This document shows, piece after piece, positions 1 to 32,184 of a DNA stretch of 32,184 nucleotides. The stretch is taken from assembly GCF_004010195.1 (NCBI RefSeq), contig NC_057718.1, positions 47,170,116 to 47,202,299 of the forward strand. Direction: 5' to 3'. How positions within the stretch are numbered: position 1 is the stretch's first letter; every line of letters begins with the position of its first letter. The notes under the pieces are model-generated. The model ran no database searches, was not told the origin of the DNA, and was given only the letters and a program-made list of their open reading frames with translations. Position numbers and translations under genes: made by a program. Source of the stretch: Chiloscyllium plagiosum. Lineage: Eukaryota.

Positions 1-378
1 ATTAGAATCAGTCTGAACATTGTGGCACAGACAAACAGTCTCACACAGGGCACCTTAAATGCATTATCTGGGCCTACATGACACCAATTGTTAAAGTTCA
101 CTTGAGAATGTAACTTTTAAAAAGTTCTGTGATTTACATATGAAAGAATTGAAACCAACAGGTTCATTCTAAAAGATGAGAGACTTAACAAACAATCCAG
201 GTCTTTTTCAATATATAATTTAAGTTACACCACACTGTAAACTTTGGCTATAAATTTTGTGTCTTACAATCTTATACTCCACAAACCAGCGCTCCGAAAG
301 CTGGTACTTACAAATAAACCTGTTGGACTATTACCTGGTGTTGTGTACACCCCAGTCCAACATTGGCATTTCCAAATC
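1..378 (+). mobile_element. Penelope-like element 3' terminal fragment (AAATAAACCTGTTGGACTAT family)
   Basis: Terminus shared with 19259-19466 and 22525-22660; only the 3' half of a hammerhead-like motif remains (cagcgctccGAAAgct). Confidence 0.6.
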
Positions 379-389
379 TTACCTATTTA

Positions 390-1380
390 GTTGGCATAGC
401 TGTTTTTTCTATGTGAAATAGAGCTTTTCCCTTTCAGGGGTACAAACTGCTTGTGTATTGCATTAAATGTTTGTTTAAACATTCTCCATTTCTCAATTGT
501 TTTATGAATTAGCAGATTTTCCTAGTTTTCTGTGACCAACTTGTCTCATGTTATTAAAGTCTGCTTTACCTAAATTTAAAATTCTAGTAGCTGACTCATG
601 CTTTTCATTTTCAAACATATGTTATAATCATGATTTGATAAAAGTTCATACATAATTAGGTTACTAATTAAATCTGGCTCATTACGCATTATTAAATCCA
701 ATATTGGTGGCCTCCCTGTTGCATTGAGGACATATTGCTATACGAAACTTACCCAGACACACTCCAGAAATTCATTACTTTTCTGACAACTACTTCTACC
801 TCTCGCAATTTATGTTCAAGTCAAAATTCTCCATTATACTCCCATGGCTTTACTACACACTTGCCTAATTTCTGCATTTATATAATCTAGCACTTCAGAG
901 CTGCTACCAAGGGGTCTGTACAAAACACTTATTACTGTTTTAGATCCTTTATTATTCCTCAGTTCCATTTATAAGGTCTCCACGGGATGCTTTCCCCTCA
1001 GTATAGCTTCCCACACCACAAGTGATTTTGTTTCTAATCAGTAAGGCTACTCCACTCTTCATGCAATTTTCCCTATCCGTCCTGTAAAACTACAGTCTGG
1101 CATATTTAGTTTCCAATTCTGACCATGCTGCAGCCATGTCTCAGTAACGGCTACTATGCTAAAATCTCCAATTTGAATTTGTCCTATAGCTTATTTATTC
1201 TTTACAGTTCACGCATTCATTTATAGAATTGTTACTGGGGCCATACACTCTGGCCTGTCAATTAGCACTGCTGTTTATTCACCTGTTTGTTATTTCTCTC
1301 TTCTGGTTTAATCAATATATAGTTTTACCATTTCCTGCTGTACCAGAAATAGGATTCCTGAATGTCTCTTTACTCTCTGA
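390..1380 (-). mobile_element. Highly decayed CR1-type LINE, endonuclease region
   Basis: Minus-strand similarity by eye to the CR1 copy at 6600-7810; no intact ORF. Confidence 0.55.
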
Positions 1381-1399
1381 CCTGTAACTTGTTTTCAAA

Positions 1400-2050
1400 A
1401 CTGTATTGACTTAACCTGAGAAGATCAAGAAGGTACAGTTTACTTTGTTACAAACAGACAAGATAACATTTGTCACTTTGCTAAAAGCTGTTTCAATACA
1501 ATGGCAGGTGCTGAGGGTAACCTACTGAAGAATTCAAAGTTACTGAGTCTCTGAAAAGGAGGATTTATCAGGTGACAATATGCTTGAAGACTTTGAAGAG
1601 TAGGTGGACATTGGAGACGAGGTGATAGTTTGAATGATGGAGGAGTTGCTGGTTGTTTGTTTTTTTTTGAGAACAATAATGACGGCAGATTGGAAGGGAA
1701 GGGTAACAAATTGAGGAAAGAGAAACATTAAGAATTTCAGTTAATGTGATAATCAGAAAGGGAAGTTGGTTGATTAGCAACCATGTGGGAACAGAGTCAA
1801 GGGAGTAACAGGTTGGTATCATGGATAAAATAAGCTCAGAGAGGGCTGATGGAAAAGAAATCAGTGTAGAATGTAAGTTTAGAACTTGGAGCAAAGAGAG
1901 ACTTAAGAGGAATTTTGGACTGGTGGATGAAAGAAAGGGTGGCTAATAGCAGTAACAGTTGATTATATAGCCTCAATTTCATGACAAATAATTCCATAAG
2001 CTTCTCAATCTTGTTTTTGAAGAAGGGTATGATAATCTCTGAGCCCTGAG
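1400..2050 (-). mobile_element. Decayed L2-type LINE ORF2 fragment
   Basis: ORF 1568-1894 includes SMIPTCYSLDSVPTWLL...ILNVSLSS, resembling the L2 pre-RT motif (C-x-LDPIPT...IIN-SL-SG). Confidence 0.7.
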
Positions 2051-2234
2051 GGAATCATTAATTAATCTCCTGGTGGAGTTCGATAAGTATGAATTCTTTT
2101 AGTAACTGGACTGACCAACTAGAATTCATCACCTGAGTAGAGTAGAAAGTGAGGTCTGCAGACGCTGGAGATCAAAGCTGAAACTTTATTGCTGGAACAG
2201 CACAGCAGGTCAGGCAGCATCTAGGGAACAGAAG

Positions 2235-2270
2235 ATTCGACGTTTCGGGCACATGCCCTTCTTCAGGAAT
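2235..2270 (-). ncRNA. Minimal type I hammerhead ribozyme, copy A (TATDN3 sense strand)
   Basis: Reverse complement reads ATTC-CTGAAGA-A-GGGC-ATGT-GCCC-GAAA-CGTC-GAAT. Confidence 0.8.
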
Positions 2271-2340
2271 GAGCAGAGAGTGTTCAGCAGGAGAAGATAA
2301 AAGGTAGGGAGGAGGGACTTGGACTGAACACTCTCTGCTC

Positions 2341-2376
2341 ATTCCTGAAGAAGGGCATGTGCCCGAAACGTCGAAT
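2341..2376 (+). ncRNA. Minimal type I hammerhead ribozyme, copy B
   Basis: Stem I ATTC/GAAT; core CTGAAGA 2345-2351; stem II GGGC/GCCC; GAAA 2365-2368; predicted cleavage after GUC at 2372. Confidence 0.8.
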
Positions 2377-2768
2377 CTTCTGTTCCCTAGATGCTGCCTG
2401 ACCTGCTGTGCTGTTGTTCATTTCTGTGAATCCAAGACGCATTTTCTTAGATGAGGTGAATAAAACTATTCAAGTTATTCTAGGTGTTATCTCTATAATA
2501 AATAATTGCAGCTCTAGCACTAATCCCAGTGGCACTCTACTCACTCCAGGTTGCCTCCTTGAAATTTCCTAACAACACCCCAACCCGAATCCCTCCAGCC
2601 CGGCACCGCCTTCCTGACCTGCAGTCTTCTTCTTGACCTCTCCGCCTCCACCCTACTCCGACCTATCACCTTCACCTTGACCTCTTTCCACCTATCACAT
2701 TTCCAACGCCCCTCCTCCAAGTCCCTCCTCCCTACCTTTTATCTTCTCCTGCTGAACACTCTCTGCTC

Positions 2769-2804
2769 ATTCCTGAAGAAGGGCATGTGCCCGAAACGTC
2801 GAAT
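2769..2804 (+). ncRNA. Minimal type I hammerhead ribozyme, copy C
   Basis: Identical to copy B; predicted cleavage after 2800. Confidence 0.8.
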
Positions 2805-2977
2805 CTTCTGTTCCCTAGATGCTGCCTGACCTGCTGTGCTGTTCCAGCAATAAAGTTTCACCTGAGTAGAGTGCCTACCTCTGAGCCAGGAGGCCGATGT
2901 TCAAGTCCCATCTGCTCCAGAAGTGTGTAATAACATCTCTGAGAAGGTTGGTTCAAAGTTATCGCATAAAGCAGATA

Positions 2978-3135
2978 CAGTGCATTGCCCACAGTGGGCT
3001 TGGCATTTATACTTTTAATTAGCTGCATTGGTGATTACTGGTGGTGGTTAACAGATAAAAAAACTCACGGTGATTTGGTGGTGGGAAATTCACTTCATTG
3101 TGTGCTGTAACATTTCCGGATGTAGAGGAAAAAAA
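2978..3135 (+). mobile_element. L1-Tx1 LINE 3' UTR fragment with A tail
   Basis: Similar to 4470-4610 (gtgatttggtggtgggaaa...taacatttccgga...A-run); bracketed by AAAGCAGA on both sides. Confidence 0.7.
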
Positions 3136-3364
3136 AGCAGACCCAGAAAGCCCTTGTGGCACAGTGTCCCTATCTCGGTTGTGGAGGCCTGAGTTCAAGT
3201 CTCAATTGCTCCAGAGGTATGTAATAACATCTCTGAACAGGCTAATTTTAAGAAACTAAAGCAGACCGTGTGAGAGCTCTTGTAGTGCAGAGGTACTGTC
3301 CCTACAGGTTCAAGTCCGATCTGCTGCAGGTGGGTGTCATAACATCTCTGAATAGATTGATACA

Positions 3365-3582
3365 CGAGGCTCAATCTCCTCCTGCTCTCCCTATCCCTCC
3401 CTCACTGTTGATGGTTTGCATTACCCGTAATGGGCTTTACATGAAAACATCTAATTGGCTGCACAGCTGATTTACTTGTGGTGAATAGTAGGTAGAAAAA
3501 AATGTCACAGTGCTTTGGTGATGGAAAAGCCACTTGGTTATGTGTGATAACATTTCCGGATTAAAAAAAATGAAAAAAAGTT
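3365..3582 (+). mobile_element. L1-Tx1 LINE 3' UTR fragment with A-rich tail
   Basis: Similar to 4420-4610 (aattggctg...tttggtgatggaaaag...taacatttccgga, A-runs). Confidence 0.7.
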
Positions 3583-3961
3583 ATTAAGCAAATATGGAAG
3601 CTCTTGTGGTACAGTGGTAGTTTCCCTACCTCTGGATCAGGAAACCTGGGTTCAGATCCCACCAGCTCCAGAGGTGCATCATAACATGTATGAATGTGTT
3701 GATGAGAAAACATTATAAGGTGATGGCTGGCTCAGCTATACACTGGACCATGAATAAGACTGTTTCAAGTCCCATGTACTCCAGAGGTGTGTGATGGCAT
3801 CGCTGGATAGGTTGATTACTAAATTTAAAAAAAACTTTGTGGTGCTGTGGAAGTGTCCTTACCTCTCATTCTGGAGGCCTGGGTTCAAGTTCTAACTGCT
3901 CCAAGAGATGTGTAGTACCATCGCTGAATAGGTCGATTAGAAAATATATAAAGCAGACCCA

Positions 3962-4610
3962 CGCACAGCCCAACTGCTTATTTTGTGGCACTGCGGAGGC
4001 CGTAGATCATGTTTATATTTGTTGTTGATGATTGCCCTCCCTTCTTAGTTATTTAAAAATATCTTTTGTTAAGAAGTTTATTGCACTTCAGCCCCATGCT
4101 CCTGATCTTTGAACATCTGGTGCAGAGGGATGTGCGCACATCAGTGGACCCCTCGTGGGTATGCTCCTGGGCTTGGCAAAGTTGGCGATAAACAGTCAGC
4201 AGTCTGTGGAGTGAGTAATCTCTGCTGACTGTCTGCCTGTTCTGTGGTTACATTCATGTTTGGGTATCACTGAAGGAGGTGCACATGGTATCGTTCAAAG
4301 CTTTCAAAGCGTTTAGAGACAGGTGAGTACTGTGAGGGATATTTCCCTCACTGACTCGATTTTGATTTATCCCCTTCCCTCAACCCCAACCCCCCTCACC
4401 ACTCCACCCCCCCAAAATGGCCGACTCACTTTTGATGTTTTGCACTGTACTTTAAGGGCTTCTGCACATAAATATCCAATTGGCTGTATGGTGGTTTACT
4501 GGTGTTTGTTGCTGGTTGTGAACAAATAAAGTTATAGTGATTTGGTGGTGGGAAAGCTGTTCGGTTGTATGAGTTAACACTTCTAGATATGAAAAACAAA
4601 AGGAACAGAA
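3962..4610 (+). mobile_element. 5'-truncated L1-Tx1 LINE (ORF2 C-terminus and 3' UTR)
   Basis: Encodes CLFCGTAEAVDHVYIC (CxxC...H...C zinc knuckle) and, frameshifted, LLIF and LLGLAKLAIN; A-rich tail; perfect 14-bp TSD ATAAAGCAGACCCA (3948-3961, 4611-4624). Confidence 0.85.
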
Positions 4611-4744
4611 ATAAAGCAGACCCAAGAACTTTTGTGGTACAGTGGTATGACCCTACCACTGAACCCGGAACCGTGGGTTCAAGTCCGACCTGCTCCAAGA
4701 GCTGCGTAGGAACATCACTGAACAGGTTGATTAGAAAATATATT

Positions 4745-5135
4745 TTGGGCATCCGGTGCAAAGGGATGTGGGCAGTTCAGTGTACCTCCTCATGGATCTG
4801 CTCGTGGGTCTGGCCAAGTTGGCTATTAACAGGTCCAGATAGTAGACTGGAGGTGGTCATTTCTGCTAACTGCCTGCCCCTCTTCCAAGACTAAATTCTT
4901 GCTTGGGAGTCCTTGGAGAGGGAGCATGCAGTGTCTGCCAATACTCTCAATGCCTTTTAGAGATGGTGGGATATAGTGCTTTTCTCTCTCCATCCAACTC
5001 CATTTTGATTTAGCCCCTTTCTTCCTCTGTACTCCTCACCATTTGATGGCAACAAGCTGGATACGTAAATATTCAACTGGACACAAGAGTGATTTACTAG
5101 TGTGAGTTGGTAGTTACAAATAAAGTCACATTGAT
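4745..5135 (+). mobile_element. Another 5'-truncated Tx1 LINE copy of the same family
   Basis: Homologous to about 4110-4540 (ctggccaagttggctattaacagg vs ttggcaaagttggcgataaacag); begins right after the last SINE unit. Confidence 0.75.
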
Positions 5136-5302
5136 ATTTCCTGATCTGCAAAGATCCAGAGAAAACTGTATATGTTTCATGACCTGTCAGTATCTGCCAG
5201 GATGCCAGCCACCTGAACTTTCCTGACTTCATCCTTGTTTCTTTCAAGAATTAATCATTACTGACCAAAAATGTTTTCTTCCTGAAAGCTTCACTAATGT
5301 CC

Positions 5303-5425
5303 TTTAGGAAAAGAAATCTGCTGTTCTTACCTGGTCTGGCCTACATGTTTGACCAGCAATTAGGGATGGACAAGAAATGTTAGCCGAGCCAGCAACATCC
5401 ACATCCCATAAATGAATAAAGTGTA
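5303..5425 (+). mobile_element. 3' fragment of a SINE/LINE tail family
   Basis: Tail gcaattagggatggac...cacatcccataaatgaataaa recurs reverse-complemented near 6330, 11425 and 12330. Confidence 0.6.
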
Positions 5426-6329
5426 AAAGAGAGAGCGCCCATGTGTATGCGGGTGTCTTTGATTGGTTTGCGTGTGAATGTGTATGAGAGCAGTAGGGTA
5501 GCAAGACTAGAAGAATATGCACACTTCTAGTGTCAGTACTAATAGTAGAAGTCTTTCAGTTAAAGCTGAGAGTTTAAAATTTATTTTCAAGTTACTGGTC
5601 TCCACCAACATCATAACAAGCATCAGAAGGCAATAAACTCAGAGGAACTTACAATTACTTTAAAGCAAGAAGTCCTCTATACTAATGAGTATCACAGCTG
5701 TGTTTGTAAATTGCTGTATTGGTTAATGAGTGAATGCCTGGGTAGATGTACGAAATGTACAAACACACTTTGTCCATGAAATCTAGAACCTGGCCTTATT
5801 CATCAGTAAGCATTGAATAACTACTGAGTATGCCATTGCACTGCTTTCAGAGAACAATAGAAATTGCTTAATGTAAGAGAATTTTGGTCCATCTAGTTTC
5901 CCTTCTACCATCCCATCAATTGCAATGATACAATGATAATGGAGTTATTGAATAATCATAACCACTAATTGCTATCAACTGGACTATAAAAAAACTAAAA
6001 TAACAAAGAAATACCCAATGAGATCCAAAGATCCAAAGTCAATTTGCTCTTCTCTGGCATATATAATGTTTCAAATTACTGTACTCATTTCGCATATATC
6101 AAAATGTCATCCTATGAAAAAAAATCAATTTTTAAAAAAATCTAAGTCATCTCAAGTCCCAAAATTACAGAACTTTAAAAGTTACACATTTAAAATAAAT
6201 AATTGAATTACATATCATATAACTTAAAGAGTTGTAGAAAATTTGCATTTATTATTCCAAATTAAATCACCAGTGAATCTGGTCTGTATAATTTACTTGG
6301 GTATGCTCTATATGTTTTACATTTACTTT

Positions 6330-6575
6330 ATGCATTCATGAGATGTGGGCATCACTGGCCAGTCCAGCATTTATCACCTATCCCTAATTATCTTGGAGAA
6401 GGTGATGGTGAGCTGCCCTCTTGAATTGCGGCAGTCTTTGGGACGTGTGTGTATCCATAATGCTATAAGGAAGGGAATTCAGGATATTGACCCAGCAACA
6501 AGAAATATTGTTTCAAAAGAGAATGCTGCGTAAGTTAGAAGGAATCTTGTAGGTGGTAGTATTCTATTACATCCT
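6330..6575 (-). mobile_element. CR1/L2-clade LINE 3' end
   Basis: Homologous to the starts of 11425-12260 and 12330-12800. Confidence 0.65.
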
Positions 6576-6599
6576 TTATAATGGACTGTAATATTTTTC

Positions 6600-7810
6600 T
6601 AACAACAGATGTTCAACCAACTGGCTCACAGTAACCTGTTTTTTAAATGAAGGTATTACAATGGCAGTTTTCCAGTCGCTCTTCCAAATTTTAAGCATTC
6701 TTGGAAGGTTACTGTCAGAGCATCCACTATCCCTGTACTTAGATCCTCGAATATCCTAGATGCATCCCATCAGGTCCACGAGGCTTATACATTTTTAGCT
6801 GCACTATTTTGCCTAGCACTTGTTCTCTAATGATAGTTATTGTATTTATTTCCTCTCCTCCTTTTTCCCCTTAGTAATGTTGGAATGCCATTTTTGTCTT
6901 TTACTGTGAAGACTGATGCAAAGTATTCATTTAACTCCTCGGCCATTTCATGGTTCCTCATTATTACTTCCTCAGCCTTGTTCTCAAAGGGGCCCATGTT
7001 CACTTTGGCTTCTCTCTTCGTGTATTTAAAGGATGTTACCTGTCTTGATATTGCTTGCAAGGTTACCCTTACAAAGTTTATTTTGTCCTTTACTTTGGTC
7101 ATCTTGTGTTGGCTTTTAAAACTTTCCCAATCCTCTGGCTTACCTCTAACCTTTGCCATATTGTTTTTTCTTTCAATTTGATGCTTTCCTTAACTGTCCT
7201 GGTTAACCATATTTGGCTTATCCCTTTCATACAATTCTTCTTCCTCACTGGCATATATCTTTGTTGTAAGCCAGTAATCATTTTTTTAAAATGTCTGCCA
7301 TTGTTCCTCAACTATCTTTGCTGCTGAGCTCCTTTCCCAATTTACTCCAGCCAACTCTGCCCTCATTCCTTTATAATTACTCTTATTTAATTTAAGCACA
7401 GTTCTTTCCCATCCAAATCCCTCCCTCTCAAGCCAAATGCTAAATTCTTTCGAGCAATGGTTAACTGCTTCTAAGGGTGTCTTTTACTCTGACATCATTT
7501 ATTAAACCTGCCTAATTACACATCACCAGATCCAAAACAGCCTGATCCCTGGTTGGAACTATAACATACTGTTCTACAAAACTGTGCCAAATACACTCCA
7601 TGAATTCCTCTTTGTAGCTACGTCTTCCAGTCTGACCAGCCCAAACTCCATAAAGTTTAAGTCACCTATAATTAACATACTGTCTTTATTACATGCCCTC
7701 AGTATCACCTGATTTATTCTCTGTCCCATTGTACAGCTACTGTTATACAGTAGCTCCCATCAATGTCGTCTTTCTCTTTTTATTTCTTACCTTTACAATA
7801 TGGATTTTGT
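6600..7810 (-). mobile_element. CR1-type LINE ORF2 fragment (endonuclease to RT linker), decayed
   Basis: Minus ORF 6827-7159 includes EMAEELNEYFASVFTVKD, a typical CR1 ORF2 motif. Confidence 0.85.
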
Positions 7811-7887
7811 CTGATTTTTTTGTTGCCCAGGATCTATGTTTCATGAATAGAATAAAACAGAACATCTGAAAAACTGAATGAAATTAC

Positions 7888-7950
7888 CTCTCCAATTGCA
7901 AGTAAATATTCTTTATATCTTTCTATTAATGGAAGTGCAGTCTGCAAATC
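7888..7950 (-). CDS. TATDN3: TATDN3 coding exon 5 (DLQTALPLIERYKEYLLAIGE)
   Basis: Acceptor ttttctctccaccag, donor GAG|gtaatt, 63 nt, phase 0/0; ends in AIGE of the TatD AIGExGLD motif. I found no exon starting xGLD in 1-7887, so the gene continues past the window start. Confidence 0.95.
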
Positions 7951-8224
7951 CTGGTGGAGAGAAAATGAGTTTTGATAAATAGAGAACAAACAATCCAAAA
8001 TGAACAGATGAGATCAATGCTTATTTGTTGACAAAACACAAACACAAAAGGACCAAATTTTTCACAAACAGCATCTCATGGTGCACCCCATTAGTCAGGC
8101 ATACAATTGTGCTGCTAGGTTCTATACTTGTTGCCTACGAACCCACTGGTAGCGTGAGCACAACTTGAACAATAAGGCATTTAGGACGTTATTAAACAAC
8201 AGAGTATATCTCTAAAAAAACACA

Positions 8225-8900
8225 TGGAAACAGGAGTGGGGTATTTTGTCTTTCCAGTGTGTTTTGCCATTTGATAAGATCATTGTAAATCTGATGATTG
8301 TAGTCTCAACTATACTTTTCTGGCAGCCCCTCTTCCATAATCCTGACTCACTTGCCATTCAAAATTTGTCCAACTCAGTCTTAAAAGAATTCAATAACCC
8401 ATCTTCCACTAATTTCTAGAGAAGAAAATTCCACAGACTAATGACTCTCGAGAGAAAAAGAATCATCCTGATCTCAGTACTAGAAGAGAACTTTTCTTAT
8501 TAAACTGTGTCTCCTAGTTCTAATCACCCACAAGAGAAGACATCCTCTCAGTATCCACCTGATCAAGTCCCCTCAGGAACTTATATATTTTAATAAGATT
8601 ATCTCTCACTCTATTAAAATCCAAAAGGGATTGGCAAACCTGTTGAATCCATCTTTATAAGATCAGCCTTTTATCCCAGAAAAAAGTTCTCTGAACTGTT
8701 TCTAAAACAACTGTATCCTTTTCCAGATACGGAGATTGAAACTGTACACCTTATTCCAGATGTGGTTTCGCCAAGATTGGAGTAAAACATTCCTACAGGT
8801 ACATGTATATTCCATTACCCTTGCTATAAATGCCAACATTCTAGTTGCTATCCTAATCATTTGCTGTACATGCATGCTAACTTTTTGTGATTCATGTAAC
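8225..8900 (-). mobile_element. CR1-type LINE 3' end
   Basis: Minus ORF 8702-8902 (SMHVQQMIRIATRMLAFIARVMEY) resembles the CR1 ORF2 C-terminal region; typical 3' tail near 8230. Confidence 0.8.
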
Positions 8901-9132
8901 AATGAAATAAAAAGTTTGAGAAATGAACAGGAGAAGGGTTACAGAGAAAGATGAATTCAAATTGATGAATCCAAAAATCACAAGATAAAAAGAATTGAAA
9001 AAAAGACATTACAAAAGTTTCTAAAATTTAAAACTGATACGTCTAATGTTATCAAAAACAATTCAAAACCTAAAGCAATGAAACTCCACACTTACATCTT
9101 GAAAAATGACACTGATATTTGCCGGCAATTAC

Positions 9133-9217
9133 CTGCAAAGTGGCTCCACGCTGTTCTTGTGGTAGAGTTCCTTGCACTGGATGAACACCAAGGCATGGTA
9201 GCACAAATCCTGAATAC
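9133..9217 (-). CDS. TATDN3: TATDN3 coding exon 4 (YSGFVLPCLGVHPVQGTLPQEQRGATLQ)
   Basis: Acceptor tttattttcag, donor CAG|gtaatt, 85 nt, phase 2/0 compatible with exon 3; TatD GVHP motif. Confidence 0.96.
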
Positions 9218-11424
9218 CTGAAAATAAATAGTCAATACTATTTTGTCAATGAGAAATATAAGCTACATAAAGGAAGCAAAGAAGGTAAATAGGAGTATTA
9301 TACAGGTATTCCTTTTTCTTTAGCGGTTTCAATCATGAAATCTTCACAATGGCATAACCTGCATTCAATGCATTTTAACAGGGCCTACTGTTGTTTAGGC
9401 TGTTTCACACATTATTTTTGTAGGTTAACTTAATGAGCAAATATTCCATTTAACTGAATTGTTACCTAGAATTAACAGCACAGGAACAGATCATTCAGCC
9501 TAACTAGACTATGATGGCATTTATACTCTACATGAGTCTTTTCCTATCTTACTTTCATTTATCAACACTTTCTTCTATTGAGGTCTCTCCCATGCATTCA
9601 CCTAGTGTTGTCTTAAATGTCTCAACTACTCTATGTTATACAAGTCTAACCACGTCAATGCATAAATCTGCAGTGCAAATTATTTATTAGAGAGCACCTG
9701 TTTTATGAGCCTTGGATGCCATCTACTTCAAAATCTATTGAATACTGCAAGTCTACAGATCCTATAGTAATACTGTATCTATCTCAAAGTAGAAATGATT
9801 AATGATGTGTCATCATGAATAGAGAGGACTACTTTCATCTAGTCAAAAGCAAGCTTGGAGTGCTTTATCTATTCTGGTGTTTCCCTACTTCACTTTTCTA
9901 CAATGTAAGTTTAACAATCAAGTTCTGTGACTATATCTGTTTGCAATGTTAATCATGTCAAGTCAGTACAAGTTTAAATATTTTCAAACATTGTTCAACA
10001 CTGTGCAAGTTCTGACAGAACCATACGGGTGGTTTTGTCTGCACTGATTAAAAAAAGTACCATCTTCCTAACAGGTTAGTGTGAATCTACATGTAATTTT
10101 ATAAAATGTGCAAAAGGCAGCCAACAGGGTGAAACAGGATGGAACAGGACAGGAAGAAATTGTGAGAACAAGCTGTCTGAAACAATAATCATTGATGTTG
10201 GCAACCACGAAAGGATCAATACCATAGATATATGATTGATGTTGGAAAGAATGACCAGAAAGAATGACCAGAAATAATATAATGAGTTTAACCAACTTGT
10301 TATTTTTATTAAAAGAAAACTGTATCTTATGAAACAACTGTGGAATATCCTTCAAATAAATAAGTGAAAAACTGTCAAGATATCAACAATGAGCCACATT
10401 ATTTAATCTGTTTTCCACAAACACAAGTTAGTTCAAAACCTTTAAGTCTGCTTGAAAATTAGTTCAGTCTGCTTAGAGCCCATTAAAACCATTTATATGA
10501 AACATTTATTAATGGGGTTTAGAAGTGAAGCATCAGAACTAAGTTTGGTCCTGTCCTCTCCCAACATTTATTTATGTATACTTTTCCAGCAGGAATTAGA
10601 TACTTCCTTTCTAACCTGGGAACACTGCTTTCACTGTCATTCTCGTTTAAATCAATGACTTATCATAAATCAAGAATCAAATCTGAGAGCTTTTGATCTC
10701 TAGCTCAAAACATACCACACAGGGCTTTCACCCACTCAATTATACTGTTCTGTTTCTGTCCGAATTTACGTCATCAAAGATTTGGAATGAAATTGTGTGC
10801 ACAAGTTATATCAAGCAGGAAAATCTGCCAGATTATCACAAAAATCTTCTGCCTGACTCACCACATCAGTAAATTTCTTTCTCATCTGAAATCAAAGAAG
10901 CAATTTTTCTCCTTTGACCAGGCCAAGTATCCATTTAGATTATATTAAGATTTTTTTTAGATTCAGTGACTGGATTTGTTAACAGTGATGATATAGGTTT
11001 GGTATTTCTGATCGATCAGCATCAGCAACTTGTTTGCATGGAGGTTAGAATCGTCAAACAAGAACTTATCTCTGCAAATTGAGCAAACAACAAAATATGC
11101 AATTGGGTACAACATACAGTGGGATGAATTATGAGACTGAAATACAATAAAATAATTAACTGTAATTGTGATATTGGGGGAGACAATTAGATAGGCGCCT
11201 TGTATAAAAATGTGGGATTGGTGATAATTGGGATAGGGAGGAACTATGAGGCAATGAAACCATAAAAGGACATTTAAACGTATCTGTGAGATTAGGTCAG
11301 ACCATTAATTTAACAACATACATCCAAATGTGGTATTCATGATAACACAGGGTGGAGGGGAATTCGAACAGCAACCTATTAGACATCATATTGGGAGACA
11401 GAAAATGATGAAAAGCTTTTTCTA

Positions 11425-12260
11425 TTCATTCATGGAACATGGACATCACTGGCTAGCCCTGAATTGATTGCTCATCCTTAATAGCCTTGGAGCAGGACGT
11501 GATTAATTGCCTTCTTGAATTGCTGTGGTTTTTGGGGTGTAGAGTCCCACAATAGTGTTCAGAAGGAAATTTTAGAAAGTTGACACAGCCAAAATGAAGA
11601 AACAGTAATATAGTTTCAAGTTAGAATAGTGTGGGGCTTGGAGGGAAACTTTCAGATGGTGTTGCTCTGCATCTGCTGCAATTGCTCATCCAGGTAATAG
11701 AGGTCACAGGTTTGGAAGGCGTTGTTGTTAGAAGAAGCTTGATGAATTACTGCAGTGCACTGTACAGATGGGACATACTGCTGCCACTGGGTGTCAGCAG
11801 TGAAGGTAGTGAATATTGAAGGTGATGGATGGGTGCCAATCAAACACTGTACAATGATCAACAACATCCTACACTTCTGACCTTATGATGACAAGAAGGT
11901 CATTGATGAAGCAACTGAAGATGGTTGTCCCCAGGACACTACTTTGAGAAACTCCTGCAGCAATATCTTCAATTGACCTCCAATAACTACAAACATCTTT
12001 ATGCTGAGAATGTCTCCAACTAGTGAGGTTTGCACACAGGAGATACCTATGCAAATTTCCACGTTTTTGAGTAGATGCCAGTTTTGCAGCTATACTGGAA
12101 CAACTTGGATGGGAAAGTTGCTAGTTCTGTAGCCCCATTCATACGTACTCTCACCAGAATGTTTCAGGGTTCGCAGCCGTTGCAGTATCTAATGCCTTCA
12201 GCCATTCTTGATATTGCACACACTGAATCGAATTGGGGCTGGGACCTCAGGAGGAAGTCA
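11425..12260 (-). mobile_element. CR1/L2-clade LINE (RT fragment and 3' end), internally deleted
   Basis: Minus ORF 11869-12054 contains GVSQSSVLGTTIFSCFINDL, the RT motif GVPQGSVLGP..F..FINDL. Confidence 0.8.
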
Positions 12261-12329
12261 GCTGGTGCTGGAAAACCATAGCACAAAGTTTTAGGCAAAC
12301 CTATACTAGATATTTCTAAAAATTTACTC

Positions 12330-12800
12330 ACAGGATGTGAGCATAACTGGCTAGGTAAGAAGTTATTACTAATCCCTAATTGTCCAAGAGAAGGTGGGAT
12401 TGACAATGCTTATTGAACCACTGCAGTCCCCCATGTGGTTTTGGCACACTCACTGTGCTACAGGTACATTCACAATACTGTTAGGGATAAGAGTTCCAGG
12501 ACTTTTACCCAGCATGGTAAAGGATTGGTAATATAGTAAGAAGTCAGGATCACATTTGGCTTGGAGGGAGCTTGAGGGTGATGATGTTCCCATTCATGTG
12601 CTACCATTGTCCTTCTAGGTGCTAGAGGTCAAAGGTATGGAAGACCAGTCTCTGGAACTTTGGTGAGTTGTTGGAGCTTTGTATAGATTGTACATATTGT
12701 CACTATTGTGAGGCAATGTGGCGGGGTGTAAGTGATTGAAGTGCTACTATCAGACCTGGTTTACCCTGGATGGTGTTGACCTTTTTCAGTTGTTGTTGTA
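12330..12800 (-). mobile_element. Second 3' fragment of the same CR1/L2-clade LINE
   Basis: Collinear similarity to 11430-11870. Confidence 0.7.
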
Positions 12801-14989
12801 GCCATATTTTATTGAGGAAAAACTTTTGATATCAGCATTTCCATCTCATCATGTGCCCATTGGAGGCCCTCAACCCCAAAGTATTTCAATCACTTTCTCC
12901 CTCAATTCATGTTTGTCCTGTATATCTCACCATGTTGATCCTGATCACCCAAACCCATTCCCAGGATCCATAAGCCTGGGCCTGACAAATTTTACCTCAT
13001 CTGGATTTCATATTGCTTTTTGAGGGACACAATGTTATCCCGGAAGTGGAGAGTACTCCTGGTGAGTTTGACTGGCTGGAGTTCTGAAGTGGGCATCCTC
13101 TCCAATGAGGAAAGCAGATCTTTCTCCAGCCAATTCAGGGGATAAGACCTGTAAATGGTTGCAGGGGTAATTGGCCAAGTTCAGCCATTGAGGCTAGCAC
13201 TCAAGAACCTTACTCCCCAACGTAAAATTCAACCATGATTTGTTTTTTTTAAAGCACCCCAGTCCGATTAATATTGAAAACACTACAATTGCCCTCAACA
13301 GCTATGATCAGTCCCAATGTTCTCTTTTCTAGAAGAGTAGAAATTAGCAGTTGTCCTCCTGATTGTTAACTAGTAACTACTTCCAGAAACTGCAAGGATA
13401 AGGAATTCAACATAGACTTTCAACTCGATGTCAAAAATTATTGTGATAAGCTGTCCTTAATGGAAACTATCCAATTTTTATTCTGTAGTGAGGAATTTGA
13501 CACCCTGCTGTGAAATGGCAATGGAATCACAAAGAAGCTAGCAAATTAATTTGAGGCAGTTAACTAACATGAAAATTTTAAAAGACATTCAATACATATA
13601 ATATATCTATGATGGTTTGTTTCAGTGATGCAGCAGTTATTTTTAAATTGAAGTTTACTGCTGCTGTGACTAGTTTGCTTCGAATATTCAACCTTTTGAT
13701 GAATCTGTTTGAATAAGCTGCCAAAAACAAGGAAGAACATCCTAAAGACTAGCGTCTCAAGGTGTCAGCACCTTCAAGAGGGGGAGAAAATGTGAAAGAA
13801 AGCAGAAAATATGTGAAATATTGTTAGATATTTTTTCAAAATTACTTTTGAAATAGTTATGTGCTACTTTAAATAGTTCCCTCATAAAATTGGTTCCAGA
13901 TTTTGTAGATTGCTGTAAATAGCTCTTTGTTTCAAACATTTGAGCTTGCCAAGAAGCAGTTCTAAAAGAAGACACTTTACGCTTGAATCATCAATTGAAA
14001 TAGTGTAACAATCCTTTTATCAAGTAAGTCATTTTGCTCTTTTGGTACTCTTATGTTACTTATTATTAAACTGCATGATATGGCCTTGACCTGGTTTCAT
14101 AAGTTGATTTGAAATAGAAATTTTGATCCTGTTGATATGACTTGCCACTTATTTAAGTCTTCGCAGAATTTTAAAGAGAATATTTAAATTTAAATTGGCA
14201 TGCTTTCACTCAAATATTTCATGATTAGTAAATTAAATATTACTAGGGCAACTAGCACTTATGTTGAATCTTTTCAGTTGAAAATGTCCCAAGGTGATTT
14301 ACAGTGATGTAATTCTAAAAAAAAAGGAATGGACTACCAAAAAGCCTTTTCACGAAAGGGTGGATTTTTAGTTGGATTGTAAAGAGGACAGGCATGACTG
14401 AGAGATGAGGGAAAGAAATGTAGACAGCTGAAAGCATCACTGAAGTTGGGCAAAGGAGAGGGTTGCATTGGAGGGCAAATTTCAGTGAGTTTGGCATTCA
14501 ATTGCATTGCATTTTCAACACTGAAGATGTAATATTCAATAATGGTTCACATATGGTTAAGGTATATATTTACCATGAACTATTAGCACAAATGATTTAT
14601 TTTGAATGTAACTGTTCCCCAAATGGTTGCATGCCATACTCTATTCTTCTTTAAAATCAGGAGTTTAGAGCAGATTAGGTGATTTGTAGTTAGTTTTGTA
14701 CAGGGCCTGAGTCCTTTGAAAAAAAAATTATGAATGCCTTCTATTAACTGCAGAAACACAAAATTGACACTATGTGATACATTTATCACTTTAACAGTTT
14801 CAGACTAAAGGTTTTTCTTCCTCCATTTAAGCAGTATCACTTCAAATGGATCTGACACAAATTGAAATTTATGGATACAGATGGTGCAATGCTTTAGTTT
14901 GTCAGTGAAGAGTCAATTCTTCATGTGAATGTCATGTGCGACTTAGCTAAGGGACCCTTACACTGTATTCAATGTCCATACACACACTT

Positions 14990-15548
14990 TCTTATAAAAC
15001 TCTGGTTAGCCCATTTGAAATGCTGTGAGCAGATCTGCGCACCACACCTGAGGAAGGATATATTGGTCTTGAAAGGACTACAACATAGGTTTACAAGAAT
15101 GATACCTGGATTTCAGGGGCTAACTTATGAGGAAAGATTATGTAAATTAGCTTGTTTTCTCTAGAATTTAGAAGGATATGAGATGATCTGATCAAAGTCT
15201 TCTGAATATTAACTGGAAAAGGTAGGGCAGATAAACTACTTCCACTGGTTGGAGATTCTAGAAATAGAGCCATAATCTAAAAACGAATTAGGGCCACACC
15301 ATTCAGGAGAGATATTAGGAAGCAATTCTACACAATAAAGGTGGTAGATCTTGGAACTCTTTTTCACAATTGGCAGTTGATGCTAGATCAGTTTTAATTT
15401 TAAATCTGAGATAGATAATTTTTTGTGAAGCAAATATATTAAAGGAAATGGGCTAAAGGCCATATGAAATAGGCTGCAGACCAGCCATGATCTCATTGAA
15501 AGGTAGGGCAGGTTCAGGGGGCTAAACAACTTACTCCTGCTTCTATGA
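14990..15548 (+). mobile_element. CR1-type LINE 3' end
   Basis: ORF 14925-15164 includes APHLRKDILVLKGLQHRFTRMIPGFQGLTYEERL (CR1 ORF2 C-terminus); tail ...ttactcctgcttctatg. Confidence 0.88.
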
Positions 15549-15793
15549 ATTGCTAGATTGCAGTGTATTTTATTTACCCATTCTTAGCTCAATAATAATA
15601 AAGCTGACGTTAATACCTCTGCTAAATCTCATTTAAAGTCAACTATTTCTGCACAAATCTGAATAAAACCAAAGACCCACCAAATCTATACTGGTCCATA
15701 ATACAACACATGATACTTTTAATACTAACAGATCAGATTAAATTAAAAGTTTGGATATTTCGCAAATAACTGCAAACGATATGGTGTACTTAC

Positions 15794-15867
15794 CTCTCTG
15801 AAAGTTCTATAAGCCTTTCAAATTCTCCAGAATGCTCTGCTACTGCCACAAGAGCTAGAAGTCCAGC
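15794..15867 (-). CDS. TATDN3: TATDN3 coding exon 3 (AGLLALVAVAEHSGEFERLIELSE-R)
   Basis: Acceptor cttcacag, donor AG|gtaagt, 74 nt, phase 0/2; resembles human ANVVALVAVAEHSGEFEKIMQLSER. Confidence 0.96.
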
Positions 15868-16457
15868 CTGTGAAGATCAAAAATTGTTGTGCTAGATTAT
15901 CATACTCAAATCAGCAATAGCATTTTGTGTTCAAGGTGCAATCCAAAATATAAACACAGTTGCTCAGCTCTAACTAAAAGCTACATCATTATCAGGAATG
16001 GAAGCTAAGTTGATAACCCACCTTGTCACATGATACTCCACATTAGCTGGAGTGTCAGTTGTGATACTGATTCTGTTGCATTGTTTAATTGAGTTTTCTG
16101 TGAAACAGCTAGACTACACATTGTCAGAAACACATCATTGCATTCTCACCAGACTGTCTAATATAAAAATATTGTCCAGATTGGGTAAAATTGATATTTA
16201 AAAGATTGCCAAATCATAAGCGTAGAATTGTTTAGAAATGCTCAAACTCATGTAATTTCACCAGAAGTGCATGTATAAACAGGATTGTTACACTTTATTG
16301 CCAGAGAGGTTTGGAGGAAATTTGCGACTAGTACTTATAGCCATTACACCAACAATATCAATTTTAAAATAATTGTATTTTGATGATTACGTGCAAAGAA
16401 GCACATTTATATGTGCTTTCTTTATTGAGAATTAATTGAAATAAATGAACATTGTAC

Positions 16458-16490
16458 CTTTTTAGCTTGTTCTATCACAGCATCAATATC
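16458..16490 (-). CDS. TATDN3: TATDN3 coding exon 2 (DIDAVIEQAKK), 33 nt
   Basis: Acceptor tttattttag, donor AAG|gtac, phase 0/0; resembles human DLDDVLEKAKK. Confidence 0.92.
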
Positions 16491-17067
16491 CTAAAATAAA
16501 AACAACAAGATTAGTAACACTATCCATATCCAAATGATGAGTTTATTTAAATGAAATTTATCAAAGATAATTATGCAAATTAAAAATACTATTGGGCATT
16601 AATGACAGCAGTCTTTAGGTATATGCTATGTTGTATATTTTCCTGTATTGAATACCATTATGAAAACTGGGAATCTTTTCAGGCAATCTAACACAAATGT
16701 AGAATGAAAAAGTATAGTATCCTGCATGCATCCTTTCAAATTTATTACACTAGACATTCTTACATCAGAAAAGCCAACCTGATACCTCAGAGGTGTCATG
16801 GTCAAGTCCACAAAATAGCTCATGCAGCCATATTGCCAGCCCCCAGTCTGCACTCAACCTGTCTGTATAGCCTTGAGACTCCAACTGAGCTTACATGTAA
16901 CCATATTATAGATATGTAGTTCCATATTAGATGAAGACCCCAGCCAATTACAATTTTCTACTGTTAAGAATAAATCACATGGATCGCAAACCGTGTATGG
17001 ACCAAGGCATGAAAGGGTGGAAGATTTCTTTCCATGAAATTAGTGAAGCAGATTTTTTTAAAAACAA

Positions 17068-17263
17068 AACAAAAATAAAGACCTGTGGACGCTAGAGATC
17101 AATACAAAAAAAAAGAAATTGTTGGAGAAATGCAACAGATCTGCTAGCACCTGTGGGGAGAAAGTAGAGTTAATGTACATCTGGTCACTGGAAATGTGAA
17201 CTCTGCTTTATCTCCTCAGATGCTGCCTGACCTGCTGAGTTTCCCCAGCAAATTCTGCTTTGG
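17068..17263. mobile_element. Short fold-back Penelope-terminus-derived element inserted in a SINE
   Basis: Imperfect inverted arms; shares GATGCTGCCTGACCTGCTG with 2144-2857; 13-bp TSD TTTTTAAAAACAA (17055-17067, 17264-17276). Confidence 0.75.
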
Positions 17264-17849
17264 TTTTTAAAAACAATCTAGTAGTTTTACAGTCACTATT
17301 ACTTTTTCTATCTTGTTACTCCAGATTTATTTAATAACTGAATTTAAGTTCTCTAGCTTCCAGATGGGATTTGAAATCATATCTCTGGGTCATTAATTAA
17401 GGCCTCTGGATTACTTGTCCAGTAATAGAATAACTATGTTTGTGAGGCAGAGGAAGTCAACAAATTTAAAACACGATTCCAGAATGAAGAGCTTTGAGGC
17501 ATTTCCTGAAACAATAAACCCATTTGACCTAAAAACAGACATTGAAGAAAAAAAAATGGACCTAAACAAGGTACTCAATGAATAAAATCAACCAGAAATA
17601 ATCATTTCATATGTGACAAGGGAATTGGACAAGATGTGACCGATTCAGAGCTACGATTGACAAATCTCTGACAATGTCAAAACAATGTTTTACACAGAGG
17701 ATGAACAATATCCACAATGGGTTGCTAGGTGGATTGGTAACACCCAGATTCTTATAAGAAAATTGTAGATTCTGTAATATGTAGAAGGTATATTTAAAAG
17801 TCTGAAATAATGTGATCATAGGCACTGAAGCATAACGGTGTATTTAGAC

Positions 17850-17861
17850 CGCCACCTAGTG
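17850..17861 (-). promoter_or_regulatory. Candidate CTCF binding site
   Basis: CGCCACCTAGTG matches the reverse-strand CTCF core CGCC(C/A)CCT(A/G)GTGG except the last base; CpG retained in CpG-poor unique DNA. Confidence 0.45.
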
Positions 17862-19258
17862 CTCTTCTCATTTATTAATGGGAGCATGAACATAAGGATA
17901 TTTTTCTTTATATATTGTTGTGCAAAATATTTTGTTTGGGAATATACATTCTAGGTTAATAATATCTGATGAAGAAAATTTACTATAGGTCAGTGGATAG
18001 ATAATTTGCTTATAAATTAAGGATACTTTAATAAATAAATTTTATATTTACACAACGTGTATCAGGCAAATGATTCCTTAAATATAGCAGGAAATGTTTA
18101 TTCAGATTTTACATATTTGCTAGCTGCCTTGCCCGGAGCTTCATTCCTTCAATAACTTTCATCCAAATATGTTCAAATTCATAAATTGATGGAAAAAACC
18201 AAGTTTGAATGTCATCTGACATTAAATAGTACAATGAAATAAAAGGGAATAGACAATTGAATAAAACTAAAACATTAAATTCACATTTTTTAAACAATTG
18301 TATTCTGAACAATATAAGACATGAAGGTCACTCTGACATCCCTTTCCTAGTGAAACATATTCAAGGAATTTCCACGTTGTATTTCCTTTACTAAAAAGAT
18401 TTCTCAAACATTAGGAATTTATGAACGTAGAGCCCCTCAAACCAATTCCACAATTGTATTAGGTTATAACTGATCTGCATATTGACTCCATTCATCCTGT
18501 TTTGCTCCACATGCTAGCTCATATCATCGAAAAAAAATTCTTTCAACCTTAATCCTGAACGTGCTTCATTCTGTGTAGTTGTTTCTCCACTACTGTCTGA
18601 AGTTGTTTGTGAAGTTACCAAAAGGGCTTATCTTAATTCTTGTAGACTCCAGGATAAAGCAAAGGAGAAAGTATCCATATAAAACAATCACAATATTATC
18701 TGAGAACATTGTCTATTACCCCAGAAGATATATACTCAAGCTTGCAATGTTTTGTATCAATTTTGTATTTTATTTTTACATTTATCAGAATAAAGGGCGA
18801 CTGTCCTTTCACTAATTTTCTCTGCAAATTATTATCCCTCTTTTCTTAAAGGCGTTTACTTTTCCTGGAGTATGACTCCATGGGCTCTCATTTCCCTCTA
18901 GTATCCAGGTGGTTACTATTCATTCACACTCTTTGACTATGTCTAATTGGAAGTCACCTTCAAGAGTACCTGATGTGAAACACAGAATGGTTGGGGAACA
19001 TAGTGCTCTGTAAAGTGTGCTAAAGTCAGGAAATTTATGCAGGTGGGAATTTGGTGCAGAACAGGAAGTAGGTGCTGCTGTTTATCCTCTCATCTATACC
19101 TTCAGTAGTTGATAAGTATTTTCCTTTGTTCTTTAAACTAAAAGACTTGATACTACTTCCAAGCTAATCTAAGCTAATAACTAATTAAATAATTGAATAA
19201 ATGGGAATTGTGCCTGAGACAATTCTGTCCGCTGTACACCGAGGTCTAGTTCTGGATT

Positions 19259-19466
19259 AGGTCAGAAGTCACACGACACCAAGTTATAGTCCAACAGGTT
19301 TATTTGAAAGCACAAGCTTTTGGAGTGCTGCTTCTTCAACAGGTGAGGTGGTAAAGGAGCAGCATGCCGAAGGCTTCTGATTTCAAATAAACCTGTTGGA
19401 CTATAACCTGGTGTTGTGTGATCTCTGGCCTTGTCCACCTAGTCCAACACCAGCACCTCCACATCA
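19259..19466. mobile_element. Short fold-back Penelope-like terminal element
   Basis: Inverted arms (cacgacaccaagttatagtccaacaggtttatttgaaa / tttcaaataaacctgttggactataacctggtgttgtg) plus tail; 12-bp TSD TAG(T/C)TCTGGATT (19247-19258, 19467-19478); decayed hammerhead at the centre. Confidence 0.8.
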
Positions 19467-19824
19467 TAGCTCTGGATTCATACATGTCAGGAAAAGCAAG
19501 GGGTTCCATTATTTCTCCTGGGGAACTCATCCACAAACTTGCGCGAAGCCGAATACCATCCAGTAACTATAACTATCTGTTGTCCATCACTCAGCCAATT
19601 TTGTATCCATGTTGCTACAATCCTTTTTTTAACAGTTTGTGAAGGTGACAATTGACAGATTATTTCATAATATTGGGCAGTTCAGGGCACAGATATTTCC
19701 TTTCTTGTCCTGTACCCAAACACATAAGTCTGGATCTGTTTAAACTACTTTTGGAAATCTTGCACCAAATTGAGGGCTGCTTCAAATGTATGGCAGGTTT
19801 GGCAGTGTGGACTTATACTTAGTA

Positions 19825-20017
19825 AAACAAATGTAAAATAGGCTGGAAAAATTCAGATTGGCAGCTCCTGTGGAGACAAACAGAGTTAATTTTTGAAGTT
19901 TTAATGAAAAAGTGTCAACCTGAATGTTAACTGTTTCTCTCCAAACATGTTGTCAAATTTCTGAATTTTTCCACCTTTTTGTTATTTGTTCTTATTTCCG
20001 ATTTTCATGATCTGCAA
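19825..20017. mobile_element. Old fold-back element of the 17068-17263 family
   Basis: Imperfect arms ggagacaaacagagttaa / ttaactgtttctctcc. Confidence 0.55.
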
Positions 20018-20394
20018 TTTGGTTAAGATTAACCAAAATCTTTTTTTTTAATCCACGCAAACAGCAGACATCTTTGATGCCATGAGTACAGATTGTATTT
20101 TAAAACAAATGTGAAAGGCGGTCTCTGAGAAGCAATTCACAGCTTGGAAGTCAAGATAAGCTTTAGGTGTACAGGTCATGAGATAGAAAAAATAACAGAA
20201 GACAAAATAATTTAAGAATCTCTAAACGTGAAGTCAAAGAAGAAAGGTAAAATTGTAACATTCAGGGATTCAAGCTAATATTTGTGTAAATATGCACCAG
20301 ATATGGAAACAAAATTAAGGATTTAAGATTATTGCTTAAAATAAAAACACACAATACAGCAACTGCAGCTGGGCCAGGAATGAATATTTGACAA

Positions 20395-20765
20395 TAAGAC
20401 GTAAGAGCAAAGTGGGCCACTTAGCTCATTTGTGTCTGCTTTGTCATACAAAAAGATCATGGTTGATAATCCTCTACTTTCCTGCCTTTTCTTCATAATG
20501 CATAATTCCTTTACTGATTAAAAATTTTTCTAACACAGCACTGAATAGTGACTCAGCCTCTCCAATCCTCTATGATAAAGAATTCCAGATATTCACTACC
20601 CTCGAGAAGAAATTCCTTCTCATCTCTGACTTAAAATGGCAACTAGATTTAATGACTCTGTAACTCCTTATATTGAGATCACGCTGTGTGGTCTTCGATT
20701 CTCCCACAAGGGGAAGCGATTTTTCCACACCTAACCTGTCAAGTACCCTAAGAATATTGAATGCT
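20395..20765 (-). mobile_element. CR1-type LINE 3' end
   Basis: Collinear similarity with 8225-8600. Confidence 0.75.
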
Positions 20766-20769
20766 TAAA

Positions 20770-22310
20770 TCTAAATAAGTATGCCTGAGTATAAAATCGT
20801 TCGTAGGGACAGAGAAGAAATAAAGAAAACAGAAGTACCGTAGTAGCATTAAATAAAAAAATTCACAATAAGGGAGCATGAGGATATATACAGAAAATTG
20901 GGCTCAAGAAAATAATTTCTATTTGGAAAATAATACAAACCATCAAAAAGTAATGGAGATTGAGATCTGGAGAGAAACTAAATTATCAATTGCTAATATT
21001 GTAGTCATAATTGCAGGTACTGTCCAAATATCAGTTTGAATAAGGAACAAGATTATGCTGTTTTTGCTTACAATATATTAATGATTACCTTCTTAGTTGA
21101 AAAGGTTTTGCAGCTGTAGTTTTTGAAGAAAGAGAAAATCATATTTGATCCAATACTGCACAATAGTCTAGGGAACATAGAAAACCTAAAATAGGTTGTG
21201 TTGAAGCAGATACCATATAAATAGATCCAATATAAGTACAGGAAAGCTAAAATAAGTTAAAGACAAGAATATTTAACTGAAAAAATTGAAGTGCAATAAA
21301 ATGGGACCTTGCACAGATTAAATAGGAGAAAATAGCAAATAAAATGATGAACACCAGAGAATATTTAAACAAGAAATGGAAGGAGTATAGACTTTCTATA
21401 AATACATTACCAGTATGAGAATATTTAAGTTGTATCTGGACTATTAGGAGATTGAGCAGGTTTGTCAGAGAAATTGGGGAAATGGTGCAGATATCAAATT
21501 AATACTTTGCATCAATTTTCAAATTCAGTGGCTTTTGGGATTGTAGTAGCAGCAAAGGCATGTTTAGACCAGCTAATGCAGTTTATTATTCAAATTGATG
21601 GTATTAAAGAAGTTACTTGAACCCTGTGCACTTAAATTATTGGGATTCCTATTTCAAAGAACCATGAAGGGAATATGTGAAGAAATAGCAGAGACACTGA
21701 AATTATTCAAGACAAATACAATACCAGCACAGGAACAGGCCCTTCAGCCCACCAAGCCTGCATCAATTCCTAATCCTTATTTAGTCCCGTTACTTATGGC
21801 CCATATACAGTTTCTAACCTTCTGTTTGCCTCCAGTTCATGTGTCTACCAAGATACGCCCTAAATATTGCTAAAATGCCTTCTTGCACCATCTCCACTGG
21901 CAGTGTATTCCAGGCACTCACTAACCTGTGTGAAAAATTTTCCCTGCACTTCTCCCTGAGACTTTCCCCTCTCACTTTGGACCTGTGCGCGCTTGCAGTT
22001 GACCTTTCCATTCTGGGAAAAAAGCCTTTCTCTGTAAAAAATGATGCTATGAGACTGAATTGAGGTAAATAGCATTTTCTACTTTGTAGATCTTACTTTA
22101 GTTACTAGTAAACTGCTAGGGCCTGAAATACAGAAGGAAATCATAAGATTTGTATAGCATGATCTAACAAAAGTTAGATTTACAAAGGGTAGGTCATGTT
22201 TGACTCTTGTTTGATTGAAGGCATAACAGGAGAAATAGAAAAAGGAAATGCAATGGATCAGATCTACATGGATTTTCAAAGAAGCATTTGAAAGATATTG
22301 GCATCTAGGA
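20770..22310 (+). mobile_element. Very decayed CR1-type LINE with a younger minus-strand CR1 3' end nested at about 21720-22035
   Basis: Plus-strand remnants (yfasif near 21500; gftkgrscl and ymdf.eaf near 22170-22290); minus ORF 21814-22011 (NFSHRLVSAWNTLPVEMV) is a CR1 C-terminus. Confidence 0.65.
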
Positions 22311-22344
22311 TGCCACCTGCAGGCCAAATGCAGCTTTCAAACAG

Positions 22345-22760
22345 AAACTACAAAGTAGGTGCAGGAATAGACAATTCGAGCTTGCTCTGCCATTCAATGT
22401 GATGCTGGCTGATCATCCAACTCAGTACCCTGTTCCCACTTTGATCTCTTCATCCCTGAGAACAATATCGAACTCCTTCTTGAAAACATTTAATGATTTG
22501 GCCTCAACCACTATTTGTGGCAGACATGATTCAGAAGTGCTGGTGTTGCACTGGGGTGTACAAATTTTAAAAACACACATCTGGTTATAGAAGGAGTAGC
22601 GCTCCAAAAGCTAGTGCTTCCAAATAAGCCTGTTGAACTATAACCTGGTGTTGTGATTTTTATCTGTGATAGAGAATTCCACAAGTTCACCACTCTCTGG
22701 AGAAGGCATTTCTTTTGGTCTCAGTCTTAAATGGCCAACTCCGTATTCTTAGACTGTGAC
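22345..22760 (-). mobile_element. CR1-type LINE 3' end interrupted by a short Penelope-terminus insertion (about 22525-22660)
   Basis: CR1 peptide VVNLWNSLSQ...IVVEAKSLNVFKKEFD split by the insert; degenerate TSD tatttgtggcaga / tatctgtgataga. Confidence 0.75.
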
Positions 22761-22862
22761 TATGATCTGACCCATATGGGAGCTGTCAGTTATGCATAGA
22801 CTTTGTTCAGAAAATCTAGAGTTTGGTTTGTATAAGTTATTGAGTCTGGAGGATTGAAAAAA

Positions 22863-23558
22863 GTTCTGGATGTAGGTTTGCTCGCTGCGCTGGAAGGTTC
22901 ATTTTCAGACGCTCCATCACCATATTAGGTGTCATCATCAGTGAGCTTCCGGATGAAGCACTGGTGGCATGGCCCACTTTCTATTTGTGTATTTAGGTTT
23001 CCTTGGATTGGTGATGTCATTCCTGTGGTGACATCATTTCCTATGGTGATGTCATTTCCTGTTCTTTTTCTAAGGTGGTGGTAAATGGAATCCAATTCAA
23101 TGTATTTGTTGATAGAGTTCTGGTTGGAAAGCCATGCTTCTAGGAATTCTCATGCATGTCTCTGTTTGATCTGTCCTAGGATGGATGTGTTGTCCCAGTC
23201 GAAATGGTGTCCTTCCTCATCAACAAGCCACAGAAAGACATGATAGATAAGGAAGGACATGACTCATGAGAATTCCTAGAAGCATGGCATTCCAACCAGA
23301 AATCCATCACCAAACACATTAACTTGGATCCCATTTACCACCCCCTGAGAAAAAGAACAGGAAATGACATAACCAACCCAAGGAAACCCTAAATACATAA
23401 ATAGAAAGTGGGCCATACCACCAGTGCTTCATTCGGCAGCTCATTGATGATGTCACCTAGTATGGTGACAAAACGTCTGAAAATGAACCTTCCAGCTCAG
23501 CGAGCAAACCTACATCCAGAACCTCAACCTGAGCTACAAATTTTCTCAAAATTCGCTA
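22863..23558. mobile_element. Penelope-like element with about 300-bp inverted arms, a GIY-YIG C-terminal remnant and two decayed hammerheads
   Basis: Arms gttctggatgtaggtttgctcgctg / cagcgagcaaacctacatccagaac plus tail ctcaacctgagctacaaa; minus strand encodes FDWDNTSILGQ...EFLEAW; hammerhead cores mutated (TTGATGA...AAAACGTC at 23444-23477). Confidence 0.85.
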
Positions 23559-24065
23559 TTTGAAAAAGTGTTCCTGTTTGGTGGATTTTAACTGAACAAC
23601 AAATAGCCTTTAGCATACTTTTAGGCCTATAAACAAAATTATTTCATTCTATCTTGAGTGAGCTGGTGAAATAACAGACACAGATAAATTAGGCTCAAGC
23701 ATAGCTACTTGGAAAATGTTACAGAGCATCAAAGGGTAATCAATCTGTAAGATCATCCAATTTCACCTTGCTTCAGCTCAATTACTGTTGGCACTTTTAC
23801 TCATGCCTATATTATGCTAGCTTTGACTATTACACTGCAGTTCTGCTGATCTACCATCTTTCTTAAACGAGAGATCATCCAAAATTCTTCTGCTCATGTC
23901 CGAACTCATGCCAACTCTTGTTCACCTATTATCTCTACACTGGTTCCTATTGTACAACATCTTAATATTAAAATTACCATCCTAGTTTTCAAATATATTT
24001 ATGGCCTTCTTTTTCAGTGTCCTCCAGCTCTGCAACTCTGTGAAATATTTGCAATCCTTTAAATA

Positions 24066-24455
24066 TAGAGTCATAGAGTTATAAAGCACGGAAACAAACC
24101 TGCAGCCTTTGGTCCAATTAGTCCACGCCGACCAGATATCCTAAAATCATCTAGTTCCATTTGCCAGCAATTAGCTCATTTCTCTCAAAACCCTTTCTAT
24201 TCATGTACCCATCCAGACATCTTTTAAATGTTGTAATTGTACCTGCCTCGACCAGCTTCTCTGGCAGACCATTCCATATATGCACCACCCTCTGCATGAA
24301 ACAGTTGTCCCTCAGATCCTTTTTAAATCTTTCCCCTCTCACCATAAACCTCTAGTTTTGGACTCCCCTATCCTGAGATACATACCTTGGCTATTCACTC
24401 TATCAATGCCCCTAATGACTTTATAATCCTCTGTAAGGTCACCCCTCAGCCTCCC
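24066..24455 (-). mobile_element. CR1-type (HER1-like) LINE 3' end
   Basis: Minus ORF 24151-24345 VRGERFKKDLRDNCFMQRVVHIWNGLPEKLVEAGTITTFKRCLD. Confidence 0.88.
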
Positions 24456-25005
24456 GATTATTGTGGAGTTTCCTCCTCCAATGAGTTGTTTAATTGTCCA
24501 CCACCATTCACAACTGGATGTGGCAGAACTACAGACTTTACATGACCCATTGTCACTTAGCTCTGTCTATCACTTGCTGCTTATTCTGTTTAGTAATTTC
24601 ACCAGGTTGACACCCCCTTTTTAGGTATGCCTGATGCTGCTCCTGGCATGCCCTCTTGCACCTTCCTTGAACCAGTGTTGATCTCTGGCTTGATGATAAT
24701 CTTTGCGTGGGGGAAATGTCAGGCCATAAGCTTAGAGATTATGCTAGTGCATGATTCTGCTGCTGTTGCTGGCCTACAGCACCTCATGGATACCCAGTCT
24801 TGAATTGCTTGATCTGTTCAAAGTCTGTCCCATTTAGCATGGTGATAGTGCCAGACAACACTTCATTGTGAAGGTGGGACTTCGTCTCCACAGGTTTGTG
24901 TAGTGGTCACTCTTACTGATAGTCATGAACAGATGCATCTGTGGCAAGCAGACTGATGAGGATGAGGTAAAGCATGTTCTTCCTTCTTGTTGGTTCCTTT
25001 ACGAC
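24456..25005 (-). mobile_element. CR1/L2-clade LINE internal fragment
   Basis: Minus strand resembles the endonuclease end (LDLIL...SDHY.V.TK) and linker; no intact ORF. Confidence 0.55.
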
Positions 25006-25051
25006 CTATGCTCTTTAGGATTCTTAATTCCATATTTTTCTTAAAATGAAT

Positions 25052-25140
25052 TTAGGATTCAAACCTGGGTCCCCAGAACATTAGCTGAGTTTCTGAATTA
25101 ATAGTTTACCTGCAATATCACTAAACCATTGCTTCTCCAC
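25052..25140 (-). mobile_element. tRNA-derived SINE head
   Basis: Reverse complement has A-box-like TGGTTTAGTGA and B-box GGTTTGAATCC. Confidence 0.55.
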
Positions 25141-25894
25141 TGGTAAAGAATGAAGGTATGGCTGCCACCGATGCAATGATTGATGTTGAAGATGCAATAC
25201 ATCACAAGCAGGGAAATGCAGATATTTCACAAGGTTGCTGGTAGATGAGATGACAAAGATAGGAAGGGGAAAGGCCATGAAGGGATTAGAATATTATAAT
25301 TTTATGATTGAGCTTTTGCACAACATGGAAGCAATCTAAGCAGATGTCACAAAGAAATTTACAGAGTTTACAGAATTCATGATCCCTGAAACATATCCCT
25401 CAATACATCGATAATGATATTGGTCTGTATGTGTGTTCACTGATTTAAAAGGCATGGACTTCACACTGGAGTGAGGGGCTTTACTCTTGTTTTTGTTTCA
25501 CTTGAGGATGGAGCTGCATGTGATGAGCTCAGAATTACCACAAAACACCCCCTACACTCAAGCCACAGGCCAATCTCCACCTTCCTCCTTCTCCCTGCTC
25601 TAATCCATTGCCATCATTTCCATCCTCCGTCTTCATCTTCCTCCTGTAATTTCCTTAAATCCATCTTCCTCTTTCCTCCCTCTACGGTTCTGTGTCTCTC
25701 CCTCCATCCCTCCCCAGTCTCTATCCTCATCCTCTCTCCCTCCAACCCCATGTCATTCTCCTCTGCCCTCACTTTCTCTCCCTCCCTCCTCTATCCTTCA
25801 GAGCCCCTCTCTTCCTCTGACCTCTTGATCATCTTTAATTTTAAGTACTTCCACGTAAATGGATGCCCTTCAACTGTTGAGGCCTCTAAGTATG

Positions 25895-26195
25895 TCTGAA
25901 GTATAACACTGTTGCATTGTTTGAAATACAATGTTAATATATACATAACCAGCTCCCACAAGCAACAATGTGACAGTGATCTGATAATCTATTATATGAT
26001 GTTCTGGAGAGGCAAATAATTGTCAGGAAACTGGAGATAACTGTCTTTCTTTCTGAAACTGTGAGAGAACTTGGCATCTACTTGAGAGAGCACATGGGGC
26101 TTCAATTTAACATCACACCTAAAAACAAAGCACCTCCAACAGTACGGTGCTGGGATGACAACCTAGACTTTAAAGCTCAATCTCTGGAATCTAAA
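25895..26195 (-). mobile_element. Decayed Deu-domain SINE (SacSINE1/AmnSINE1-like)
   Basis: ggggcttcaatttaacatcacacc...cacctccaacagt resembles the reverse of the Deu central domain (from recall). Confidence 0.55.
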
Positions 26196-26617
26196 TGCAG
26201 GATTCACAGCCGCTGGAACACAAGGATGTGATTTTATAGTTAAGTTTTGGTTAGACGCAATGCGCAGCTAGTTCTGAGCATTGCACCTCCGGAAGGATAC
26301 ATTGGTCTGAAGAGGTGGAGCGTTCCCAGGATTAAAAGTGTTGTGTCGGCTTGCATTCGCTTTGTTGTGAATACTGAGGAATAATTTAGTTGATGTATTT
26401 AAGATAGTTGAAGAAATTATGAAAATAAATTATTTCCTTAGGTGGCAGACTCAGAACAAAAGCAATTAAGACTTATCTGGTTGATGGGAACACAATATTT
26501 GACATAGAGTCAGAGCCAGTGGTAGTAGAGTTTGTTCACACAAACGAGAATAGGTTTAAAAAAAACATTGCCAGTACTGCGAGTGAAAAAGCTCGGTGCC
26601 CGAGGTTTAGCTCTTAC

Positions 26618-26671
26618 TGTGAGGAAGTCCGACGCTGCAAGGTGACAGTGACAATCGACGAACCCACTCAT
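26618..26671 (-). CDS. TATDN3: TatD DNase domain-containing 3, coding exon 1 (MSGFVDCHCHLAASDFLT)
   Basis: ATG at 26671 with A at -3; TatD N-terminal D-x-H-x-H metal-binding motif; 54 nt ending at phase-0 donor ACA|GTAAGA; resembles human TATDN3 GLVDCHCHLSAPDF (from recall). Confidence 0.95.
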
Positions 26672-27034
26672 CTTACCCGGAGTACAAAAACTAACGCACT
26701 TCCGTTTTTGTCGTCGCTCCTTATGCTGAGCACGTTGGGCAGTCTTTCCCTAATGCCCGTGCTTTATATTCTGATGAGTTTTGGAGAAAACCATTGGATT
26801 TAATTTTCACAAAAATAAAAGCTGTCTGACTGGGATTGTGCATTCTGTACGTGATTTGAGACTGGTTGAATAATGAATCAGCCGGCCGGAACTGATATGA
26901 GAGGTTGTGTTTCTCACCGGAACTTTTGGGTGATGTTTCAGACAGGATGCAAACCTGAGCGGGTAGAGGCGGGAAAGTGAGCTCGCGAGCCGGCGGTTTG
27001 AGGATTTGAACGACCCAACGGGGTGGCCCGGAGG

Positions 27035-27154
27035 ATGGAGGCCCGGGTTGGCCGCGTGCGTTGCTCCTCGAAGCGCGCGGTTTTGGCTGCGCTCGAGCGT
27101 CTGGCCGAGCCGCTACGGAAACGGCTGAAAGACTTCCCGCAGGAGGCCCAACAA
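27035..27154 (+). CDS. NSL1: NSL1 (MIS12 kinetochore complex subunit) coding exon 1 (MEARVGRVRCSSKRAVLAALERLAEPLRKRLKDFPQEAQQ)
   Basis: Kozak-like aggATGG; RVRCSSKRAV resembles human RVRCTSKRAV; phase-0 donor CAA|gtgagt; head-to-head with TATDN3 as in human. Confidence 0.92.
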
Positions 27155-27369
27155 GTGAGTGAAGGCGCAAGGTGGGGGCCCCGGGCCCCACTCCAGGGGG
27201 AGAGAGCCCCACCCCAGAGGGAGAGGACTCGGGGGAAAGGCTGTAGGCGAGTGCAGATAGCTTGAATGGTGGTGCAGATGAGGAGAGAAGAGTCACTGGG
27301 GTGCAGTGAGTAGAGAGAGAGGGGTTAATAAAGAGACCAGGGTTTGGCTGGAACAAGGTTGGACTTAGA

Positions 27370-27663
27370 GATGGTAGAATCCCTACAACGTGGAAACAAG
27401 CCCTTTGGCCCAACAAATCCACACCAATCCTGCGAAGAGTTCTATATTTACCCTTGACTAATGCACCTAACCTGCACACCCCTTAACACTATGGGCAATT
27501 TAGCATAGCCAATTCATCTAACTCACACATCTTTAGATTGTGGGAAGAAACCCATGTAGACACGGGGAGAACGTGCAAAGTCCACACAAAGTCGGCTAAG
27601 GCTGGAATTGAACCTGGGACCCTGGTGTTGTCACGCAGTAGTGCTAACCACTGAGTCACCGTA
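27370..27663 (-). mobile_element. HE1-like V-SINE (elasmobranch tRNA-derived SINE)
   Basis: Reverse complement: A box GTGACTCAGTGGTTAGCAC, B box GGTTCAATTCC, V-domain TGTGTGGACTTTGCACGTTCTCCCCGTGTCTACATGGGTTTC, CR1-like tail TTGGGCCAAAGGGCTTGTTTCCAC. Confidence 0.88.
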
Positions 27664-28329
27664 TGGCTCTTTGGGGGTTAGAAGGGAGAGGTGTCACAGA
27701 AACAAAAGATTCCAGGGAGAGAGGGGGGAGTTCCAGAAAGTTGAAGGGGATCCTAAAGGTTTGAGGTTGGGTGGAGTTAGAGAGTTGAAAAGTGGAGTTA
27801 AGGGGGTTCCAGAGAGGGGTAAAGTGAGGAATGGGACAAAATGTACTCGTGAGAGCAGATGAAGAGGGTTGATAGTGAGCTGAAGTGGAGAAGGAGATGA
27901 GGGGCACTGTTGGGAGGCGATGTAGTAGATGAGAGGGCAATGAAGAATAGAATGCAGGAGTATTAACTAGGTGAGGAAGTCAGAAGTTGTTGGGTGCTTG
28001 AGGAAAGGAGAATATGGGCCTTGGATTTTAGAGTAGATTTTGAGGGTTTTGGAAAGATATGGGCCTGTGGACTTTGGCAGGGATGTTTTGGTGAGGCGGG
28101 GATTGCTCAGGTTGGAAATGGAGGAGGGGTGGAGAAGGGAAAAGCTGGTTGAGGGCCAACTGTATCAGTCAGCAAGTTGTCAGTTCACAGTATCTCACAC
28201 TCCACTGGGTTGCTGTCTAATTTGCACTTCATTGTGGGCATGAGATTCGGACTCAACTTTATCAAAAAATGCTAATCCTGTGTAATGAACTTAATTGACT
28301 TTGAAAGTAAATAATAATTCTGTTTTCAG

Positions 28330-28414
28330 ATATTTGAGACTGCTGTTCAGGAGAATATCCTTGTCAATGGCCTATTATGGCAAGAAGTCTCAGAGGAAGA
28401 TGAGCTCAAATATG
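28330..28414 (+). CDS. NSL1: NSL1 coding exon 2 (IFETAVQENILVNGLLWQEVSEEDELKY)
   Basis: Acceptor tctgttttcag, donor G|gtatgg; resembles human TFESAVQENISINGQAWQEAS; exon 3 not found before the window end. Confidence 0.93.
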
Positions 28415-29059
28415 GTATGGAATTAAATAAATTCAGTCCAATTTTCTTTGCAATCTCTAGATACTAATCACATTTGGAGCAAATTGATGTGTTAAGGCAG
28501 TTGTTGCGCTTTCAGAAAAATCAAAACTTTCTAAAGCAGTCCAATTACATTTCCCCTGTGCAAATTCATTGTTGCTTTTGTCTAAACAAATCTTGAAAAA
28601 TGGTTTTAGAGGAAATGGTGTTCTGAAAATATTTTTACTGACCCCAATATGATAAATAAAGTAAGACCTGGAGGTTGAATGACCTTTGTAACTGAATTCA
28701 GTTACATTGAAATATATCACCTGTCATTTTTTGTCAGAATATTCATCCAGATTGGGGCTCTGCCTATAAATGGGCAGACGTTTTATATATGGTTAACATT
28801 GTCACAAGTCAGCAGTCTTCAGCACAAATATGTTTATTTATTAAGCTCAATCATAAAATTTAAGATATTATTTGGCACAAAGAATGGATGATATGAGTTA
28901 TCACAATGATAATAGGGTCCATCATGGTCAGGTACCATCCATCTCACACCATGCAGCCTCCAATTAGTAAGTTGCTTATGTGCTACAGTTGATCTGTTTT
29001 AGTGTGTCCTTGGAACTTGAGTACCTTCTCAACAAGTAGATGGAATCCATTGCACAAGA

Positions 29060-29700
29060 CAGGCAGGCAAGCAAACACAACAAATGAAAAGAAAGTTGTC
29101 AGGTCTGTGTACATGGAATTGAGTGACAACTTGAAGGTAGTCATTAAGGCACGCGAGGCAATTATGATTGACATGGAATTTGATCGAGTAGTGTAAACAC
29201 GTTTTCCATACAAGAGACCAAACTTTCCAAGAGCAGGTCACTGAACAAAATGATATGTTAATCTGGCAGGGAAGAATTCCGTGAAAATGCATAAGCAAAG
29301 TGTAGATTCTGTTGGGAGGAGCTTGTTACTCTTCATAGTGGTGAGACCTGGACAAATATGTTAGACAGAAGAAAAGGCTGAACTGCTCCCAACTTTGCTG
29401 TCTCCGATATATGGCACTTGGCAAGCCAAGGTTATCAATTCAGTTGTATTTATAGAGTGCTAATTTGATCAGCACACTCAGGAAGTAGGACGTACTTGGA
29501 CAATAAACTTCTACCCAAAAACCTGCTGTACAGTCAGTTGCCACCGTGTTGCAAACCTGAGTGTCCCATGTCTGTGCTACAAAGGCAGCTGCAAGCAAGG
29601 TATGTAGATGGTGGACATGGAAGCTGGCAACCACTTCCTCTCCATTGCGGAGTCACCAGATATGAGGCACTGTTTTGTTGCACATGGTGCTGATCTGATC
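29060..29700 (+). mobile_element. Internally deleted, decayed RTE-clade LINE
   Basis: Endonuclease N-terminus remnant (AIMIDMEFDR...QETKL...WQG) and C-terminal DNKLLPKNLLYSQL (RTE R-L-P-K-x-x-L-Y-x-E-L motif). Confidence 0.7.
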
Positions 29701-30936
29701 CATTCCACAAAACTGCGCTGTTGCAGTCACTTGAACTACCTTCCACTTCATCTAGATGTCTAAGATGGACTGTGTTTGCAGGAACACCATGTACAAAACT
29801 CTGGATAAGGGGGGCAAAAACGTACTCAACGTTGCTCTTGACTTGATGGCCACCTTTGCGTGTGATTGCATCAAGTTACGTGTAGACCCTCTGTGCACAC
29901 ACCGTGTTACTATTTACTGAGGTTTTACCTGTCCTTGGTGTTATAGGATGCGCTGCGTAGTCAACCTTTCTGTATCGTGAAGAAATTTAAGAAAAACACC
30001 TTTGACCACATGCCCATCAGGAATTAGTCAGCATGTAGCATCTGAGACTCTGCGGCAAAAGGAGAGGGTGGATCCGGTCACGTGGCTCCATGAGCAGACT
30101 GTCAGTCATTTGGCAAAATGCCTCATCACCAGAACTTTCCAAATAGCATCATCATTGCTTGGCTGGTGGTGGGAATAGCATTACCTGTGAGAGTCGAGAG
30201 TGTGGTGCTGGAAAAGCACAGTAGGTCAGGCAGCATCCAAGGAGCAGGAGAATCTATGTTTTGGGCAAAAACCCTTCATTGGGAAGGATGCTGAGGGGGT
30301 GGTGAGATAAATGAGGGGGCATGGGGCTGGGGGAAAGGTAGCTGAGAGTGCGATAGGTAGATGGCGGTGGGGGTAATAGTCATCGGTCGGAGAGGAGGGT
30401 GGAGCGGATAGGTGGGAAGGAAGATGGACAGGTCATGAGAGCGTGCCGAGTTGGAAGATTGGAGCTGGGATAAGGTGGGGGAGGGGATGTGAAACTGGTG
30501 AAATCCACATTGATGCTGTGGGTTGAAGGGTCCCGAGGCGGAAGATGAGGCGTTCTTCCTCCAGGCATTTGGTTGTTAGGGAGTGGCGATAGAGGCAGCC
30601 CAGCACCTGCATGTCCTTGACGGAGTGGGAGGGAAAATTAAGTGTTTGGTCACTGGGTAGTGGGGTTGGTTAGTGCGGGTGTCCCGGAGATTTTGTCTGA
30701 AGCGCTCTGTGAGTAGGCATCCTGTCTCCCCAATGTAGAGGAGACCACATCATGAGCAATGGATACTGTAAGGTGACACTTTGGTGGATGAAGACGGCTC
30801 CTTTGGGGCCTGGAACAGAGGTGATGGGGAAGGTGTGGGCACAGGGTTTGCAATTCCTGCGGGGGCAGGGGAAGGTGCCAGGAGGGGAGGCTGGGTTGGT
30901 GGTGGGCCTGGATAAGGGAGTTGCAGAGGGAATGGT

Positions 30937-31539
30937 TTAGGGTGTAGGTTTGCTCACTGAGCTGTAGGTTTGATATCCAGCCGTTTCATTACCTGAGGGG
31001 TTGATAGATGGTATCTGGATCTATGTGTTTGTTTATGGCATTGTGCCAGGCCTCTAGGAATTCTCTGGCATGCCTTTGCCAGAGACAAAAAAAGATACAG
31101 ACTGCAGATTCCTCAAGAACAAACCACGACAAGCAGACCAAACACAGCCAGAAACGCTAACCACCTTACCATACATCAAAGAAGTTTCAGAAATGACAGC
31201 CAGACTACTAAGACCCCTCGGAATCCTAGTAGCACACAAACCCACCAACACTCTCAAACAAAAACTAACAAACTTAAAAGACCCAGTACAACCCATGGAC
31301 AAAACCAATGTCATCTACAAAGTTCCATGCAAGGACTGCCGCAAACACTACGTAGGACAACCAGGAAATGATACAACCACAAACCCCAGGAACCCCATCC
31401 AGGACAAACATTTAAATAGAAAGCAGGAGACAACAGCTTCGCTTCACTTGGAGGTCGCCCCTGATGATGTTACCTAGCCAGGTAATGAAACGTCTGGATA
31501 TCAAACCTACACCCTAAGCCTCAACCTGAGCTACAAACC
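30937..31539 (+). mobile_element. Internally deleted Penelope-like element with a short inverted 5' arm, nested in the previous element
   Basis: 16-bp TSD TTGCAGAGGGAATGGT (30921-30936, 31540-31555); ORF 31070-31477 has TLPYIKEVSE...NVIYKVPCKDCRKHYVGQ (GIY-YIG start); tail ctcaacctgagctacaaa shared with 22863-23558. Confidence 0.9.
31458..31497 (+). ncRNA. Minimal hammerhead ribozyme (core intact, stems slightly decayed)
   Basis: CTGATGA 31461-31467; stem II GTTACC/GGTAAT; GAAA 31487-31490; GTC 31492-31494; first stem I pair mismatched. Confidence 0.6.
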
Positions 31540-32039
31540 TTGCAGAGGGAATGGTCTTTATGGAAAGCAGATGAGGGTGGGGAAGGAAATATATTTCTAG
31601 TGGTGGGGTCTGTTTGTAGGTGGCGGAAATGGCGAAGGATGACGCGATGGTATACAGTGGTTGGTGGGGTGGATCCTTTTTGTACGTCTGGTCTGTCTGC
31701 GCTGCCGCATGCTGCCCTCAAAATGGTGGCAGGGGTGAGTTTGAGGGGGCAGAGACTATCACCCATCTCCTGCCGAAATATGCCTTTGCAAAGGAGGTCT
31801 GGTGAAAGACATGCAGTAGTTTGTGTCAAGGTTTGTCCCTACAGCTTTGTTATACAGGTCTCTGTGCTCTGCAGCTCTTCCTTGGAACGCGCACAGAGAC
31901 AAACATCAGCTGTGTCTGGAGTACCATCAACTCTGCGAAAGACAGTCTTTAGTCTGCCCGAAACTTGTTTGTCTTCCAGAACAAGAAGTTGACCCTGACC
32001 GAATGTTGCAGACTGGCATGTTCCAAAATCCAGGACTAC

Positions 32040-32184
32040 ATGGACTACATCGTTAGATGGGTCAGTATTTGTCCAATGTGTGCAGGAGGGTTTCCTGACA
32101 CAATATGTAGATAGGCCAACAAGAGGTGAGGCCATACTGGATTTGGTTCTGGGTAATGAACCAGGCCAGGTGTTAGAATTAGAG
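32040..32184 (+). mobile_element. CR1-type LINE endonuclease region, runs off the window end
   Basis: Open frame SLDGSVFVQCVQEGFLTQYVDRPTRGEAILDLVLGNEPGQVLELE (CR1 PTR...LDL motif). Confidence 0.9.

Follow-up and report, generated by a model that had tools for sequence, protein, structure and literature searches.

A young two-arm Penelope-like insertion with minimal hammerhead motifs in Chiloscyllium plagiosum, and the probable assembly origin of its middle

Introduction

Penelope-like elements (PLEs) of the EN+ kind are described as units with a hammerhead-bearing pLTR and a GIY-YIG ORF upstream of it, together with an adjoining inverted 5'-truncated copy and a 30-40-nt tail on one side only (PMC8557442; Frangieh et al. 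2024, PMC11167929). Both the truncated inverted copy and the tail are part of the account of Craig et al. 2021 (PMC8557442), which states that such structures trouble short-read assemblies and places a Zn-finger-like linker in both Neptune and Nematis, while PMC11167929 ties the one-sided tail to two reverse-transcription start sites. Metazoan PLEs carry minimal hammerheads (min-HHRs; Cervera and De la Pena 2014, PMC4209133), and the same source describes dual motifs on opposite strands, 100-700 bp apart. Non-LTR retrozymes are characterized as tandem families with canonical type I motifs (PMC7229834; bioRxiv 10.64898/2026.07.22.740005). Finally, capture of host DNA between PLE pLTRs has been described in Adineta vaga (Arkhipova et al. 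2013, PMC3846280).

Here we analyze an insertion near the left end of a 32,184-nt stretch of C. plagiosum DNA, hereafter the window (G000:C9:47170116-47202299, from a genome of 3.56 Gb). It shares with the EN+ PLE units of these accounts the pLTR with a hammerhead, the GIY-YIG ORF upstream in related copies, the inverted 5'-truncated copy and the one-sided tail; unlike them, it has only the last 180-270 nt of the element, and its assembled middle contains non-element DNA. Its hammerheads resemble those of PMC4209133 in their intact core, vestigial stem III, additional unpaired base before stem II and 4-bp stem I, but stem II of the predicted motif is palindromic and 4-5 bp long, unlike the 7-8 bp given for Schistosoma. 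Like the non-LTR retrozymes described by Cervera and De la Pena 2020 (PMC7229834) and Li et al. 2026, the insertion is non-coding and PLE-related, and its type I-like hammerheads share a strand with a spacing in the 150-450 nt range; unlike them, it shows no repeated unit and no family, and combines a minimal hammerhead with the inverted arm and tail of a PLE. Unlike the Adineta vaga case, the capture seen here is probably assembler fill, and the in-register junction slide described below does not figure in the sections of PMC3846280 drawn on here.

Results and discussion

Architecture of the insertion

Several structural statements of an initial annotation of this DNA hold in the assembly text: the target-site duplications (TSDs) at 2129-2143 and 2858-2872 are perfect 15-bp copies with 714 bp between them, the longest stop-free stretch in the insert is 88 codons (no ORF had been reported), three identical 36-nt hammerheads lie at 2341-2376 (+), 2769-2804 (+) and 2235-2270 (-), and the predicted cleavage sites of the two plus-strand copies, 2372 and 2800, are 428 nt apart. 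To describe the insert we use a ruler, q, which is a natural 556-nt 3' end of the element taken from locus L001. The insert begins with an inverted arm on the minus strand (2144-2323, q373 to about q552), which is the 3' end of a young Penelope-like element (one with a possibly Neptune-like linker), includes the 30-40-nt tail and holds the minus-strand hammerhead. A sense piece follows (2324-2415, q409-500) that holds hammerhead copy 1 and ends at a stop, q499/500, which recurs elsewhere. Next comes a plus-strand stretch of 171 bp (2416-2586) identical to decayed LINE-like DNA at about 46.8937 Mb of G000:C18 (L002 1501-1671); it is probably gap fill, and otherwise captured host DNA. The remainder is a sense arm (2587-2857, q244-517) that holds hammerhead copy 2 and has a tail-less end with 3-nt microhomology into the TSD. 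The first 19 nt of this arm (2587-2605) are element sequence that replaces, base for base, the C18 DNA present in a related copy on C2 (L004). The sense piece and sense arm share a direct repeat of 92 nt (100% identity, spacing 428), and the inverted arms match over 148 nt at 99% identity. Since arm ends in the family are of two kinds, near q517-520 or at q551-556, matching the one-sided tail of PLEs, we assign the tail to 2144-2323 and take the arm that runs to 2857 as tail-less.

These comparisons identify the insertion, at the level of sequence, as a young two-arm PLE insertion with minimal hammerheads. The existence of the middle (2416-2605) in the DNA of the animal is doubtful, and the layout with two plus-strand hammerheads is itself probably a product of assembly.

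The arms belong to a GIY-YIG Penelope-like family

Thirty loci, representing 24 distinct insertions, match the 556-nt 3' end at 95-100%, and two inverted young arms are present in 14 of the 24 distinct insertions sampled. Upstream of the 3' region, family copies have a continuous GIY-YIG frame, which scores 22.9 bits (L012) and 22.4 bits (L016) against the PF01541 profile with its cut-off of 22.6; a CxxxxCxxC linker precedes it, and pieces resembling reverse transcriptase (RT) lie upstream in some loci. The window itself has the features of an EN+ Penelope-like insertion, namely an inverted 5'-truncated arm, a one-sided tail and a TSD. We agree with the initial annotation that Penelope-type minimal hammerheads lie here in a very young TSD-flanked insertion: the outer arms and TSD belong to a young insertion in which a Penelope-like element of the GIY-YIG type is represented by its 3' end with the hammerhead. 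Insertions of this kind are already known, and this one is an ordinary stub of a known kind of retroelement.

Elsewhere in the window, 30206-30469 and 17218-17251 are older Penelope 3' fragments (~70-85% identical), and 31058-31474 (+) holds a 139-codon stretch that we take to resemble the GIY-YIG end of another Penelope family.

Hammerheads and the retrozyme proposal

The hammerhead core (CUGAAGA/GAAA) is intact, as is the min-HHR layout with stems I and II and a vestigial stem III. The 33-nt hammerhead string has 1,886 exact occurrences in the genome and its control has none; the triple in the window is neither chance nor rare. An Rfam search (E up to 1) gave no hammerhead match, and miRNA hairpin matches in Rfam were discarded as sub-gathering scores arising from the inverted repeat. 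In predicted folds, which take no account of pseudoknots or protein help, hammerhead 2 of a whole-insert transcript is buried in a 148-bp duplex and the stem II palindromes of both hammerheads in 2324-2860 pair together; stem I forms in neither. These predictions suggest that the active form is not favored.

The initial annotation had gone further and put forward a retrozyme-like candidate from a possibly still active family, adding that the insertion would be a one-off rearrangement if no other copy had its architecture. Such a non-LTR retrozyme would consist of the 428-nt unit, cut out by its two plus-strand hammerheads acting as a dimer, circularized as a monomer and copied into new loci. 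The intact core and min-HHR layout speak for it, as do the proposal of dimer cleavage for such motifs in PMC4209133 and the length of the arm 2324-2857, which amounts to 1.25 units. However, the 428-nt unit is found at no other genome locus: it is single-copy, forms no tandem array and belongs to no tandem family of hammerhead units. A genome search for copies with the same interior returned three other insertions, all without an upstream same-strand hammerhead, and hammerhead spacing differs between loci, the same-strand spacings on C1 (80 matches) being 66, 253, 286 and 712 and never 428. The repeat boundary at 2415/2843 sits 43 nt downstream of the cleavage site instead of at it, and the motif is minimal and not canonical type I, having a stem I of 4 bp and no stem III loop. 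To the predicted folds without stem I can be added the published behavior of related motifs, since of nine dimers from frogs a single one was active in vitro (bioRxiv 10.64898/2026.07.22.740005), and cleavage by the hammerhead of an anole PLE is described as requiring protein (PMC11167929). We regard a retrozyme as highly improbable.

At another locus, L050 898-1314, two same-strand hammerheads lie 286 nt apart with 155 nt between them, and this spacer seems to be the element's own post-tail sequence.

The interior matches C18 DNA and has other copies

Searching the genome with the interior (2416-2580) gave 26 matches: those at the window locus, C18, C24, C2 and C31 are 99-100% identical, one is to a local repeat of 63 nt on C18, and the remaining 20 are short, with identities of 77-92%. 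By this comparison C18 is the native context of the interior DNA. No young element was found at the C18 donor junction, and the idea of a source element at C18 was rejected because no young-family copy lies within 20 kb around the donor. Read by eye, each of the copies on C24, C2 and C31 has two arms and is flanked by TSDs. That on C2 shows 4 differences from C18 in ~1,016 nt and may be a real chimera. In the window, the left join (2415/2416) falls on an 8-nt word common to element and donor, with a 3-nt slip. The presence of the captured segment between pLTRs is attested in the assembly only, and both joins bear signs of artefact. The C18 donor locus also has a 63-bp near-perfect duplication (L002 582-644 and 1514-1576) framing 870 bp.

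Public DNA runs X1 and X3 (samples S1 and S2) each give a single contig of 435 nt that spans the donor junction on C18 without branching, with depths of 7.6 and 9.0, respectively, which are neighbor-like and single-copy. The unbranched contig fits, and does not prove, an absence of such chimeras in S1 and S2; contigs attest presence and not absence, and these samples may not have private insertions. In runs X5 and X6 coverage is interrupted close to the donor junction, which makes them uninformative here, as is an RNA run (~2% read) on expression, with 0 reads on the unique part of the donor. A search for RNA runs containing the C18 donor listed none, which is likewise no evidence on expression. 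One X5 contig joins L063 1501-1525 and L002 1580, places on C18 that are 16.7 kb apart, at a 5-nt shared word, and represents either a deletion allele or a jump; its loose end had been considered as a fifth insertion, which was rejected when it mapped 16.7 kb upstream on C18.

Junctions slide in register

The junction from donor to element differs among the four C18 copies, in which donor sequence ends at L002 1665, 1671, 1674 and 1690, and in all four, two fixed anchors are exactly 25 nt apart. Over the 25 positions between the anchors, donor and element agree at only 6, and no junction uses the 7-nt word that they share 20 nt out of register. The right join of the window (2586/2587) is such a slid junction. 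In a second family a minisatellite is joined to the element at q310. Its 99 matches are all of one length, and 8 show a slide of 3 nt; when 31 gap lengths were allowed, all 18 further slid copies were in register, and with a farther anchor so were 8 of 8 (2 of them new), none exceeding 27 nt. In a third and older cluster, which involves a carbonic-anhydrase gene (L110-L113), the three non-source copies are slid by 15, 18 and 20 nt, all in register, against an unslid copy at the presumed source gene. In a fourth, the 'host-DNA' family (L115-L134), none of the 20 junctions is slid, and family alleles form a gradient towards the junction. Slid copies in the first three families number 3, 28 and 3, with none out of register; the slides are strictly ungapped with a ceiling of 27 nt, and none in the opposite direction was found when sought. 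In the second family, slid arms stand beside looped arrays in 16 of 21 cases, compared with 4 of 22 for unslid arms (Fisher, p 0.0002). The arms are mosaics of two haplotypes, and the slid stretch of L111 carries a variant also present in its own other arm.

Some origins of the register were tried and abandoned. The hairpin of an old pLTR, which lies 250-480 nt beyond the donor junction on its downstream side, is off by 173 nt. Palindrome correction from the insertion's own other arm fails in the window and L005, where that arm stops short of the junction, and in L001 and L113, where the sequence also differs from the own arm. Template switching, our initial reading of the slides and one that the carbonic-anhydrase cluster at first supported, was displaced by the loops, the fit of gap sizes, the q499 stops and the zero-difference copies described below.

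A search of the literature, in which subscription papers were mostly not covered, found no description of an in-register slide. As biology, the slide would mean that PLE RT starts on helper RNA, continues as much as 27 nt beyond the end of homology and then passes base for base to a second template, which may be genomic DNA; we think this quite unlikely. If true, such a hand-over would explain intron retention and host-DNA capture by PLEs and would give a ruler for the hybrid channel of the RT, and the slides, if confirmed by reads, would be of direct relevance to the mechanism by which introns and host DNA are copied by PLEs.

Signs of assembler fill

Of 119 arm ends examined (a set enriched by directed searches and imperfectly de-duplicated), 108 lie at biological ends, q513-527 or q551-556, and 8 lie at q499-500. 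All five N-terminated arm ends are at q499; the other three ends at q499-500, that of the window included, abut three unrelated sequences, and the 2415/2416 join coincides with this stop. The centre of the window insertion (q373|q409) occurs at 11 places in the genome at no more than one mismatch, the window included. In all six of these loci that were examined q499-500 is the end of the sense piece; N comes next in three of them, and three unrelated sequences in the others. The stop recurs with two different centres, that of L026 and that of the window.

Comparable patterns occur in the other junction families. Arrays of the minisatellite subfamily are perfectly periodic loops in three patterns, nearly all of 24-25 units, and the distance from the anchor to the arm end is exactly 509 nt in 12 cases. 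At this same point L064, a three-hammerhead twin of the window with a 712-nt spacing, has a join without N, so blunt N-free joins do occur in this assembly. Among the 20 copies of the fourth family, the 21,396 host bases that they share are free of differences, compared with 19 differences in 8,400 bases that include arms. A collinear ORF piece lies on the far side at 15 loci, and there the length of the fill correlates with that of the missing element (Spearman 0.73, p 0.002; 6 further loci without a usable far piece were dropped). At 11 of the 15, three with N in the fill, the fill is 202-325 nt short of the missing element, and the other 4 are off this offset. A copy of the carbonic-anhydrase cluster on C9 has the same offset, 236 nt, as measured with a ruler from a 79%-identical family. 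Since its junctions are slid by 15-20 nt and its C9 copy fits the gap offset, the carbonic-anhydrase 'capture' cluster may be mis-fill. Duplicate loci on unplaced contigs, tried as a test for artefact, were absent from the 8 regions examined.

How the middle may have arisen

We consider it likely, judging from these patterns, that the middle, with its C18 DNA and 428-nt spacing, is an assembler mis-fill borrowed from other loci. The insertion itself would have formed as published PLE anatomy implies: the endonuclease would cut both target strands 15 bp apart, reverse transcription would proceed from each end at the element's two start sites, and the outcome would be one tailed and one tail-less arm, head to head. 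Such near-identical palindromic arms could then leave a gap in the assembly. Extension from the left would follow the commonly used centre path and stop at q499/500 as elsewhere, extension from the right would follow the arm into the path of a real junction of C18 DNA and element at another locus, and the two extensions would be abutted without N. A plain element arm mis-joined to a chimeric path in this way would yield an ungapped, one-directional and capped slide with local variants. Longer element arms and a simple palindrome of ~290 bp both fit as the true interior. Some observations run counter to a mis-fill: the window is free of N, the C2 copy has its 4 differences from C18, and the shared word and slip at 2415/2416 are what a polymerase jump could leave. 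In addition, N may mark withheld sequence and not a gap, and templates may truly end at q499.

The insertion would be real as assembled if template switching by the RT had captured the 171 nt of host DNA, producing a one-off chimera with a third hammerhead. The RT would have run 19 nt past the junction on the RNA of a helper element, switched in register to a template of C18 DNA plus element and, as the last step, returned to a pLTR by way of a short word common to both. The four C18 junctions lie in one register despite only 6 of 25 matches and with the off-register 7-nt word unused, and the second family (8 of 99, 18 of 18 and 2 further slid copies) and the carbonic-anhydrase cluster (3 of 3, with the unslid copy at the presumed source gene) behave alike; the lack of reverse slides, the mosaic of two haplotypes in the arms and the variant that L111 shares with its own other arm point the same way. 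However, mis-joining predicts the same register, direction, local variants and unslid source, and it also accounts for four features that a real capture leaves unexplained: the limit of slides to 27 nt, the stop at q499, the loops in the arrays and the fit to gap sizes. The 236-nt offset of the C9 carbonic-anhydrase copy, the lack of a young element at the C18 junction and the 0 of 20 slid junctions in the fourth family also argue against a real capture, which we judge unlikely.

The practical value of a probable mis-fill is a warning. N-free joins beside young Penelope arms mimic captures, tandem hammerheads and new non-autonomous families, and such findings in this assembly need read support. 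Cheap flags are an arm that stops at q499/500, an in-register slide of 27 nt or less at a junction, and a fill ~200-325 nt shorter than the missing element.

Other observations

The minisatellite loci (L064-L109, and for example L051 and L052) join the minisatellite to the element's last 247 nt, with at least 99 unslid or 3-nt-slid junctions and 20 further slid ones. They are possibly a real non-autonomous subfamily, but the arrays are looped fills and the copy number may be inflated. In the fourth family (L115-L134), 6 of 9 truncated copies abut a collinear ORF piece of the young family. In each of three pairs of insertions (L026/L031, L011/L016 and L028/L029) the two members lie at different sites but have the same inversion centre, and one centre, in which the hammerheads are 111 nt apart, is found repeatedly, with in-register slides in both directions. 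In the window, directly to the right of the insertion, 2889-4743 consists of degenerate local repeats that are 68-79% alike and 115-440 nt apart.

Follow-up and report, generated by a model that had tools for sequence, protein, structure and literature searches.

The closest described parallel to the locus presented here comes from crocodilians, where tandem copies of SINEU-3 are described as sandwiching a target-site duplication (TSD) of 16 nt at a target that is shared with Tx1-Mar (Kojima 2015, PMC4494074). The same source interprets these tandems as products of sequential insertion; it reports weak site preference for the sister SINEs of SINEU-3, with 13% and 23% of flanks bearing the target, and takes presence of the target in >20% of flanks as the criterion for a target-specific family (PMC4494074). 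Dewa, of the Tx1 clade, is described as occupying the spacer of tRNA-Leu (PMC3706591), and Tx1L of Xenopus laevis is reported to insert in Tx1D, its purified endonuclease nicking almost only its target (PMC1950540, PMC4494074). TSD-(SINE-TSD)n arrays of highly similar units are described in the blood clam (PMC11481361), and SINE-derived satellites in squamates (PMC10702118). The cartilaginous-fish SINEs HE1, SacSINE1 and SINE2-1_CM, as described, possess conserved central domains and CR1/L2 tails (PMC3747384, PMC5499810).

We present an array of SINE and LINE insertions in a 32,184-nt stretch of the Chiloscyllium plagiosum contig NC_057718.1, hereinafter the window. We posit that it is probably a stack, formed at a single self-regenerating site by successive rounds of target-primed reverse transcription, that comprises LINE pieces together with SINE passengers. 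Outside data were sequencing reads and contigs from four runs, aligned to the window at 80% likeness; the contig runs represent three related species sharing orthologs and are counted as one observation.

Architecture of the array

A 2.3 kb region (2874-5145) holds seven tRNA-like SINE units interspersed with four LINE 3' pieces on the same strand, ordered along the + strand as S1, LINE A, S2, S3, LINE B, S4, S5, S6, LINE C, S7 and LINE D (Table 1). This amounts to about 11 insertions, and self-blast of the window recovered no copy of either element in the 30 kb outside the array. A sequence-only reading of this DNA had described about seven head-to-tail Pol III-type units and four same-orientation LINE 3' fragments truncated at differing points. 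Both descriptions are borne out by seven related + strand units with A/B-box matches and by four + strand pieces, A to D, with four different 5' ends in self-blast and alignment. The same reading had ended the last LINE fragment at 5135; this boundary has to be moved, since an internal deletion interrupts piece D and 9/10 letters of the LINE terminus are still matched at 5136-5145.

Table 1. Features of the array and its flanks, in window coordinates
Feature	Positions	Strand	Basis and remarks
Left flank: decayed LINE ORF2 relic	1450..2143	-	translation; nearest Atlas cluster RVT_1 (20% of members, score 0.89), a lead
Young inverted-repeat insertion	2129..2872		148-nt arms, 99% complementary; directly left of S1
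SINE unit S1	2874..2965	+	alignment; head absent or unrecognizable; copies elsewhere align from 2874 on
Target/TSD copy, 12/14	2966..2979	+	motif comparison
LINE piece A	2980..3131	+	self-blast, alignment; 3' UTR end and A-rich tail
Target/TSD copy, 13/14	3132..3145	+	motif comparison
SINE unit S2	3146..3255	+	alignment, A/B boxes
Target/TSD copy between two SINEs, 11/14	3256..3269	+	motif comparison
SINE unit S3	3270..3362	+	alignment, A/B boxes; internal deletion, shortened tail
LINE piece B	3363..3582	+	3' UTR and A-rich tail; left junction 9/14, not clearly above chance
Possible decayed target copy, 8/14	3583..3596	+	chance level; register is the sole support
SINE unit S4	3597..3712	+	alignment, A/B boxes
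SINE unit S5	3713..3828	+	homologous from the B-box (3762) onward; 5' part of other origin
SINE unit S6	3829..3947	+	alignment, A/B boxes
Left TSD of LINE piece C, ATAAAGCAGACCCA	3948..3961	+	exact repeat
LINE piece C	3962..4610	+	frameshifted ORF2 C-terminus, CCHC finger (3975-4025), 3' UTR, A-rich tail
Right TSD of LINE piece C	4611..4624	+	same letters as the left TSD
SINE unit S7	4625..4742	+	alignment, A/B boxes
LINE piece D	4743..5145	+	ORF2 end and 3' UTR; internal deletion near the terminus; left junction without motif
Right flank	5146..5290		single-copy depth (bin 5159-5243)

The SINE units

The seven SINE units, each about 110 nt long, are 65-80% identical in all 21 pairs, and in all of them (7/7) both an A-box and a B-box are recognizable, each within 0-2 mismatches of the general box consensus. 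In the three intact units S4, S6 and S7, the box starts are 41-42 nt apart, a tRNA-like spacing. These boxes and their spacing, together with the dispersal and the unlike flanks documented below, characterize the element as a SINE of the tRNA-derived (SINE2) type. ARAGORN called 0 tRNA genes, Rfam, searched up to E 5, matched nothing in the array, snRNAs included, and Tandem Repeats Finder made no call over the array. Folding of three SINE units and three LINE ends gave z values of -1.7 to +0.9, and hence we claim no structure for either. The local units diverge by 11-18% from their local consensus with star-like similarity, and they stem from at least two subfamilies. The 5' part of S5 (3713-3761) is unlike the other heads and has its own A-box-like word at 3728; S5 is possibly a template-switch chimera.

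The 3' ends of the SINE and the LINE are alike at 15 of 22 positions, which reached p ~0.003 in one of six settings, chosen post hoc, and 0.06-0.75 in the other five; the summed test of this likeness was null. A tail shared between the two elements is hence treated here as a lead.

A recurrent 14-nt motif and its register

The two copies of the 14-mer ATAAAGCAGACCCA around piece C constitute a perfect TSD that cannot be extended, as had been noticed from the letters; in 3000 control pairs, repeats arising by chance extended to 10 nt and no further. The best ungapped match to this 14-mer is 12/14 at the junction at 2966, 13/14 at 3132, 11/14 at 3256 and 14/14 at the two junctions of piece C, with the other six junctions giving 9/14 (3360), 8/14 (3583) and 6-7/14 (four cases). 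Among 20,000 random zones, 8/14 was reached in 20%, 9/14 in 5% and 11/14 in 0.08%. Five of the 11 junctions clearly carry the motif (at least 11/14), and six are weak or at background. The exact word AAAGCAGACC occurs four times in the window, always within the array, and allowing one mismatch gives nine matches in the window versus 2.67 expected.

The motif recurs at three kinds of junctions, namely SINE/LINE, LINE/SINE and SINE/SINE, and pieces A and C each have a copy of it on both sides along with an A-rich tail. Piece A had been read as bracketed by an 8-nt repeat: the bracketing stands, with copies of 12/14 and 13/14, and its extent is to be enlarged to the whole 14-mer. The unoccupied motif noticed at about 3258 corresponds to the 11/14 copy at the S2/S3 junction (3256-3269). 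The degenerate AAGCAAA at 3586, proposed as a third site, amounts to an 8/14 match and taken alone lies at chance level.

A-rich 3' ends of LINE pieces (A and C) and SINE tails (S1, S2 and S6) abut the 5' edge of the motif. On the other side, the tRNA-like stem starts 3, 3, 4 and 6 nt past the end of the motif in S7, S4, S2 and S3, in agreement with the earlier observation that the head of a unit begins a few nt downstream. An offset of this size agrees with the genome-wide SINE 5' consensus, in which a few leading G/A-rich letters precede the stem. Taken together, the register and these leading letters place the SINE 5' end at the same position as the 5' end of piece C, leaving no spacer beyond the TSD. 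As the spacer between units is thus the TSD, from the last base of one SINE to the first base of the next, the SINEs are better read as passengers at the same site than as neighbors of the target.

The LINE pieces

ORF2 C-terminal sequence, frameshifted on translation, is present in pieces C and D. A CX2CX7HX4C (CCHC) finger at 3975 in piece C is the sole match to CX2CX7-8HX3-4C in the six frames of the whole window; as such fingers are common to other LINE clades, it does not single out Tx1. We take the pieces to be putatively Tx1-type from the pattern of the ORF2 C-terminus, and the label Tx1-like used here derives from this pattern and the CCHC motif rather than from a tree. The best protein relative is a predicted whale shark protein without a name (E 3.7e-4), which is indicative of a cartilaginous fish, assigns no clade to the LINE, and for which the Atlas was uninformative. 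The other protein match (2 in the representative search) was to a repetitive protein aligned over many short stretches only, and was set aside. Pfam was blank for piece C and for 5/5 other pieces of the window, as were all three homolog searches with LINE pieces and the left flank; Pfam and these searches matched no named Tx1 protein. The pieces contain no reverse transcriptase or endonuclease, and the homolog searches recovered no full-length relative. There were no tblastn-confirmed viral loci, and PDB was blank.

Pieces C and D are 70% identical (191/271) over the ORF2 end, and raw-read depth is ~31-119 over D's segment versus 0.3-6 over the matching part of C. These two features suggest that more than one LINE lineage probably took part, and they render doubtful the earlier assignment of all fragments to one L1-Tx1 family.

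At 3966-4040, the zinc finger of piece C is entered by 553 raw reads, with an agreement of 0.95, that arrive through an open frame upstream; they differ from piece C at fixed places, and contig depth in this segment is only ~20-30x single copy. These reads represent an abundant, homogeneous and probably young related LINE family.

Independent insertion versus local duplication

Arrays of the form TSD-(SINE-TSD)n may arise through unequal recombination between TSDs, with LINEs inserting later or being co-duplicated, and such arrays have been described in a bivalve (PMC11481361). Two local features are of the kind that this process would produce: S6 and S7 form the closest SINE pair, at 80%, and the base just before the stem is A in all five intact local heads as against G in the genome-wide consensus. 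The latter could equally reflect a site-biased subfamily. An extra A common to S6 and S7 is carried by 101 of the 103 raw reads placed at 4698; it is thus a mark of a subfamily widespread in the genome, not of the locus. Moreover, the local LINE 3' UTRs are only 62-73% identical in all six pairs, whereas B, C and D match non-orthologous pieces on other contigs at 78-87%, counting mismatches only (five records among the matches listed); piece A had no non-orthologous match among those listed. Hence B, C and D are each closer to copies elsewhere than to their neighbors, the reverse of what had been named as evidence against repeated insertion, namely local copies that are closest to each other. 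The four LINE truncation points are distinct, the SINE similarity is star-like, and the bivalve arrays, as described, consist of highly similar units (PMC11481361). Given the UTR identities, the differing 5' ends and the widespread extra A, we consider local duplication an unlikely explanation of this locus. The TSD, the recurrence of the motif and the UTR identities instead uphold the earlier proposal that a Tx1-like LINE inserted at one motif repeatedly, independently and on the same strand.

The insertions are uniformly old. Among the contigs listed, orthologs from two related species cover almost the entire array at 96-97%, with a gap at 4060-4085 in one of them, and neither an insertion polymorphism nor an empty site was seen. 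As the orthologs are this similar and the units are 11-18% from their local consensus, all of the insertions are, by sequence divergence, much older than the species split and common to the three related species.

Dispersal of the SINE and carriage of the motif

The SINE family is dispersed and present in high copy. Raw-read depth is ~1200 over S1 versus 0.1-0.3 in unique bins, and contig depth displays the same thousands-fold SINE excess in the three related species, depth not being equivalent to copy number. Past the SINE ends listed, 324-634 contigs in each run continue into unlike flanks, with an agreement of 0.53-0.58. Pattern scans for SINE copies gave 0 matches in genome contigs and 0 in viral contigs, collections that are without host DNA. 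Of two scans of metagenome contigs, also without host DNA, one gave 0 matches, and the five matches of the other were rejected: none blast-matches the window, and three to four are microbial tRNA 3' ends. Plasmid blastn with the window sequence was blank.

This dispersal bears on the possibility that tandem Pol III units pre-existed and that a Dewa-like Tx1 family specific for their spacer inserted between them. Such a family would have a described counterpart in Dewa, which is reported to target the tRNA-Leu spacer (PMC3706591), and the array does contain one LINE-free SINE-motif-SINE succession (3256-3269). Further, the joints listed include some, in a few contigs of each species, that lead from a SINE end back to a SINE start (4741 to 2879 in 2, 2 and 3 contigs; 3240 to 2899 in 1, 1 and 4). 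However, with no tRNA gene called and a family dispersed at thousands-fold depth, the units do not represent an array of genes that was there first, and Rfam found nothing in the array that would point to one. The 65-80% likeness of the units, the lack of a tandem-repeat call and the presence of at least two subfamilies also speak against an array that came first, as does the occurrence of the motif at only one of the three SINE-SINE junctions. Finally, sequential target-primed insertion yields TSD-only spacing by construction, whereas a pre-existing array requires that its spacer coincide exactly with the TSD. We hence regard this scenario as quite improbable. The earlier proposal of a Tx1 family that targets a motif just upstream of the SINE-like unit thus survives in respect of repeated insertion at one motif, and is not supported in respect of the spacer of a pre-existing array.

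Genome-wide, the commonest letter at position -5 relative to the SINE stem is T in all three runs. In simulations with the local offsets, T at this position was obtained in 0/500 trials at 50% motif carriage, in 0.2-4% at 40% and in 2-13% at 30%, implying that most SINE copies do not lie behind the motif. The letters of the motif are also absent from the SINE 3' consensus, a test that is biased in that motif-bearing copies could align further and drop out. One non-orthologous contig of 3586 nt from a related species, available as coordinates and not as letters, matches at 85% over 3129-3255, a segment that comprises the A-run, the motif and S2.

A locus-specific hot spot would account for the scarcity of the motif upstream of SINE copies: an L1/Tx1 enzyme of loose specificity could favor A-rich junctions, with the motif being a sequence that happened to flank the first insertion and was copied anew each time, and no family-wide target. 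The resemblance of C and D to separate lineages would be at home in this scenario, and so would a founder target that is no recognizable multicopy sequence, the depth of the right flank being single-copy. On the other hand, placing about 11 insertions in 2.3 kb, with neither element elsewhere in the window, would be extreme for a loose enzyme. The register is constant to within a few bases, and the second contig with motif and SINE is again unexpected for a single hot spot, which we accordingly judge distinctly unlikely.

Flanks, candidate founder sites and neighboring features

To the left, the array abuts a young insertion whose ends carry a 15-bp direct repeat (2129-2143, 2858-2872) and which contains nested 92-nt perfect repeats. 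We take this insertion to be Penelope-like, and the decayed ORF2 relic that precedes it to be presumably L2/CR1-like. In the right flank, a gapped motif-like word is present at 5150-5158, with the ungapped match being 7/14, which is chance level. The minus-strand translation of this flank may resemble the region preceding the L2-type part in the left flank, and a founder site in one old L2-type copy spanning both flanks is accordingly a lead. A second lead, from sequence similarity, is that the founder site may have been in the ORF2 of a sister LINE: positions 5184-5240 match 30099-30160 weakly, at 71% and E 0.002, with a score of 20, the highest among 60 shuffles being 19. A third lead, a founder site in the TATA box of an LTR (TATAAA, 3947-3952), finds little backing in the flanks: a LINE relic lies on the left and single-copy DNA on the right, AATAAA is absent from 5146-5290, and neither side displays LTR marks.

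Several other features were observed in the window. A second frameshifted LINE ORF2 relic lies on the + strand at 29340-30170, and we assume it to belong to another L1/Tx1-like family. A very abundant repeat occupies 5290-5410, with a raw depth of >1500 over 5290-5400, and the segments 6329-6442, 11423-11536 and 12321-12434 belong to one very abundant repeat family. Additional inverted-repeat elements with arms 82-97% complementary are found at 19253-19437, 22863-23522 and 30934-31511. Short exon-like frames are present at 9127-9219 and 15793-15867 on the - strand and at 28331-28417 on the + strand, along with a GC-rich stretch at 26950-27250. We take the minus-strand frames to be TATDN3-like and the plus-strand frame to be NSL1-like, arranged head to head around the GC-rich stretch; Pfam confirmed none of the three. 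If these identities hold, the array would lie in or just past the minus-strand TATDN3-like gene.

A model for the stack and its implications

On the observed TSD, register, independence and age of the insertions we build a model of the stack, for which we infer the enzyme, the positions of its nicks and the delivery of the SINEs by the same machinery. A Tx1-type ORF2 protein, following the mechanism of L1/Tx1 elements, would nick the bottom strand immediately to the left of ATAAAGCAGACCCA, priming on the A-rich end of an RNA. A cut of the top strand ~14 nt downstream would then duplicate the motif in each event, as is seen for piece C and, in decayed form, for piece A. Every duplicate would present a new site, such that later events would occur in the same orientation and register. 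The cargo would be either the 5'-truncated RNA of the LINE itself or, in trans, RNA of the dispersed ~110-nt tRNA-like SINE, a delivery suggested by the coincidence of SINE ends with the edges of the TSD. Junctions without the motif may reflect target truncation or later decay. The events would have involved at least two LINE lineages and at least two SINE subfamilies, and would have ended before the split of the three related species; the SINE is also found away from the array site. Speaking against the stack, two listed paralogs of the 3' UTR of piece C, possibly a single locus, stop at 4602, before the motif. A different tail length would also explain this stop.

A bolder version of the model is that an undescribed shark SINE of ~110 nt with a tRNA head shares its tail with a sequence-specific Tx1 element, and that a subfamily of this SINE rides to a family-wide 14-bp site, generating mixed stacks genome-wide; we consider this version unlikely. 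If genome-wide confirmation were obtained, a new target word and a tRNA-headed passenger would join the known specificities of Tx1-type elements, from which site-directed endonucleases can be drawn. The shared tail, if true, would link an abundant SINE to its mobilizer. On the stack model, the array would also illustrate a route to SINE "arrays" that does not involve tandem duplication. Crocodilians have already provided a published example of this principle, and the local copies are long dead and fixed in three species, leaving little to assay.

Comparison with known systems

In the open-licence literature, we found no paper on the SINE of the array or on its target, families that may already be in Repbase/Dfam; nor did that literature, considered apart from Repbase/Dfam, yield a tRNA-headed, tail-sharing partner of a Tx1 element. 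The SINE resembles HE1, SacSINE1 and SINE2-1_CM in its tRNA-type head and its host group, and is set apart by their descriptions: with only ~110 nt, it has no room for a conserved central domain. With the blood clam and squamate arrays, the locus shares direct SINE repeats with one TSD between them, but its units have diverged from each other, belong to a mixture of subfamilies and alternate with LINE pieces that inserted independently. As in the case of Dewa, Tx1-type insertions are found between tRNA-like units; unlike the latter, these units are not tRNA genes but dispersed SINE copies, with the TSD as their spacer. Tx1L furnishes a plausible model for the enzyme, though its target differs and no endonuclease is left in the array.

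The strongest likeness is to SINEU-3 and Tx1-Mar, in that a SINE and a Tx1-type LINE share a site and tandem SINEs sandwich one TSD, here of 14 nt. Specifically, the sequence between S2 and S3 (3256-3269) is a near-copy of the TSD used by piece C. The head differs from that of SINEU-3, being tRNA-like with A/B boxes and without a match to U1/U2 snRNA. The host is a cartilaginous fish, and the evidence here comes from one locus, unlike the preference measured genome-wide in crocodilians. Further, the target of Tx1-Mar is a fixed site in another transposon; the array is bordered by a LINE relic on the left and single-copy DNA on the right, with a weak match within the window. Thus, by analogy, we propose that the array represents a new case of the insertion habit known from crocodilian SINEU-3 and Tx1-Mar, adopted by a SINE that is not itself a SINEU.
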